DNA from: Candidatus Acidiferrales bacterium
GTDB lineage: Bacteria; Acidobacteriota; Terriglobia; Acidiferrales; UBA7541
Reading direction: 5' to 3'
Assembly: GCA_963779395.1 (NCBI GenBank)
Contig: CAVZYC010000002.1
Location: forward strand, 331,651 to 395,650
DNA: 64,000 nt
A program made the translations under genes and the position numbers. The notes under the pieces are model-generated. The model had not been told where the DNA came from, did not search any database, and was given only the letters and a program-made list of their open reading frames with translations. Of this stretch, positions 1-64,000 are shown piece by piece; within the stretch, counting starts at the first letter, position 1; each line of letters starts with the position of its first letter.

Positions 1-1160
1 CCCCCCACCTCCTCCGAAATCCTCGTGGCCACGGCGTGGATCAAGGGAAACGGCTCATATTCGCCAAACGGGACAAGGTGCATCTTGTCGTACGAAAAAA
101 CGCGCTGCCCGGATTCGTTCAACATCGCGGCGCTGTTGTACGGCGCAAACATGCTGCGTGGCACTCCCCGTACGATATTCGTCTCTGGTTTCCATTCGAT
201 GATGCCCACCACCACCGGATGATGGAATTCCTGCGCCAAATTCGAAATGAATGGCCCAAAATGCGGATCGCTGAACGAAAACGGCGCTGGAGCTTCCGGC
301 CAGATCAACAAATCGGGAGCCTGCCCAGACGCCGCAGGCCGCAAACTCAGCTGCGCAAGTTCCTGCATGTCTGTCTTGTGATCCGCGTACCAATCGCCCA
401 CATATTCCGTGTACTCCGGAAAATTTGGCTGGACCACGCGTGCCACATGATGCGCTTCCGCGTGCGGCACAAACCGCGGCCCAATCCACGTCACCAGAAG
501 CAACGTGGCAGCCACCGCCGCAACCACTCCCCATCTCCGCCGCCTATCCGCAGGCGTGTCCGCAAAATCGCTCCACAACAGAAGCGCGTTGAACGCCGCC
601 ACCAAAAACGATACCCCGTAAATCCCAGTGAGCGTCGTCAACTGCACCAGCGCGGGATTTCCCGCCGCCGGATAACCCAGCAACGCCCAGGGAAAACTGA
701 TCTCCGGCAAATAAGCCCGCGCAACTTCCGTGTAAATCCACAGGAACGGCGCGCCAACAAGCGCCAGGGTCACGCTGCGTTTTGCTACTCGTTGCAGAAC
801 CAGCGCAAACACCCCGACAATAATTCCCCACACCGACGCGATGATCAGCAGCACGCCCCAACCCGCCGCTACCGGAACCCCGCCGTGTACGGAAAGCACT
901 TCCGCAATCCACGGCACGCATGTAAGTGTAAAAAAAAGTCCGTGCAGGTATCCGCAACTGAACGCCACCCACCCGCGCGAACCAAGTATGCTGGCCAGCA
1001 AAATCGCCAAACACACCCAAGTGTAAAAACTCGGAAAAGTCCCGCGATAGGAAAGAGAGAGAATACAACCGCTCAGAATCGCCAGCACCAGCCGCGCGGC
1101 AGCGGGAGTTCCCGGCGAACGATGAGGCCGCAAGTATTTCTGCCAGTCCTGGGAAGACAT
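1..1160 (-). CDS. lnt: Apolipoprotein N-acyltransferase (3' end runs off the window)
   Basis: Absent from the ORF track because no stop lies inside the window. Manual translation from ATG at 1160: MSSQDWQKYLRP..., a multi-TM N-terminus, FPWALLGY, LLIWPEA and YDKMHLVPFGEY (nitrilase-fold Lnt motifs). The start overlaps the stop of the SPOR gene. Confidence 0.92.
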   Translation of the reverse strand, partial: MSSQDWQKYLRPHRSPGTPAAARLVLAILSGCILSLSYRGTFPSFYTWVCLAILLASILGSRGWVAFSCGYLHGLFFTLTCVPWIAEVLSVHGGVPVAAGWGVLLIIASVWGIIVGVFALVLQRVAKRSVTLALVGAPFLWIYTEVARAYLPEISFPWALLGYPAAGNPALVQLTTLTGIYGVSFLVAAFNALLLWSDFADTPADRRRRWGVVAAVAATLLLVTWIGPRFVPHAEAHHVARVVQPNFPEYTEYVGDWYADHKTDMQELAQLSLRPAASGQAPDLLIWPEAPAPFSFSDPHFGPFISNLAQEFHHPVVVGIIEWKPETNIVRGVPRSMFAPYNSAAMLNESGQRVFSYDKMHLVPFGEYEPFPLIHAVATRISEEVG

Positions 1161-1849
1161 CAGCGGTTTACGTAAAATGCCTTGAAGCCTTCACTCTCCA
1201 GGCCTTTTTTCACCAGGTCGGCGGTTTTTCTGTCTTTGAATGGACCGACCTGCACGCGGTAGAACTTATCTTTTTGCGGCTTCTGCACATAGGCCACAAA
1301 ATGTTTTTTCTGCAAACTGCCGGCGATGGAAAGCGCGTCGTCCTGTCGGGTCAGCGCCGCCACCTGCAGGATCAATGCTCCGTTCGGAATCAGCGGCGCG
1401 TTCGTTGCCGGCTTGCTCGTTTTCGTCGTAACCGGTGCAGGCGCCGCCGGCTGTACTCTGGCTTTTGCGTTTACCGTTTTCGATGCCGCGGAAGCCGTGG
1501 AAGCGTTGGGCACCGGCTCCAGATGCGGCTCTTTCTTGGCGGACTTGCTGCTGCTGTAGAATTCCCAGTCCGAATTATTATTCGACGTCGCCGGATCGGA
1601 TTCGCTCACTGTTGGTGGAGCTTCGGCAGTCTGCTTGGGAGCAGCTTCGGGTTTCGGCGCAACGTCCGTCTCAGGCGCAGCCGCATTGTTGTTTGCGGCG
1701 CGCACCTGTCCGTCATATTGGTTACGTCCCATGACGTAGCCGAGCGTGAAAAATACTCCCGAGAAAAGCAGCATCAGCAAAAACAGCCCGATGACGTGCT
1801 TGCTCTCAAGCACTCGCTCGCCCGCTCCGCGTTTTCCCCCAGACGCCAT
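1160..1849 (-). CDS. SPOR-domain cell division/envelope protein (DedD/FtsN-like)
   Basis: Single N-terminal TM, Pro/Ala-rich linker, C-terminal SPOR (ILQVAAL...FYRVQVGPF). Start taken at MASGG (1849), just after the SPFH stop. Confidence 0.85.
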   Translation of the reverse strand: MASGGKRGAGERVLESKHVIGLFLLMLLFSGVFFTLGYVMGRNQYDGQVRAANNNAAAPETDVAPKPEAAPKQTAEAPPTVSESDPATSNNNSDWEFYSSSKSAKKEPHLEPVPNASTASAASKTVNAKARVQPAAPAPVTTKTSKPATNAPLIPNGALILQVAALTRQDDALSIAGSLQKKHFVAYVQKPQKDKFYRVQVGPFKDRKTADLVKKGLESEGFKAFYVNR

Positions 1850-1851
1850 CC

Positions 1852-2625
1852 TTATTTCTGCATACCCCCGATGGACTGTGTCCACTTATTTATAATATCG
1901 ATCGGCAATGGGAAAACAATCGTTGTGTTCTTTTCGACACCTATCTCGGTCAGGGTCTGCAGGTAGCGCAGTTGAATCGCGGATGGTTCCGTTTCCAAAA
2001 CCTTGGCCGCATCAGCCAGCTTCTGCGATGCCTCGAATTCGCCTTGAGCGTGAATGACCTTCGCGCGGCGTTCCCGTTCGGCTTCCGCCTGCTTGGCGAT
2101 GGCGCGCTGCATCTGCTCCGGGATGTCCACCTGTTTCACTTCCACTTTGCTCACCTTGATGCCCCAAGGCTCGGTGTCCTGGTCCAGGATGATTTGCAAT
2201 TTGGCGTTTACCTTGTCGCGCTGTGACAGGATTTCGTCCAACTCGAACTGCCCGACGATGCTTCGCAAAGTGGTCTGCGCCAACTGCGATGTCGCATACT
2301 GATAATTCTGCACTTGAGACATGGCCAGGTTGGCATCCACCACGCGGAAATAGCACACCGCGTTTACTTTCACCGAAACGTTGTCGCGCGTGATGATGTC
2401 CTGTGGCGGAACGTCAAGCGTCTCCAGTCGCATATTGATGACATACAACTTCTCAATGGGCCAAAATACCAAATTTATACCCGCGCTCTTCGCGTGTGGC
2501 AAGAGGCGTCCCAATCGCAGCACCACTCCGCGTTCCCATTCTTTGATGATGTAAATCGAATTCCAAACCCATATCAGAAACAGAAAGACGACTATCCCCG
2601 TACCCAGTCCAAAGAACTGAAACAT
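1852..2625 (-). CDS. SPFH/band-7 stomatin-like membrane protein
   Basis: ERGVVLRLG, ITRDNVSV, AQTTLRS, EAERERRAK and QLRYLQTL motifs. GAGGAGG ribosome-binding site before ATG 2625. Confidence 0.93.
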   Translation of the reverse strand: MFQFFGLGTGIVVFLFLIWVWNSIYIIKEWERGVVLRLGRLLPHAKSAGINLVFWPIEKLYVINMRLETLDVPPQDIITRDNVSVKVNAVCYFRVVDANLAMSQVQNYQYATSQLAQTTLRSIVGQFELDEILSQRDKVNAKLQIILDQDTEPWGIKVSKVEVKQVDIPEQMQRAIAKQAEAERERRAKVIHAQGEFEASQKLADAAKVLETEPSAIQLRYLQTLTEIGVEKNTTIVFPLPIDIINKWTQSIGGMQK

Positions 2626-2652
2626 ATCCCGCCTCCTCAACTTGCACGAACT

Positions 2653-4068
2653 CTATCTGCTTGCGGTGGCCGGCGTTTCCACCGGTTCCACAATCAATTT
2701 CAATCCCTCGATGCGCATCACGCGCACCGCTTGTTTTTCCGCAATCGCCACCGGCGATCCAGCGCGCCACAATTCCCCATGAATGCGCACCATGCCTTCG
2801 CCCCCCGCGGCCAGCGCGGTAGTGACAATTCCCTCTTCGCCCAACAATTCCTCTTTGCCGGTCGAGACCTTCCACTGCCTCGATCGCAGCACCAGCCGCA
2901 TTAAAAATACAGCAAGAATCGCGAATGGAATGGTTACCGCCAGCGCAACGCCAACGCTTATTCCTCCCGGCGTCAGCGGCGAACGAATCAGGAACATCGC
3001 GCCGAGTAGCATGGACACAACTCCTCCCACCAGCAACACACCGTGACTCGCCAGTTTGGCCTCAAGCACAAACAACGCCAGCGCCAGAATTATCAGCAAG
3101 ACTCCCGCCAGGTTCACGGGCAACAAATGCATCGCGTAGAGCGCCAGCAGCGCGCAGATTCCCCCGATTACGCCGGGTGCCACAACGCCAGGATGTGTGA
3201 ACTCCGTGTACAGTCCCAGGACACCAACCATCAGCAACACAAAGAAAATATCCGGTTGCACGATGCGCGCCAGAAATTTCTGCCGCCCGGACAATTCAAA
3301 GTCCGCGATGGTGTAGCCTTCCAGCGCCAATTTCTGCGTCTTGCCATCGAAGCGTGTAATCTCCCGCCCGTTCAACTGCTTCAGCAGATCTTCGCGATTG
3401 TTGGCGATCAGATCGATCATGTGCCCGTCCAGCGCCTCTTTTTCGGTGAACGCCCGCGCATCGGTCACGGCGGTTTCCGCAAGTTTGGGGTTGCGTCCGC
3501 GCTTTTCGCTGAAGCTGCGCAAGAAAGCCGTGGCGTCATTATTGATTTTCTTCCGCAACACTTCGTCAATAGGAACGGAAAATCCACCAGGCATCAGGAT
3601 GGGAGTCGAGGCTCCCGTGCGCGTCCCGGGAGCCATCGCAGCCACGTCCGCCGAAAGCAATATGAAAAATCCCGCCGAAGCCCCCCGCGCGCCTGAAGGG
3701 GCCACGTACACGGCCACAGGCACTGACGAGTCCAGAATGTGGTGAATGATCTCGGTCATGGAATCGCTCAGCCCGCCGGGCGTATCCATCAGGATGAGCA
3801 CAAGCGAAGCGTGCCGCTGCGCCGCATCGGTAATCCCCTCGTCAATGTACGTGGCCAGAATCGGCTCAACCATGTCATCGAGTTTCAGTTCCAGCACCAG
3901 CGGCGCGGCGTGTTCATCCGCGGCCGTAGTCGCGGGCGCCACCAGAAAGAACACCACAAGAATTGCGGCAATTGCACAACAAACGATTCCCGCCGCGTAA
4001 TTTCGTTTCTTGCTTCCAGTATTCAATCTCACAATTTGTTTCAAGATCATTAAGCCACGAGCGTTCAT
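2653..4068 (-). CDS. nfeD: NfeD family membrane-bound ClpP-class serine protease (long form)
   Basis: DTPGG and ASAG protease motifs, TM bundle, C-terminal OB-like domain (GELWRA). Adjacent to an SPFH gene, the canonical pairing. Start uncertain. Confidence 0.9.
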   Translation of the reverse strand: MNARGLMILKQIVRLNTGSKKRNYAAGIVCCAIAAILVVFFLVAPATTAADEHAAPLVLELKLDDMVEPILATYIDEGITDAAQRHASLVLILMDTPGGLSDSMTEIIHHILDSSVPVAVYVAPSGARGASAGFFILLSADVAAMAPGTRTGASTPILMPGGFSVPIDEVLRKKINNDATAFLRSFSEKRGRNPKLAETAVTDARAFTEKEALDGHMIDLIANNREDLLKQLNGREITRFDGKTQKLALEGYTIADFELSGRQKFLARIVQPDIFFVLLMVGVLGLYTEFTHPGVVAPGVIGGICALLALYAMHLLPVNLAGVLLIILALALFVLEAKLASHGVLLVGGVVSMLLGAMFLIRSPLTPGGISVGVALAVTIPFAILAVFLMRLVLRSRQWKVSTGKEELLGEEGIVTTALAAGGEGMVRIHGELWRAGSPVAIAEKQAVRVMRIEGLKLIVEPVETPATASR

Positions 4069-5804
4069 TTAGTCCCTCCCGTGGGCTTTCCCATTTTCAG
4101 ATGTTCCAGTAGTTCTTTTGCTTCCGCATAGTTTGGCGCTAGCTTCACGGCTTTCTCGACTTCCGCCCGCGCGAGTTCCGGTTTCTTCTGCTCCAGATAT
4201 ATTCGCGCCAAGGTTGTCCGCACAGCCGCCGAATCCCGTGCCGCCAGCGATGCCTGCAGTTCCTGAACCGCCTCATCCAGTTTACCCCTTCGGCGGTACA
4301 TTTCGGCGAGTTCCCTGTGCGCCTCGGGATTGCTGGGCTCAACCGCCAGCGCGGCGCCAAATTCCTTCTCTGCCGCATCCAAACGCCCAGCAGCAAGATT
4401 CTGTCGGCCAACGCGCAAGTGAGCAGCGGATGTGTCGGCGGGTCGCGCCACATCTCCACTCGCGGAATTCGGCGTGGCCGGTCCGCGCAATTCCAGCCGC
4501 AACGAAGTCGTATCCAATTCCCGTTTGATTCGCTCGTACTTCGCCGTCCCCTCTTTCTTCACGTCGAGCTTGATCACCGGCAGCGCATCCGTTCCCAGCG
4601 CTTCAGAAGCGGCTTCACGCTCGCCTGCCGCTTCTGATTTTTTCCCCGCTTTCAGCAGTGTGTAGATCAGAAACGCGTAATTATCGGGCTTGTCGGGCTC
4701 GCGATGCATGGCCTCGCGAAATTGCGTTGCGGCAGTGGCCAGATCGTTTTGACGAAGCGCCAGCAATCCCAGGTTGAACGAGTAATCGTCTCCATCGGGA
4801 TCGATGTCAGCGGCGCGGCTGAGCGCCGTTTGCGCCGCGGCAATGTCTCCCTGGCGCGCGCGAGCCAGTGCAAGATTATTTAGAATCTCCGGCAGGTCCG
4901 CGCCGCTCACCAGGTTATGGTGCAAATCCTCTTGCAGCGCGGCAAACACTTCGGCGGCTTTATCAGGCTGCCCCAGCCGCAAACGGCACACTCCAACAGA
5001 GAAGCTGGCTTCCACGCTTCGTTCATGCGCCGGTGGAACTTTCGCGAACCACGGCAAGGCGGAATTGCAGTCGTTACGCGCAAAATAAATCTGCCCCAAC
5101 GCAAAAGCCGGGTCGGGCCAGTCCGGCTCCAGCCGCGCTGCCTCCTTCAATTCGCGCAGCCGCGATTCATCATCGTTCGCCAGCAGTCCGCGAATGTACC
5201 GCTCAAACGCAGCCAGTTGCAGGGGTCGCTGCAGATATGTGAATTCCGGCAAGCTGAGCGAATACTTTGCATCGCACGATTTCACCAGCCGCCACACAAG
5301 CCGCGTGTGCACATCCATCAGCGATTCCAGCGCGCCGGTTTCCTGCACAACAGCCCTGAGCGCTGGCGGGCTGACGCGAAGCACGCGTGCCTTCACCGTC
5401 AGCGTTTTCCCATCCGACGTGAAATCCCCGAACACCACAAAATCCGCATCCATTTCCTGCGCAATGTGCAGCATCGTCGCCCGGCTGATTTTCGCGAAGT
5501 CCGGCAAGCCATACAGGTCCATCTCATTCAGCCGTCCGGCGTGCGAATACACTTGCTGGCCCGCAGCAGAGAGCCGTTGAATCGTCAATTCCTCCAAGCC
5601 TTCGCCTAACCAATCGAGCCGCGCCGGCGCGCCCGCATTCTCAAATGGTATGACTAGGAAGATGCCTTCCTGCGGGAGAGCGTGCGAATTGCTTTGTGAA
5701 GCGGGATTTGTCTGCTGGGCGGCCATGCGGCTCGCCATCAAAAATAACAATGAGGCGAGTAGCAGCCGGAACGCGTTGCAGGATGGTGACCGGCGCGTCT
5801 TCAT
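4065..5804 (-). CDS. Exported TPR protein with N-terminal TolB-N/CsgG-like domain
   Basis: Signal peptide, FLVIPFEN...LDWLGEG segment, then many TPR-like helical repeats. Confidence 0.75.
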   Translation of the reverse strand: MKTRRSPSCNAFRLLLASLLFLMASRMAAQQTNPASQSNSHALPQEGIFLVIPFENAGAPARLDWLGEGLEELTIQRLSAAGQQVYSHAGRLNEMDLYGLPDFAKISRATMLHIAQEMDADFVVFGDFTSDGKTLTVKARVLRVSPPALRAVVQETGALESLMDVHTRLVWRLVKSCDAKYSLSLPEFTYLQRPLQLAAFERYIRGLLANDDESRLRELKEAARLEPDWPDPAFALGQIYFARNDCNSALPWFAKVPPAHERSVEASFSVGVCRLRLGQPDKAAEVFAALQEDLHHNLVSGADLPEILNNLALARARQGDIAAAQTALSRAADIDPDGDDYSFNLGLLALRQNDLATAATQFREAMHREPDKPDNYAFLIYTLLKAGKKSEAAGEREAASEALGTDALPVIKLDVKKEGTAKYERIKRELDTTSLRLELRGPATPNSASGDVARPADTSAAHLRVGRQNLAAGRLDAAEKEFGAALAVEPSNPEAHRELAEMYRRRGKLDEAVQELQASLAARDSAAVRTTLARIYLEQKKPELARAEVEKAVKLAPNYAEAKELLEHLKMGKPTGGTK

Positions 5805-5908
5805 CTGCTGTGTATTCTAGCCCGGATTGCAAGGGAAGGCGCGCCAAAAGAGGGCCGCGCAGCGAGATTCTACACTTCGCGGGTGCCGCCTAGGTTAGTT
5901 GGCCGCGA

Positions 5909-6721
5909 TCAGGGCTGAACGGTTTCAGGCGGCTTCGGTTCGAGCACTTCCTGAATTTCCGGGTTTTTCAGCACACCCGCAAAGGCGGGATCGGTTTTCG
6001 CGTTCTGCAGATCCTTGTAACCCTCATCACGCGATTTCCGCAAATAAATCAGGCAGCGATCCACATTGCCCGCTTGTGCGAACGATTTTGCCAGCAGGTA
6101 ATAAAATAGCCCGCGGTCCGCGGTCAACGATCGGTCCTGAATCACCGTCCCCGAACGCGATTTTGACTGGTCAAACGCATCCGGATCGTATTGCAATCCT
6201 TTGCGAAACGCCGCAATCGACTCTTCATACTTCTTTTCGCCAAAATAGGCGTACCCCAGGTTCAAATAGAAAGGAGCAAACTCGTCCTTTATCCCGATGG
6301 CCCGTTTATAGGTACGTATGGCCTTCGCATACTTCTTCCGCTCGTACCACACTGTCCCCAGGTTGTTCACCGGATCGGGGTAGTGAGCGTCCAGCGCCGA
6401 TGCTTTCTCATAACACTTCATCGCGCCGTTCAGTTGCATCTGGTTGTGCAGTGAAATTCCAAGCTCATTCCAGTAAACCGCGTTCCCGGGCTCCTTCTGC
6501 GTGAGCTTCCGGAACAGGTCTTCGGCTTCGCGATACTCTTTGCGAACCAGGTACAGTTTCGCTAAGTCTTCCGTAGAGAGGGGCGCATTCTGCGCCGGTG
6601 TCGCGGAGGCGCTGGGAGCCTGCGGCGGCGTGGTGTCTGGAACAGATTGTGCGCGGGAATTCGCGGGAAACCAAAACAACAGAGAAGCAACAACTGGAAT
6701 CGCCAAGGAGTACTTCGTCAT
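5909..6721 (-). CDS. Exported TPR protein
   Basis: Signal peptide; repeats such as YWNELG, PVNNLG and FYLNLGYAY. Confidence 0.8.
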   Translation of the reverse strand: MTKYSLAIPVVASLLFWFPANSRAQSVPDTTPPQAPSASATPAQNAPLSTEDLAKLYLVRKEYREAEDLFRKLTQKEPGNAVYWNELGISLHNQMQLNGAMKCYEKASALDAHYPDPVNNLGTVWYERKKYAKAIRTYKRAIGIKDEFAPFYLNLGYAYFGEKKYEESIAAFRKGLQYDPDAFDQSKSRSGTVIQDRSLTADRGLFYYLLAKSFAQAGNVDRCLIYLRKSRDEGYKDLQNAKTDPAFAGVLKNPEIQEVLEPKPPETVQP

Positions 6722-9306
6722 GGCGAATCTCCTTTGTCCCGATCAGGTTTATCGGGCTCTTTCTTCTTCTTACCCCCAAAGATACCAAAAATCTTCTGCA
6801 ACGGGCCCTTTTTCTTTTCGGTAGCCTGCGCATTGGCCGCCGCGGGCGCCGCAGCTCCTGCTCCGCCTTGCGCAGCCGGCTGGCCCGGAACCGCATTGGG
6901 ATCGCCGCCGGGTTGCGGGGGTTTGGGTGCGCCACCGCCAAAAATATGAGAAAGGAAAGAACCAGCGGCAGTGACTGGTCCATGACCGCCGTGGACTTCG
7001 CAAAGTTGCGTCGGCGCGGAGCCGGTGATGTAAACCTCTTCGCGGGTTACCGGACAGTTCGGGGTGGCCAATTGCAAAGTGTCCGAGTCAATCGTGGCGG
7101 TTTCCACGCCTTCGGGCTTTTCAAAATCCCTGACGTCGCGATAAGCGGGCATGGCCGTGGCTCGAATCATGAAGTCCGCCCAGATGGGCCCGGCCGTCAC
7201 GCCTCCCGTCAGCCCTAAATCGTGATTATCGTCAAACCCGATCCATATCACGCAAAGCAGATTGTTCGTAAATCCTGCAAACCAGCCGTCCCGCGAAGTG
7301 CCCGTCTTTCCGGCCGCCGGCAAATTAAATCCTCGGGCGCGAACCGGTCCCCCCGTCCCTTTGTTCAATACGTCCTGCAAAATGCTGTCCACCAGGTAAG
7401 TGACCCGTGGATCCAGCACCAACTTGTTAGTTGGGGCGTATTTTTCCAGCGCGGTGCCGTTCGAGCTCACCACACTTCTCAGGAACATCGGCTCGGCCCG
7501 TGTTCCCATCGTTGCGAACGCCGTGTACGCCCCCGCAACTTCCACGGGTGTCAATTCGTAAGCCCCCAGCGCCACTGCCGGTGTCGGTCGTATGTTGTTG
7601 GGCAGCCCCATCTGCCGGGCAATCTGCACCACGCGCCCGTAACCCACCAGCTCCGCCACTTTCACGGTAGCCACGTTCAGCGAATGCGTCAGCGCTTCAC
7701 GCACCGTTACTTTCCCCATGAACCGCTCACCGTAATTGTTAGGCGTATATTCCTGCCCGTCGAACTCAAAAACAGTGGGCTCGTCATCCACGGTCGTGGC
7801 GGGCGTGACCACAGGCAGCGCGCCATCAACCGCATTATTGAAAGCCGCCGCGTACACAAATGGTTTGAAGACCGACCCGGGCTGGCGATGAGCAAGCGCA
7901 TGGTTCAACTGGCTCTGCCCATAGTCTCGTCCGCCGATCAGCGCCTTGATCTCCCCGGTTCGCGGATCCAGGGCCACCAGCGCTGCTTGTGCCTGTGGAA
8001 TAGGCTCGCTGGGAGCGTTCTTGCCCTTCGCCTTTTTCAGCTTCTCGTACTTTTTGGCAATCAGCTCATCCACATTCTTCATGCCCGCTTCAACGGCCAG
8101 CGCAGCGGCGCGCTGCAACTGCGGGTCCAGCGTCGTGTACACGCGATAATTTTGGCTGAGCAAATCCTGCTCGGAGTACTCGTCCAACAAATGGTCCTTC
8201 ACCATGTCCACGAAATACGGCGCTTCATTCCCCGCAACCGCCGTGCGTCCCAGCTTCAGTGCCGCCCTTTTTGCGTCCTGTACGTCGGCTTCATTGATGT
8301 ACTTGTTTTCCAGCATCTGCGCCAGCACGCGGTCTCGCGCCTGCGCCGCTCGTTCCGGATGCCGGTCTGAAGCGGAATAATAATTGGGCGCGCGAATCAG
8401 CCCCGCAAGAAAACTGCACTCCGCAAGATTCAATTGCCGGAGGTCTTTACCGAAATAAGCCTCGCTGGCTTCCGCAAACCCGCGAATCCCAAAGCTGCCG
8501 CGGTTGCCCAGATAGACTTCATTGGCGTACAGCTCGAAGATCTGCTGCTTGGAAAAACGCTGCTCCAATTCCAAAGAAAGCATGGCCTCCGATAGCTTCC
8601 GGCGCCACGTGCGATCCGTCGAGAGGAAAAACGTCCGCGCCACCTGCATGGTGATCGTGCTGGCGCCCTGCAGGTGCTGGCTGTGCCGGATGTCCGCCCA
8701 GGCCGCGCCAAAGATGCGGATAAAGTCGAACCCGGGATGCTCAAAGAAGCGCTTGTCTTCCGCGGAAAGGATGGCCTGCACCAGCAGCGGAGGCAGATCC
8801 TCATAACGCACCGGACGGCGCTTCTCTCGCGCGCTATCAAACAGATTCGTGATGAGCTCCGGCTCCAGCTCCGCGCTCCCCAAGTCTCCCCCACCCGCCA
8901 GCGGCCGGATGGAACGGACAACCTTGCCGTTGAACTGCACCGTAATGCCGTTGCCCTCCCCGAAATAAGAAAGCTTCGACGGCCGAATCGTCACCGTGTT
9001 CCCTTCCACGGTGTATTGCCCCAACGAATTTTCGCTGTCATCGGCGCGGTAGCCCACTCGTTGCATGTACATCACCAGATCATCGAGTCCCCAAGCCTGC
9101 CCGTCTGTGATGCGTTCCGGAGCGGAAAAAATCTGCGTGGTGTTCTGGAGCACGCGCCCGGAAAGGCGCGCGTCAATCATGTGGGAATATTTAATGTAAA
9201 AATAAGTGAAGGCGCCGGCGGTAAGCAGAAAGCACAACGCCACCATCGCCAGCAGTCCGATCCCAATTCTGGAAGTCCAAAAACCCTGTTGCAAGCGAAA
9301 TCGCAA
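6718..9306 (-). CDS. mrcB: Bifunctional transglycosylase/transpeptidase, class A PBP (PBP1b-like)
   Basis: GT51 motifs EDKRF and GASTITMQ; transpeptidase SVFK, SLN and KTG motifs; extra domain after the TM as in PBP1b. Confidence 0.9.
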   Translation of the reverse strand: MRFRLQQGFWTSRIGIGLLAMVALCFLLTAGAFTYFYIKYSHMIDARLSGRVLQNTTQIFSAPERITDGQAWGLDDLVMYMQRVGYRADDSENSLGQYTVEGNTVTIRPSKLSYFGEGNGITVQFNGKVVRSIRPLAGGGDLGSAELEPELITNLFDSAREKRRPVRYEDLPPLLVQAILSAEDKRFFEHPGFDFIRIFGAAWADIRHSQHLQGASTITMQVARTFFLSTDRTWRRKLSEAMLSLELEQRFSKQQIFELYANEVYLGNRGSFGIRGFAEASEAYFGKDLRQLNLAECSFLAGLIRAPNYYSASDRHPERAAQARDRVLAQMLENKYINEADVQDAKRAALKLGRTAVAGNEAPYFVDMVKDHLLDEYSEQDLLSQNYRVYTTLDPQLQRAAALAVEAGMKNVDELIAKKYEKLKKAKGKNAPSEPIPQAQAALVALDPRTGEIKALIGGRDYGQSQLNHALAHRQPGSVFKPFVYAAAFNNAVDGALPVVTPATTVDDEPTVFEFDGQEYTPNNYGERFMGKVTVREALTHSLNVATVKVAELVGYGRVVQIARQMGLPNNIRPTPAVALGAYELTPVEVAGAYTAFATMGTRAEPMFLRSVVSSNGTALEKYAPTNKLVLDPRVTYLVDSILQDVLNKGTGGPVRARGFNLPAAGKTGTSRDGWFAGFTNNLLCVIWIGFDDNHDLGLTGGVTAGPIWADFMIRATAMPAYRDVRDFEKPEGVETATIDSDTLQLATPNCPVTREEVYITGSAPTQLCEVHGGHGPVTAAGSFLSHIFGGGAPKPPQPGGDPNAVPGQPAAQGGAGAAAPAAANAQATEKKKGPLQKIFGIFGGKKKKEPDKPDRDKGDSP

Positions 9307-9397
9307 TAGCTTACTCCCCCTGGGTGGACACTTTCATTGTGACGCATCCGCGGGCCAGAGGGAAGCCGAGAGAGTTCCCGGGCTTGCGGAGGCAGGC

Positions 9398-9802
9398 CTA
9401 CTTCATGATGTCCAAACCTTCGCTCACGGGAGAAAAGGTGATATCGGTTTTGTAGACGAAGAAATCCACGGGGACCGTGTAAGTGACGCTGATGCTGATC
9501 CCGTGGTTCGTCGTGGCCAGCTTGATGTCGTCGCGCGTCGCCGGTATGTCCAGGTCCTGTATGACTTTGAACAGGATGTCGCGAACCTGCTCTTCCGTGT
9601 ACCGGTTCACAATCGCAAATTTCGCCTGCTCGTTCATTTTGTCTTGAAGCTGGTATTCGTTCACGTACAGCGGCACCAGCCGGAACGCCACGAACACTCC
9701 AACCACCAGAATCACCGTATAAATGATCGCTTTTAATTTGCCTTCCCCGCGTTGGGAACGCCGGGAGGATCGTTTTCCGAAGCTCACGAAGTAACGCTCC
9801 AT
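9398..9802 (-). CDS. DUF4845-like small membrane-anchored protein
   Basis: QRG followed by a hydrophobic helix and a YTVPVD C-terminal pattern. Family assignment from memory. Confidence 0.55.
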   Translation of the reverse strand: MERYFVSFGKRSSRRSQRGEGKLKAIIYTVILVVGVFVAFRLVPLYVNEYQLQDKMNEQAKFAIVNRYTEEQVRDILFKVIQDLDIPATRDDIKLATTNHGISISVTYTVPVDFFVYKTDITFSPVSEGLDIMK

Positions 9803-9926
9803 TGGGCCGCCCACAACTTCTGCCGGCGGCGAAAAATTATTCTGCTATTTGTTCAAACTACCACCCGGCCCGCGCGCTGTCGAGAATCTCGCCGCGTTTG
9901 TGTGCTTCAGCCGCAACTCCCGGGGG

Positions 9927-11420
<1,494 letters not shown>

Positions 11421-11608
11421 TCAAGCATTTCAGCGTAGCGGACACCCTCCGCTAGTGTCAACGCAAGTCCGCGGATTCTTAAGTCCCACGATTCCCGATC
11501 GCAGTTACTCCCCGGTCATGGGATCGGACTCTTAACGCCCTAGTTCGGCCGCAGAAGGCTATCATTGCCTCTAGATTTACCCCGGACCCTCTCCCCGAGG
11601 CTCCTCCC

Positions 11609-12067
11609 ATGAAACCCGAACAATGGCGCCCCAGCAATGCCCTCCGAAAAAGACGCATCATACCCTTCACAATGATCGAGCTTTCGGGCCTCGCCAGCAT
11701 AATGGTTTTCTTCCTCGTACTATTCATGCTCCCTGCTTTTCTCCCTAATCCACATCGTATTAACGTGGACTTGTCTGCGACGGATCACCCCAAGGCCATG
11801 CCCGGTGCTCTGCGAGAAGATGCACTTCAGGTTGCAGTCACACGTGATGGCACTGTTTATTTGAATGAGAGGCATGTCAATACTCGCGACTTGATATCCC
11901 TGCTTCAAGAAGGAGTTAGAGAAGGATCAGAGCGGAAGGTGTACCTGACAGCCGATGCCCGCGCCAGATATGGCGATGTAAAAGCCGTCGGAGATTTAAT
12001 CCATCAAGCCGGAATCGAAAATGTTGCTCTGATGACCGCAGAAACTCGCCACAACCCCGCGCCGTAG
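11609..12067 (+). CDS. ExbD/TolR family protein, orphan
   Basis: Single TM, VDL, VAVTRDG.VYL and ADARARYGDV motifs. No ExbB/TolQ gene alongside. Confidence 0.82.
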   Translation: MKPEQWRPSNALRKRRIIPFTMIELSGLASIMVFFLVLFMLPAFLPNPHRINVDLSATDHPKAMPGALREDALQVAVTRDGTVYLNERHVNTRDLISLLQEGVREGSERKVYLTADARARYGDVKAVGDLIHQAGIENVALMTAETRHNPAP

Positions 12068-12143
12068 CTTGGCCTCAGGAATCCGCTAAATCCTCCTGCC
12101 ACGGAACCGCCGTTTGTCCGAGTGTCGTACTTCCTGGATTCTC

Positions 12144-12533
12144 TTAATCTTCACTCGGCCGTGCATGGCTTCTCAGCCAGGTCAAGATTACGGCGCACCT
12201 AAATTCCCTTGATGCAATCTTGCCCGTAATGAACTGGTGAGCCTCCAAGGCGTCGACATCAAGGAGATATCCGTTCAATCGCAAAAATACGTCCACGCTT
12301 GCGAACGCGATTCTCTTGTTTCCATCGAGGAACGGATGATTGTTCGCCAACGACTCCATCATTGCCGCAGCCTGGTGAAGAAGGTCGTCATAGTAACCTG
12401 TTTGCGGGCGAAAAACTGCCGATGCTAGCAGCCCCGCGTCTCGCACTCCCTGCAGGCCTCCAAATTCATTGATTAAGTGCCAGTGCATCTCGAGGACTTC
12501 AGCAATAGTCAGGTAAAGCGTCTCCCGCGTCAC
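12144..12533 (-). CDS. Fic/Doc family (death-on-curing) toxin
   Basis: HPFLDGNKR Doc motif; GVRDAGLLASAVFRP. Confidence 0.92.
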   Translation of the reverse strand: MTRETLYLTIAEVLEMHWHLINEFGGLQGVRDAGLLASAVFRPQTGYYDDLLHQAAAMMESLANNHPFLDGNKRIAFASVDVFLRLNGYLLDVDALEAHQFITGKIASREFRCAVILTWLRSHARPSED

Positions 12534-12542
12534 TCCGCGGGC

Positions 12543-12779
12543 CTACTTCGCAAGGAGCTCATACAGTTTTCGGTTCTTATCCACCGACCGGCGAAACTGC
12601 TTCATTACTTCCGTCCGAACTGTGGCCTGCGATGGCACCACTTGATGCAAATAATGCTCCACGGCTTTTTCCAGCAAGAATCGGCGGGACTGGCCATTTT
12701 CACGGGCCAGCTTGGAAAGCTCGCTGTACAGATCCGCGCTCATTTCCAGGCCGATTTTCCTGGTTTTCGCTTTGCGCAT
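12543..12779 (-). CDS. Ribbon-helix-helix antitoxin
   Basis: RHH-like N-terminus; C-terminal ...LYELLAK resembles Doc-neutralising tails; directly upstream of the toxin. Confidence 0.75.
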   Translation of the reverse strand: MRKAKTRKIGLEMSADLYSELSKLARENGQSRRFLLEKAVEHYLHQVVPSQATVRTEVMKQFRRSVDKNRKLYELLAK

Positions 12780-12822
12780 GCCCCACCTCCCAGCTTTAAT
12801 TTAGCACACACTTCTTCCAGTT

Positions 12823-12838
12823 TCTAGATTCTTCTAGA
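12823..12838. promoter_or_regulatory. Candidate operator of the RHH-Doc operon
   Basis: TCTAGA-ttct-TCTAGA, two palindromic hexamers 44-59 bp upstream of the antitoxin start. Confidence 0.4.
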
Positions 12839-12941
12839 CATATCTTCTCTGAGCATGAGAACGGGAGTAAGGCCTGAAGAAGATTCAGCGCTTCAAATCG
12901 CGCTCTCCAGCAACCACTCGGCGTCGCTGCGCTGCGCGTGT

Positions 12942-13277
12942 CTACCGCGAACGATTCTTTCCAGAGGCGCGCCGCAAATGCTTGATCGAACGCGAGCGAA
13001 CCGCGAAAGGCTGTCGCGTCAAACGCCGCATGCGCCGCAAACTAAGGCCCTCGAGGACGAGCGTCTTGACGAAGGCCTCACAGCTGATATTCAGCTTTTT
13101 CGAGACTGCGTCAATCTCCGCAAGCATCGGACCAAAGAAATCCACTGTAACCCTGCGGGTAGGATCTATCATTCCCAAGCGATTCGTGAAAAATCGGCTG
13201 ATGTCTTTCCCTTGGCTCGCCATATGGGCAATCTGTTCTGCGGTGATAGGTTTCTTTTTCCTTGATGTTTTGTTCAT
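12942..13277 (-). CDS. CopG/BrnA-like antitoxin or DNA-binding protein, orphan
   Basis: ITAEQI...GKDISRFF...RVTVDF...LNIS pattern of the CopG antitoxin family. No cognate toxin adjacent. Confidence 0.7.
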   Translation of the reverse strand: MNKTSRKKKPITAEQIAHMASQGKDISRFFTNRLGMIDPTRRVTVDFFGPMLAEIDAVSKKLNISCEAFVKTLVLEGLSLRRMRRLTRQPFAVRSRSIKHLRRASGKNRSR

Positions 13278-13289
13278 ATGAACGCAGCG

Positions 13290-14240
13290 CTAAATCGCGC
13301 TCCCCAAAAACCACTCCGCGTCGCTTCCCCGGTTATGGCTGCGAATCAGCAATTCCGGATCTTTCACCGTCACCCGGCTGTACGGCGCAACCGAATGCGT
13401 CAGCCACACGTTGCCCCCGATGATGCTGTGGTGCCCAATGCGCGTGTCGCCGCCAAGAATCGTCGCGCCCGGATAAATTGTCACGCCATCTTCGATATCC
13501 GGGTGGCGCTTGTTCGCAGAACCTCTCACCAGCCCGCCATCCGAATCGCGCTGGCTCGTTGGATTAAACGCGCCCAGTGTCACGCCGTGATACAGCGTCA
13601 CATTCTTGCCGATGGTAGCCGTTTCGCCAATCACCACGCCCGTCCCGTGATCGATAAAGAACGATTCGTCAATCGCCGCGCCAGGATGGATATCAATGCC
13701 GGTGCGGCTATGCGCGATTTCCGTCATCAGGCGCGGCAGGTAAGGCACTTTCAATTCGTACAATTCATGCGCCAACCGCTGCACGGTGATGGCTTCCACT
13801 CCCGGGTAGCTCAGCAAAATCTCTTCCAATCCGCTCGCCGCCGGATCATTCGTCAGCGCCGCTTCCATGTCCGTGGCCTGTAACTGCGCCAACTTCGGAA
13901 GTCTCTCGCGAATTTTCCCGACAATCTCATCGGCCGCGCGCGCCAGCTTCTCCGGAGCCTTCTTGCTGCGGCAACTGCAATCGAATCGGATTGCGGAAAC
14001 GATCTGCTCCGCCAGCAGCGCTTCCAGTTCGTCCACAAAATGGGCCGCCTGCGGGCTCGCGGATTCTTCAGGCACGTGATGCAGCGGAAAAAGTGAATCC
14101 AGATACCGCCGGCAAAAGGTCGCCACATCTTCCTTCGAGGGCAATTGGTATTCGGCCGCGCGATCGCCAGAAAACCGCGCATCCAGCGCCGACCGGAATT
14201 CCCGCGCCAGGCATTTCAGTTCTTCCATATTTGCTTTCAT
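13290..14240 (-). CDS. cysE: Serine O-acetyltransferase (EpsC-type)
   Basis: DPAA, TGIDIHPGA, FFIDHGTGVVIGET, KRHP hexapeptide region. Confidence 0.93.
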   Translation of the reverse strand: MKANMEELKCLAREFRSALDARFSGDRAAEYQLPSKEDVATFCRRYLDSLFPLHHVPEESASPQAAHFVDELEALLAEQIVSAIRFDCSCRSKKAPEKLARAADEIVGKIRERLPKLAQLQATDMEAALTNDPAASGLEEILLSYPGVEAITVQRLAHELYELKVPYLPRLMTEIAHSRTGIDIHPGAAIDESFFIDHGTGVVIGETATIGKNVTLYHGVTLGAFNPTSQRDSDGGLVRGSANKRHPDIEDGVTIYPGATILGGDTRIGHHSIIGGNVWLTHSVAPYSRVTVKDPELLIRSHNRGSDAEWFLGSAI

Positions 14241-14493
14241 AAATTTGTCCTAACAATTCCAAGAAGCGCAGAGAAAGAGGCACCTCTACCAGGTTTCTTC
14301 CCAGGGATTCCCACCAGCACTTTCCACTGGAACCAGCGAAAACGCAATCCGCAAGCCCCAGCAGTGTGTTTGATGCGAATGAAGGATGCCGGGGCGCAGC
14401 CTTCGCCACCAATGGCAAAATGCACTGCGCCCCTCATCCGGCATGTGTCGAGCCGCCTTCTGCGATTCTCGCATTCCGGCGGCAATCAGGTTT

Positions 14494-15450
14494 CTAGCCA
14501 ATTCCCTCGAACAAAATCGTCGAGAGGTAGCGCTCCCCGCCATCGGGCAGCACGGTCACAATGGTTTTCCCGGCGAACTCCGGCAACTTCGCAACGCGCA
14601 CCGCCGCCGCTGTTGCCGCACCGCAGGAAATCCCAGAGAGAATGCCTTCTTCGCGTGCCAATCGGCGCGCCATCTCCACGGACTCTTCGTTGGTCACCAA
14701 CTCCACGCGATCCACCATTTTCAAATCCAGGTTCTTCGGCACGAATCCGCCGCCAAGCCCCTGAATTTTATGTGGACCGGGCGTGAGTGGCTTGCCCGCA
14801 AGCGTCTGCGAGATCACCGGACTCGCTGTTGGCTCCACCGCGATGGTGATGATCTTCTTTCCCTTGGTGTTCTTGATGTAGCGGCTCACTCCGGTGAGTG
14901 TTCCACCAGTTCCCACGCCGCTCACCAGAACATCAATCGTCCCACCCGTGTCGTCCCAAATTTCCGGGCCGGTGGTCTTTTCGTGGATTTCCGGGTTGGC
15001 CGGATTGTCAAATTGCTGCGGCAAAAAATAATGTTGCTTGTCCGAGTTGTAAATCTCGGTGGCTTTGTTGATGGCGCCCTTCATGCCTTCCGGCCCCGGC
15101 GTAAGGATGAGCTTCGCTCCAAACGCAGCCAGCACTCGCCGGCGTTCCAGTGACATGGTTTCCGGCATGGTCAAGGTAATGGCATAACCGCGTGCTGCGG
15201 CCACGTAAGCCAACGCAATCCCCGTATTTCCGCTCGTCGGCTCCACAATCTCAATTCCCGGCTTCAGCACCCCGCGCTTTTCCGCATCCCAAATCATTGC
15301 TGCCCCGATACGACACTTCACCGAGTACGCTGGATTTCTCCCCTCGATCTTGGCGAGCACCGTGGCTTTCGCGCCATCGGTCACTCGATTCAGTTTGATC
15401 AGAGGGGTTCGGCCAATGCTTAACGAATTATCCGCGTATATGTTTGACAT
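14494..15450 (-). CDS. cysK: Cysteine synthase A
   Basis: [12 protein letters not shown]-lysine motif, [22 protein letters not shown]. Confidence 0.97.
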
Positions 15451-15660
15451 TTGTGCACTCCAGTGAAGTGAATTTGCCGTATCGGGACGGCACTTAAATT
15501 ATAGGGCGGCAGCCCAGAAAACTGGGAGGCCAGCAAGCATCAAATTCTCAAATGGCTCCGATTCATTTCTCTAATGCTGTCGGCCCTACCTTTATTCGAC
15601 GCACCACCCTTCATTGCGGTGACACGCCCACTCCGATAGAATCCGCCTCGGGAGGCGCCC

Positions 15661-16131
15661 ATGCCCCAACTCTCTGATAAGCCGCGCATTGCCCTCGCCG
15701 CCGACCACGCCGGGGTTCACGTCAAAGAAGCCGTTCGAGAGTTTTTGGAATCCGCGGGCTACCCCGTGGACGACTTGGGGACCTGGTCAGAAGAATCCGT
15801 AGACTATCCCGATTACGGCAAAGCGATTGGCGATCGTGTCGCCTCTCATCACGATGTCTTCGGCATTGCCGTGTGCGGCACGGGCATGGGTATTTCCATC
15901 GCGGCAAATAAAGTTCCCGGAATCCGCGCAGCGGTTGCTCACAATGTGGATACCGCTCGTCTGGCGCGAGAACACAACGACGCCAATGTCCTGGCCATGG
16001 GCGGCCGTGTTGTCAGTGGCCCACAGGCCGTCGAAATGGTGCAAACGTTTTTGAACACCACCTTTGCCGGCGGTCGCCACGCGCGCCGCGTAGAAAAAAT
16101 CACGCAGATCGAAGCCGCCGAGCGGGGATAA
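15661..16131 (+). CDS. rpiB: Ribose-5-phosphate isomerase B
   Basis: ADHAG, VDYPD, CGTGMG, AREHNDANVL and GGRHARRV motifs. Confidence 0.96.
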   Translation: MPQLSDKPRIALAADHAGVHVKEAVREFLESAGYPVDDLGTWSEESVDYPDYGKAIGDRVASHHDVFGIAVCGTGMGISIAANKVPGIRAAVAHNVDTARLAREHNDANVLAMGGRVVSGPQAVEMVQTFLNTTFAGGRHARRVEKITQIEAAERG

Positions 16132-16217
16132 GACGGAGTGGCAAGGCTAATTCCTTTTAGAATGCTGCAAATCCTTCCTCATTGACAGCACCAGCGCGGG
16201 TTTCTAAACTCCCTCTT

Positions 16218-16451
16218 ATGCCGTTGGATTGGTCACAATGCGACGCAGTGGAAAGTGTCCCAGGGAAGGTCAGCGGTGCTTGGGTTTTCCGGGGCACCCG
16301 TATTCCTGTTTCGGCCGTGTTCGAGAATCTCGAAGATGGCCTGTCGCTTCCGGAAATCGTCTCTCTTTATGATGGCCTGACCTTGGAACGCGTGCAGGCT
16401 GTTCTTGATTTTGCCCGGCGCAGCCTCGAAATTCCTGCGGCCGTTCGCTGA
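16218..16451 (+). CDS. DUF433 family antitoxin
   Basis: PGKVSGAWVFRGTRIPV motif. The stop overlaps the next start (TGATG). Confidence 0.88.
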   Translation: MPLDWSQCDAVESVPGKVSGAWVFRGTRIPVSAVFENLEDGLSLPEIVSLYDGLTLERVQAVLDFARRSLEIPAAVR

Positions 16452-16780
16452 TGCGCGTCCTGCTTGATCAGTGCACTCCTGCCACCATCCGAAAATATCT
16501 GACGAAACATGAAGTCACAACAGCTCGAGAGCAAGGCTGGAGTGCTCTCGCAAATGGCGACCTTTTGAGAGCGGCAGAAGAAGCCGGGTTTGAAGTTCTG
16601 CTGACTGCCGATACGCATCTCATCAATGAACAAAATCTGAAAAATGCGAAACTGGCGATTGTCGTCCTTAGCAAGAACCGTTGGCGGTCCATCCTGGCGG
16701 CGATGGATTCGGTTGTAGACGCTGTGAATTCAGCAAAACCAGGACTCACGTGGGTCGAAATTCCGGCTCTGGAAGAATAA
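16451..16780 (+). CDS. DUF5615 / PIN-like toxin
   Basis: MRVLLDQ, NGDLL and LLTAD PIN-like acidic motifs; coupled to DUF433. Confidence 0.82.
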   Translation: MRVLLDQCTPATIRKYLTKHEVTTAREQGWSALANGDLLRAAEEAGFEVLLTADTHLINEQNLKNAKLAIVVLSKNRWRSILAAMDSVVDAVNSAKPGLTWVEIPALEE

Positions 16781-16977
16781 ACTTGCTGTCGCTCTAGCCG
16801 GCAGCGATGTGCAAAATGATTTCTTTGTGCCTGATTCCAGAAACTCCAAGAGATTCGGCAATCCTCGCAAAAAAGAGAAGATATGTGCAAGCCGGTTAAC
16901 TCTTGCTTCGTTTGCTCCCCTATCATCCGTAAAGTACACTGGTTTTTCACCCTATTTCTGATTAAGGACACTCAACC

Positions 16978-18006
16978 ATGCTGGTAGTGATGCAGTCCCA
17001 TGCCACCGAACAACAGGTTCGCAGCGTCTGCGAACGCATCGAATCGCTTGGCCTCAAGGCTCATCCGATTCCCGGCGCGGGACGCACCGCTATCGGCATC
17101 ACCGGCAACAGCGGCGCTGTGGATCTCGGCGTCCTCGAATCCATGCCCGGCGTCATCGAGTGCATTCCCGTCACCAAGCCCTACAAATTAGTTTCGCTCG
17201 ACGTGAAGGAAGACCCCACCGTCGTGCGCATTCCCACTCCTTCGGGAGACGTCTTCGTTGGCGGCGCGCATCTCGCGGTTGTGGCGGGTCCGTGCGCGGT
17301 GGAAACAGAGGAGCAGTGCCTGGCGATCGCCGAGCGCCTCAAACCCACCGGCGTGCGCCTGTTCCGCGGCGGCGCCTACAAGCCGCGCACTTCTCCTTAC
17401 AGCTTTCAGGGTCTCGGCCTGCCGGGTCTGAAGATTCTGGCCAAGGTTCGAAAAAATTACGGCTTTGGAATTGTCACCGAGGCGATTGACAATGAAACCC
17501 TCGACCTCGTCGAAGAGTGGGCCGACGTCATCCAGATTGGCGCCCGCAACATGCAGAATTTTTCTTTGCTCAAACGCGCCGGACGCGCCAAAAAACCTGT
17601 CCTGCTGAAACGCGGCATGAGCGCCACACTCGACGAATTCCTCATGGCCGCGGAATATATCCTCAGCGAAGGCAACTATCAGGTAATGCTCTGCGAACGC
17701 GGCGTCCGCACGTTCTCCGATTTTTCGCGCAACACGCTGGACCTCGCGGTAGTGCCCGCCGTGAAAAAGCGCAGCCACCTGCCCATCCTTGTCGACCCCA
17801 GCCACGGTACCGGCAAACGCCACAAAGTTCTGCCCCTCTCGCGCGCCGCGGTTGCCGTCGGCGCAGATGGCTTAATGGTCGAGGTTCACCATCAACCTGA
17901 AAAAGCGCTATCCGACGGCATTCAATCCATCCTTCCCGAAGAATTCGCCGAACTCCTCACCGAAGTCCGCCAAATCGCCACCGTCGTCCACCGCCAAGTG
18001 AACTGA
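16978..18006 (+). CDS. aroF: DAHP synthase, type I-beta with N-terminal regulatory domain
   Basis: [32 protein letters not shown] and DPSHGTG motifs. Confidence 0.95.
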
Positions 18007-18022
18007 CCTGCCACCGGCATAC

Positions 18023-18050
18023 TTGGAGTGCGGCGGCTCGCCGCCGCTTT
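18023..18050. repeat. REP-like palindrome, family 1, copy 1
   Basis: TTGGAGTGCGGCGGCTCGCCGCCGCTTT; identical 28-mers at 32109 and 40351. Confidence 0.9.
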
Positions 18051-18113
18051 TACTGCGTAAATCGTTTCACAAAATTATCCTTACTCCGCCTGCCCATCCA
18101 AATCTGCAACCCG

Positions 18114-19526
18114 CTAGCTGATCCCCACCTTATACCGCGGCCACTGCGATCGAATCGCGTCGTGATCAATCACCGGCTCCCCCTCGCATTCCACTTCAAT
18201 CACCGTCGAAGGACTATCCGGCGCCTGCACCGGAAGCCCCGTCACGCGTAGAGAGAACTCGTCCTGCGTAAACGCGAGCTTCTGTCCAGTCTTCAGCAAC
18301 CGCGCGGATTTTGCTTTAGTCTTCAATCCACCAATCGCCACCACGGTTGCCGGCTGAAAAAATGGCAGCCACTGCGCCGCCGGAGTATCTCCCGGCCAGT
18401 AATGCTGATGAATGTACAGTGTGTTTCCGCGCCGCGAATAATTAGCATTCGAGTTCCAACTGTACGTCCCGCGCTCCGTGCCATAAATAGCTTTGCCGTT
18501 CGTCTCCAGCCATTTCCCAACGCTTTCCAATATCGCCACCGATTCTTCTGGTACCGATCCGTCGGGCTTCGGCCCAATGTTCAACAAATAATTTCCGTCT
18601 CCCTGCGCGCAATTCGCCAGATTATTCACAATCGTCTTAGCCGTTTTCCAGCCGTCATCCCCGCGGTTGAATCCCCAGCTATCGTTCATCGTCATGCAGG
18701 ATTCCCAGGCGCGCCCGCTCGCTGCCGCCGTAACTTCCTGTTCCGGCGTCGAGAAATCTCCATCCAGCCCGTTGCGATTATTCACAATGATGTCCGGCTG
18801 GAGCTCGAACACCATCTTGTTCATGCGCTCCGATTCCCACTGCTCCGGCGTCAGCGGCCAGTCCACGTCATACCAGAGCACATCAATCTTTCCGTAATTC
18901 GTCATCAGCTCGCGAATCAATCCGTGCGTGTATTCCACAAAACGCTTGCGCGCCGCTTCGTCCGTTTTGCAGCGCACCCCGTCCGGATGGTGCCAATCCA
19001 TCAACGAGTAGTAGAAACCCACGCGCAACCCCTCCGCCCGCGCCGCCTCAACAAATTCCCGAACCAGGTCGCGTCCCGGCCCCTGTTTCGGCGCGCAATA
19101 ATCGGTCAGCTTCGTATCGAAATGGCAGAATCCTTCATGGTGCTTGGTGGTCATCACCATGTACTTCTGCCCTGCTCGACGCGCCAGCTTGGCCCATTCG
19201 CGCGCAGCGTTCGGCTTTGGCTGAAAATGTTTGGCCAGCAATTCGTATTGTGGAATCGGAATCCCTTCCACTTCCAGCGCCCATTCGTGCTGCCCAATCA
19301 CGCTATAAAGCCCCCAGTGGATGAACATGCCGAACTTGGCTTCATGCCACCACGCCATTCGTTGCCCACGCGTGGCCGCTTCCTTACTCGTGACTGGGAC
19401 AGCCTGTCCCCCGGCTCCCACTCCGCCGACGCTCATTGCATTGGCAGTGTTGCCCGCATATGCCAGCGCACCCGCTGCACCAAGGTGTCTCAAAAACGAC
19501 CGCCTGCTAACTTCATCCGTCTTCAT
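18114..19526 (-). CDS. Alpha-L-fucosidase (GH29), Tat-exported
   Basis: SRRSFL Tat motif; KFGMFIHWG, TKHHEGF, LWYD and LLNIGP GH29 motifs. Confidence 0.93.
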   Translation of the reverse strand: MKTDEVSRRSFLRHLGAAGALAYAGNTANAMSVGGVGAGGQAVPVTSKEAATRGQRMAWWHEAKFGMFIHWGLYSVIGQHEWALEVEGIPIPQYELLAKHFQPKPNAAREWAKLARRAGQKYMVMTTKHHEGFCHFDTKLTDYCAPKQGPGRDLVREFVEAARAEGLRVGFYYSLMDWHHPDGVRCKTDEAARKRFVEYTHGLIRELMTNYGKIDVLWYDVDWPLTPEQWESERMNKMVFELQPDIIVNNRNGLDGDFSTPEQEVTAAASGRAWESCMTMNDSWGFNRGDDGWKTAKTIVNNLANCAQGDGNYLLNIGPKPDGSVPEESVAILESVGKWLETNGKAIYGTERGTYSWNSNANYSRRGNTLYIHQHYWPGDTPAAQWLPFFQPATVVAIGGLKTKAKSARLLKTGQKLAFTQDEFSLRVTGLPVQAPDSPSTVIEVECEGEPVIDHDAIRSQWPRYKVGIS

Positions 19527-19685
19527 AAGTTTTGGCCTTTCCGTGAGCGAACCAGATCAAATTTCCCTTTTGCTCCGGCAGACGAACGCAATTGTATACT
19601 CATTTCCCCACCTTGCGACGTTGCCCCTCGATAACCACATCAACAAACCTCAAATGTAAATCTGGGGTAAAATTCAAACGACTCG

Positions 19686-20819
19686 ATGAGCCGCCCCCGA
19701 AATTTCCGCGTCTATTTTCTGCTGACCATACTGCTTCTCTTTGCCGTCATCATCTTGCTTCGCGCCCACCGCCCCTCCTTCTTGCGCCCAGGCCTGCATC
19801 TGAATGCCTACGTCAGCACGGACGACGGGAACATAACCGTTGTGGATTTGATCAGCCTGCGCGCGATCAGCAAGGTCTACGCCGGCCCTGCACTCGCCGA
19901 AATCCTGGAACATCCCCGCCGCGCAGAAATTTGGGGAGTGAGCAGCGCGGGGGGATACGTCTGGGTCCTGGGCGCGCGCAGCAATCAGATTTCCTCGCGC
20001 ATACCCGTGGGCCCTCTACCCTATTCGCTCGAATTTTCCGTGAAGGGCGATCGCGCGTACACCACTTCTTCCGTCGCGAATCAACTGATCGCCATTGATT
20101 GCGTCACCCGCGCCATCATTGGCCGCGCGAAAACCGGCCTGCAGCCCGTTCGCGTACGCATCACGCCCAACAATAAAACTCTCTTGGTGGTGAATTCCCG
20201 CTCTGCCACGCTGGGCATCCATGACGCCGCCACGCTTCAGCAACGCGCCGAGGTTCCCGTCGTTGCCGATCCGGAAGAGGTCAGCATCCTCCCCGATAGT
20301 TCTCTCGCCTTTGTGATGAGCCGCACGCAGAACCTCCTGTCTGTGGTCGACGTGCGTCGCGGCGTGCTCTTAACCAATCTTTTGCTGGCGGGAAATCCCA
20401 CGCAAATGATCCTGAAGCCCGACGGCGGCGAGTTGTACGTAATTTCGCCCGATACGCACGGCCTGCAAGCCTTAAATACCTGGACGCATGAAATGGGCGA
20501 TTACATGATGCTGGGCTCCGCGCCCTTTTCCGGCATCATCACCGATGACGCGGACGAAATGTATGTGACGGATCGCGCCGCGAGTCACGTGTTGCCGCTG
20601 GACATTGTCAACCGCCGTGTCGGCCGCCCCATCAATGTTGGTGCGCTTCCCGGCGCCATGCGTTTCGATCCTGTCGAGCCCGGCGGCAAACCCGCGATGC
20701 TTCTGGTCGTGAACGAAGGTTCCGGCGATCTAGCCGTGCTCCACACGCGCACCGATTCCCTTCTCACCATGATCCCCATAGGCTCGCACCCCCAGCGCAT
20801 CGCGGTGAAGCTCTTCTAA
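19686..20819 (+). CDS. YncE/YVTN-type beta-propeller protein
   Basis: N-terminal TM; repeated IPVG..P / YV blades. Confidence 0.8.
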   Translation: MSRPRNFRVYFLLTILLLFAVIILLRAHRPSFLRPGLHLNAYVSTDDGNITVVDLISLRAISKVYAGPALAEILEHPRRAEIWGVSSAGGYVWVLGARSNQISSRIPVGPLPYSLEFSVKGDRAYTTSSVANQLIAIDCVTRAIIGRAKTGLQPVRVRITPNNKTLLVVNSRSATLGIHDAATLQQRAEVPVVADPEEVSILPDSSLAFVMSRTQNLLSVVDVRRGVLLTNLLLAGNPTQMILKPDGGELYVISPDTHGLQALNTWTHEMGDYMMLGSAPFSGIITDDADEMYVTDRAASHVLPLDIVNRRVGRPINVGALPGAMRFDPVEPGGKPAMLLVVNEGSGDLAVLHTRTDSLLTMIPIGSHPQRIAVKLF

Positions 20820-20887
20820 GAGGTTTTAAGTTTTAACTGGCTCTGTTGACAACCATGGCGGAGGGCCGTCCAGAACCGAAAAGCAGA

Positions 20888-20920
20888 TCCCTCACCCCGC
20901 CAAAAGCGCGGGGTGAGGGA
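20888..20920. terminator. Perfect 13-bp hairpin between convergent genes (terminator or REP-like)
   Basis: TCCCTCACCCCGC-7 nt-GCGGGGTGAGGGA, preceded by AAAGCAGA. Confidence 0.5.
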
Positions 20921-21047
20921 CGCCGTTTCTTGCCAGTGCCCGCCACTTTTCCCAGTACGCGACTCAGAGCGATTTAGGTCCATACACGCGAATTGTTCTG
21001 ACAGTCGACTCGAACAGCGTTAGTCGACATCGCCAGCCCTTCTAACA

Positions 21048-21599
21048 TCAGCGGCTCTGGACCCACGCCGTGAATTGATGCCAAAACGCTGAGTGGGCAA
21101 GGGGGCGCATTGTAAAGTCAATAACAAGTATTAGAAGTGATCCCGAAATCGTTGCAAGATGAACTTTTCTGCGCGACCAGAGATCAAAAGCGATCATGAA
21201 TATCAGGAAAGAGTCGAGGATGCCGAAGAACACAAGATCACTGGAAAACACAAATGCGAACGGCCAGCGGCCTAATGCCGGGCCTAGCAGCGCAACTGTC
21301 GCAAGGATCATCAGTAGCTTATGCGCCGCGCCGTTCATCCGGACACGAAACGCCCAAAATACGAGAATCCCAAAGACCAACAACTGAAGAACGCCATCGG
21401 CAAACAGCGCTTCGATACTCATCCCAAAGACTGCATGCCTTCGCACTGCACCAATCAGTGTTGCAAACCCTACAAGCACCATCACTCCCGCAACGATCAT
21501 CCCCAATATACCGAGGCGCATGTGCCAGTTCACATGACCGGTAGCACTAATCGGACATATGGGTACTGGAAGGAAGATGTCCGGTTCCGCGACAGTCAA
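21048..21599 (-). CDS. Integral membrane protein of unknown function, apparently N-terminally truncated
   Basis: About five TM helices; H.RLG, AHK.LMILAT and GRWP pattern. Overlaps the amidohydrolase stop. Confidence 0.6.
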   Translation of the reverse strand: MTVAEPDIFLPVPICPISATGHVNWHMRLGILGMIVAGVMVLVGFATLIGAVRRHAVFGMSIEALFADGVLQLLVFGILVFWAFRVRMNGAAHKLLMILATVALLGPALGRWPFAFVFSSDLVFFGILDSFLIFMIAFDLWSRRKVHLATISGSLLILVIDFTMRPLAHSAFWHQFTAWVQSR

Positions 21600-23263
21600 T
21601 CTATTTTGATAACTTGCGCGTCATAAACGACCTTGCCACCAACCATCGTCAAGACTGATCTCGTTTTCGGAAACTCTTGCGTGGGAACCGCAAAAATGTC
21701 CTGCGAGAGCACCGCGAGATCGGCAAGTTTGCCGGGCTCCAGACTGCCTTTGTCTTTTTCTGTGAACTCGGCGTAGGCCGCGGTCAGCGTGTAGGCCACC
21801 ACCGCTTGCTCTCGTGTTATCGCTTCTGATGGACGGTCTCCATGAATTGTCGCGAACATAATATTCAAAAACGGATTTGTGGGGCCGTCCGACCCCAGCG
21901 CCACGGGAATTCCTGCAGCCAATAGCGATCTCAGCGGTTGGGCTTTGCTAAATGCGGCACCTCCAGAGCTGGCAGCGCTGGATAACCCCATCAGGTGCGA
22001 GGGGTTTTGCACTACTACAATTCCGTACTCCTTTACCCTGCCCACAAGGTCCGGAAACAGGCTGTCACCGTGCTCAAATCTCACGCGCCGGCCCGCCCAG
22101 ACGCTTCTTCCACCTGTTGCATCCATCGCGTCAAGCACTGCCTTCGCGGCACGATAACCCGAAACATGCAGGATGAGCTGATCGTTGTCTTTAAGTGATT
22201 CCTTCAACATGGCCGCGATCTCTTTTTCCGGGAACGTCAGCGGCAAGTCCCCGAAAATATCATCGAAGGGCGGAGCAGTTGGCATTTTGATTGCCTCGCG
22301 CGGAGTAAACGTTCCTTCGATCGGCACTCCATCCGTCATCCACTTCGTTCCACTCACCGTGATCAACCCATTGGGATTCCGTGGCACTCCCTTGCCTTCT
22401 TCAATATCCCTTCCTGCGGCCGTCGTTCCAGGCATCCGAATTACGCGGATCCTAATACGTGTAGGAACTTCTTCGAGTAACGCCACCGCCCGGGCCGGAG
22501 GAATTCCATTCGACATATCTTGAATTGAAGTGATCCCGAATCTCTCCGCGTCGTCGAGCGTAGACCGGAGTTGAGCGACCGCATCTTTTTCCGGCACCGC
22601 ATTCTCGACGGTTCGATCCATGTCCATGCCGGCGTACTCCCGCACCACGCCGGTTAGCCTACCCTTTGCATCGCGCTCAAAGCGTCCGCCCGCGGGATCC
22701 GCTTGATTTTCCGGAACACCAAAAAACGTGAGCCCAGCACTGTTTAGAATGAATCCATGACCGGTTAAGGTAACCAAAAGGACCGGATCTTCGGGTGCCA
22801 CCCTGTCGAGCGAATCCCTATTGACGGAAACATCTTGAAAGATCGCTGACCCGATTGTGGCCACAATCAATGACTTGTTGCGAGATTTACCCGCCGTCGC
22901 GGCTATGGCATCTCTGACCTCATCCCATTTCGGGTTCATTGTTTTCAGGTGCACATCCACCTCGTTTACTGGGTGGAGCTCCAGGTGATTGTGCGCGTCG
23001 TTGATGCCGGGGATTACTGTGCGGCCGGCAAGATCAATTTGTTTCGTTTGCGGGCCAGCGAGCGATTTTATTTTTACAGAATCGCCGGTAGCAATGATTC
23101 GCTCGCCGCGTATGGCCAATGCTTCGACGTATGGCTTGGCATCGTTGCTGGTAAATATTTTCCCGTTGAACAGGATCAAATCGGGAGTCGGGTTCTGGCC
23201 ACGTGCAAACCCGCAAAAATAGAAGAACATTAAAGTCAGCGTTGAAGCGGCGAGTCTCCGCAT
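21596..23263 (-). CDS. Amidohydrolase family 3 (YtcJ-like), exported
   Basis: Signal peptide; PGINDAHNH, RFEHG, GSDG, GSLEPGKLADLAVL. Confidence 0.92.
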   Translation of the reverse strand: MRRLAASTLTLMFFYFCGFARGQNPTPDLILFNGKIFTSNDAKPYVEALAIRGERIIATGDSVKIKSLAGPQTKQIDLAGRTVIPGINDAHNHLELHPVNEVDVHLKTMNPKWDEVRDAIAATAGKSRNKSLIVATIGSAIFQDVSVNRDSLDRVAPEDPVLLVTLTGHGFILNSAGLTFFGVPENQADPAGGRFERDAKGRLTGVVREYAGMDMDRTVENAVPEKDAVAQLRSTLDDAERFGITSIQDMSNGIPPARAVALLEEVPTRIRIRVIRMPGTTAAGRDIEEGKGVPRNPNGLITVSGTKWMTDGVPIEGTFTPREAIKMPTAPPFDDIFGDLPLTFPEKEIAAMLKESLKDNDQLILHVSGYRAAKAVLDAMDATGGRSVWAGRRVRFEHGDSLFPDLVGRVKEYGIVVVQNPSHLMGLSSAASSGGAAFSKAQPLRSLLAAGIPVALGSDGPTNPFLNIMFATIHGDRPSEAITREQAVVAYTLTAAYAEFTEKDKGSLEPGKLADLAVLSQDIFAVPTQEFPKTRSVLTMVGGKVVYDAQVIKID

Positions 23264-23459
23264 ATTCAGATCTCCATAAAAACTAGTAGTCCCAGCAAAC
23301 TTCTCGGGGGGTTAAGGTAACATTGAATCTGCTGTATTGTCGCTGTCGTTCTCAGAGCAGGTCAGCCCTGACCGGGAAAGTGGAGGCTAGTATCGGTAAG
23401 CCGGCTTTTCGGCGCTGACCGTTTGTCAGCTCACTTTTGTAATCTGCTTCTTCCGTCTT

Positions 23460-23490
23460 ACTGAAAACTTAAAACTGATAACTGAGAACT
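23460..23490. repeat. Degenerate heptamer tandem repeat
   Basis: ACTGAAA ACTTAAA ACTGATA ACTGAGA ACT, just beyond the TonB-protein stop. Confidence 0.6.
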
Positions 23491-23523
23491 TCTAATCTCC
23501 CGCCCTGCACTCCACTTTTCCGC

Positions 23524-25269
23524 TTACGGGTTGTACCAAAACTTCACCGTCGCGGTGACGTGCGCGGAAACTGGTTTTCCGCCTTGCGTAGCAGGTGTGT
23601 ACTCATACTGCTTCAGAGCATCCATGGCGGCCTGGCGCAGCGGTGCCGGCCCCGTAAGAATCTTCATCGCGCTGATCTTTCCGTCCGGCCCGACCACCGC
23701 ATCCACCCGCACATCTCCCGTGATGTAATTCTCCATGGCCTCCGGTGGATAAACCGGCGCCACGGACTTCAGCAACTTAGGCGGAATAAGGGTAGCGTCG
23801 CTCGCCGCAGGCTCCGGAGCCACAGGCTGTGCGCTGGCGGATGGGGTCGCATTCGGCGTGGGTTTGCTTCGCGAAACCGCAACAGCGCTTGCCTTGCCGT
23901 CGCCATGCTTCGCCGCCGCCGCGGGCGCGTTGGACTTTACCGCTTTTGCCGTAGCAGGCGCCTCCGCATTCTCAGACGCGTTGGATGTCTCCGCCGCGCC
24001 GGCAGGCGACAGATCAGAGTTTCCGGCCGCGGCCGTCTTCCCAGCCGCATTTGCATTAACAGTTCCGGGAACTCCCGCGGAAGCCGCAGAGGAAGTCGCT
24101 GGCGGCGCGCCGTGTGCCACTCCGCTCTTCAACTTTCCGGAGCCTCCAGGAACTATGCTGTGTGCATTCGCTTTGCGCGCCGAATAACGCCCCAGCCAAG
24201 GCAGACGCACCCAATCCATGCGCCACGCTCCAGCAAGGAATATCGCCAGCACCAAAGTGCTGATTGCCGCAATCGGGAACTTCCCAATCCCAACCCGCAC
24301 CGGCTTGTAAATATCGTAAAGCGATTGCGAGACTCTTGCCGTTCCGATGTGAGAAATGCCGGAAAAATCCAAAGCAGGCTTCGGCAACAGTCCGTCCAGC
24401 GGATCAATCTCCGACCCTTCTTTCGCGCCACCCTGGTTCGCCGCCGCCGTGGTCGGCAGCGTCATGCGAATCATCGGAGGCGCGGCCGCGCTCGCAGCAG
24501 GCTGTGCCGTCGCCCCGGATGCAATTTCGGGAGCTTTCTCATCGGCGGGCGGCGCAGCCATTTGCCCCGCGCCAGGCACCGAAATGCGGGATACTTCCAC
24601 AGCCGCCGCCTCAGCTCTTTTCGCCGCGTCTTCCCGGGCCGCTTCCACTTTCGCCGCCTCGGCCTTGGCTTGTAGCAACGCCTTCACCTGTTCCCTCAGC
24701 GCATCCACTTCGTGCTTCAGATTCTCGACTTCCTTGACGGGCACTTCCGGCTCTTCCGGTTGCTCCGGCTCCGGCACCCGCGCGACATCCTCTTCCGCCG
24801 TCTCGGAAGACTCCACCATCTGGGCGGCTTCACTATGCACGGGAGGGTCGGTCTTGGCCGGCAATTCCACGCCCCAAAAGTTCGGCACTTGCTCCGTGAA
24901 CTCCAGTTCAACGTAGCATTCCGTCGGCCGGAAACTGCGCTTTCGCACCACCTGGCACACCACTTCGGCGTTCGCTTTTTTCTCGGTAACGAACAGCAGC
25001 TGCCCTGTAACCACCGCTGCTGCCAGGCGAATTACCGCGCCATTCTCAAACACCAGCACCGTTGAAGTGTCTTCTGAAAACAGATCGCGTTGCCCCGAAG
25101 ACTGCGCAGGCCTCGCCCCGGTCACGTTCACCGCCACTTCCAGCGCCACGGGGGTTGCCCCGCTCGCCAGCGGTTGCAGCTTCGCGACAGTCTCTTCGGA
25201 CGTAGGGGCCGTATTGACTGCGGATTCCACTCGAATTGTTCCTTGTGCCGGGTTTACCGTCGGGACCAT
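23524..25269 (-). CDS. TonB C-terminal domain protein with N-terminal PilZ-like domain
   Basis: C-terminal PVYPPEA...GDVRVDAVVGPDG...AAMDALKQYEYTPA (TonB_C), central TM, N-terminal beta domain ending VELEF...NFWG. Confidence 0.8.
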   Translation of the reverse strand: MVPTVNPAQGTIRVESAVNTAPTSEETVAKLQPLASGATPVALEVAVNVTGARPAQSSGQRDLFSEDTSTVLVFENGAVIRLAAAVVTGQLLFVTEKKANAEVVCQVVRKRSFRPTECYVELEFTEQVPNFWGVELPAKTDPPVHSEAAQMVESSETAEEDVARVPEPEQPEEPEVPVKEVENLKHEVDALREQVKALLQAKAEAAKVEAAREDAAKRAEAAAVEVSRISVPGAGQMAAPPADEKAPEIASGATAQPAASAAAPPMIRMTLPTTAAANQGGAKEGSEIDPLDGLLPKPALDFSGISHIGTARVSQSLYDIYKPVRVGIGKFPIAAISTLVLAIFLAGAWRMDWVRLPWLGRYSARKANAHSIVPGGSGKLKSGVAHGAPPATSSAASAGVPGTVNANAAGKTAAAGNSDLSPAGAAETSNASENAEAPATAKAVKSNAPAAAAKHGDGKASAVAVSRSKPTPNATPSASAQPVAPEPAASDATLIPPKLLKSVAPVYPPEAMENYITGDVRVDAVVGPDGKISAMKILTGPAPLRQAAMDALKQYEYTPATQGGKPVSAHVTATVKFWYNP

Positions 25270-25446
25270 GTCCGTACCTTCACGGGACGTGGCAACACCC
25301 ATCCGCCGTTTGCCCACGCTCTACCATTTTTTCAGGGAGACCATTCCCCGCGCTATAGTACCCGCGTTACTTCAACGCCAAAGTTGCCCAATCAGTAGCT
25401 GCCCACTTTTGGGGCGATTTGACGAAATAGTAGGCCTTTCGCCCCT

Positions 25447-27648
25447 TCACTCCGCGCTCTGCACCGGCCAAGCCGAGTTCTCTTCTCCCAAATTCACTTC
25501 CAAAAATCCTTCCGCGGGCAAAACATCAATCGGCAATCCCCCGTGCCACAGGGCTACGCCGATCGGAAACTTGTTTTTCCCTTTCAAATCGAGCTGTTCG
25601 CGCAGCACTGCAAGTTCCAGCGTGCGGCCAAATGCAACCGAGGCGAACATGGACGGATTCAGCAGGCATAGCCGCTGCTTTTCCACCGCGAACTCTTTCA
25701 TTCGTCCGCGCTCCAGGTTCACCACGATCACCACTTCCTGTGCAGCCCCGATCGTGATGCGAAATTCCGGGTCTTCCAATTCCGCCAGCGTTTCCGGGAA
25801 GCAGTCCACCCGCACCACAAAACGCTCCTCCTCGAATCCGTACCGCAACTCCCTCAAGTAGAATGTCCGTCCGTGCATCGCCCCGCCCCGCCGCTCGGGA
25901 GAAAACACGCCCGCTCCCAGCCACTCGAAATAGCTTGTATCGCGGCCATCTACTTTCACATTCAGGAACGTCGAAGGTGCAAGCTGGTAAGCCCGTTCTG
26001 GCTGCCGCTTGATGGGTTTCGCCAGTTCTTCCGGGGCCACCTGGCCGAGTGCCAGATAAACTCCCGTCAGATGTTTGCGAAATAGCGCATCGAATTCCGC
26101 ATCATTCGCTGTGCTGTGTTCCGGCCCAAACCACCAGCACCAGTCGCTGCCCTCGGCCGCCAGCAAAGACTCCTGAGCCTCCGCCAAGGCGGTCTCGTTT
26201 ACGCTGCCAGAGCGCCCCTTGGCATGTCCATCCAGTGCCCCAGCGTACGCCTCGCGCGCGTCCCAAAGAAAATCCCATGCCGTCACATCTTCCTGGTGAC
26301 CGATCCACACATCAAAGTTGGCATTGATCCACGAAGCGGGAAAAATTCCCGTAGTCGTGGGAATGTTGCCGGCCGCGGCAATCGTTTCGGTCGCCGTCAG
26401 GGCGAGAAAATCCTTGTCGTCGCTGACAAGTCGGTAGAACTCCCTCAGGAATTCCCTGCCATTCCCGGGATAATACTCCCAGGCATTCTCGCCATCCAGG
26501 AACAAGCACACCGTCAGCGGATTCGGGCTCTTCACCGTATCCCCGATGTGCCGGAGCCTTCCGTGCAAATCCGCAGCCGCGGCTTTGCTGTCCATACGGC
26601 TGTACACAAAACCCACCAGGTCCGACAAATGGTGATCGCGAAAAAGTCCCGTAACCCCTGCTCCCGCCATCTGCAAACGCCACGGCTGGTAAAGTTTTTC
26701 CGCGTTCGCCGGTATTCCAGAGGAATCGCGGAAAAATCCTACATTCAACGTGCGGCCCAGTACGCCTTCATCCGTGCCAAACCACTGGAACCCTTCTTCC
26801 GCCGCAATCGCCAGCGCCTGATCCGACACCGACCCCTCGGACGGCCACAGCCCCACCGGCTGCTTTCCAAACACTCGCTCATGATATTCCTTCGCCCGTC
26901 GCAACTGCTCTCGCGCATCTTCTGGACGGCGAAACGCCCGCCGCGGTATGGGTGTGCTGGGATTCGCCACGCGCGCGATGTCTGAATCGCACAAAAGCGG
27001 CAGGATCGGGTGGTAGTAAGGGGTAGTGCTGATCTCAATCTGCCCGCGCGCCGCTGCTTCCCTGTATGCAGGCAGGACCAGCGCCAGCAATTCCAATTGT
27101 TTGGCTTTCAGCGCCTCTTTGTCTTTTTCCGTGAAGTCTTTCCCGCGATCCGCCAGCCGGCTCACCACCGCGTCCTTTTTGAACCACTCCTCTTCCATCC
27201 ACGCCAGTTGCGATAGCACCTGCAAATCCCGCCAATCGCGCGCCGTGAACGTAATCAGCGCCTGCGCCCCTCCCGCCGGACGCGACCATTCATACAGCTC
27301 CACAAACCGCGGCCACCGCGACATCAGCCGCTCGTGATTCACCTGAAACGCGCGTCCCAGCATTTCGCTCTTGTCATCCCGCGTCAGGTTTTCCGTCTTT
27401 TTAAATGCCAGCGCAAACCACGGTTCATTAAACGTACCACTCGCATACTCCTCCAGCTGCATGCACAGCGATGGCACCATGTTGAACGTCGCATGGAACC
27501 CCGGAAACTCCTCGAACAGCTTCACCATCCCGTAGTAATCCTTCGTCGCGTGCAAGCGCGTCCACGGCAGCACATACGTCCCCGTCTCTGGATCTCGGTA
27601 CTGCGGCTGGTGCATGTGCCACAGCACCGCCAAGTTCACTCGATTCAT
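25447..27648 (-). CDS. Glycoside hydrolase family 57
   Basis: WHMHQPQY, YYHPILPLL, GLWPSEG, LDGENAWE and AEGSDWCWW conserved regions. Confidence 0.95.
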   Translation of the reverse strand: MNRVNLAVLWHMHQPQYRDPETGTYVLPWTRLHATKDYYGMVKLFEEFPGFHATFNMVPSLCMQLEEYASGTFNEPWFALAFKKTENLTRDDKSEMLGRAFQVNHERLMSRWPRFVELYEWSRPAGGAQALITFTARDWRDLQVLSQLAWMEEEWFKKDAVVSRLADRGKDFTEKDKEALKAKQLELLALVLPAYREAAARGQIEISTTPYYHPILPLLCDSDIARVANPSTPIPRRAFRRPEDAREQLRRAKEYHERVFGKQPVGLWPSEGSVSDQALAIAAEEGFQWFGTDEGVLGRTLNVGFFRDSSGIPANAEKLYQPWRLQMAGAGVTGLFRDHHLSDLVGFVYSRMDSKAAAADLHGRLRHIGDTVKSPNPLTVCLFLDGENAWEYYPGNGREFLREFYRLVSDDKDFLALTATETIAAAGNIPTTTGIFPASWINANFDVWIGHQEDVTAWDFLWDAREAYAGALDGHAKGRSGSVNETALAEAQESLLAAEGSDWCWWFGPEHSTANDAEFDALFRKHLTGVYLALGQVAPEELAKPIKRQPERAYQLAPSTFLNVKVDGRDTSYFEWLGAGVFSPERRGGAMHGRTFYLRELRYGFEEERFVVRVDCFPETLAELEDPEFRITIGAAQEVVIVVNLERGRMKEFAVEKQRLCLLNPSMFASVAFGRTLELAVLREQLDLKGKNKFPIGVALWHGGLPIDVLPAEGFLEVNLGEENSAWPVQSAE

Positions 27649-27711
27649 CCCTGGTTTCTCTCCCTATCCCCGCGCCTGCCTCGCCTCCATGTTACACTCA
27701 GCCTTCGCATC

Positions 27712-30033
27712 ATGCGCATCCTCGACCGCTATATTGTTCGTGAAGTCATACGTCACGCGCTTCTCGGGCTACTGATTTTCACCTTTGTTCTTTTTGTCCC
27801 GAAGCTCGTGCGCCTGATGGAATTGTTCGTTCGCCACTCCGGTTCGGGCTCGCAGATCGCCCTGCTCTTTCTTTGTATCATCCCCAATATCCTCGTTTTC
27901 ACCATTCCCATGGCCGTACTCATCGGAGTGCTCCTGGGACTAGGACGCATGTCCATGGACAGCGAGATTATTGCCATTACCTCGCTCGGCATCAGCCGTA
28001 AGCGCATTCTCTGGCCTGTCGGCGTTCTTGCCGTGATGGGCGCCGCGCTTACGCTCGTCATGACTCTATGGCTGGCCCCGCTGGCCTTGCGCACCTTCCG
28101 TGGCATCGAAGCCGATCTCATCACCTCGCAAATCTCGTTTCAGGTGCAGCCCCGCGTTTTCGACGAGCGCTTCCCGCAGATGGTTCTCTACGTCAACGAT
28201 GTTTCCCCCAGTGGGGCCCGTTGGAATGGCGTTTTCCTGGCTGAAGCCGGAGCGGAGAGTGGTTCGCGCATTACTCTCGCGGAAAGTGCGATTGTAATTG
28301 CGGAGCCGAAGCAGGGCAAGCTGGAGTTGCACCTCAATGACGGCTCCACTCACGAATTCTCTCGCCAGGAACCCGACCACTACGGTGTCACCGCGTTCGG
28401 CCGCAGCGATTGGCCCATCGAAGTCAGCGGCATAGGTCCTGCCAAAGAGCAGGAACCCAGCAATCCAGAGCGCCCGCTGCGCGATCTCTGGCACGACCAC
28501 GGCAAAGGCTGGCGCGATGCCCGCGTCGAGTTGCACCAGCGCTTCGCTTTTCCCGTCGCTTGCTTTGTGTTTGCCTTGATCGCTGTTCCCCTCGGCGCGC
28601 AGCCCCGTCGTGGCGGACGCGCGGCAGGCACGCTGCTCGCCGTCGTCGTGATTGCCTCGTATTACCTGCTTTTCATCGTAGGCGCGGGACTCGCTCGGCA
28701 GGGCGCGGTGCCACCCTCCGCCGGTATGTGGATTGCCAATGTTGTCCTCGCGCTGGTCGGGTTCGCCCTGCTGCCCCGCATGGAGAGCTACCACAGCAGC
28801 GAAGCCTCGCGCCTGCTGTCAGGTCCGCGCATCAAAAAGTTCTGGCGGCTGATGCGCCGCCGTAAGACCAAGGTCAAGGCCGCCGTGACTCGCGCGGAAA
28901 ATGGCGCCGCCCGCGGTGAAGCCGCCTTGCCTTCCTCTTCCAGCATTCCCCGCATCCTCGATATTTATGTGCTCCGCCGCTTCTTCTACTATTTCGGCAT
29001 CATCATGGGCGCCTTCATTTTGTTGTTTGAAACCTTCACCTTCTTCGAGCTTCTCGACGATATCGCCCGCCACCACGTTGCTTTTGTCATCGTCGTCGAT
29101 TACTTCCGTTATTTGATCCCCTATCTCCTCTACCAGCTTTCCCCACTCGGCGCACTGGTGGCTGTTCTGGTCACTCTCGGCGTCCTCAGCAAAAACAACG
29201 AAATTGTGGCCTTCAAAGCCAGCGGCATCAGCATCTATCGCATCGCTTTGCCGCTCCTTTTCTGCGGCCTGTTGTTGGCCGCCGCTCTGCTCATCCTCGA
29301 CGACACTTATCTTCCCTACGCCAATCAGCGCCAGGACGCCTTGCGCAACCAGATCAAAGGCAAGCCCGCGCAAACCTACACGCGCCCACAACGCTGGATC
29401 TTTGGCGAAGACAGCAAGGTGTACAACTACGATCTGTTCGACCCCGCGCAAAACTTATTCGGCGGCCTCAGCGTCATTGAACTCGACCCCGCCACCTTCC
29501 AGATGAAACGCCGCGTCTTTGCGACGCGTGCTCGTTGGCTCGATACGGAAAAAACCTGGATTCTGGAATCAGGCTGGGTCAGGGATTTTGCGAATGGCGC
29601 CGTCGTCAAATACGAACCCTTCAAAGTCACCACGCTCTCTGAACTTGTCGAGCCGCCCTCCTATTTCAATCGCGAGGTCGTCCAGGCATTTCAAATGAGC
29701 TGGCGCGATCTGCGCCACTATATTGCCAGCCTGCACAGCGCCGGGTTCGACGTCTCCACCCTCACCGTGCAGTGGCACAAGAAAATTGCCTATCCCCTGA
29801 TCGCCCCCATCAGCATGATGCTGGCAATTCCCTTCGCGCTATTAGTTGGCAGCCGCGGCGCCATTGGCGGCATCGCCCTCGGCATCGGCATTGGCATCGC
29901 CTATTGGGCCGTCTCCGCGCTAATGGAAGCCATGGGCGGCATCGGCCAGCTTCCCCCACTCCTCTCCGCCTGGTCTCCCGACCTAATCTTCTTCTTCTTC
30001 GGCCTATATTTCTTCTTCAAAATGCCCACGTAA
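27712..30033 (+). CDS. lptF/lptG: Fused LptF-LptG LPS export permease
   Basis: Two tandem YjgP/YjgQ modules (MRILDRYIVRE... and ILDIYVLRRF...). Real start taken at ATG 27712; the track's 5' extension overlaps the GH57 gene. Confidence 0.92.
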   Translation: MRILDRYIVREVIRHALLGLLIFTFVLFVPKLVRLMELFVRHSGSGSQIALLFLCIIPNILVFTIPMAVLIGVLLGLGRMSMDSEIIAITSLGISRKRILWPVGVLAVMGAALTLVMTLWLAPLALRTFRGIEADLITSQISFQVQPRVFDERFPQMVLYVNDVSPSGARWNGVFLAEAGAESGSRITLAESAIVIAEPKQGKLELHLNDGSTHEFSRQEPDHYGVTAFGRSDWPIEVSGIGPAKEQEPSNPERPLRDLWHDHGKGWRDARVELHQRFAFPVACFVFALIAVPLGAQPRRGGRAAGTLLAVVVIASYYLLFIVGAGLARQGAVPPSAGMWIANVVLALVGFALLPRMESYHSSEASRLLSGPRIKKFWRLMRRRKTKVKAAVTRAENGAARGEAALPSSSSIPRILDIYVLRRFFYYFGIIMGAFILLFETFTFFELLDDIARHHVAFVIVVDYFRYLIPYLLYQLSPLGALVAVLVTLGVLSKNNEIVAFKASGISIYRIALPLLFCGLLLAAALLILDDTYLPYANQRQDALRNQIKGKPAQTYTRPQRWIFGEDSKVYNYDLFDPAQNLFGGLSVIELDPATFQMKRRVFATRARWLDTEKTWILESGWVRDFANGAVVKYEPFKVTTLSELVEPPSYFNREVVQAFQMSWRDLRHYIASLHSAGFDVSTLTVQWHKKIAYPLIAPISMMLAIPFALLVGSRGAIGGIALGIGIGIAYWAVSALMEAMGGIGQLPPLLSAWSPDLIFFFFGLYFFFKMPT

Positions 30034-30078
30034 CGCGGCTGTCACGATGCGGCCTAAAGACGGGGACGTTCCTGCCGG

Positions 30079-30636
30079 TCAAGGTCGAACTGGAATCAAC
30101 TTCGTCACTTCTGTCTTCAGCGCTGCAATCTGTTCGTTACTCACCCGCCCACGCGTTTGCCAAACCACCTTCCCACTTGAATCGGCGACAATTACGTACG
30201 CTTCTTCCGGTGCCGAGTAGTTCACCAGCTTCTTCCACTGCTCCTCATTGCTTTCCAGCAGCACAAACCGTGGCTGCCTATCACTCGGGATCTCCTTCCG
30301 CATCCCGTGCAAAATCATCTTCATGATCAGCGATGGGACGCCCTGAAAATCCGCCGCTTCGTAATACAATACGCGCTCGTCTTTTAGATAGACTGGCGCA
30401 AGCTGCTTAGCCCACGCATCGCACTGTCCACTGCTCTTGTGCGTGAACCCAACGATCAGCAACAATGGCTTGCCGCTCGCCGCATCCGGTAAACTCACCG
30501 TCGTCCCGCGAATCGTCTTTTCCTCCGTCGCGGGAATCTGTTGCGCGACGCTATGGCTCGCGAGAACCCCTGCGAGCAAACCCGTAAACAAACAATGCCG
30601 GAGGAATCCGAGCCTCTGATCTAAGCGGCGTTGCAT
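30079..30636 (-). CDS. Exported thioredoxin-fold-like protein (ATP10/YtfJ-like)
   Basis: Signal peptide; G..VSLP...GKPLLLIVGF...YVIVAD..GKVVWQ pattern; single Cys. Assignment from memory. Confidence 0.5.
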   Translation of the reverse strand: MQRRLDQRLGFLRHCLFTGLLAGVLASHSVAQQIPATEEKTIRGTTVSLPDAASGKPLLLIVGFTHKSSGQCDAWAKQLAPVYLKDERVLYYEAADFQGVPSLIMKMILHGMRKEIPSDRQPRFVLLESNEEQWKKLVNYSAPEEAYVIVADSSGKVVWQTRGRVSNEQIAALKTEVTKLIPVRP

Positions 30637-30797
30637 TTCAGTCGATCCTTCGACAAAGGTAATACACTTCCTCGCGCTGCAACGTCAATTCCAGTCTTCG
30701 CCGATATCGAATTCTAGCCAACCCCGCGTCCGCCGCTCCTCTGGCCCAATCCCGCCGCAACCTGCTAAAGTATTTCTCTGCTCACAGGAGACCCCAC

Positions 30798-32096
30798 ATG
30801 ACCACCGAAGCCAACGCTCGCATGCAACGCCCACTCGATTCCGTTGATCCACAAATTTCCGAAATCCTTCGCGAAGAAGCCGTCCGCCAGGCCACCGGCC
30901 TCGAACTGATCCCCTCCGAAAACCTGGTATCCGAAGCTGTGCTTGACGCCATGGGCTCCATCTTTACCAACAAATATGCCGAAGGCTATCCCGGCCGGCG
31001 CTATTACGGCGGCTGCGAATTCGCCGACAAAGTCGAGCAACTGGCCATCGATCGCGCCAAGGAACTTTTCCATGCCGATCACGCCAACGTCCAGGCGCAC
31101 TCCGGCACTTCCGCAAACGTTGCCGTGTACATGGCCACCCTGCGCCCCGGCGATACCGTGCTGGGTATGGCCCTCGCGCATGGCGGCCACTTGACCCATG
31201 GCCACCCGCTCAATTTTTCCGGTCGAATGTACAAATTTATCGAGTACCACGTGCGCCGCGACACCGAACAGATTGATTACGACGAAATCGAAAAATTAGC
31301 CCACGAACACAAACCCAAAATGATCGTGGCCGGCGCCAGCGCGTATTCCCGCATCATTGATTTCGAGCGCATGGCCAAAATCGCCAAAGCCGTTGACGCG
31401 CTCTTCTTCGTGGACATGGCTCACATCGCAGGCCTGATTGCCGCCGGTGTTCATCCCAGCCCGGTGCCTTACGCCGACATCGTTTCCACCACCACGCACA
31501 AGACTTTGCGCGGCCCGCGCGGCGGCCTTGTATTATGCAAATCCGGCTTCGCCAAAGAACTAGACAAACTCACCTTCCCCGGCACGCAAGGCGGCCCGCT
31601 CGTTCACACCATCGCCGCCAAAGCTGTCTGCCTGAAAGAAGCGATGGAGCCCGGCTTTCAGCAATATCAGCGCCAGGTAGCCTTCAACGCCAAAGCCATG
31701 GCCAGCGCCGTCGCCAAACAGGGCTTCCGCATCGTCACCGGCGGCACCGACAATCATTTGTTCCTCATCGAAGTCCATCCGCGCGGCATTACTGGAAGCG
31801 ACGCGGAGAAAGCTCTCGATCGCGCAGGCATTACCGTCAACAAGAATTCCATTCCCTTCGATCCTCTTCCTCCAATGAAGGCGGGTGGCATTCGCCTCGG
31901 CAGTCCCTCGGTCACCACGCGCGGAATGAAAGAACCCGAGATGGAGCTAGTCGGCAACTGGGTCGCGGAAATCCTAAGCCACATCGGCGACGCCGCGGTA
32001 GAACAAAAAGTCCGCAAACAAGTTGCCGACCTGGCCGCGAAATTCCCAATTTACGAATCCCGCGTCCTGCCCGCAGCAGTCCACGCCCGCGCCTGA
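30798..32096 (+). CDS. glyA: Serine hydroxymethyltransferase
   Basis: [30 protein letters not shown]. Confidence 0.98.
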
Positions 32097-32108
32097 TCCG
32101 CATCCCTT

Positions 32109-32136
32109 TTGGAGTGCGGCGGCTCGCCGCCGCTTT
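32109..32136. repeat. REP-like palindrome, family 1, copy 2
   Basis: Identical to 18023-18050; lies 12 bp after the glyA stop. Confidence 0.9.
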
Positions 32137-32140
32137 CCCG

Positions 32141-32360
32141 ATGTAAGCGCCGCCCACAAAATGTAGTCCCCCACGGCTCGCAGTGGCCGGCCTTCATCTC
32201 GGTTCCCGGCTTCGCTCTTTGTAGCGCAGGGCGATTCCGCGAGCCCTGCGGCTTTTCTCCTGGGTTACTCTCACCGTTGTAGTGGCCAATCTTCACGCAA
32301 GTTCCGGCCTACTCCAGCCGTTGTAGCGGCCACCTTCCGAGGCGGGCGCCTTTTCCCAAC
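32141..32360. repeat. Cluster of TGTAG-led REP-like hairpins
   Basis: Several units begin TGTAG. The unit at 32220-32259 matches 55045-55084 at 38/40 nt. Confidence 0.7.
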
Positions 32361-32426
32361 ATTCCGGTTCCTTGTTACAACTCCACTCTCGCAGTAAACT
32401 TCTGTGGAAAAGGGAACGCGCGCGCA

Positions 32427-33566
32427 TTGCCGCCGCATCGATTCGTGAATCCACACAAACTTGCTCTTCCCGACATAGCCTGCGCCACCGCTGATTTCGA
32501 GAAATGGGCCTCGCGCCACGTCAAGCTCATCCGCTCTGACGTTGCTTTCAAACACCTCAACATGGCCCTCGCCGCTTTTCCTTTTCTCCGCGCCACTTTC
32601 TACCGCTGGGCGCAATTATGGCCACTGGTCTGCCCCCAACTTTCCCGCGCTCCTCAAGTCCTCGCTGTCGGCGATCTCCACGTCGAAAACTTCGGCACTT
32701 GGCGCGATCTCGAGGGCCGCCTCATCTGGGGCGTCAACGACTTCGACGAAGCTTGGCCCGCCGCCTACACCGTGGACCTGGTCCGCCTCCTTGCCAGCGC
32801 CTATTTGGCCATCGAGGAGCAGCATCTTTCCCTCTCCCGCAAGCAAGCCGCCCGCGCCATCGAGCAAGGCTATCGCGATTCCCTGGCCAAAGGTGGCAGC
32901 CCTTTCGTTCTCGCCGAACATCACCGCTGGCTGCGATTGTTGGCGTTGAACAAGCTTCGCGATCCCGTCCGGTTTTGGGAAAAAATGCGCTCCTATCCGC
33001 GCTTCAAGGGCACACTGCCGGTTGCTGTCGCGAAACTTCTCCGCTCCACCCTGCCCTTCCGTGATGAGCATTACCAATTGAAGTCGCGCATCGCCGGCCT
33101 CGGCAGCCTGGGCCATCCACGCATCGTCGCCCTGGCCACCTGGCACGGTGCGCATGTCGCACGCGAGGCCAAGCAGCTTACCCCTTCCGCTTGGATCTGG
33201 GCTCGGCATTTGAATACAACGCAAATTCTTTCGCGCAAGCTCGTGGATTCCGCCGTGCGCATCCGCGATCCCCACGTCCACTTCACGCAGCACTGGATTG
33301 TCCGCCGGCTCGCCCCCGATTGCTGCCACATCGAAATCAGCACCCTGCCCACCGAGCGTGATGAGGAAAAACTCCTGTATTGCATGGGCTGGGAAACTGC
33401 CAACATTCACCTCGGCTCGCCAAAGTCCATCCCCGGCGTCAAGCGCGACCTTGCCGCGCGCAAGGATCGCTGGCTGCATAGAGCCGCCAAGGCCATGCTC
33501 AAAGCCACGCTGGCCGATTGGAAGATCTGGCGCCGCAAGTGGGTGCGCCACGCCCCAGGTGCCTGA
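32427..33566 (+). CDS. DUF2252 family protein (kinase-like fold)
   Basis: FLRATFY, GDLHVENFG, NDFDEA, GLGSLG. The start may be GTG 32445. Confidence 0.88.
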   Translation: MPPHRFVNPHKLALPDIACATADFEKWASRHVKLIRSDVAFKHLNMALAAFPFLRATFYRWAQLWPLVCPQLSRAPQVLAVGDLHVENFGTWRDLEGRLIWGVNDFDEAWPAAYTVDLVRLLASAYLAIEEQHLSLSRKQAARAIEQGYRDSLAKGGSPFVLAEHHRWLRLLALNKLRDPVRFWEKMRSYPRFKGTLPVAVAKLLRSTLPFRDEHYQLKSRIAGLGSLGHPRIVALATWHGAHVAREAKQLTPSAWIWARHLNTTQILSRKLVDSAVRIRDPHVHFTQHWIVRRLAPDCCHIEISTLPTERDEEKLLYCMGWETANIHLGSPKSIPGVKRDLAARKDRWLHRAAKAMLKATLADWKIWRRKWVRHAPGA

Positions 33567-33878
33567 CCCGCCCTTCGCCCATTCGACGGGGTTCTAATTT
33601 CGTAGAACTTTCAGTCCTTGCACCACGACTGTCCCACGGGTCAGTAGATTCCGCCTTCATTCCACCGTAGCGTAGCGAAGGACCGGTGAATGCTAACTCC
33701 AGAGGCAATCTCGCGTTTTTTCTTTTGCTCGGCGGCTGGTGCTGTTCTTTTTCTCAATCTCGATGCTCGCTGCGGCGTTTGCTCGCAGTGTAATCGCGAT
33801 CGCATGCCGCGCCTGCCCCGCTGCAACTCTGGACTGGCAACTTCCCGGGCGTTCCTCGAAGCCTGACGAGGTGGCACC

Positions 33879-34340
33879 ATGATGGATACCGAAGCCTTTC
33901 GCGAGTTCAAGACGGGTCTCACTCTTCTTCGTGACAATTATTCCTCCAAGGCCCTGGAACACATCCAGCGCGCCGCGGAACTTGAGAAAAACAATCCTTA
34001 CTACATGTCCTATCTCGGAGTAGCCCTGGCACGCACAGAGCGCCGCTGGGCCGATGCCGAGCGCATGTGCGATACCGCCGTGCGCATGAAGCGCAACCAG
34101 GCGCAGCTGTACCTCAATCTTGCCGAAGTTTATATTGCCGCCGGGCGCAGAGAAGACGCGCGCGAAGCCCTTCTCTCTGGCATGAAATTTGCCCGCCGCG
34201 ATATTCGCTTGAACATCGCCATGGCCAAGCTTACGCCTCGCCGCTCCCCGGTTTTTACGTTCCTCGAGCGCAAGCATCCCCTGAACCGCCACTTCGGAAT
34301 GCTGCGCCACAAGACCCTTGAAGCCATGGGCCGCGACTAA
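33879..34340 (+). CDS. Small TPR protein
   Basis: YYMSYLGVALA and LYLNLAEVY TPR-like helices. Confidence 0.8.
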   Translation: MMDTEAFREFKTGLTLLRDNYSSKALEHIQRAAELEKNNPYYMSYLGVALARTERRWADAERMCDTAVRMKRNQAQLYLNLAEVYIAAGRREDAREALLSGMKFARRDIRLNIAMAKLTPRRSPVFTFLERKHPLNRHFGMLRHKTLEAMGRD

Positions 34341-34418
34341 CCATCGCGCAAAACGATCTTCCCTAACCCCCAAACGCAGGAAGGGCGGGTGGTCCAAAGC
34401 CATCCGCCTTTCTTGTTT
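34248..34418 (+). repeat. Direct repeat copy 1 (TPR gene 3' end plus tail)
   Basis: CCGGTTTTTACGTTCCTCGAGCGCAAGCATCC ... CGCAAAACGAT ... AAACGCAGGAAGGGC.GGTGG.CCAAAGCCATCCGCC; diverged copy at 37197. Confidence 0.85.
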
Positions 34419-34686
34419 TTACGGCCAAAATAAACAGCCTGGAATTCTCGTCCCACTGAAAACAGCAGCAACGTGCTTGCAAACATAAATTTGTACCGCC
34501 GTGTGCGTGAAAAGTCCTCCACATTGACGCCAACAGCGATTGTGGGAGACAATGGCCGCCATTTCTTGGGGGCAAAAAGGATCTTCCGGCTCAATATCTC
34601 GCCCTACCAAGATCATCATTTGTTTGGGCGAAGCCGTCCAGCGGAACCGGCTGTGCTCTTAATCCGCAATAAGTAAAGGAGTGCAA

Positions 34687-35112
34687 ATGAACTATCCACG
34701 TCTCCTGCTCGCGGCCCTCGGTGGCCTGGTCGCGTCTTTTGCCTTTGGTTTCTTACTGTTTTGGCTAGTCCCCGCTCTTATCGATGAAAGCCACAAGTAC
34801 CCCGCGGTATTCCGGCCCAAGGAAGAAATGAACAAGGTTATGCCCGTTGGAATCGTCGCAAGTTTCCTCGCCATCCTGGTTGCCGCCGTAATCTTCGCAA
34901 TGATGCATCCGGTCGGCTCGGGCATTATGGAAGGTGCGCGCTTCGGCGTTCTGATTGGCATTTTCGTGGTTTGCGCATTTGTGCTGCACAACTACGTGAA
35001 CCTCAACATCGGGCTGAAGCTCACTCTGATGCAGTCTGTGGCTTACTTCTTCCAGTGGACGATCGTTGGAATCGTCATCGGCCTTATTTACAAACCCCTC
35101 GCGACACCATAA
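34687..35112 (+). CDS. Four-TM membrane protein (DUF1761-like)
   Basis: Four hydrophobic helices, G.RFG..IG motif, AAGGAG ribosome-binding site. Confidence 0.7.
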   Translation: MNYPRLLLAALGGLVASFAFGFLLFWLVPALIDESHKYPAVFRPKEEMNKVMPVGIVASFLAILVAAVIFAMMHPVGSGIMEGARFGVLIGIFVVCAFVLHNYVNLNIGLKLTLMQSVAYFFQWTIVGIVIGLIYKPLATP

Positions 35113-35345
35113 TCGTGAATCTAGCTCTTGCTGTTTTGCGTCTGCAGCCCTGATTGTGTTTTTCATCCCTTGAATCGAATCCGCAACCTCCCACAGGCGA
35201 TTGCAGCAACCCGCGCTGAAACGGCATAACTCAAGTCATGCCGCGCGATGCCTCAACCAAATCACATAAAAACGCATTGATTTAATGCATCGATACGGGT
35301 TAAAGTGTCGCCCGACTTTGCCGTCTATTTCTAATTGATTGGGGG

Positions 35346-37160
35346 ATGACTCCTTTGCGCTTTTCTCGCTCGCAGTTCCTTTTCCTGGGAACGTTTCTAC
35401 TTTTTTGTCTAATGCTGGCGGCGTTCCCTGCGTGCGCGCAATCGCCAGCGAGCCTCTCCGGCATGGTCACAGACCAAACCGGCGCAGCCCTTCCCGATGT
35501 CGCCGTGACCATCAAGAACCTCGACACAGGCGCAACGCACACGTTCGCAACCGACGGCGCAGGACACTTTCAGGCCCCCGGCCTCGCTGCCGGCCGCTTC
35601 GAGATTCGCGCCACCAAAAAAGGCTTAGCCGATGAAACGCGCGCGGGAATCACCCTCGCGGCTGGCCAGGACGCCACGGTCGATATCAAGATGCAGCGCA
35701 GCACCCCCGACGCCTGCACCAGTGGCCACGAGTTCGCCACCACCGATTGCGCTCTGAGCTGGCACGGCATCACGCTCTACGGTGCCTATGACGTCGGCGT
35801 CGGCTGGGTCAGCCACGGCTTACCGGAAAATGGCTACAACTATGAAGGCGCCTCCCTGATAAACCGCAACGGTTATGAACATCGCTTCCTCGTTGCGCCC
35901 AACAACCTCCAGCAAACGGGTCTCGGCATCCGGGCCAAGGAAGAGTTTCTACCGGGCTGGTCCGTTGTGTTCAACGCTTCCACGGGCATCAATCCACAGT
36001 CCGGCCTGCTGGCCAACGCCTCGGCCACCCAGATCATCAACAACGGCCTTCCCAGGGCCAGCTATTCCTACGCCATCGACGGCGCGCGCGCCGGCCAGCC
36101 CTTCAATGACGAAATCTATGGCGGGATCTCCTCCGCCCAGTTCGGCACGTTGACCTTCGGCCGTCAGCGCTCGCTCGGCACCGATGCCATGCTCCTTTAC
36201 GATCCGGCCGGCGGCAGCTACGCCTTTTCCTACATCGGCTATAACGGCACGATGGCAGGCGGCGGCGACACCGAGGACTCCCGCTGGGACGACGCCCTCA
36301 AGTACCGCCTCACCTACGGCCCCGTCCATTTCGGCGCCATGTATAAATTCGCCGATGGTTCTGGCGGCTGCTACTTGCCTTCGCCCTTGCCCCCCACAGG
36401 CTGGTCTGCCGCCAACTGCACCCCGGAATCGGCCCATAACAACGCCTATGGATTCAATCTTGGCGGCGTCTCCGGCAAGTTTTCCGCCGATGCCGTCTTC
36501 CAGCATTACAACCAGGCCATCAGCGTATTGAATCCCTTGCTCGGGCCTCAGAGCCTGACTCAGCCGTACCAGTCGACCATCAATAGCATCAATACGATCC
36601 AAATCGCCGGCCCCAATCTCATCGACACCACCAACACCGTCTATGGCATCGTGACCGACAATAACGGCATTATCTTCGCTGCCAAATATGCCTGGGATCC
36701 CTTCAAGTTTTTTGCCGGCTACGAATACATTTGGCAGAACAACCCGAAAAACCCGTTGGGCGTTGGCGCCTCGGACCAGGGCGGCTATATCATGAGCGGC
36801 GTCGAGGACAACAATCTCGATTCTGAAAAGTTGGTCAACATCTGGTGGTCCGGCGTGAAGTACACCTACCGCAGCAAAACCGACTTCACTTTCGCCTGGT
36901 ATGAACAGCGCCAGAACGACTTCCGTCAACCGCCGGCCTGCTCATCCACCGCCGGTTTCCGCGCTTCCTGCGCCGGCACTCTCAACGAAGTCTCTCTCTA
37001 TGCCGATCATCATTTCACCAAGCGTTTCGACGGTTTTGTCGGCTTCGCGTATTCCTACGTCAGCGGCGGCTTGGCAATCGCCATTCCCCATGGCCCCGGC
37101 GTCCCCTACAACAACACCAACAACTTTGCTCCCACAATCGGCGGCCGTTTCGCCTTCTGA
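35346..37160 (+). CDS. Gram-negative trimeric-type porin with N-terminal carboxypeptidase-regulatory-like domain
   Basis: Signal peptide; LSGMVTDQTGAALPDVAVTIKN (CarboxypepD_reg); ITLYGAYDVG, GTLTFGRQ and RWDDALKY porin motifs; terminal Phe. Confidence 0.85.
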   Translation: MTPLRFSRSQFLFLGTFLLFCLMLAAFPACAQSPASLSGMVTDQTGAALPDVAVTIKNLDTGATHTFATDGAGHFQAPGLAAGRFEIRATKKGLADETRAGITLAAGQDATVDIKMQRSTPDACTSGHEFATTDCALSWHGITLYGAYDVGVGWVSHGLPENGYNYEGASLINRNGYEHRFLVAPNNLQQTGLGIRAKEEFLPGWSVVFNASTGINPQSGLLANASATQIINNGLPRASYSYAIDGARAGQPFNDEIYGGISSAQFGTLTFGRQRSLGTDAMLLYDPAGGSYAFSYIGYNGTMAGGGDTEDSRWDDALKYRLTYGPVHFGAMYKFADGSGGCYLPSPLPPTGWSAANCTPESAHNNAYGFNLGGVSGKFSADAVFQHYNQAISVLNPLLGPQSLTQPYQSTINSINTIQIAGPNLIDTTNTVYGIVTDNNGIIFAAKYAWDPFKFFAGYEYIWQNNPKNPLGVGASDQGGYIMSGVEDNNLDSEKLVNIWWSGVKYTYRSKTDFTFAWYEQRQNDFRQPPACSSTAGFRASCAGTLNEVSLYADHHFTKRFDGFVGFAYSYVSGGLAIAIPHGPGVPYNNTNNFAPTIGGRFAF

Positions 37161-37196
37161 TCGTTTCCGCGGGCGGGCTTAGTCGATGCCTGCTCG

Positions 37197-37324
37197 CCGG
37201 TTTTTTCGTTCCTCGAGCGCAAACATCCAGCGTGGGCCGCCCCCGCGCGTCCCGCAAAACGATTCTCCCTAATATCAAAACGCAGGAAGGGCAGGTGGCC
37301 CAAAGCCATCCGCCCTTCTTGTTT
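37197..37324 (+). repeat. Direct repeat copy 2 (decayed TPR 3' end plus tail)
   Basis: Diverged copy of 34248-34418 with an internal deletion of about 40 bp. Confidence 0.85.
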
Positions 37325-37408
37325 CCCACCCCTGATTTCTTTCGAGTCTTTCGCCCTTCCCCGTGGAATTTCCGGGAATGGCTTCCTGAATCGTTCCGCT
37401 CGCCAGCT

Positions 37409-37822
37409 TTACTTCGGCTGGTGCGCGCGGCCGAAACTGTAGCCGCCTTGCATCCCCATTTCCATCAAAATCTTGAATCCGATCCCGAAAAGCCCGTTGG
37501 GCATCATGTCGCGCCGCACCACTTCCGCAAGGTATTCGTGGCTCATCGCGCTGGGATCCTTCGTGTACGGCATCGTCACAAACAGCCGCATCCCCACTTC
37601 GTATTTCTCTTCGCTGGAATGGAAAAATACACCGCCGCGCGATACGCTCATCGACCCCCGAATATCATCAAACGGATCCTTCTCCGGGTCCGACGGACGG
37701 ATGTGCATCAATTGCGTGATCTTGCAGCGGCGGCTGCCTCGCCGTTCCGCCTGCGTTGGACGCGGGAGCGTCCCGCCATTGTTCGAACCTGTTTTCATCA
37801 TCAACTCGACCGAGGACCCCAT
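37409..37822 (-). CDS. Single-domain PilZ protein
   Basis: ERRGSRR (RxxxR) and SVSRGG (D/NxSxxG-like) motifs. Confidence 0.8.
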   Translation of the reverse strand: MGSSVELMMKTGSNNGGTLPRPTQAERRGSRRCKITQLMHIRPSDPEKDPFDDIRGSMSVSRGGVFFHSSEEKYEVGMRLFVTMPYTKDPSAMSHEYLAEVVRRDMMPNGLFGIGFKILMEMGMQGGYSFGRAHQPK

Positions 37823-38061
37823 GTATTTCCACCTCTCCTTGTACGCTTCTGATATGGCAAGAGGTTAAAGCCCCTTCAGACCAAAACCTATAGCGAATCC
37901 GTACTCGGAAAAAGGTAGTCCACAGGGCGTCTATGGTAGTACGAAAGTACCTCTGCGGCAATCCTCGCTTCTCTTTACCTTCGCCTCCCTTCCCCCGCGT
38001 GACATCCCCCCTGCATTTGTGACATTCTCTACCTGAATTTTTCATCCTGACGAAGGAACCC

Positions 38062-39021
38062 ATGCTCAAGCGATTTAAGGATTTGTCCGAGAAAGAAATT
38101 CTCGCTCTGGCCGTTACCAGCGAAGAAGAAGACGGCCGCATCTATGGCGCGTTTGCCGATGCCCTGCGCGAATCTTATCCCGCCACCGCGGAAATGTTTG
38201 AGGAGATGCGCACCGAAGAATCCGGCCACCGCGATCGCCTCCTCTCCCTGTTCAAACAGCGCTTCGGCGATCACATGCCCCCGATTCGCCGTGAAGACGT
38301 TCGCGGCTTCCTCCAGCGCCGCCCCATCTGGATGATGCGCCCCCTCGGCGTGAAAGTTGCGCGCCGCCAAGCCGAAGTGATGGAGATGGAAGCCAGCCGA
38401 TTCTATTCTCGCGCCGCCGGTTTGACCACCGACGTCCCCACGCGCGAACTGCTGAACATGCTCGCCGATGAAGAGCGCAAGCACCAGCGTGCCGCCGGCG
38501 AGTACGAAGAAAAGCACCTGACAGAAACCGCCAGATCTCAGGAAGAGGAATCGCATCATCGCCTGTTCGTTTTGCAATTTGTGCAGCCCGGTCTCGCCGG
38601 ACTGATGGATGGCTCGGTCTCCACCTTGGCGCCCCTATTCGCCGCCGCTTTTGCCACCCACAAAAGCTGGGACGCCTTTCTGGTCGGTATGGCCGCTAGC
38701 CTCGGCGCCGGTATTTCCATGGGCTTCGCCGAATCGCTCTCCGACGATGGCTCCCTCACTGGCCGTGGCTCCCCCTGGATTCGTGGCACGGTAACCGGCC
38801 TGATGACCACCGCGGGCGGCCTCGGCCACACGCTTCCCTTCCTCATTCCCGATTTTCGCCTGGCCATCGGAGTAGCGGTGATCATTGTTGCCATCGAACT
38901 TGGCGTCATCAGCTACATCCGCCATCGCTACATGGACACTCCCTTCCTGCAAGCAGCCTTTCAGGTGATTGTCGGCGGCGTCCTCGTCTTCCTCACCGGT
39001 TGGTTGATTGGCAGTTCCTAA
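38062..39021 (+). CDS. mbfA: Iron exporter MbfA (rubrerythrin/ferritin-like domain plus VIT1/CCC1)
   Basis: [18 protein letters not shown] di-iron motifs, [17 protein letters not shown]. Confidence 0.93.
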
Positions 39022-39061
39022 CCCCAGCCTCGCAAATGCGATTGCCGATACAGGAGCTCAG

Positions 39062-39586
39062 ATGCCCACGCGGATATTGAGATTTTTTACGTGCTCTCTG
39101 ATGCTGGGCTTTCTGCTTTTTCTTTCTGGCTTCGCAACTCATGCCAGTCCCACAACGCCCAAACAAGCCGATCGCATCGTCATCGAAAAAAGCAAACACA
39201 CGCTTACGCTCATGAGCGGCAGCACCGTGCTGAAAACGTACAAAGTCGCGCTAGGCGGCCAGCCCGTTGGCCCCAAGCAGCGCCAGGGCGACCACAAAAC
39301 TCCCGAAGGGCTCTACGTCGTCGACCGCAAAAATCCCGCAAGCATCTTTCATCGCGCTCTCCATCTTTCCTATCCCAACGAACGAGACCGGCAAAACGCA
39401 CGCCAACTCGGCGTCAGCCCCGGCGGCGATGTTGAAATTCACGGCTTGGGCGCAAAATACGGCTGGGTCGGCGCCGCGCATCGCCAAATGGATTGGACCG
39501 ATGGCTGCATCGCCGTTACCAACGAAGAGATCGACGAAATCTGGCCCCTGGTCCCCGTCGGCACAACAGTAGAAATCAAACCGTGA
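39062..39586 (+). CDS. L,D-transpeptidase/carboxypeptidase (YkuD family)
   Basis: GDHKTPEG, LHLSYPN, IHG...WTDGCIAV catalytic His/Cys. Confidence 0.9.
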   Translation: MPTRILRFFTCSLMLGFLLFLSGFATHASPTTPKQADRIVIEKSKHTLTLMSGSTVLKTYKVALGGQPVGPKQRQGDHKTPEGLYVVDRKNPASIFHRALHLSYPNERDRQNARQLGVSPGGDVEIHGLGAKYGWVGAAHRQMDWTDGCIAVTNEEIDEIWPLVPVGTTVEIKP

Positions 39587-39766
39587 AAATACGGTTACAC
39601 ATCCTGTGCTGCGCTGAGTCAGCTGAGAGGATTCGCAAGTCGCATACCTGTAGTGGGGAATTTGTAATTCGCCGGTGCGCATTCCCCTCAGCCGTCGTAC
39701 ACTAGCGGACGAAATACTTTGGGCCTCGATTCTTAAGCAAGCACATCGCTTTCAAGGGGAAACGAA

Positions 39767-40339
39767 ATGTTGAAGGGAGTTATTCTGGGCATCGTGTTGG
39801 GCATTGTGCTGGTCTTCGTCGGCATTTATTTCTATTTTTCCTCCGGCTACGTGCCGGTGGCAACGAACGCGCCCGAGATGCCGCTGGAAAGAAAATTCGC
39901 GGCCACCGCGCTCCATGCCTATCTTGATAAGCAACCGCATCCCAATCCGCAAGTACCGGTGGACGAGCCGAATCTTCTGGCTGGCGCAAAAGTTTATAAA
40001 GACCAGTGCGCCGTCTGCCACGGCCTTCCCGGCGAACCGAAAACCATGATTGCCGACGGCATGTTTCCCCATCCCCCTCAGCTATTCCGCGGCGTTGGTG
40101 TCACCGACGATGAGCCGTGGGAGACTTACGTCAAAGTGGAAAGCGGCATTCGCATGACCGGAATGCCAGGGTTCAAGGAACATCTCAGCGATCGCCAGAT
40201 GTGGCAGGTCAGCGTGCTCCTCAAGCAAGCCGACGGCTTGCCCCCCTCCGTAAAAGATTTCCTGACCGGAGACACGCTTCCACCGGTAGCCGCCACTCCA
40301 GCCAGTCCAACTCCAACCGCGCCAGCTCCAAAAAAATAG
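39767..40339 (+). CDS. Membrane-anchored monoheme cytochrome c
   Basis: N-terminal TM, CAVCH heme motif, GIRMTGMPGF. Confidence 0.9.
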   Translation: MLKGVILGIVLGIVLVFVGIYFYFSSGYVPVATNAPEMPLERKFAATALHAYLDKQPHPNPQVPVDEPNLLAGAKVYKDQCAVCHGLPGEPKTMIADGMFPHPPQLFRGVGVTDDEPWETYVKVESGIRMTGMPGFKEHLSDRQMWQVSVLLKQADGLPPSVKDFLTGDTLPPVAATPASPTPTAPAPKK

Positions 40340-40350
40340 CGCAGTTAAAC

Positions 40351-40378
40351 TTGGAGTGCGGCGGCTCGCCGCCGCTTT
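40351..40378. repeat. REP-like palindrome, family 1, copy 3
   Basis: Identical to 18023-18050; lies 11 bp after the cytochrome c stop. Confidence 0.9.
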
Positions 40379-40421
40379 TGCAACGTAATCCACTCCACAA
40401 TCCATCGCGTCTACGGTGCCT

Positions 40422-41684
40422 TCACCCGCGCTCACGCACCAACCGGTCCGCGCGCCGCAATTCCGGAAACAGCCAGACCCAAAACGCCGTAACCACAATC
40501 GTCCCGATTCCTCCCAGCACAACCGCCGTCACTGCCCCCAGCCATTGCGCCGCCAACCCCGATTCAAATTCCCCCAATTCATTCGACGCGCCGATGAAGA
40601 TCATGTCCACCGCATTCACGCGCCCCCGCATCTCGTCCGGCGTCTCAATCTGAATCAGCACACCGCGCACCACCACGCTCACCATATCCGCGGCCCCCAC
40701 AAAAAAAAGCGAAATCAGCGAAAGCGGCAAGCTGCGCGAAAATCCGAACACCACCGTGAAAATCCCAAATCCCGCCACGCACCACAGCATCGTTGCTCCT
40801 GCGCGCTTGCGAATCGGTTGGTACGCCAGCAGCAACGCCATCACCGCCGCGCCAATTCCCGGCGCGCTGCGCAACAGCCCAAGCCCCCAAGGTCCCGTGC
40901 GCAGAATTTCCTTCGCATAAACAGGCAGCAGCGCCACCGCCCCACCAAGCAGCACCGCAAAAAGATCCAGCGAAATCGACCCAAGGATCAGCTTGTGCGT
41001 CCAGATGTAATCAAAACCCGCGAAAACAGTTTTCACGCTGAAGGGCTCGCGCGGCCGCGGCTTGCTTTGCGTCTGTATGTGCAGGGTAGTCAAGATGGCG
41101 ATAACCCCCGCGGATAGCGCGGTAGCGTAGACAGCCGCAGGCCCGCGAAACAACGCATAGAGAAGTCCGCCCAGTGCCGGCCCCAGGATTGTCGCGCATT
41201 GGAAAATGCTGGAGTTCCACGCCACCGCGTTCTGGAATTGTTCTTCCGGGACAAGTTGCGGCAACAGCGCCCGGCTGGCAGGCATGCTGAAGCTGCGCAC
41301 GGTACCCACTAAAAAAAGAATCGCGAAAATGGGAGCGACCGTCCCACTTCGATGCAGCGTCTCCACGCGCAGCGTGACCACTAGCAATAACAACGAGGAA
41401 AGCGCGTAACCTACGTAGCACAACGTGAGCAATTTGCGGCGATCAACGCGGTCCGTAACATGCCCCGCCAGCAGAAACAGAAACACCGGCGGCAAGAACT
41501 GCACCAGACCAGTGAGCCCCAGGTCGAGGGGACGCCGCGTGATTTCATAAACCTGCCAGCCCACGGCGACAGACTGCATCTCCGTGCAAAAAACAATGCA
41601 GAATCGCGCAATCTGGTACAACCGAAATCCGGAAAAACGAAAAGCTGCAGTGCCTCGTGTAGTGGACTGATCGCGGAGCGCCAT
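40422..41684 (-). CDS. MFS transporter (EntS/MFS_3-like)
   Basis: About 12 TM helices; GHVTDRVDRR and TPDEMRGRV motifs. Confidence 0.9.
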   Translation of the reverse strand: MALRDQSTTRGTAAFRFSGFRLYQIARFCIVFCTEMQSVAVGWQVYEITRRPLDLGLTGLVQFLPPVFLFLLAGHVTDRVDRRKLLTLCYVGYALSSLLLLVVTLRVETLHRSGTVAPIFAILFLVGTVRSFSMPASRALLPQLVPEEQFQNAVAWNSSIFQCATILGPALGGLLYALFRGPAAVYATALSAGVIAILTTLHIQTQSKPRPREPFSVKTVFAGFDYIWTHKLILGSISLDLFAVLLGGAVALLPVYAKEILRTGPWGLGLLRSAPGIGAAVMALLLAYQPIRKRAGATMLWCVAGFGIFTVVFGFSRSLPLSLISLFFVGAADMVSVVVRGVLIQIETPDEMRGRVNAVDMIFIGASNELGEFESGLAAQWLGAVTAVVLGGIGTIVVTAFWVWLFPELRRADRLVRERG

Positions 41685-41797
41685 TCCCTAATAGTCTGCC
41701 ACAGCCGGCGTCATCGCCGCACTAAGCGGCTACTTTACGGCGAGGCTCTCTCGCAGAGACGGCAGGCGGCCCCGTCGATAAATCGGAATTAACCTCG

Positions 41798-42185
41798 GGG
41801 TGCCCCACACGTCGGTTTTACGTGTGGGGGTTTTGACTTTATCTTGCCTGTCCTCATCGTTAATCCACTTATCTATAGAAAGAAAAGCTGCCCCAAGGCC
41901 AGTCTTTTAGATGTTCAGCGTTCCTACATCCATCACTTAGCCCCCAGGCTCTCCCGCAGAAACGCCACCACCCGCGTCACGGAATCATTCGCCGCTTTCT
42001 CGTCCCACGCCATATACCCTCTCCCATCCTTAGCGGCAGGATCGGGATAGCTCACCGACGGCGCATTCCGATTGAATCCATGCGTCGCGCCAGCGTATTC
42101 CACGGTCGTCACTTCAAAATTGTATTTCTTGGCAAGCGTCTTCTTCAGCTCAGGAGCAGCTTTCCCGTCGCCGTAAACATCTTCC
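41798..42185. repeat. Direct repeat copy 1 (REP-like palindrome plus hydrolase 3' end)
   Basis: GGGTGCCCCACACGTCGGTTTTACGTGTGGGG followed by the hydrolase 3' region; diverged copy at 43007-43431. Confidence 0.88.
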
Positions 42186-42778
42186 GTCCCGTAAAAAATA
42201 ATCATGGGAGTTCCCGTCAGCCTGCTGCCGCTCTCTTCCAACTTCTTCTCAAAAGGTTTGCAAACCGGATAAAACGCCGCCTGCGCCGCGAATCCCTTCT
42301 CGTCGCCCATCCAGTCCTTGCGATGCGATTCCATCGCGGTGCGCAGCGTGACTCCCCCTCCCATGGAAAATCCCATGATGGCGATCCGCGCGGGATCAAT
42401 CGCCGGCGATTTGCGCAGTTCCTTCAAAGCCGCAAAAGCCATCGGCAAAAAGTTTTCGATCTGCGGCCGGTTCATCGCGGAGGCAAACACTCCGGTCTTG
42501 AAATCCACTTCAAAGGTGGCAATTCCCGCATTCAACAGCGGCCCCCGGTAAAACTCGTCGCGCATGTCAACCCCCGCGGTTCCATGAACGATCACCACCG
42601 CCGGGCAAGGCGCGGCGCTGTTTTCCGGCAAATAAAGTGTCCCCGACAAATTGAACGGCTGGCTTTTATCGAGCGAAGAAAAATGAATCGTGGTTCCAGT
42701 GGGGGACGCTCCAACCGGCAAAACAAAAATACTCAGAAGAACAACCGTAAGCAGCCCGATGCATCTCCAATAGCTCAT
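41933..42778 (-). CDS. Dienelactone hydrolase family alpha/beta hydrolase, exported
   Basis: Signal peptide from ATG 42778; GFSMGG nucleophile elbow; ATHGF catalytic His. Confidence 0.88.
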   Translation of the reverse strand: MSYWRCIGLLTVVLLSIFVLPVGASPTGTTIHFSSLDKSQPFNLSGTLYLPENSAAPCPAVVIVHGTAGVDMRDEFYRGPLLNAGIATFEVDFKTGVFASAMNRPQIENFLPMAFAALKELRKSPAIDPARIAIMGFSMGGGVTLRTAMESHRKDWMGDEKGFAAQAAFYPVCKPFEKKLEESGSRLTGTPMIIFYGTEDVYGDGKAAPELKKTLAKKYNFEVTTVEYAGATHGFNRNAPSVSYPDPAAKDGRGYMAWDEKAANDSVTRVVAFLRESLGAK

Positions 42779-43006
42779 CGTGAGCCTCCAGAATATGAGA
42801 ATTGTTTTTTCTAATGCAACTGATCCGGCGGGTGACCCAACTGCCAGTGGTAGGAGCGTTTTCCCTTGCGTGGGGCTTCGTCCCGCCAAGCATATCACCC
42901 TCATAACGCAAGAAACCTTAATGTTGTGTTGAACGACGCAGCGGACAGCGCCTATTCAGTCGTAAGTTTTGGCGGGCGGCCCGGTCATAAACCCTTGAAC
43001 GATTTT

Positions 43007-43431
43007 GGGTGCCCCACACGTCGGTTTTACGTGTGGGGCTTTTGACTTTATCTTGCGTGTCCTCATCGCCAACCCACCGCATCAATCATCACAAGACCGG
43101 CTTCTCCCTATCTATAGAAAGAAAAGCTGCTCAAGGCCAGTCATTGCGACGTTGAGTCTGCCCAACCTTCGCGATCTGACTTCGCTACTTAATACCCAGG
43201 CTCCCCCGAAGAAACGCCACCAAGCGTCACCGAATCATTCGCCTCTTTCTCGTCTCACGCCATATAGCCTCTCCCATCCTTGGCCGCAGGATCGAGATAG
43301 CTCACCGACGGCGCATCGCGATTGAATCCATGCGTCGCCCCAGCGTATTCCACCGTCGTCACTTCAAAATTGTATTTCTTGCCAAGCGTCTCATTGGCTC
43401 TGGCGCGGTTTTCCCATCGCCGGAAATATCT
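43007..43431. repeat. Direct repeat copy 2
   Basis: Diverged copy of 41798-42185 with indels. Confidence 0.88.
43185..43431 (-). pseudogene. Frameshifted 3' remnant of a dienelactone hydrolase paralog
   Basis: Reads GDGKTAPE then, after frameshifts, sequence matching FEVTTVEYAGATHGFNR. No 5' part is present. Confidence 0.82.
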
Positions 43432-43558
43432 TGAATAGCCATCCCCTCACGATCTGGAATGGTGAGGAAGATTCTACGATCCACCGTGGCCCGCACAGAC
43501 AGACCGGACCTAAGCTTTGACCTCAACAGCGGCACCAAGGCGCCGCACATAAAAATGT

Positions 43559-45001
43559 TCAGCTATTGAACTGCTCCAGCGAAGCGATTCCTTCCGCGGC
43601 CGGCGCTGCAAATTCCGCGCGCTCCGTTCCGGCGGCCCGCCGGAAACACACATACACCACGGCAGCATGCGTCAAATACCCAGAAGCCAGGCTCGCGGCT
43701 GCTCCAGCAAGTCCCCAGAGCGGTATGAAAAGAAATGCGGTCTGTACGGAAACGATTGCGCCAATCCGCGTAGCCAGATGATCGAAATCAGGTTTCTGCG
43801 ACGCTCGCAACGCCATGGAATAGCCACAGCCCAGTCCCGCCGCCAGCGGCACAGCCAGAAGCCACGGCATCATCCACGCCGCGGCAGCAAATTTGCCACC
43901 AAACAAAATGTGCTCCAACGGCGCTGCTGTAAAGTAAAGAATGGCAGCGACAATCAGCGAGGCCCCGCCAAAGCTCAGGCTCACACGTTGCGCAAGCTTC
44001 CGCATCCGTTCCCGGTTCCCCAGAAACGATTCGCGCACAAACTCCGGCAATAGCAACAATCCGGCGGCGCTCGCGCATTGCAACATCAACAGCGCCGGAA
44101 TCTGCATGGCGTACAATTTCGCCGCTCCGCCCAGCCCCAAAAACAGCGGCGCAAGCACGATGGCCGATTGCCCCATCGCCCCCGAAGCAAACCCGCCCCC
44201 TACGAGCGAACGGCCATAGCGCCAATTCTCCGCCGCCGTGGACATCCACGAAACACCGCACTCGCGCGATTCGTCCAGTCCAATCTGCAATTTGTGAAAC
44301 AGCAGCAGCGCCGCGCACAAACAACTGAATCCGAGCACCAGGAAAATGAGCAAAGGCGTGAGCTTGTGCCGCGCCTGCAGTGCAATCAATCCGATAAAAA
44401 GCAGGCCTGCATTGCAGAGGCTCCCAGTTAACGCCGCTGCGGGACGCTGCACAATGTGGCACAAACGCCGCGCGAATCGCAGCAGAAGGATAAAGGGCAA
44501 AGCAAGCCCAGCGCCAACAAAGCCGCCCGCCAGATAACTGCCGTGAGTAAAGGGAGCGACCAGCGCACCCGCAACAAGCAGCGGCAGAGCCAGCACAGCA
44601 CTGAATGCCAAGTGCACCCAGATTTGTGCCTCAAAATAATCCGCGACGTCTTCCGTATCCGTAGCCAGACACAAGACGCTCATCGGCTTCAGCACCAGCG
44701 CGTTGTGGAAAGCTGCAAGCATCAGGAACAATCCAAATGTCAGAACCAACCCCGCATACTCCTCCGCGACCAGCCACCGCGCGAGAAACACGTTGGCCAC
44801 AATCCCCGCAACGACCATCGCTCCTTGATCCGCCAGCGAAATGATGGACCAACCGCTGCTCCAAATCTTCCATCGCGATTCACTTTGCGCGGGTGTAACT
44901 CGCACAGCCGCGATTCGCGCTGGCGCTGCGGTTTGTGGCTTGACGGCAATCATTCCCATTGTCTGGCGATCCTTCCAAAAAAATCCGGCATTCTCTTGCA
45001 A
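43559..45001 (-). CDS. Wzx-like polysaccharide flippase
   Basis: 12-14 TM helices, SLADQG...NVFLARWL N-terminal pattern; next to sugar biosynthesis genes. Confidence 0.75.
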   Translation of the reverse strand: MQENAGFFWKDRQTMGMIAVKPQTAAPARIAAVRVTPAQSESRWKIWSSGWSIISLADQGAMVVAGIVANVFLARWLVAEEYAGLVLTFGLFLMLAAFHNALVLKPMSVLCLATDTEDVADYFEAQIWVHLAFSAVLALPLLVAGALVAPFTHGSYLAGGFVGAGLALPFILLLRFARRLCHIVQRPAAALTGSLCNAGLLFIGLIALQARHKLTPLLIFLVLGFSCLCAALLLFHKLQIGLDESRECGVSWMSTAAENWRYGRSLVGGGFASGAMGQSAIVLAPLFLGLGGAAKLYAMQIPALLMLQCASAAGLLLLPEFVRESFLGNRERMRKLAQRVSLSFGGASLIVAAILYFTAAPLEHILFGGKFAAAAWMMPWLLAVPLAAGLGCGYSMALRASQKPDFDHLATRIGAIVSVQTAFLFIPLWGLAGAAASLASGYLTHAAVVYVCFRRAAGTERAEFAAPAAEGIASLEQFNS

Positions 45002-45328
45002 AGGAAACCTGCCAGTTCAACGAGCAATTTCCTCTCCAATGCGCGATTGCACAGCCTTCCCTCTGCTCCTCGTTTTCAAGCCTATTTCTGCGGAGATACG
45101 CGCGTTTCCCCAAAACCAAAAACGAAATCGCCGATTCGCAAAGACTCAAAGTGGAACATCCGCCCCTGCAAGTCCCAAATCGGGAAGCCCCTCGCCTCAC
45201 CAAAACGCAATCCGCGCACCCGCTCACCTTGGCGCGTCTCCCCACATCTATGGCAAAGTAGAGTAAGAGTCACCGCTGCACAGGCTGTCTCACATTCCGC
45301 CTCTGCCGGCCGTGACGAATATTCTTCA

Positions 45329-46378
45329 ATGGACAATCCCTTCGCCGAGCGTTGTGTGTTGCTGACCGGAGCCGGCGGCTCCATCGGTTCCGCGCTGGCC
45401 AAGGCGCTCCTCGCATACGCTCCGCGCGCGCTCATCCTTCTGGATCACTCCGAAAGCCACCTCCATCAAATTGATTTCGATCTCAGCTCCCTACCCGGCG
45501 GCGAGATACGGGTTCCCGTTCTAGGAGATATCGGCGATCGCGCCCTGCTCGATGAACTATTTGAACAGCACAAACCAGAAATCGTGATTCACGCGGCCGC
45601 CTACAAACAGGTCCCGCTGCTCGAGCGCAATCCAATTCCCGCCGTGCAAAACAACGCCATCGCCACAAACCTCCTCGCACAACCGGCCCGCCGCAATAGC
45701 ACAGCCATGTTCGTCATGGTGTCCACCGATAAAGCGGTGAAGCCGCACAGCGTGATGGGCGCAAGCAAGCGTGTGGCAGAGCTAGCGTTGCTTCGTTGGA
45801 GCAGCGAGCAAAGTCCCGTGCGCGCCGTCCGTCTGGGAAATGTGTACGGTTCGCAAGGCAGCGTGGTCCCCGCATTCCTGCAACAAATTTCGCAGGCCGG
45901 CCCCGTAACGGTCACTGATCCTGCCGTGAATCGTTATTTTCTAAGTGTCGATGAAGCGGTCGAGCGCGTGCTCCTGGCGGCCAGCCTGCCGGGCCAAGGC
46001 GGCATCTTCATCCCTCATCTCGGCGAACCAGTGCGCATTCTCGATCTGGCCCACCAACTCATCGAGGAAGCTGGTTATCAGCCGGGAAACGAAATCCCCA
46101 TTGTGATGACCGGCCTGCGCCCTGGCGACAAAATGGCCGAACAACTTGTTTCCGACCTCGAATGGGTTGACCCCGCCGACAACGGAACGTTGCGTCAGGT
46201 CAAGACTCCCCATCCGTCGCCGGATCAATTCGATTCCGCAATTGCAACTCTGACAGACGCCGCCGCGCGCCGCGATGTTGCAGGCGTGCTCGAAATCTTG
46301 CGTCACCTCGTACCCGAATATCTTCCGAGTGCGGAGGTTCTTGCCTGCGCCAACGCACCCCAGCCGAGCGCCTCATGA
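45329..46378 (+). CDS. CapD/PglF-type UDP-GlcNAc 4,6-dehydratase (soluble catalytic domain only)
   Basis: LTGAGGSIGS, HAAAYKQVP, STDKAV, MGASKR, VRLGNV.GSQGSVVP. Start at ATG 45329; the track's 5' extension is a shadow of wzx. Confidence 0.9.
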   Translation: MDNPFAERCVLLTGAGGSIGSALAKALLAYAPRALILLDHSESHLHQIDFDLSSLPGGEIRVPVLGDIGDRALLDELFEQHKPEIVIHAAAYKQVPLLERNPIPAVQNNAIATNLLAQPARRNSTAMFVMVSTDKAVKPHSVMGASKRVAELALLRWSSEQSPVRAVRLGNVYGSQGSVVPAFLQQISQAGPVTVTDPAVNRYFLSVDEAVERVLLAASLPGQGGIFIPHLGEPVRILDLAHQLIEEAGYQPGNEIPIVMTGLRPGDKMAEQLVSDLEWVDPADNGTLRQVKTPHPSPDQFDSAIATLTDAAARRDVAGVLEILRHLVPEYLPSAEVLACANAPQPSAS

Positions 46379-47565
46379 AGCGGACCATCGCCGTTGTCAC
46401 ATCCTCGCGCGCCGACTACAGCCATCTCTATTGGCCCTTGCGCGATTTATCGCAAAACGATTCCGTGGATCTCAAAATCGTCGTAATGGGCCCGCACCTT
46501 TCGCCCGAGTTTGGCCACACCATTCAGGAAATCGAGAAAGACGGCTTTCGCATTGATGCGCGCGTCGAATGCCTACTCAGCTCCGATAGCGATGTTGGCA
46601 TGGCCAAGACGATTGGCGTTGCCGTCCTCAGTCTGGCCGACCTGTTTGGACGCCTGCGCCCGGATTTGCTTCTCGTAATCGCCGATCGCTACGAAATGCT
46701 GGCCCCCGCTTCCGTGGCCTTGGCCTTGCGTATTCCCATCGCGCATATCGAAGGCGGAGAAATCAGCGAAGGCGCGATTGACGATGCCGTGCGCAACTCC
46801 TTAACAATGATGAGCCACATTCATTTCACTTCCACCCATTCCGCGCGGCAAAGAGTTATCTCACTGGGCGAAGAAGAATGGCGCGTGCACCGCGCGGGAG
46901 CGCCCTCTCTCGATCATCTGCGGCGTCGAACTCTGTTCACTCGCGAAGAACTCGCATCGAAGTTGCACGCCGATTTTTCCGCGCCACCGCTGCTCGTCGC
47001 CTATCATCCCGTAACGCTGATGCGCGACACGCTCGCGGAATCGGATGCGCTCTTCGCCGCTCTGGAAGCCCTGCCCGACAACATCCTGTTTTGCTATCCG
47101 AATGCCGATGCCGGAAGCCGCGCCTTAATCGAACGCAGCAAATCCTTCCTGGCCTCTCGCGGCCGCGGCGCCATTTTTACAAACCTCGACGCCATCACCT
47201 ATTGGAGTCTGTTGCGTCAAGTCAAAATGCTAATCGGGAATTCCAGCAGCGGCATCATGGAAACGGCATCCTTCCAACTTCCCACCGTGAATATCGGCAT
47301 ACGGCAACAGGGCCGCGAACGCGCCAGGAATGTTTTAGACGCCGCCGCGGAAAAAGCCGCCATCCTGAAAGCCATCGAAATCGCAGCCTCCCCCGAATTC
47401 CGCCAATCGCTAGCGGGCATGACGAACCCCTATGGCAACGGCCACGCCTCCGAAAAAATTGTCGAAGTGCTGACCACCGTGCCGCTGACGCCAGATTTGC
47501 TGCTGAAACGTCACTCCCCGCTCATCAACGCCAATGATCGCACCGCCAAATCAAGTGCCCGATGA
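46375..47565 (+). CDS. neuC: UDP-N-acetylglucosamine 2-epimerase (hydrolysing), NeuC/LegG-type
   Basis: TSSRADY, ADRYEML, HIEGGE.SEGAIDD, YPNADAG, GNSSSG, NPYGNG. Confidence 0.92.
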   Translation: MKRTIAVVTSSRADYSHLYWPLRDLSQNDSVDLKIVVMGPHLSPEFGHTIQEIEKDGFRIDARVECLLSSDSDVGMAKTIGVAVLSLADLFGRLRPDLLLVIADRYEMLAPASVALALRIPIAHIEGGEISEGAIDDAVRNSLTMMSHIHFTSTHSARQRVISLGEEEWRVHRAGAPSLDHLRRRTLFTREELASKLHADFSAPPLLVAYHPVTLMRDTLAESDALFAALEALPDNILFCYPNADAGSRALIERSKSFLASRGRGAIFTNLDAITYWSLLRQVKMLIGNSSSGIMETASFQLPTVNIGIRQQGRERARNVLDAAAEKAAILKAIEIAASPEFRQSLAGMTNPYGNGHASEKIVEVLTTVPLTPDLLLKRHSPLINANDRTAKSSAR

Positions 47566-48749
47566 AAATCCCCCTCTCCGCTCCAGACATAAATCAAGAT
47601 GACATCGCTGCCGTTGAAGCAGTTCTGCGCACCCCGCACCTGAGCCTGGGTCCGAAGCTTGCGCACTTTGAAAATGCCGTCGCCAGTTACATCGGCGCGC
47701 CTCACGCCATTGCTGTGAGTTCGGGCACAGCCGGCCTCCATCTCTGCATCCGCGCACTGGGCATCGGCGAAGGCGACGAAGTGATTGTGCCTTCCTTCAC
47801 CTTCATCGCCGTGGCCAATGCCGTGGCCTACGAAAAAGCCATTCCCGTTTTCGTTGATATCGAGCCGGAAACGCTGAATCTCAACCCGTCGCGCATCGAA
47901 GCGGCCATCACGCCCAGAACCAAAGCGATTCTAGTCGTCCACACTTTCGGCTGCCCCGCCGATTTGCCCGCCATCATGGAGATCGCTCGCCGTCATCAAC
48001 TCCGCGTAATCGAAGATGCCTGCGAATCCATCGGTGCGGAATTCGATGGCCGAAAAGTTGGCGCCTGGGGCGATCTGGGAGTCTTCGCGTTCTACCCAAA
48101 CAAGCAAATCACCACCGGCGAAGGCGGAATGGTGGTCACGCACGATCCCCAAATCGCTTCCACAATTCGCGCGCTTCGCAATCAGGGCCGCACCAACACC
48201 AACGACTGGTTTCAACATTCCGAAATTGGCTACAACTATCGCCTGCCAGAAATGAGCTGCGCGCTGGGCATCAGCCAACTGAAACGAATCGATGCGATCC
48301 TGCAGCGCCGCCAGGAAATCGCAGCAAAATATCACAACAAACTAAAATGTATCGCAGGCCTCAAGCTTCCGCCATTGGAAGTGCCACGCCGCAAATTAAG
48401 CTGGTTCGTTTACGTGGCTCGCCTTGGCGAAAAATTTTCGCAAATCCATCGCGACTGGATCGTAAGCGAAATGCACCGCCGCGGAATCCCTTGTGCCCGG
48501 TATTTCGCGCCCATCCATCTGCAACCAGCCTATCGCTCCACTCCTAAGTCGCAAACGCATTTGCCCGTAACAGAATCCGAAGCGTCTCGCTGTTTAGCCC
48601 TGCCGTTTTTCAATCGCTTGGAAGATAACCAAATCAACGAAGTCTGTGAAAATCTAGGCGAGCTTCTTCAACTGACGGCCAACAAATCAACACAAGAACT
48701 ATCGCCAAATCTCCCGCCAGATGTCCTGGCGCAAAATTCCCCGGATTGA
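47562..48749 (+). CDS. DegT/DnrJ/EryC1/StrS PLP aminotransferase
   Basis: SSGTAGLH, VIEDACE, FYPNKQITTGEGG, GYNYR. Confidence 0.94.
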   Translation: MKIPLSAPDINQDDIAAVEAVLRTPHLSLGPKLAHFENAVASYIGAPHAIAVSSGTAGLHLCIRALGIGEGDEVIVPSFTFIAVANAVAYEKAIPVFVDIEPETLNLNPSRIEAAITPRTKAILVVHTFGCPADLPAIMEIARRHQLRVIEDACESIGAEFDGRKVGAWGDLGVFAFYPNKQITTGEGGMVVTHDPQIASTIRALRNQGRTNTNDWFQHSEIGYNYRLPEMSCALGISQLKRIDAILQRRQEIAAKYHNKLKCIAGLKLPPLEVPRRKLSWFVYVARLGEKFSQIHRDWIVSEMHRRGIPCARYFAPIHLQPAYRSTPKSQTHLPVTESEASRCLALPFFNRLEDNQINEVCENLGELLQLTANKSTQELSPNLPPDVLAQNSPD

Positions 48750-48781
48750 AAAATGGCGGATGAGCCTGTAAGCCGGATTCT
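48746..48781 (-). repeat. Displaced copy of the rnpB 3' end (att site)
   Basis: TTGAAAAATGGCGGATGAGCCTGTAAGCCGGATTCT versus 52368-52403; 20-bp identical core GAGCCTGTAAGCCGGATTCT. Confidence 0.88.
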
Positions 48782-49004
48782 TTGGGCTGTTCTTTGCTTT
48801 CAATAAGTTGCGTAAAATCAATAAACAAAGACTGGCAAAGAAGTCAGTTCTGGCAGCTAAAACAGGTTTCATGGCACAGTTATGTCACAGTTTTCTACCG
48901 GAATTCTTGACGTTGGTTCAATGATTACAAGCGCGTTTATGGGGACCAATCCTGAAAACGAAGCACAACCCAAGGTCAATGAGTGCATTGCTCTCAATGG
49001 GCCA

Positions 49005-49211
49005 TCAGGCCGCCCATTCATCGAATCGGCGCATAATCTCCATGAGCTTGCATCCCATCAGAATGACAGAGCCCCACAATATGAAGGGAACGCCATAGAG
49101 TAGGAGATGCTTGCGCGAACGGGCTAACTCAAACACTCCTACCTTCACGATGGCGTATGTATTCGCTGCTAGATAAGCAACCGCCAAAGAGCTCACTACT
49201 AGGTTGTGCAT
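49005..49211 (-). CDS. Possible small two-TM protein
   Basis: Two hydrophobic stretches; no recognised family. Confidence 0.3.
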   Translation of the reverse strand: MHNLVVSSLAVAYLAANTYAIVKVGVFELARSRKHLLLYGVPFILWGSVILMGCKLMEIMRRFDEWAA

Positions 49212-49288
49212 CTTCTTAGTCCTCCTTTTACCGGCCTGCATCTCCGCGCCGATACTCTTCGGTTAGCTCATCAAGCGAGGTCCACACC

Positions 49289-50035
49289 TTAGAGTTGAGA
49301 CCATCCTCCGTCTACCGGAAGCTCGGCGCCGGTCGTGAAGGTTGCGTCGAACGCGAGGAAGAGGACGGCCTTCGCGATTTCCTCCGACGTCCCCCAGCGC
49401 TTCATGGGAACCATGCCGATCATCTTCTCTCTAAGCTGGGCGGCCGCGTATTTCTCGGGGAACATCTTGCCCAAGATCGGCGTGTCGATGGGGCCGGGCG
49501 TCACCGCGTTGACTCGAATCTCGCGAGGAAGCAGCTCGGCGGCGAGCACCCGGGCGAATGATCGCAGCGCAGCCTTGGCGGCTCCGTATGCGGCGTTGCC
49601 GGGCATTCCCTTGACGTTGGCGATCGAGGTCGTGAGGACGACAGAGCCTCCCCGGTTTATTAACGGCGTGAGCTTCTGCACCGCGAAAAGCGGTCCCTTG
49701 GCGTTCAGGTTGAACATCTCGTCGTAGACAGCCTCGGTGATGCTCTCGAGAGGCGCTCGGATGCTGAACCCGGCGTTGACGAAGAGCAGGTCGAAGGTGT
49801 CGAACTCGGCCTTCACCCGAGAGGCCAGGGCGTCGAGGTCCGTCAACGAGCGCGCGTCGCTCGAAACCACGAGGGCGCCCTTCCCAAGCTCTTTCTTGGC
49901 CGAATCCAGGCCTGCCTGCGACCGACCCGTCACCAGAACACGTGCACCCCCATCGAGGAGCATCTTCGCCGTCGCGAGCCCCATGCCGCTCGTGCCGCCG
50001 ATAATCACCACCTTTTTATCTTGGTACCGTTCCAT
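49289..50035 (-). CDS. Short-chain dehydrogenase/reductase
   Basis: IGGTSGMG, FVNAG, YGAAK, RVNAVTPGPIDT. Confidence 0.95.
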   Translation of the reverse strand: MERYQDKKVVIIGGTSGMGLATAKMLLDGGARVLVTGRSQAGLDSAKKELGKGALVVSSDARSLTDLDALASRVKAEFDTFDLLFVNAGFSIRAPLESITEAVYDEMFNLNAKGPLFAVQKLTPLINRGGSVVLTTSIANVKGMPGNAAYGAAKAALRSFARVLAAELLPREIRVNAVTPGPIDTPILGKMFPEKYAAAQLREKMIGMVPMKRWGTSEEIAKAVLFLAFDATFTTGAELPVDGGWSQL

Positions 50036-50072
50036 ATGTATTCTCCTTGCGAGGTTAGGGTTGCTTTGCTGA

Positions 50073-50145
50073 TTTTGAACTGTTTGGTATGATAATCAGG
50101 TGCGGAGACTGCGGTCAAGGGATTTTTGAACTATTTATTTCAAAA
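50073..50145. promoter_or_regulatory. Two candidate TetR operators
   Basis: TTTTGAACTGTTTGGTATGATA and the palindrome TTTTGAACTATTTATTTCAAAA; homologous to 51278-51347. Confidence 0.6.
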
Positions 50146-50182
50146 TACCGTAAGACCCCGTGGACGACCGCGTAGCTCCGAA
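50135..50182 (+). pseudogene. 5' stub of a deleted tetR paralog
   Basis: Translates QNTVRPRGRPRS versus QNPPRPRGRPRS at the N-terminus of the intact TetR. Confidence 0.7.
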
Positions 50183-50234
50183 ATCGCATGCTGATTCTGG
50201 TCACCGCAACCATTTCGCCGCGACCGGCGCTCCT

Positions 50235-51209
50235 TCAGGACACCGCGCTTAAGGACGCTGTGGAAGACAAGTCGACGCCGGAGACCTTGACGACGGCCTG
50301 CCACGCGGCTTCCTGGCTGGCGCGATCGTGGAGGTGTGGCTGGCGCTGCACCTCAATTGGGCCTGAGAACTTCCCTTGAGCCGAGGCGAAGAATTGCCCT
50401 GAGACGTCGGTTCCGAACTCCGACGCCTGGAGGTACCGACGGGCCGCGGTCTCCGGCGTCTGATTCATGCCGGGAATGAGGTTCACGATTGGGATAAACA
50501 GATACTTCAACGCCGGGCCAGCGTTTCGCACCACCTTGGTGGCGGTCGCCCCACCGGGCGAGACAGCGTACACGGCCATGCCGGAGGGTAGCCGGCGCGC
50601 CAGCGCCGCGACCCACCAAGCGATAATGAGCTTCGCGTCGGCATACGCATTGTTGGGCACGTACTTCACGTTTGGCCCGTTGCGAATCAGGGCTTCGATA
50701 GCGGCGGTCCGGTCTCCCCGGAAGTATTTGGCCGCGAAGGCTGGCACGTCGGTGTAGCTGAACATCGGCACGCCCCCACGGGCAGGTTCCGCGCCGGCGA
50801 TGACAATCCGCGCGTTGGGGCTCAGCAGGTTGGCGCGGAGCAACCCGACAGTCAGTTGATGATGGCCGATCAGCGGGGCCTGAGCCTCCTCGATGCCCGC
50901 CGCAGTGAGCACGCGCTTCTTACCTGGGACCATCCCGGCATTGAGCAGTAGGAAATCGACCGGCCGACCTCGCTTGACCAGCTCGGCGAGGGCGGATTGA
51001 ACGCTGGACGGCGTGTCCAAATCCAGCTCCAGCGGCGTGAAGACCTGTGTCTTGGTCTCAGCCGCGAGCTGAGCGGCCGTTTCTTGGACCCGGGCCAGGC
51101 TGCGCCCGGTGACGATGACCTGGCGGTAGCCCTTGGTGGCGAGCATGCTGGCTGCCGCATAACCGAGCCCAGAGGTGGTGCCGGTGACGAGTGCGATCGA
51201 ATGTTCCAT
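50235..51209 (-). CDS. Short-chain dehydrogenase/reductase (retinol-dehydrogenase-like)
   Basis: VTGTTSGLG, LLNAG, YADAK, VSPG. Confidence 0.92.
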   Translation of the reverse strand: MEHSIALVTGTTSGLGYAAASMLATKGYRQVIVTGRSLARVQETAAQLAAETKTQVFTPLELDLDTPSSVQSALAELVKRGRPVDFLLLNAGMVPGKKRVLTAAGIEEAQAPLIGHHQLTVGLLRANLLSPNARIVIAGAEPARGGVPMFSYTDVPAFAAKYFRGDRTAAIEALIRNGPNVKYVPNNAYADAKLIIAWWVAALARRLPSGMAVYAVSPGGATATKVVRNAGPALKYLFIPIVNLIPGMNQTPETAARRYLQASEFGTDVSGQFFASAQGKFSGPIEVQRQPHLHDRASQEAAWQAVVKVSGVDLSSTASLSAVS

Positions 51210-51277
51210 GTGTGTCTCCTTGGTGAAGGGTGAAGATCGAGTCGCGAGGCCCCGCGAGGGCAGAGCCAGCTTGCTAA

Positions 51278-51347
51278 TTTCGAACTATTCAGTTATATAT
51301 TGGTGCGACGGCCATTGTAAAGGAGTTTTGAACTGAATGGTTCAGAA
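51278..51347. promoter_or_regulatory. Two candidate TetR operators in the divergent promoter
   Basis: TTTCGAACTATTCAGTTATA and TTTTGAACTGAATGGTTCAGAA; the second overlaps the tetR start codon. Confidence 0.65.
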
Positions 51348-51972
51348 TCCCCCTAGGCCGCGTGGACGGCCGCGCAGCTTCGACGAGACGGAGGCGCTGG
51401 AAAAGGCGACCCAGGTATTCTGGTCGAAAGGCTACGACGGCGTCACGATCGACGATCTCGTCGCCGGGATGGGCGTGGGAAGGCCGAGCCTGTATGCCGT
51501 CTTCGGCGACAAGCGGGCGATATTCTTGCGCGTCCTTAAGGCGTATGCAGAACGGAAGGGCGCAGCAGCCGCGAAGGCACTCCTCTCGCCACAGGCACTA
51601 CGCGACTCGATCGCGGACTTTCTGAGGTACGCCGTCGAAAGTGCGACCGAGAAAGGGTCCGCCCGGGGCTGCCTTATGATGTGCGTTGCGCCGATTGTGA
51701 ACGACGCTGAGGTCCAGCGGTTCCTGCAGAGCGCGGTCGCGGGCGGCGCGGCGCTGGTGGAGCGCCGTTTCCGGGACGGGATCAGCGCGGGAGACATCCC
51801 GCCTGACTTTCCGGTAGCCGTGCGCGCGATCCAAGTCACGGATTTTGCTCGTGCCCTGACCATGCGTGCGCAGATAGGCACGCCGCGCAAGACGCTCCTC
51901 AAAGAGGCTGAGGAAGCGGCCGACTTGGTCCTCCTGCCGCGCCTGAAGGCCATCGGCAAGCAGAAGCTATAA
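51337..51972 (+). CDS. TetR/AcrR family transcriptional regulator
   Basis: RGRPRSFD...FWSKGYDG...MGVGRPSLYAVFGDK HTH; divergent from an SDR. Confidence 0.95.
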   Translation: MVQNPPRPRGRPRSFDETEALEKATQVFWSKGYDGVTIDDLVAGMGVGRPSLYAVFGDKRAIFLRVLKAYAERKGAAAAKALLSPQALRDSIADFLRYAVESATEKGSARGCLMMCVAPIVNDAEVQRFLQSAVAGGAALVERRFRDGISAGDIPPDFPVAVRAIQVTDFARALTMRAQIGTPRKTLLKEAEEAADLVLLPRLKAIGKQKL

Positions 51973-52377
51973 CTTTCTCTCGCCGGCGCTTGAGCCGGGT
52001 CCTGGCCCTGGGTAATGGCCCCCTACGCGAAGTTCAAAGCACTTCAGGGCCAATCCTCTAAGAAATCTGCTCTCAACATAGTCTGGGGATGTTGAACTTC
52101 GGCGAGCCCCGCTCTAAAGGCTTCATAAAGATAGTGAGCACGCAAGCATTTGGAGATGACTATGTCACTCATCGAGCCCGGATTGGTATTGATATGTCGG
52201 CTTGTGGCCAGTGATCGACACAATCGAAGACTCAAACCGAACGTACATTCCTCAATAATTCGTCGACCAAGAGCACCGCACGCACATGAAACTTGATTCC
52301 GGATGCATCGGGCGCACCGCGCGTGCTGACGAACGCCGAGGCTAGACCAGGTTAGACGCTCAATTCATTGAAAAGAT

Positions 52378-53078
52378 GGCGGGGAGCCTGTAAGCCGGAT
52401 TCTGTCCGCCGCCTGCCTTGCAGCAGTGCGCCGCGACGATCATTCCTCTAGCCCCGGCCTCGCGACCGGGATCCAGCGACCTACCCGAGGGTTCATCATT
52501 CCCATCAGCTTGCGCCTCTGGTAAAGGAGCCGCTGCGCTTGCGCACAGTGCTCAGCGAGCCGGGCCAGCTCTGCCCTCCTATTTGGTCTTGCACCTCGCG
52601 GGGTTTGCCGTGCCCCCGATGTTGCCACCGGGGCGGTGGGCTCTTACCCCACCTTTTCACCCTTACCCGCGTAGCCAACCGTGAAGACGTCCCGAAGGTT
52701 TTCCTTCGAGCTATCACCGGGCTGCTCCGCTGGCGGTATATTCTCTGTGGCACTTTCCGTGACGCCTGTAGCCACCGGCTTTTAACCCGGCACGCAACAA
52801 ACGTCCCCTGGCGTTACCAGGCGCGATGCCCATTCCCTGCTCCTGTAAATGCCGAGCATTACAGGCTGCGGAAAAAATCCTTTCTTTAGGAGGCCGGGGC
52901 TTCAGCCCCGGCGTAAAGCCATTAAAACCACTGGGCTTTAGCCCCTGAAGAAAGTCTTTCTTGCATTTTTCTGCAGCCTCTGTAGCCCGGCATCCGCATT
53001 CGCAAAGTGGTGTCCGGACTTTCCTCCCGCCCAAGCCGCTTGCGCAACTCGGACCAGCGATCGTCCAGCTCACCCGCC
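52378..53078 (-). ncRNA. rnpB: RNase P RNA (bacterial type A), enlarged to about 700 nt
   Basis: Minus strand shows GAGGAAAGTCCGG, CCTGGTAACGCCAGG, GGAAAGTGCCACAGA, GGGTAAGGGTGAAA.GGTGGGGTAAGAGCCCACC, GGCAAACCCC, AGAATCCGGCTTAC, and P1 pairing GGCGGG/CCCGCC. Confidence 0.95.
52863..52979. mobile_element. REP/MITE-like nested hairpin inside rnpB
   Basis: Terminal inverted repeats AGGCTGCGGAAAAA / TTTTTCTGCAGCCT (13/14 match); inner palindromes CCGGGGCTTCAGCCCCGG and GGGCTTTAGCCC. Confidence 0.8.
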
Positions 53079-53084
53079 AATGCC

Positions 53085-53090
53085 ATTATA
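53085..53090 (-). promoter_or_regulatory. rnpB -10 box
   Basis: Perfect TATAAT on the minus strand, 6 nt upstream of the P1 5' strand. Confidence 0.75.
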
Positions 53091-53119
53091 CCGCGTCGCG
53101 CATCATCTCAGAGACGGAT

Positions 53120-54607
53120 TCAAGAAGTCTGGACGATTGATTCACTCGTAGAGATTGCGTTCTTCGGAAGCGGGAGATACCGAACCAACAGAACTGCAAC
53201 AACGCAGCCCATACCGAGCATGCAGAGCCGGAAATATTGACGAGGAATGAGATCGAGTCGGTCAATCATCGTAGCGTGAGCGAGCACGCTGCTCAATGCC
53301 GCACACACTACGCTCGGCCAAACGGAGCCAGCGGCAAGGGCCAACCACCCCAAAATAACTGACCAGACAATCCCCCAAAGCAGTTGCAGTACAAAATGGA
53401 GGAAGAAATCCGGAAGCGGACCAAACGGCGCCGGAAACTGAAGTTGTTGAGATGACCCGTAGAGAATCCCCACCAAAAAGATGCCACGAAATAATCCAAA
53501 CGTCCGGATAAGCTGGGGCTGTATACAACCACGCCAACACCATTCGCTGAGTCCGGCAGCAAGAGCGAAGAGAACAAAGTCCAGTCCAATGGGAGGTATG
53601 TGTAAATACCACGCTGCTTGAGGCGCGTCAGAGGCATCACTCCAATGTTGCGCCCAGGCGACTCGATCGCCTGCGTAGGCAATCAAATGTGGCAACCAAT
53701 GGACAGCGATGGGTAGCACAACCGCCAGTCCAAGAATGCCAATGGAGGGAAGGCGGGCCGACGCAAGGAGCTGCGCTCGCCGATTCTTGCCCAGGGCCCA
53801 CACCGCAAGCAGGAAGAAGGGCACCGCGTACATCAAGTATTGTCCTGCATAAAACCATGCGCCAAAAGTTTGCGACATCTGGTAAGAGCCGCTGCGGGGA
53901 AACCATATGCAAATCGGGGACAGCAACAAAGAGAGGATTCCACCCCCAAGCCCGAAAAGTGCAAGAGCGTAAATCGCAAAGATTTTCAGGCGGGAGATGT
54001 TTGCATTTGTGTCCTCTGAAGCAACTGGCAAGACGGGGGGGCCGAAATGTGCCGGCAACGAGACCGCGCCTTTCCGAAGCAGCCAGGCGGCCAGAAGAGC
54101 AATCAGCAGACCCAAAACGGCCAGCCGAAATCCGTTGCCCGTGTTTAGAACAAGCCCGCGCAGCGGCAATCGGAACCCGGAGAGCAGCTGTCTATTATGC
54201 TTTTCAAAAATCGATCCAGGGCGTTCGTTCAAAACGATCAGAGCGGGAGCAATCAGTGCGCCCGCGATTCCAACGATAGTCGGGGCAATCACCAGGCCCC
54301 ACCAAGAAGCGGCCACGCGCTCTCGCCGGAAGAGACAGCAGAAATATGCTCCGACACCCGCGATTAATAGCGGAGACGCAAAAAGCTGCGTCAGGAGTAC
54401 CCAGTGTCGAATATCAGCGTTGGAAAGGGGCCCGATGGCGTCCAGAGCTTCCTTGCTCGGCAAAAATAGCCAGCTTCGACCGAAGCAAGCGGAAAGGATA
54501 GCCGCCGCGAGCAAGAAAATAATGTGGTAGGGACTCGCTGGCAGAAGTTGCCGAAGAGTCTTTCTCAAACGAAACCGACGCGGCACGGGGTGCACGAATC
54601 GGATCAT
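53120..54607 (-). CDS. CPBP/Abi family intramembrane metalloprotease homolog, catalytic motifs degenerate
   Basis: Multi-TM; paralog of 55317-56750; motifs read SEWCWRG, YGSSQ and CAALSS. Start uncertain (54607 or 54652). Confidence 0.75.
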   Translation of the reverse strand: MIRFVHPVPRRFRLRKTLRQLLPASPYHIIFLLAAAILSACFGRSWLFLPSKEALDAIGPLSNADIRHWVLLTQLFASPLLIAGVGAYFCCLFRRERVAASWWGLVIAPTIVGIAGALIAPALIVLNERPGSIFEKHNRQLLSGFRLPLRGLVLNTGNGFRLAVLGLLIALLAAWLLRKGAVSLPAHFGPPVLPVASEDTNANISRLKIFAIYALALFGLGGGILSLLLSPICIWFPRSGSYQMSQTFGAWFYAGQYLMYAVPFFLLAVWALGKNRRAQLLASARLPSIGILGLAVVLPIAVHWLPHLIAYAGDRVAWAQHWSDASDAPQAAWYLHIPPIGLDFVLFALAAGLSEWCWRGCIQPQLIRTFGLFRGIFLVGILYGSSQQLQFPAPFGPLPDFFLHFVLQLLWGIVWSVILGWLALAAGSVWPSVVCAALSSVLAHATMIDRLDLIPRQYFRLCMLGMGCVVAVLLVRYLPLPKNAISTSESIVQTS

Positions 54608-54763
54608 TACACAAACATCAAGGCACGGCAATGGCAGAGCAACGAACGCCACATAGCGTTACCAGCCTCGTTGCTCCTCCTGCTATTGCAAACGCCGCCC
54701 TCCATCCCGGTTCCAGTGTTCCTTCTCTCCGTGAATTCTCCGTCTCCGCCCCAACCCACCAAC

Positions 54764-55126
54764 TGTCATCCCGCCTGCCCGCCGCAGGAGGGACCGGAGC
54801 AGCCCGATCTTCCCTTTCGCGTCGTCTTTCGGCGCGTCGCGCTTCGCAGTCGAGGGACCGCGCCACACCACTAAGTCGCGACTCCCACTCCGTTCTTCGC
54901 ACTTCACTTTTCAAGCTTCGATTTTCCAATTTTTCGCTGGTTGCCCCAGGCACGGAGTCTGTGCCTGGGTCTTGCTTTTCTCTTGCCTCTCTCTTGGAAG
55001 TGTACTGGCCGTCCTTTAGCCCGCTTGTTGGGGTCACCGCATCATGTAGCGCAGGGAGAGTCCGCGAGCCCTGCGGCTTTTCTCTTGCCTCCTACTTGCC
55101 CCTGTACATGCCAGCCTTTAGCCCGG
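54764..55126. repeat. Mixed REP-like cluster including two tandem units of about 80-100 nt
   Basis: TGTCATCCC...GAGGGACC elements; units at 54944-55023 and 55045-55126 share GCTTTTCTCTTGCCTC...GTAC...CCTTTAGCCCG, each with its own hairpin. Confidence 0.7.
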
Positions 55127-55259
55127 CATTTCCATCAACAAATCGGCGTCCAGACTTTCCTCCCGTTCACCCTGAGCCGCAACGCCGAAGGGTTCCCCCA
55201 GGTCCACAACACTCAAAGCAAGCCAGCGATCGTCCAGCTCACCCGCCAGCTCCACTATA
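55119..55259 (-). pseudogene. rnpB: 5' fragment of a second rnpB with its -10 box
   Basis: Minus strand TATAGT-6 nt-GGCGGGTGAGCTGGACGATCGCTGG, a different and longer P3, GGGAGGAAAGTCTGGAC, ATGCCGGGCTA. No 3' P4 strand follows. Confidence 0.85.
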
Positions 55260-55316
55260 TCGTGCATTCCACGGCAAAACTGGGCTTTATGCCACCGACG
55301 ACGCGAGCCCAGTAAA

Positions 55317-56750
55317 TCAGGCGGCAGGCTCCGGTCCAGCTTCCGGCTGGGCAGCTAGTTGGGCCTCGGGATCAACGAGAGGCGAGAATCGAAAGAGAAC
55401 GAAAGCGAGCGCGGCCCAAATTGCGACCCGCATCCCACTGTTCCAAGTATTAGTCGAGCCCATTTGCATCACTGCCAGGATATTCCAGACGCCGTGAGCA
55501 ATCGCACCTGGAATAATTGATTTCCAGCGTAGCGTCATCCAGGCAAACACGTAGTTTATCGCCAAGCAGAGCAAGACTCTACTGGCCAAATGGAATAGAA
55601 CTCCGCCAACAGAGAGTCCCGAGTACGAATCAGATCGAAAGTGAAAGGCAGCCCAAATCAACCCGGTCAGAAAGATTCCGCGCTGGAGACCGTAACGGTC
55701 GATGAAGCAGGGCAACAACAGGCCGCGGAAGACTATCTCCTCGGCAAGCCCGACGAAGACTATAAAGAAGAGCAACGGCTGCCACCAACTAGCAAGATTA
55801 AAATAGGTGAACAATTCCGGTGGTCCGAATCTGCCGAAGTCGTATGCCGCCCAGTGAATGCGATCGACGAGGTATTGTGCGGTAGGAAAGAGACCGCTGA
55901 TCGCAACGGGCATGACTAGTCCGACCAATGCAATGCGGAGTTCCGGCAAGCGCAGGGCAATCCGCGCGGAATTTCTTCCGTCCCTTCCCAGGATATAGAG
56001 CGCGAGTCCTGCCAACAGCACGCCGTCAAGCACAGTCGCGATGCTCGTGGATATCGCCCAAAATGTAGGCGAGAGAGACAACGAAACAATGTCTGGAACG
56101 CCCAAGAGCAGGAATGAAACCAATCCAGCCAAGAGGTAGTAGGGGCCAACCAATAGGAATACCAGGAGACGCATCCTCGACCAGGAATCAGCGCAATCAT
56201 CGCGCGGCAATTGTTCGTTTGGCAGACCGAATTGAAGCGACGTCGCACCCAGGGCGAGGCGACTCATGAAGAACAGAATTAGCATCAACCCGAGCGCGCA
56301 GACACTAAACCCTGAAGAGAACTTCAACACGTTCGTCTGCAACCAGTTGATGACATAAACCGCACTGCCCTGTGATTCAAAGATGGATGGTTTCGCTGGA
56401 TTGATCTGGAAAAACTTCCAAAGGATAACAACAAGGCTGAAGACCGTGGGAAAACAAACTGCTAAGAGTACTCGGCGTACAGGTCTCTTCCCTGGCCAAA
56501 AACAAACAAAATAGCCGGCTAACCCCGCGAACATTATGGGGTACGTAAAGGCAACTATGAACCGTCCGGCTTCAAAGCGATGTGTTCCGCTCTGCCACGC
56601 AGTGGATCTGAGACCGAAAGATTCCAGAAGTTCGGTGGGCCACCAAGGAAGGCTCGGCGAAACGAAGAGAAAAACGACACCGAGAAGAAAAACCAATTGC
56701 CAAGGTTCGTTGGGAATCACGGAGCGGAGGAATTCGGCAAGGCGCTTCAT
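55317..56750 (-). CDS. CPBP/Abi family intramembrane metalloprotease, motifs intact
   Basis: AEEIVFRG, WAAFH and AHGVWN motifs; long multi-TM N-terminal extension. Confidence 0.88.
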   Translation of the reverse strand: MKRLAEFLRSVIPNEPWQLVFLLGVVFLFVSPSLPWWPTELLESFGLRSTAWQSGTHRFEAGRFIVAFTYPIMFAGLAGYFVCFWPGKRPVRRVLLAVCFPTVFSLVVILWKFFQINPAKPSIFESQGSAVYVINWLQTNVLKFSSGFSVCALGLMLILFFMSRLALGATSLQFGLPNEQLPRDDCADSWSRMRLLVFLLVGPYYLLAGLVSFLLLGVPDIVSLSLSPTFWAISTSIATVLDGVLLAGLALYILGRDGRNSARIALRLPELRIALVGLVMPVAISGLFPTAQYLVDRIHWAAYDFGRFGPPELFTYFNLASWWQPLLFFIVFVGLAEEIVFRGLLLPCFIDRYGLQRGIFLTGLIWAAFHFRSDSYSGLSVGGVLFHLASRVLLCLAINYVFAWMTLRWKSIIPGAIAHGVWNILAVMQMGSTNTWNSGMRVAIWAALAFVLFRFSPLVDPEAQLAAQPEAGPEPAA

Positions 56751-56938
56751 CGGCGGGAAGAGGCTCCGTGGTGGATTATGTCTTAGTTAGCTAATGAATA
56801 GCTATCACTTTATAATGGCAGGTGAACACTCGAAAATCACGATTGATACACTTCATTCGCGACGCAAAAAGCACCGAGAAGGCCGCTCATCCATTATCGT
56901 TCTTGTTCCTCCCGCAAGGCGGGCATAGAATCGCCCAT

Positions 56939-57403
56939 ATGAATGACCTCGAAGCGAAGGATTTCCTGGTGCGGCGAGCAGTTGAGCAAGCGGCACTCGA
57001 CCACGTCGAGTTTTCGGATTTGGAGAGGCGCATGATGTATTTCACCGAAAGCGGTGAGATGCGCGAAGACTTGTTCGAGCTGAACAGCGCCTTTGAAGCC
57101 GAATACGACTCTACGAAATACGAGAACAAAGTCTCAAAACTGATGCGTCACGCTTACTCGCGGTTAAAGAAGGATGATCCCTTGGCGACTCGCACATGGG
57201 ACGACTCCATTCAGGAACTTAGCAAAGGCGATCACTATCTGCTTATTCTTTCTGGCAATGTTCAATCGGTCCTTACGCCAGGCCAAAAACTCTTTGGCTG
57301 GAGTTTTTGGAAACTGCTCGGCATCGGGCTTCTTCTTCTCGTCATTGCGATGGTGGCATGGTTGGCCGTGATTCACAATGCAGAGTCGGGGCCAGCCCGG
57401 TAA
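56939..57403 (+). CDS. Hypothetical protein with C-terminal TM
   Basis: EAKDFLV...SDLERRMMYF.ESG...GDHY pattern, recalled from acidobacterial hypothetical proteins; ATG 56939. Confidence 0.7.
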   Translation: MNDLEAKDFLVRRAVEQAALDHVEFSDLERRMMYFTESGEMREDLFELNSAFEAEYDSTKYENKVSKLMRHAYSRLKKDDPLATRTWDDSIQELSKGDHYLLILSGNVQSVLTPGQKLFGWSFWKLLGIGLLLLVIAMVAWLAVIHNAESGPAR

Positions 57404-57422
57404 CCATGGCCGATTTCGCCAT

Positions 57423-57640
<218 letters not shown>

Positions 57641-57869
57641 GCGAAGACTGGCGCCTCAAGTTGAGAAGAGGGGGCTCACGGGCAGTGTAGTCAAACCTTG
57701 CCGCCCAGCCTCCAATGGAAAATGGCGCAACCCTGCCCCAGTAACCCATTAATCCAAAATGAGTTACCAGGGCCCGGGATCCATTGACGCGATTTAGGAA
57801 GGATGTTACTCTGGTCTCGGTGAATGCTATGAAAGCAACGCCGGTTACACTCGAAGAATAGCTCCTCCC

Positions 57870-59342
57870 CTACGAGCTCCTGCCTAGATACGCCTCTACG
57901 TCTGATTGCCAATTCTTGTTTTGGGCATTTCTTTTGGCGTCTCCAGCAAGCTTGCGCAGAATGTTGTCCACACTTCCTTGCGTGTTCAATTTGGGCTTCT
58001 GCTCCGGCGGATACCAATAAGCATAGGGCTTGTTCATCTCGAATTCGACAATCGCGGTGAACGATTCCAGATACTGCATGGCCTCCTCGCATTGCGGAAT
58101 CGTCAGCCAATCGCAAAAATGCTTGTGCACAAACTCATACACGCTTCCCGCCCCTGCCTTCCTGAATTTTTCCATGAAGGTAATCAATAAGTCGTCGGCT
58201 TCGACATATTGCAGCAGTTCGCTGAACTTTTCACGGATGGCGGGATCTCCGCGGATATAGAGCCGGTTGGTTTCAGACCAGCAAGCCGCCGCCAAGTCCT
58301 CTCCCACGCGGTCCTTGAAATAAAACCCGCCGCGGCGATCTGTGAAGCGCTTGTTTCGCTTGCGTAAAAGAACCAGATAGAAGAGCGCATGCTTGTATTT
58401 ATCTTCGGCCGGCACCACGCTCGGCGCCGGCCGCGCTTGCTGCAGACTGGCGCGGCACTCCGTTACGTGCGCCCGCACGGTCTTGGCGGCCGCAAGGATG
58501 GGCATGTAGTGTTTAGTGGCGTCCTCGTGGCTGACTCGAAGCATCTGGTTCCAGGTTTGGAAAAGCTGCTGGCGTTCCTGCTCGCTGCGATGACGGTCGG
58601 CTTCGAGCGCCTGCTCTGCCAGCCGTTGCGCCGTGTCCCTCGCCGTTTCGGCGGCTCGGCGCGCCACTTCGCGATTGTCTTCCCATTTCTTGAAGACGAA
58701 GGCCAACACGGCGAGCAAGATAGGCAGGGCCAGATCTTTCAACGTGGTTTGAATCCAGGCCCACACCTGTTCCAGGCTATCCACCCAATTTTCCGCCTCC
58801 AAATCTCCGAACACTGCCAAGAATTGGGAAGGGTGGCCATCCGCGCCGGTCCACCGTATCGTGGCGTAAATGGCGCGTTTCTCCTGGCGTCTATCGGCGC
58901 GAAGCTGGCCCCAGATCGCGAGAGTTTGCCCTGGTTTTAATTCAGAGGTGATCGTCTCCTCGTTCGCCAGTGGATTCGGCCGCGCCGGTAGTGCATTGGC
59001 TGTGGTTGGATCCGTGGGAACGCACGAAGATGCGCCAGGCGCGGGGCGCCAACAAGGGTTGACGATCGTAAAACCTTCCAGTCCCGTTGGCGCAATCGTC
59101 ACGGCAAACATGCTTTGCGAGCCGCGGTTGCGAATAGTCAGCCAGAACGCGACGTTTTCATCTACATACACGCTGGGTCGCGCCAGCGATGCCGTAATGT
59201 CTGTCTCGTTGCCAGCCGCAGCCGGTGCCTGCTGCGCCGCAATTTGCGCGGCAACCGGCAGCACCTTATTCGGTGACTCTCCCACTGTCCCGGCCAATGC
59301 GGGTACCAGCAACACCCCGAGCAAAATTGCGAGCGGCTTCAT
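57870..59342 (-). CDS. Hypothetical single-pass membrane protein
   Basis: Signal peptide (MKPLAILL), beta-rich Ig-like segment, TM LALPILLAVLAFVF, coiled coil, helical C-terminal domain. Confidence 0.75.
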   Translation of the reverse strand: MKPLAILLGVLLVPALAGTVGESPNKVLPVAAQIAAQQAPAAAGNETDITASLARPSVYVDENVAFWLTIRNRGSQSMFAVTIAPTGLEGFTIVNPCWRPAPGASSCVPTDPTTANALPARPNPLANEETITSELKPGQTLAIWGQLRADRRQEKRAIYATIRWTGADGHPSQFLAVFGDLEAENWVDSLEQVWAWIQTTLKDLALPILLAVLAFVFKKWEDNREVARRAAETARDTAQRLAEQALEADRHRSEQERQQLFQTWNQMLRVSHEDATKHYMPILAAAKTVRAHVTECRASLQQARPAPSVVPAEDKYKHALFYLVLLRKRNKRFTDRRGGFYFKDRVGEDLAAACWSETNRLYIRGDPAIREKFSELLQYVEADDLLITFMEKFRKAGAGSVYEFVHKHFCDWLTIPQCEEAMQYLESFTAIVEFEMNKPYAYWYPPEQKPKLNTQGSVDNILRKLAGDAKRNAQNKNWQSDVEAYLGRSS

Positions 59343-59429
59343 AGGCCTCTCCCAGCCGTCGGCAAGCGAGACCATTCTTCGCAAGTCAGTATATATCGTA
59401 TTTAGATTGATAAGTCCAACGTGAATATA

Positions 59430-61562
<2,133 letters not shown>

Positions 61563-61752
61563 TCAACTCAACAACGCAATCCGCGGTAGCGCCACAGCCG
61601 CGGCCAGCTCCTGCAGCACCCTCCCCGCCCTCTGTACAGGACGCGCCTCCGTCAATAACGCATAAGGCAAAGGACTATTGCCAGGAAGCACTTCGCCACA
61701 CGACAGTGGCCTTAAGTCATTCGGCTGTATTCATTTGACGGAGAATCGAGGC

Positions 61753-62493
61753 ATGTTCATGCGCAAATTACTCATCACTCTCACGGGTCTACTCTTCGTA
61801 TTCGCAACTTTCCTGGCGTCTGGCACTTTTGCTCAGACCCCGCCAGTCGGCCCCGACACAGCGAATTCCCAGGCCAAAGCCAAGGTGATTTTTCACTACG
61901 CCAAGGCGCTAAACCTTCCGAATTGTTTGCAACAACCCGCCATTCAGATTGACGGCGTTACCGTTCACAATATCTTTCTCTGGCATGTATGGGAGACCGA
62001 TGCCACCACCGGAACTCACGTCATCAGCGACGACAGTCACAAAGGCAAGGGTCTAACCGCCAACTGGGCTCCAGGCCAAACCTACTACTACGAAATGCAG
62101 TGGTGGAAGGGCTTTGGCTTTCCCAAATGCGAAAATTTCTACATCAGGTTTGAAGAAGCCAAGCCCAAGGAAATTAGCAAGGTGAATGCCATGCTCGGCA
62201 AAGCCGGCATCGATGAGACCCTGATCGCCGCCGCGCCTGCAGCCGCTGCCCCTGCCCAAGCTCCAAAAGACACCGGCGTCAAGCTCTCCATCGTCTCCAA
62301 TCCCGATGCGGCCGACATTGAAGTTGACGGCAGCTTCGTCGGCAACACGCCTTCCGCCCTTGACCTCCCCGTCGGCGAACACACCGTAATCATCAGCAAG
62401 AAGGGCTTCGAACCCTGGAAGCGCACCATCAAGCTCGCCGCCGGTGACATCAAGCTGAACGCCGAGCTCGAGAAGACCGTAGCCGCCTACTGA
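61753..62493 (+). CDS. Exported PEGA-domain protein (N-terminal DUF2846-like domain)
   Basis: Signal peptide; C-terminal LSIVSNPDAADIEVDGSFVGNTP...GEHTVIISKKGF (PEGA). Confidence 0.85.
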   Translation: MFMRKLLITLTGLLFVFATFLASGTFAQTPPVGPDTANSQAKAKVIFHYAKALNLPNCLQQPAIQIDGVTVHNIFLWHVWETDATTGTHVISDDSHKGKGLTANWAPGQTYYYEMQWWKGFGFPKCENFYIRFEEAKPKEISKVNAMLGKAGIDETLIAAAPAAAAPAQAPKDTGVKLSIVSNPDAADIEVDGSFVGNTPSALDLPVGEHTVIISKKGFEPWKRTIKLAAGDIKLNAELEKTVAAY

Positions 62494-62723
62494 ACTCGCC
62501 CTAGGCTGCTCCGATTCGCCTCATCCATTTCATCGTACGGCCGAAGACTGCATTCTTAGCCTTTGACTCTGTCAGCAAGCAACACTGTCCCGATTCCTCC
62601 ATCTGGCACCCCACGTGCTCCCCTGACTCTCCAGGTGCCCGCAGGAAAATCTGCGTGTCACCGCCGCCTTCTATTTCTCATCTTCATATAGAATGGTGCA
62701 CGCGCTTATAGCACCGGGAGACC

Positions 62724-63692
62724 ATGGAAACTCAGTTCCACAACGCGCTCTTGATTCACAACCCCAACGCCGGTAATGGCGGAAACGCTCGCCGCCGCCT
62801 CATCGAGCAGGCCCGCCGCATCCTTTCCGCCGGTGGCATCGAGGCCGAGCTTGCGGAAACCACGGCCCCCGGCCATGCCACGGAAATCGCGCAGCAGGCC
62901 ATCCGCGATGGCCGCCAACTGGTAATCACTTGCGGCGGCGATGGCACGCTCAACGAAGTAGTGAACGGCTTGGCCACTTCGATGAACGGCCACCGCGTGC
63001 CGCTAGCTCTTCTGCCGGGAGGCACCGCCAACATTCTGGCGAAAGAGCTTGCGCTGCCATGGGACATCCCGCGCGCGGCAAAGCAAATGATAAACGCCGA
63101 ATTGCGCGAAATCGCGCTGGGATTGGCCACGCCGCTCGAGAGTCCAGAGAAGAAGCGCTACTTCCTGAGCGTTGCCGGCGCTGGTCCCGACGGCATGATC
63201 GTCTATTCCGTTGACCTCGGCCTGAAAGCCCGCGTGGGCATCCTCGCGTACTGGTGGCAAGGCGCCCGCGAAGTTCTCCGCTACACATTTCCGCGCTTTC
63301 GCGTGCGTGCCGGTGATCGCCAGGTGGAAGGCACGCTGGTGGTTGTGGGCCGCACAAAAAATTACGGCGGCCCGTTCAAGATTACCGACCAGGCGGACCT
63401 GTTCGAAGACCAGTTTGAAGTGATGGCGCTGACCACGCAGAGCGGCTTTCGCTACCTGAGTTACCTGCCAACATTGTGGATGGGCAATCTGCGCAAAGAA
63501 GAAGATGTACACTTCTGGAAGGCGGACACGCTGTTGTGCGAGCCGCTGGATGGCAAGCCGGTATACGCCCAACTGGACGGCGAACCGTTCGCGCGGCTCC
63601 CCGTGCAATTCACGATTGTGCCGAAAGCATTAAAGCTTCTCGTTCCGCGTGGCACACCGGTCTCCAACAGCGGTACATCCCGCGAATCCTAA
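62724..63692 (+). CDS. Diacylglycerol/lipid kinase family (YegS/BmrU-like)
   Basis: HNPNAG, GGDGTLNE, PGGTAN, QLDGE. Confidence 0.94.
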   Translation: METQFHNALLIHNPNAGNGGNARRRLIEQARRILSAGGIEAELAETTAPGHATEIAQQAIRDGRQLVITCGGDGTLNEVVNGLATSMNGHRVPLALLPGGTANILAKELALPWDIPRAAKQMINAELREIALGLATPLESPEKKRYFLSVAGAGPDGMIVYSVDLGLKARVGILAYWWQGAREVLRYTFPRFRVRAGDRQVEGTLVVVGRTKNYGGPFKITDQADLFEDQFEVMALTTQSGFRYLSYLPTLWMGNLRKEEDVHFWKADTLLCEPLDGKPVYAQLDGEPFARLPVQFTIVPKALKLLVPRGTPVSNSGTSRES

Positions 63693-63694
63693 AA

Positions 63695-64000
63695 GTGAAC
63701 TTTCTCACACATGCGTTGCTTTCCCTGGCCCTGGCGCGCGGCTTCTTTTCCCGCCGCGCATGGCCAGTGCTGGCCACCATGCTGATTGCCGGTACTCTTG
63801 CCGACGCCGACTGGATCAGCGTCTGGTTTGGCCCTGCCGCTTTCCTGGCAGCCCGAGGCACGTTCACACATTCCCTGTTGGGCACTCTTGTCATCATTGG
63901 GATTGCCGCGCTCGTCGCGCGCGCGCTGGACCGCCAACGTCGCGAAACGTGGAAGGTCCTTCTGTCCGCGGCAGCCTGTTCGGCCATCCTCCATGTGATT
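63695..64000 (+). CDS. YdjM-like membrane metal-dependent hydrolase (partial, runs off the window)
   Basis: Not in the track. GTG start, NFLTHALL...LADAD...RGTFTHSLLG. Confidence 0.72.
   Translation, partial: MNFLTHALLSLALARGFFSRRAWPVLATMLIAGTLADADWISVWFGPAAFLAARGTFTHSLLGTLVIIGIAALVARALDRQRRETWKVLLSAAACSAILHVI

Follow-up and report, generated by a model that had tools for sequence, protein, structure and literature searches.

The question raised by this locus is why the 3′ end of rnpB is present twice in one stretch of the genome of a soil acidobacterium, Candidatus Acidiferrales, and why the copy now attached to the gene carries a different tail from the copy that stands apart. The DNA analysed, referred to here as the window, is 64,000 nucleotides in length. 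Rfam gives a class A RNase P RNA match on the minus strand of the window with a score of 178.9 bits. A repeat search of the window shows a 37-nt repeat, one copy of which forms the current 3′ end of rnpB while the other overlaps the stop codon (48747–48749) of an aminotransferase gene. Both copies contain the exact 20-nt core GAGCCTGTAAGCCGGATTCT, which occurs at these two sites and nowhere else in the window. None of 100 shuffles gives this core, even when 2 mismatches are allowed. Positions of the two sites and of the features around them are collected in Table 1.

Table 1. Features of the rnpB 3′ region, in window positions
Feature	Position	Strand	Basis or remark
DegT-type aminotransferase, host flank, convergent with displaced rnpB end	47562–48749	+	79% aa identity to L001
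attR-like site, displaced native rnpB 3′ end: core 48762–48781 plus native tail GGCTCATCCGCCATTTTTCAAT	48745–48781	−	
Island left arm, 39% GC	48782–48928		Homologous to L086 island left arm; alignment against shuffles
Start of travelling cargo segment	48929–49288		88% nt identity to L081
Short-chain dehydrogenase/reductase (SDR), 248 aa	49289–50035	−	Pfam adh_short_C2, 9.8e-57
Operator-like repeats (TTTTGAACTGTTTGGT type) and leftover copy of TetR gene 5′ end	50073–50181		Repeat families D1, D2
SDR-like oxidoreductase, 324 aa	50235–51209	−	Pfam adh_short, 7.6e-18
TetR/AcrR regulator, 211 aa, divergent from SDR genes	51337–51972	+	Pfam TetR_N
Non-coding right end of island	51973–52366		Comparison with other cargo copies
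attL-like site, current rnpB 3′ end: core 52384–52403 plus foreign tail/trailer GGCTCCCCGCCATCTTTTCAAT (RNA sense)	52367–52403	−	
rnpB, class A RNase P RNA, ~700 nt	52379–53078	−	Rfam RF00010, P1/P4 5′ strands, L001 alignment

The two tails differ in how they pair with the P1 5′ strand of the RNA. The displaced tail GCUCAUCCGCC forms 11 uninterrupted pairs with P1 (−21.2 kcal/mol); with the current tail GCUCCCCGCC there are 10 pairs, interrupted by a 1-nt bulge (−19.0 kcal/mol). The displaced tail is the same as the sole rnpB 3′ end of L001, the closest relative found, whose rnpB is ~90% identical over the alignable parts and displays no duplication. These comparisons show that the displaced copy carries the native rnpB tail and that the current tail is foreign. 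The sequence-only reading had pointed out the repetition of the rnpB end 3.6 kb away with its 20-bp identical core, had noted the 11-bp pairing of the displaced copy and the bulge of the current end, and had proposed that an incoming element supplied a replacement 3′ end. The repeat search and shuffles confirm the first of these observations, the pairing energies bear out the second, and the L001 tail lends support to the proposal.

The 3.6 kb between the attL-like and attR-like sites (48782–52366) is most probably what decay has left of an integrative element of the tyrosine-integrase type whose chromosomal attachment site was the rnpB 3′ end. On the model of tRNA and tmRNA islands, the site of the element would have carried a copy of the last 26–37 nt of rnpB, extending from the 3′ strand of P4 (AGAAUCCGGCUUA) to that of P1, both included. 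Strands would have been exchanged inside the 20-nt identical core, and rnpB would therefore have been rebuilt with the tail supplied by the element, while the host tail would have been pushed away to its present position beside the aminotransferase gene. The integrase and its adjoining arm would have been lost later.

Of importance for this reading is a locus from another acidobacterium, L086, which was obtained in a metagenome scan. It carries a 6.65 kb island bounded by perfect 26-nt repeats, and the repeat begins at the same rnpB base as that of the window. A tyrosine integrase gene (PF00589, 2.8e-19), itself truncated at its 5′ end, ends 15 nt from rnpB. L086 is the only integrase-bearing island whose far end was recovered, and its left arm is homologous to that of the window: the local alignment score, computed without the 9 nt forced by the search pattern, is 40 compared with 17.4 ± 2.9 for shuffles (0/1000 shuffles reach it). 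Two other loci from the metagenome scan, L088 and L089, are chance matches within coding DNA only and are unrelated.

The L086 integrase belongs to a 401-aa family with 1,225 homologues. Eight distinct members, in acidobacterial loci, were examined (58–91% identical), and all eight end 15–17 nt from the rnpB 3′ core; this large integrase family sits at the rnpB 3′ site in every member checked. The core continues into rnpB in seven of the eight loci, six by Rfam and one (L102) by direct reading of the sequence. In the eighth, L101, it continues into non-rnpB DNA, as expected of an attP-like or tandem junction; beyond the core, the L101 arm has no homology with either left arm, that of the window or that of L086. 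In a viral collection the 20-nt core is unmatched and the integrase finds no close relative.

The left arm of the window island contains GGCACAG (48873–48879) and GTCACAG (48884–48890), 11 nt apart. These GGCACA/GTCACA repeats (48873–48890) lie 103 nt from the core and may be arm-type sites for an integrase. Paired GGCAC(A/G) motifs with the 11-nt spacing are found 102–103 nt from the core in the left arms of both the window and L086, and the six integrase loci scanned all have one at 79 nt, in the arm on the integrase side.

An integrase gene is found neither among the open reading frames between the repeats, by a Pfam search, nor in the island or elsewhere in the window by tblastn with six family integrases, which gives nothing significant. 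Very relaxed tblastn searches of the island ends with the same six integrases, for remnants, return noise only. Intact relatives have the integrase and the arm next to it at the right end, a part that the window island lacks. The right end consists of a segment partly common to other cargo copies (51973–52203) and a segment seen only in this lineage (52204–52366), and no homology links the latter to the integrase-side arm of the integrase family. Both att-like sites are retained and the recombination genes are gone, and the island is best read as a decayed, CIME-like remnant. As with CIMEs, it would be unable to move by itself and could at most be mobilised with the help of a related integrase, provided in cis or in trans.

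The sequence-only reading had proposed an integrase-less island at the rnpB 3′ end, and L086, the eight family loci and L001 together support this. The missing integrase is confirmed by the Pfam and tblastn searches; the integrase-bearing island that was to be looked for at the same core is L086; and the suggestion that GGCACAG/GTCACAG are arm-type sites gains comparative support from the equal core distance in L086 and the recurrence in six family loci. The intervening DNA does vary among relatives: L001 has no island and carries other genes between rnpB and the aminotransferase. The exact empty site, with rnpB directly convergent with the aminotransferase gene, was not found. Soil runs X1, X4, X5, X7, X8, X9, X25 and X26 show no skip joint or empty site. 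The island junctions are unchanged in X1, X4 and X26, with no excised form seen. Run X5 has both island junctions (97–98% identical) next to another outer flank, which agrees with the integrative-element reading.

The cargo module encodes two short-chain dehydrogenases together with a TetR regulator. It is also present on proteobacterial megaplasmids and crosses phyla at 80–93% nt identity; homologues of the TetR/AcrR regulator across phyla share 85–94% identity. Most of the DNA between the two att-like sites thus appears to be a horizontally travelling SDR/TetR module. Operator-like repeats are found by the TetR/AcrR gene (51278–51341) as well as at the site given in Table 1. No constant mobile gene lies beside the cargo in the L081, Paraburkholderia or Methylovirgula contexts. 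Two small open reading frames, 49005–49241 (minus strand) and 48882–49103 (plus strand), have no Pfam match.

A different origin, which we consider unlikely, dispenses with an integrase: the 3′ part of the rnpB of a related acidobacterium, together with its downstream DNA, would have been added by recombination, leaving a stump of the recipient rnpB end. This could have happened through homology in rnpB at one end and an illegitimate joint at the other, or through a single crossover of a circularised fragment. The lack of an integrase in the island agrees with such an event, as does the DNA downstream of rnpB, which differs among relatives. However, an illegitimate joint is expected at a random base, but the stump starts at the same rnpB base as the L086 repeat, and the DNA beside it is homologous to the L086 arm and displays the paired motif at an equal distance. 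Upstream of rnpB, pieces of the rnpB 5′ end and of the ligA 3′ end lie stacked, which would fit recombination, and the current tail with its trailer CCAUCUUUUCAAU resembles the native rnpB flank of another acidobacterium as much as it resembles the attP of the integrase family; yet the two copies share only 20 nt of identity, which is very short for a RecA-type crossover. In the window, the 3′ half of the P19 hairpin, which lies immediately upstream of the core, is poorly paired, and this was read as a chimeric hairpin with donor DNA extending past the core, which would favour homologous recombination. The idea was dropped because a relative in soil run X5 that carries the same island has a P19 that pairs well and resembles that of L001; the window differs from this X5 relative there only by three clustered C>G changes (52406, 52407 and 52409).

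In a third reading, which is highly improbable, rnpB was duplicated in tandem long ago, the 37-nt copy is the one stump that decay has left of the duplicate, and the genes between the copies are ordinary neighbours. The upstream region does hold partial copies of rnpB, at 55247 and 57627. However, decay predicts a native tail on the functional gene and not on the stump, the reverse of what is observed; the cargo travels across phyla at the identities given above, and an integrase-bearing island has a homologous left arm.

The integrative-element reading has counterparts among known systems. Tyrosine-integrase islands and prophages occupy the 3′ ends of tRNA and tmRNA genes, the class that Islander catalogues. 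As in those islands, the target here is an essential gene for a structured RNA, entered at its 3′ end, the island lies between direct repeats, and a copy of the gene end brought by the element would keep the target gene whole; the integrase gene adjoins the target in intact relatives, and the native end has been moved to the opposite side of the island. The differences are the target itself, rnpB, and the missing integrase in the window. CIMEs of Streptococcus thermophilus are described as att-flanked islands without recombination and transfer genes. The window island is similar in that it has both att sites, lacks an integrase, carries unrelated cargo and is apparently derived from an integrase-bearing family at the same site. 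Unlike CIMEs, it is found in another host phylum and at another target gene, only the outer arm is homologous to an integrase-bearing relative, and mobilisation is putative. Integration hot spots are also said to be filled by homologous recombination between core genes. The variable rnpB-adjacent DNA among relatives and the flanking-gene fragments that mark joints upstream of rnpB resemble this, but the exact boundary and the arm common to an integrase-bearing island are not predicted by recombination between flanking genes.

That elements integrate at the 3′ ends of tRNA and tmRNA genes is textbook knowledge, and programs that search for islands depend on this rule. Full-text searches of a literature library found no description of rnpB as an attachment site. 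It seems probable that the rnpB 3′ end is a dedicated attachment site of a large clade of ~401-aa tyrosine integrases (>1,200 homologues) carried in soil Acidobacteria on small islands with primase, helicase and excisionase-like genes; rnpB would then be a third essential structured-RNA target class beside tRNA and tmRNA, and the window island a stripped, CIME-like member still movable by a resident relative. The mechanism is a modest extension of a known one. If an abundant soil phylum also uses rnpB, such programs miss a class of islands, and the flanks of rnpB are worth searching for foreign genes. The intact islands, L086 with its truncated integrase and the integrase-less island of the window would represent three stages of decay towards fixed gene cargo. 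The replaced P1 strand would show an essential ribozyme tolerating a foreign, slightly mismatched 3′ end.

The 5′ end of rnpB in the window also differs from the automatic annotation. The P1 5′ strand GGCGGGTGAGC is located at 53078–53068, which is the true 5′ end of the gene, and the P4 5′ strand GAGGAAAGTCCGG is found at 53026–53014. Rfam places the 5′ end at 52869, a misalignment that arises from an insert of ~130–180 nt after P5, which is absent from L001.

The window carries a single class A RNase P RNA gene, rnpB, on the minus strand (Rfam). The Rfam 5′ end at 52869 was rejected as an alignment artefact; the 5′ strands of P1 and P4 are found further out (see table), and rnpB thus spans about 53078..52379. 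An insert of roughly 130-180 nt follows P5 (52831-53009). It is absent from the ~90% identical rnpB of L001, the locus of the closest relative, and from several contigs of the soil metagenome runs, which display joints of 52825/52832 to 53008/53009. As the sequence-only reading had described, the terminus of rnpB is found again 3.6 kb away. The repeat measures 37 nt and has an exact 20-nt core, GAGCCTGTAAGCCGGATTCT. The core occurs twice in the window, and 100 shuffles gave no copy of it, even when two mismatches were permitted. The better pairing with P1 that was claimed for the displaced copy is also reproduced: in computed pairing the displaced tail, GCUCAUCCGCC, forms 11 bp (−21.2 kcal/mol) and the current tail, GCUCCCCGCC, 10 bp with a bulge (−19.0 kcal/mol).

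Features of rnpB and of the island at its 3′ end (positions in the window)
Feature	Position	Strand	Size	Remark
P1 5′ strand, GGCGGGTGAGC	53078-53068	minus		located in sequence
P4 5′ strand, GAGGAAAGTCCGG	53026-53014	minus		located in sequence
rnpB terminus, current	52367-52403		37 nt	core at 52384-52403
rnpB terminus, displaced copy	48745-48781		37 nt	core at 48762-48781
Left arm			147 bp	AT-rich, 39% GC
Two small ORFs	within island			without Pfam match
Short-chain dehydrogenase (SDR)	within island		248 aa
TetR 5′ end leftover and operator-like repeats	within island
Second SDR-like gene	within island		324 aa
TetR regulator	within island		211 aa
Non-coding DNA	within island		about 390 bp

At 52406-52409 the window differs from L001 and from a soil-run relative by a cluster of three C>G changes, which leaves the P19 hairpin with a weaker outer stem; a 0-mismatch contig from run X1 confirms the window version. 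Upstream of rnpB, its −10 box and 5′ end recur in two stacked copies at 55100-55262 and 57606-57643. The 5′ copy at 55247 extends through P4/P5, with a different P3, and that at 57627 consists of 22 nt fused to a duplicate ligA 3′ end (57606 to about 57430). The DNA between these copies encodes two diverged CPBP/Rce1-like membrane proteins (genes at 56750..55317 and 54652..53120).

The organism of the window is an uncultured acidobacterium. Among the genomes found, a Candidatus Acidoferrales MAG is nearest to it. Its locus L001 shares 79% aa identity in the aminotransferase and about 90% nt identity in the alignable parts of rnpB. L001 has one rnpB 3′ end only, GGCTCATCCGCCATTTTCAAAA, with no duplication. 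Because this sole end is the sequence of the displaced copy, the sequence comparison identifies the displaced copy as ancestral and the tail that rnpB carries today as foreign, in agreement with the earlier proposal that an incoming element supplied a replacement 3′ end. As to the empty site looked for in relatives, L001 lacks the duplication but is not the exact empty site: 4.6 kb of other genes separate rnpB from the aminotransferase.

Metagenome contigs were scanned for the left junction, i.e. the core followed by the first bases of the island. The scan gave one organism, present in three samples (L085-L087), whose rnpB and that of the window share 78% identity; two further matches were dismissed as chance. 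L086 has a 6.65-kb island enclosed by two identical copies of a 26-nt repeat, GCGGACGGGCCTGTAAGCCGGATTCT (692-717 and 7347-7372); the rnpB base at which this repeat begins (AGAAUCC) is also that of the window repeat. Within the island lies a tyrosine integrase gene (PF00589, 2.8e-19) whose end is 15 nt away from the 3′ terminus of rnpB; the island is thus an integrase-bearing element at the same core, as had been sought. The left arms of the window and L086 align over about 115 nt, with a local score of 40 against 17.4 +/- 2.9 for shuffles (0/1000), computed without the 9 nt imposed by the search pattern. The GGCACAG/GTCACAG pair, previously likened to arm sites, corresponds to GGCACG...GGCACA in L086, with 11-nt spacing in both and a distance to the core of 103 nt (window) and 102 nt (L086). 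On the integrase-side arm, the distance from the core to GGCACG(N4)GGGCAC is exactly 79 nt in all six integrase loci scanned. The paired GGCAC motifs look as arm-type binding sites would, and are putative sites of this kind.

The L086 integrase is 5′-truncated and corresponds to residues 134-401 of a family of 401-aa proteins, for which 1,225 homologues were counted at E < 1e-10. Inspection covered eight distinct members with identities of 58-91% (L086, L090, L093, L094, L096, L098, L101, L102). All eight end 15-17 nt from an rnpB-type core, and in seven the core continues into rnpB (Rfam-confirmed in six; read directly from sequence in L102). Most of these loci share the ligA-rnpB neighbourhood of the window. 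In L101 (6706-6880) an rnpB-type core comes after the integrase, and the DNA beyond this core is not rnpB and holds tandem TGGACACTAAA repeats (paired TGGACAC repeats); this junction could be either a free attP-like form of the element or a tandem junction of two stacked elements. The family islands carry HTH_17 excisionase-like genes, Prim-Pol or D5-type primases, resolvases and restriction genes, a content usual for small integrative mobilisable elements. A SAM-I/IV riboswitch is present within the integrase-bearing rnpB island of L098 (4240-4361).

No integrase was found between the two rnpB 3′ copies of the window, as first noted, and no integrase remnant is detectable in the island. This counts against an integrase origin, as do the lack of homology between the island right end and the integrase family and the resemblance of the foreign trailer to a native rnpB flank. 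Additive recombination without an integrase is nevertheless an unlikely source of the 3′ island, as it predicts a random joint and the joint seen is that of the integrase family. It possibly also predicts donor sequence upstream of the core. An apparently chimeric P19 hairpin was rejected as a sign of such sequence, since P19 is normal in a relative from soil run X5 that shares both island junctions. The outer flank past the displaced rnpB end differs in this relative, thus the island and its att sites are found in at least two settings.

With integration by an integrase as the most likely origin, the mechanism is the classical one of tRNA/tmRNA-gene islands, and the present state is CIME-like, an integrase-less remnant. 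No description of rnpB as an attachment site was found in the literature searched. In every soil run that shows the organism (X1, X4, X26) the island junctions are unchanged, with no empty site or skip joint seen; the island is thus probably fixed and immobile.

The cargo has a wider distribution. TetR homologues form more than 100 clusters at 85-94% identity, among them named proteins of proteobacteria (Ralstonia, Rhizomicrobium) and acidobacteria. The three cargo genes are found on Paraburkholderia, Methylovirgula and Ralstonia megaplasmids at 80-85% nt identity, and metagenome contig L081 holds 48929-52203 at 88-93% nt identity in another setting, without rnpB. No constant mobile gene is present beside them in L081 or the proteobacterial contexts inspected. 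Soil runs cover 48862-52047 at 10- to 1,000-fold the depth of the flanks; the cargo is therefore a widely exchanged module and not the defining part of the island. Between the SDR genes, 65 nt of the TetR gene start and the upstream operator-like repeats are duplicated (50073-50181; 51278-51383), an old part of the module since L081 has it too. In L081 the SDR-SDR-TetR segment lies between imperfect direct repeats of about 22 nt, (ACAAGC)GCGTTTAT..GGACC.ATCC (3198-3225; 6650-6685), of which only the left one is found in the window (48925-48950). The cargo module may have its own insertion site inside a small ORF (SAFMGTNPEN).

Follow-up and report, generated by a model that had tools for sequence, protein, structure and literature searches.

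In the window, the whole 64-kb stretch of DNA that was analysed, the gene of the RNase P RNA (rnpB) carries 177 nt between helices P5 and P6. By comparison of sequences, these 177 nt are two things, a hairpin of ~54 nt that is conserved in the clade and a MITE-like element of 123 nt. We consider it very probable that this is an ordinary orthologous type A rnpB and that the MITE-like element was inserted in the loop of its J5/6 hairpin. The ribozyme most likely stays functional, which we hold with somewhat less confidence than the account of the DNA, and it apparently tolerates a large amount of foreign RNA. RNase P RNA is encoded by an essential and usually single-copy gene. The pair of a filled and an empty site in a junction of the catalytic domain amounts to a natural test of the quantity of foreign RNA that can be loaded onto this RNA, and of the place.

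The RNase P RNA gene and the stretch between P5 and P6

The only Rfam family detected within the 64 kb was RF00010 (RNaseP_bact_a), which matches the minus strand with 178.9 bits vs a gathering threshold of 100 (E = 3.9e-56). An earlier note, made from the sequence alone, had proposed an RNase P RNA of about 700 nt at 52378-53078, and this was borne out by the score together with the assignment of the 5' part at 53078-53009. The same note had suggested the RF00010 search for mapping the insert. The search settled the family but neither the insert nor the 5' part, as the alignment spans only 52869-52379 and the columns of P1-P5 were forced into the 3' end of the insert with many non-canonical pairs. 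Because of the long insert the model stops short of the true 5' part, which was assigned by sequence reading and pairing. The Rfam start at 52869 misses 209 nt of the true 5' end of rnpB (52869-53078). Standard covariance-model annotation truncates and misaligns such an rnpB, and the same is expected in relatives with long J5/6 inserts.

The universal P4 core is present, with GAGGAAAGUCCGG (53026-53014) paired with ACAGAAnCCGGCUUA (52405-52392). Among the helices of type A RNAs, P13 and P14 align to RF00010, and the P6 pseudoknot with P16/17 was recognised by complementarity. This pseudoknot (GGGC/GCCC, P17 region) was assigned by complementarity alone, the Rfam model being without pseudoknots. 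Type B RNAs lack P6, P16, P17, P13 and P14 and have P5.1, P10.1 and P15.1. Assignment to type B fails, as the RNA possesses P13, P14 and P15-17 and within the clan type A matches best. An extra GC-rich hairpin, GCGGCGCACUGCUGCAAGGCAGGCGGCG (52407-52434), separates the 3' strands of P2 and P4; it is partly an insertion for Rfam and may correspond to a P19-like helix in this clade.

In typical bacteria P5 and P6 are 2-3 nt apart; in the rnpB of the window the spacing is 177 nt (52832-53008). The RNase P contigs of other bacteria from soil and peat metagenomes and metatranscriptomes skip exactly from 52831 to 53009, with 2-35 letters between. The 177-nt insert between P5 and P6 described in the earlier note is thus confirmed by these independent contigs and by the motif map. 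The 177 nt fold into a single long hairpin of -82.9 kcal/mol (z = -6.45), and none of 200 shuffled sequences was as stable (0/200). An inverted-repeat search found all parts that had been reported for the insert, i.e., the outer stem AUGCCGGGC/GCUCGGCAU, the inverted repeats at the ends of the element and the two palindromes between them.

Table 1. Positions in the window of rnpB, its parts, the inserted element and the upstream neighbour.
Feature	Position	Strand	Basis or remark
rnpB, type A RNase P RNA, complete	52378..53078	-	~700 nt including insert; RF00010 and direct reading of 5' part
True 5' part: P1, P2, P3, J3/4-P4, P5 5' strand	53009..53078	-	sequence reading and pairing
P1 5' strand GGCGGGUGAGCUGG	53078-53065	-	direct reading, motif mapping
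P2 and P3	53064-53027	-	direct reading, motif mapping
J3/4-P4 universal motif GAGGAAAGUCCGG	53026-53014	-	direct reading, motif mapping
P5 5' strand ACACC	53013-53009	-	direct reading, motif mapping
J5/6 hairpin 5' strand ACUUUGCGAAUGCGGAUGCCGGGC	52985..53008	-	element-free homologues in L126, L131, L159, L153, L168 and others; covariation
MITE-like element, 121 nt and a TA flank at each end	52860..52984	-	123 nt (52860-52982) missing from empty site
Left terminal inverted repeat CAGAGGCUGCAGAAAAA	52966..52982	-	inverted-repeat pair; kept at the ends of family copies
Core hairpin A GGGGCUAAAGCCC	52933..52945	-	within ~70-nt core shared by many contigs whose flanks are unrelated
Core hairpin B GCCGGGGCUGAAGCCCCGGC, then CUCC	52893..52912	-	best conserved part of the family; column conservation at least 0.9
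Right terminal inverted repeat UUUUUUCCGCAGCCUG	52862..52877	-	inverted-repeat pair; kept at the ends of family copies
J5/6 hairpin 3' strand AUGCUCGGCAUUUACAGGAGCAGGGAAU	52832..52859	-	fold, homologues, covariation
P6 5' strand GGGC	52828..52831	-	complementarity and position; partner GCCC 52562-52565
Ribozyme remainder: P7-P14, P15-P18, 3' strands of P5/P4/P2/P1, extra hairpin	52378..52827	-	Rfam alignment, few non-canonical pairs
P2 3' partner	52441-52436	-	motif mapping
P4 3' partner ACAGAAUCCGGCUU	52405-52392	-	motif mapping
P1 3' strand	ends 52378	-	motif mapping
TATAAT -10 box	53085..53090	-	6 nt upstream of GGCGGG start; by comparison
CPBP/Rce1-like membrane protease, 495 aa (P0121, PF02517)	53120..54607	-	upstream neighbour, synteny anchor

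The J5/6 hairpin of the clade and the MITE-like element

When metagenomes were scanned with the P4-P5-J5/6 junction, 46 loci of related rnpB genes were obtained, and a hairpin follows P5 in all 46. Its smallest form is CUUUGC-GAAA-GCAAAG (18 nt). L126, L131, L159, L153 and L168 carry a form of 51 nt, ACUUUGCGAAUGnAGAUGCCGGGC-UAAA-GCCCGGC...GAGCnnnG, which by its sequence is plainly homologous to the outer stem in the window, and other relatives have two or three J5/6 hairpins (83-111 nt), the length of J5/6 ranging from 18 to 111 nt. When twelve J5/6 hairpins were aligned, standard pairs were found in 86% of the cells vs 33-42% with slid partners, and two apical pairs were changed on both sides, e.g. 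from G-C to U-A. Since the relatives have homologues of it and it covaries, the stretch of ~54 nt (53008-52985 and 52859-52832) is an ancestral helix of the clade, and only 123 of the 177 nt are repeat. The earlier note had named a long J5/6 helix that is fixed across the clade and unrelated to dispersed repeats as the finding that would speak against an inserted repeat. Such a helix exists in the basal ~54 nt, but the 123-nt repeat is not part of it. The outer stem was also considered as a part of the element, as similar GGCACGGCT/AGCCGTGCC flank other copies; this was rejected, the relatives keeping the stem without the element and the stem covarying.

The related rnpB genes are roughly 505-645 nt long. 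P9, P12 and the P16/17 region, for which an extension had been noticed earlier, are indeed long but not special to the gene in the window, the extension being common to all relatives. The bacteria of this clade with large rnpB genes live in soil and peat and probably belong to the Acidobacteriota, Terriglobia. A soil clade, probably acidobacterial, hence has unusually large type A RNAs with a conserved helix at the position of P5.1.

The element itself occupies the apical UAAU loop of the J5/6 hairpin. Its terminal inverted repeats are imperfect and 16-17 nt long, two REP-like GGGGCUNAAGCCCC palindromes form its core, separated by a variable segment (52915-52929), and the whole element folds back on itself. 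The earlier note had described an element of 117 nt with inverted repeats of 14 nt; element and repeats were found again, the sizes were not, being 121 nt plus a 2-nt duplication and an imperfect 16-17 nt. What is known of MITEs is seen here as well: the element is small and non-coding (121 nt), the filled and empty sites give a target-site duplication, the register of which is ambiguous, and multiple copies are dispersed over at least 120 loci, three MAGs having 9-10 contigs each. REP sequences are short palindromic units (20-40 nt) that occur singly, as inverted doublets or in clusters, and what corresponds to them here are the two GGGGCUNAAGCCCC palindromes and a tandem array in L023. This array (2510-2937) has 10.9 units of 39 nt (ATTGCCGGGGCTGAAGCCCCGGCCTCCGGCAGGCGCGCA), each with core hairpin B, which therefore exists outside the MITE as well, clustered in the manner of REP sequences. 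Membership in the RAYT-mobilised REP/REPIN sequences is made less likely by the apparent 2-nt duplication, but the element may be related to REP/REPIN in view of its REP-like core and the array in L023. For hairpin B the family CRISPR-DR16 stayed below the threshold in an Rfam search with an E-value threshold (18 bits vs 35, E = 0.41), and this weak score was taken as chance. In 1.2 Mb of fetched loci no inverted-repeat pair with the same ends, 300-4000 nt apart, was found that would indicate an autonomous partner or a transposase.

In GTDB genomes the core 22-mer CGGGGCTGAAGCCCCGGCCTCC is found at no fewer than 120 loci. Among the matches listed, the hosts are nearly all MAGs of Acidobacteriota (Ca. 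Acidiferrum/Acidoferrales, Sulfotelmatobacter, Terriglobia and some Vicinamibacterales), and three MAGs have the 22-mer in 9-10 different contigs each. When the 123 nt were compared by BLAST with these loci, 27 of them matched the element over at least 100 nt. The best full-length copies elsewhere are 80-90% identical and have the inverted repeats at their ends. A core of ~70 nt was seen in several contigs from soil metagenomes and from two labelled organisms, on both strands and with unrelated flanks. The search for further copies proposed in the earlier note was thus positive, for loci of other genomes. Within the 64-kb window no copy besides that in rnpB was found, and a single copy is what is expected since there are roughly 10 copies per genome. 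The repeats form a previously undescribed, hairpin-associated family that is widespread in Acidobacteriota. In the Terriglobia MAG SRVP_35 (L003) the core 22-mer (3071-3092) lies outside rnpB (2417-2932), ~140 nt upstream of it and in opposite orientation; the rnpB of L003 itself has a J5/6 hairpin of ~30 nt without the element.

The empty site was found in contigs from two soil metagenomes of different studies (X1 and X4). These contigs are ~90% identical to the gene and run from 52859 directly to 52983, skipping 123 nt. At the junction two letters (TA) fit either side, which gives the hairpin AUGCCGGGC-UAAU-GCUCGGCAU. The five relatives with the 51-nt form are free of the element, with GCCGGGC-UAAA-GCCCGGC at this position, and the syntenic sister species (L173-L175) have small J5/6 hairpins, also without it. 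With at least 120 loci of the core and element-free hairpins in the related genes, the view that a dispersed repeat of the REP/MITE type landed in rnpB between P5 and P6 has stood up.

Several copies of the element elsewhere lie inside a palindrome, GGCACGGCT-GA...GA-AGCCGTGCC, and this palindrome is also found solo, as GGCACGGC-TGAA-GCCGTGCC, at 4 loci. In GGCACGGC hairpins the element is flanked by GA on both sides in L117, one flank is variant in L020 and L083, and the right flank is unlike in L072. The core hairpins of the element, GGGGC-UAAA-GCCC and CCGGGGC-UGAA-GCCCCGG, are of the same design as the hairpin in rnpB, GCCGGGC-UAAU-GCUCGGC, for which the relatives give GCCGGGC-UAAA/UAAU-GCYCGGC. 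This suggests that the family inserts into T(G/A)A(A/T) tetraloops of GC-rich hairpins with a duplication of 2 nt. The register of the duplication is ambiguous, either TA..TA or AC..AA. rnpB was probably hit because its J5/6 hairpin resembles the GC-rich hairpins with a T(G/A)A(A/T) loop that host the family elsewhere. The identical flanks GGCACGGCT...AGCCGTGCC could also be longer inverted repeats of a subfamily and not target hairpins. If the family recognises hairpin tetraloops, genes of structured RNAs that contain look-alike hairpins would run a systematic risk of insertion.

The locus, the ribozyme and competing explanations

Orthologous rnpB loci were found in L170-L175. In L173/L174 and in L175, rnpB likewise comes next after a homologue of the upstream protease (76% and 71% identical), and GCGGTATAAT stands at equal distance before the GGCGGG start in the window and in both L173 and L175. 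A generic two-hexamer scan at rnpB returned no full sigma-70 site. Upstream of rnpB, near the protease gene at 53120-54607, lies a second CPBP/Rce1-like membrane protease gene (55317-56750, 477 aa). The downstream TetR gene was also tried as a synteny anchor and was discarded, as its homologues of 89-92% identity (L121, L122) lie away from rnpB and others of 86-89% are in contigs named for unrelated phyla; no exact copy of this TetR sequence is on record.

The structure of the ribozyme was compared with 35 relatives by alifold after taking the 123 nt out of the window sequence. Of the 119 consensus pairs 117 (98.3%) are formed, vs 95-100% in the relatives. The filled allele is present without any mismatch in three other assemblies of differing samples and assemblers, being identical over the whole gene in L170, with the left junction present in L171 and L172, and it is also found in soil contigs of X2 and X4. 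As the filled allele does not diverge in sequence among the samples, the insertion may be recent and little exposed to long selection. Inside the insert no terminator-like site was predicted on the strand of the gene. Metatranscriptome contigs over the junctions of the window itself were not found, even at a likeness of at least 97%, the matches being to conserved core segments or other species.

We propose that the insertion took the following course. The ancestor-type rnpB of the clade would already have been large, with the conserved extra J5/6 hairpin at the P5.1 position. In this lineage, the non-autonomous element of 121 nt would have entered the apical UAAU tetraloop of that hairpin, probably a dispensable helix. 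In the RNA the hairpin of the element would stack on the host helix, giving a long irregular rod of ~60 base pairs, which would point away from the catalytic core and leave P4, P5 and P6 free to form. Because such a rod leaves these helices free, the ribozyme is most likely functional, and the rod would probably be retained rather than cut. Catalytic activity on pre-tRNA is likely as well, since nearly all consensus pairs are formed (117/119) and the locus is syntenic.

The transcribed stem of the element may also be cut, e.g. by RNase III, which would result in a naturally split ribozyme with pieces of ~100 nt (5' strands of P1-P5) and ~450-480 nt, joined by P1, P2, P4 and P5. Removal by processing had already been put forward in the earlier note as the alternative to tolerance. 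This does not exclude the insertion account, and we regard it as rather unlikely. The insert is predicted to be an imperfect duplex of ~60 base pairs, as RNase III-type enzymes may accept, and known cases offer an analogy: transcripts of Correia MITEs are substrates of RNase III, RNase III removes the intervening sequences of 23S/16S rRNA with no re-ligation afterwards, and M1 RNA can be reconstituted from fragments. However, bulges and internal loops interrupt the stem at many points, and at least the shorter J5/6 helices are retained, those of the relatives (63 nt or more) being unbroken in metatranscriptome contigs. If the RNA is split, bacteria would have in it a counterpart of the fragmented rRNAs; if it is intact, it would set a size record. 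The broadest reading has the RNA as a two-piece RNase P that a transposon created and that is split in the MITE stem or, intact, as an RNA among the longest of bacterial RNase P, its catalytic domain bearing a rod of ~60 bp, together with a family that targets hairpin tetraloops. As a whole this reading is doubtful.

It is also conceivable that the insertion inactivated the gene and that the 5' processing of tRNAs is done by a second rnpB or a protein-only RNase P elsewhere, for which the scope of 64 kb of the genome leaves room. This is quite improbable, as the gene lies at its ancestral syntenic locus with a conserved -10 box, reaches its score in spite of the misaligned 5' part and forms its consensus pairs to the same extent as the relatives; moreover the allele is identical in four assemblies and the insertion is at the end of a peripheral hairpin, away from the core helices. 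J5/6 is a hot spot of expansion in the clade and the basal 54 nt are ancestral, so all 177 nt might be an expansion in place that is specific to the lineage and involves no mobile DNA. The inner 123 nt, however, has its full-length copies at unrelated loci of other genomes and is precisely absent, with the 2-nt overlap, from the relative of ~90% identity, which makes expansion in place very hard to believe. Metagenome assemblies are indeed broken and misjoined by repeats, but that a repeat was misjoined into rnpB as an artefact is next to impossible, with the identical whole gene in L170, the left junction in two further assemblies and the allele in Logan contigs of X2 and X4. The preferred account is the insertion of the MITE-like element into an ordinary rnpB.

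Comparison with known systems and minor observations

The closest precedent is that of the STRR repeats, which Vioque reportedly described in 1997 (Nucleic Acids Res 25:3471, cited in PMC2858038) inside helix P12 of rnpB in heterocyst-forming cyanobacteria. As in the window, a repeat dispersed over the genome lies inside rnpB and lengthens a peripheral helix. However, STRR are short tandem heptamers in the specificity domain, whereas here the inverted-repeat element is single, measures 121 nt and has a flanking duplication; it lies in J5/6, a part of the catalytic domain, the phylum is Acidobacteriota, and the empty site is documented. The case also recalls the intervening sequences of rRNA, in which a conserved helix of an essential structural RNA likewise bears extra hairpin-forming DNA at its tip in some strains or species but not in close relatives; these are generally not multi-copy MITEs, and the element in rnpB is known here from DNA. 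Elements that target REP hairpins include IS1397/ISKpn1 and IS621 (IS110 family), and there are also the REPIN/RAYT systems. Common to them and the present family is the insertion in the loop of a repeated palindrome, and the core of the element consists of two REP-like palindromes. We take the link to the IS110-family and RAYT systems as a resemblance and a lead; REP sequences are the subject of a survey (PMC3733652).

In type B RNase P RNA P5.1 replaces P6/P16/P17 (PMC2858038). A hairpin directly after the 5' strand of P5 is shared with these RNAs, but the RNA in the window is of type A (P6, P16/17, P13, P14, RF00010) and its hairpin resembles P5.1 in position only. A review covers bacterial MITEs such as Correia, RUP and ERIC (PMC2229807), and another article those in sRNA genes of Coxiella (PMC5896051). 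The element in rnpB is like Correia, RUP and ERIC small and non-coding, with terminal inverted repeats, a short duplication, many copies and an RNA that folds into a hairpin. Unlike them, it belongs to a new sequence family, lies in the loops of GC-rich hairpins and has no known partner IS. A full-text literature search, incomplete in its coverage and weak as evidence, turned up neither a MITE or other repeat inside an RNase P RNA nor a description of the structure of acidobacterial RNase P RNA.

Downstream of rnpB (49289-51972) the window contains a module in which a TetR regulator is combined with two short-chain dehydrogenases (SDR). Homologues of this TetR with 86-94% identity are found in many contigs, among them some with the names Ralstonia insidiosa and Rhizomicrobium, and in relatives the TetR-SDR module adjoins a transposase or integrase and not rnpB. 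By these sequence contexts the module looks horizontally mobile.

In the runs X33 and X37 (organisms A and B, with shared contigs) the core of the element, in the form of window positions 52881-52959, is present in at least 8 contigs with differing flanks. The rnpB of these organisms has no insert, and they could be used as a culturable or sequenced model of the repeat family.
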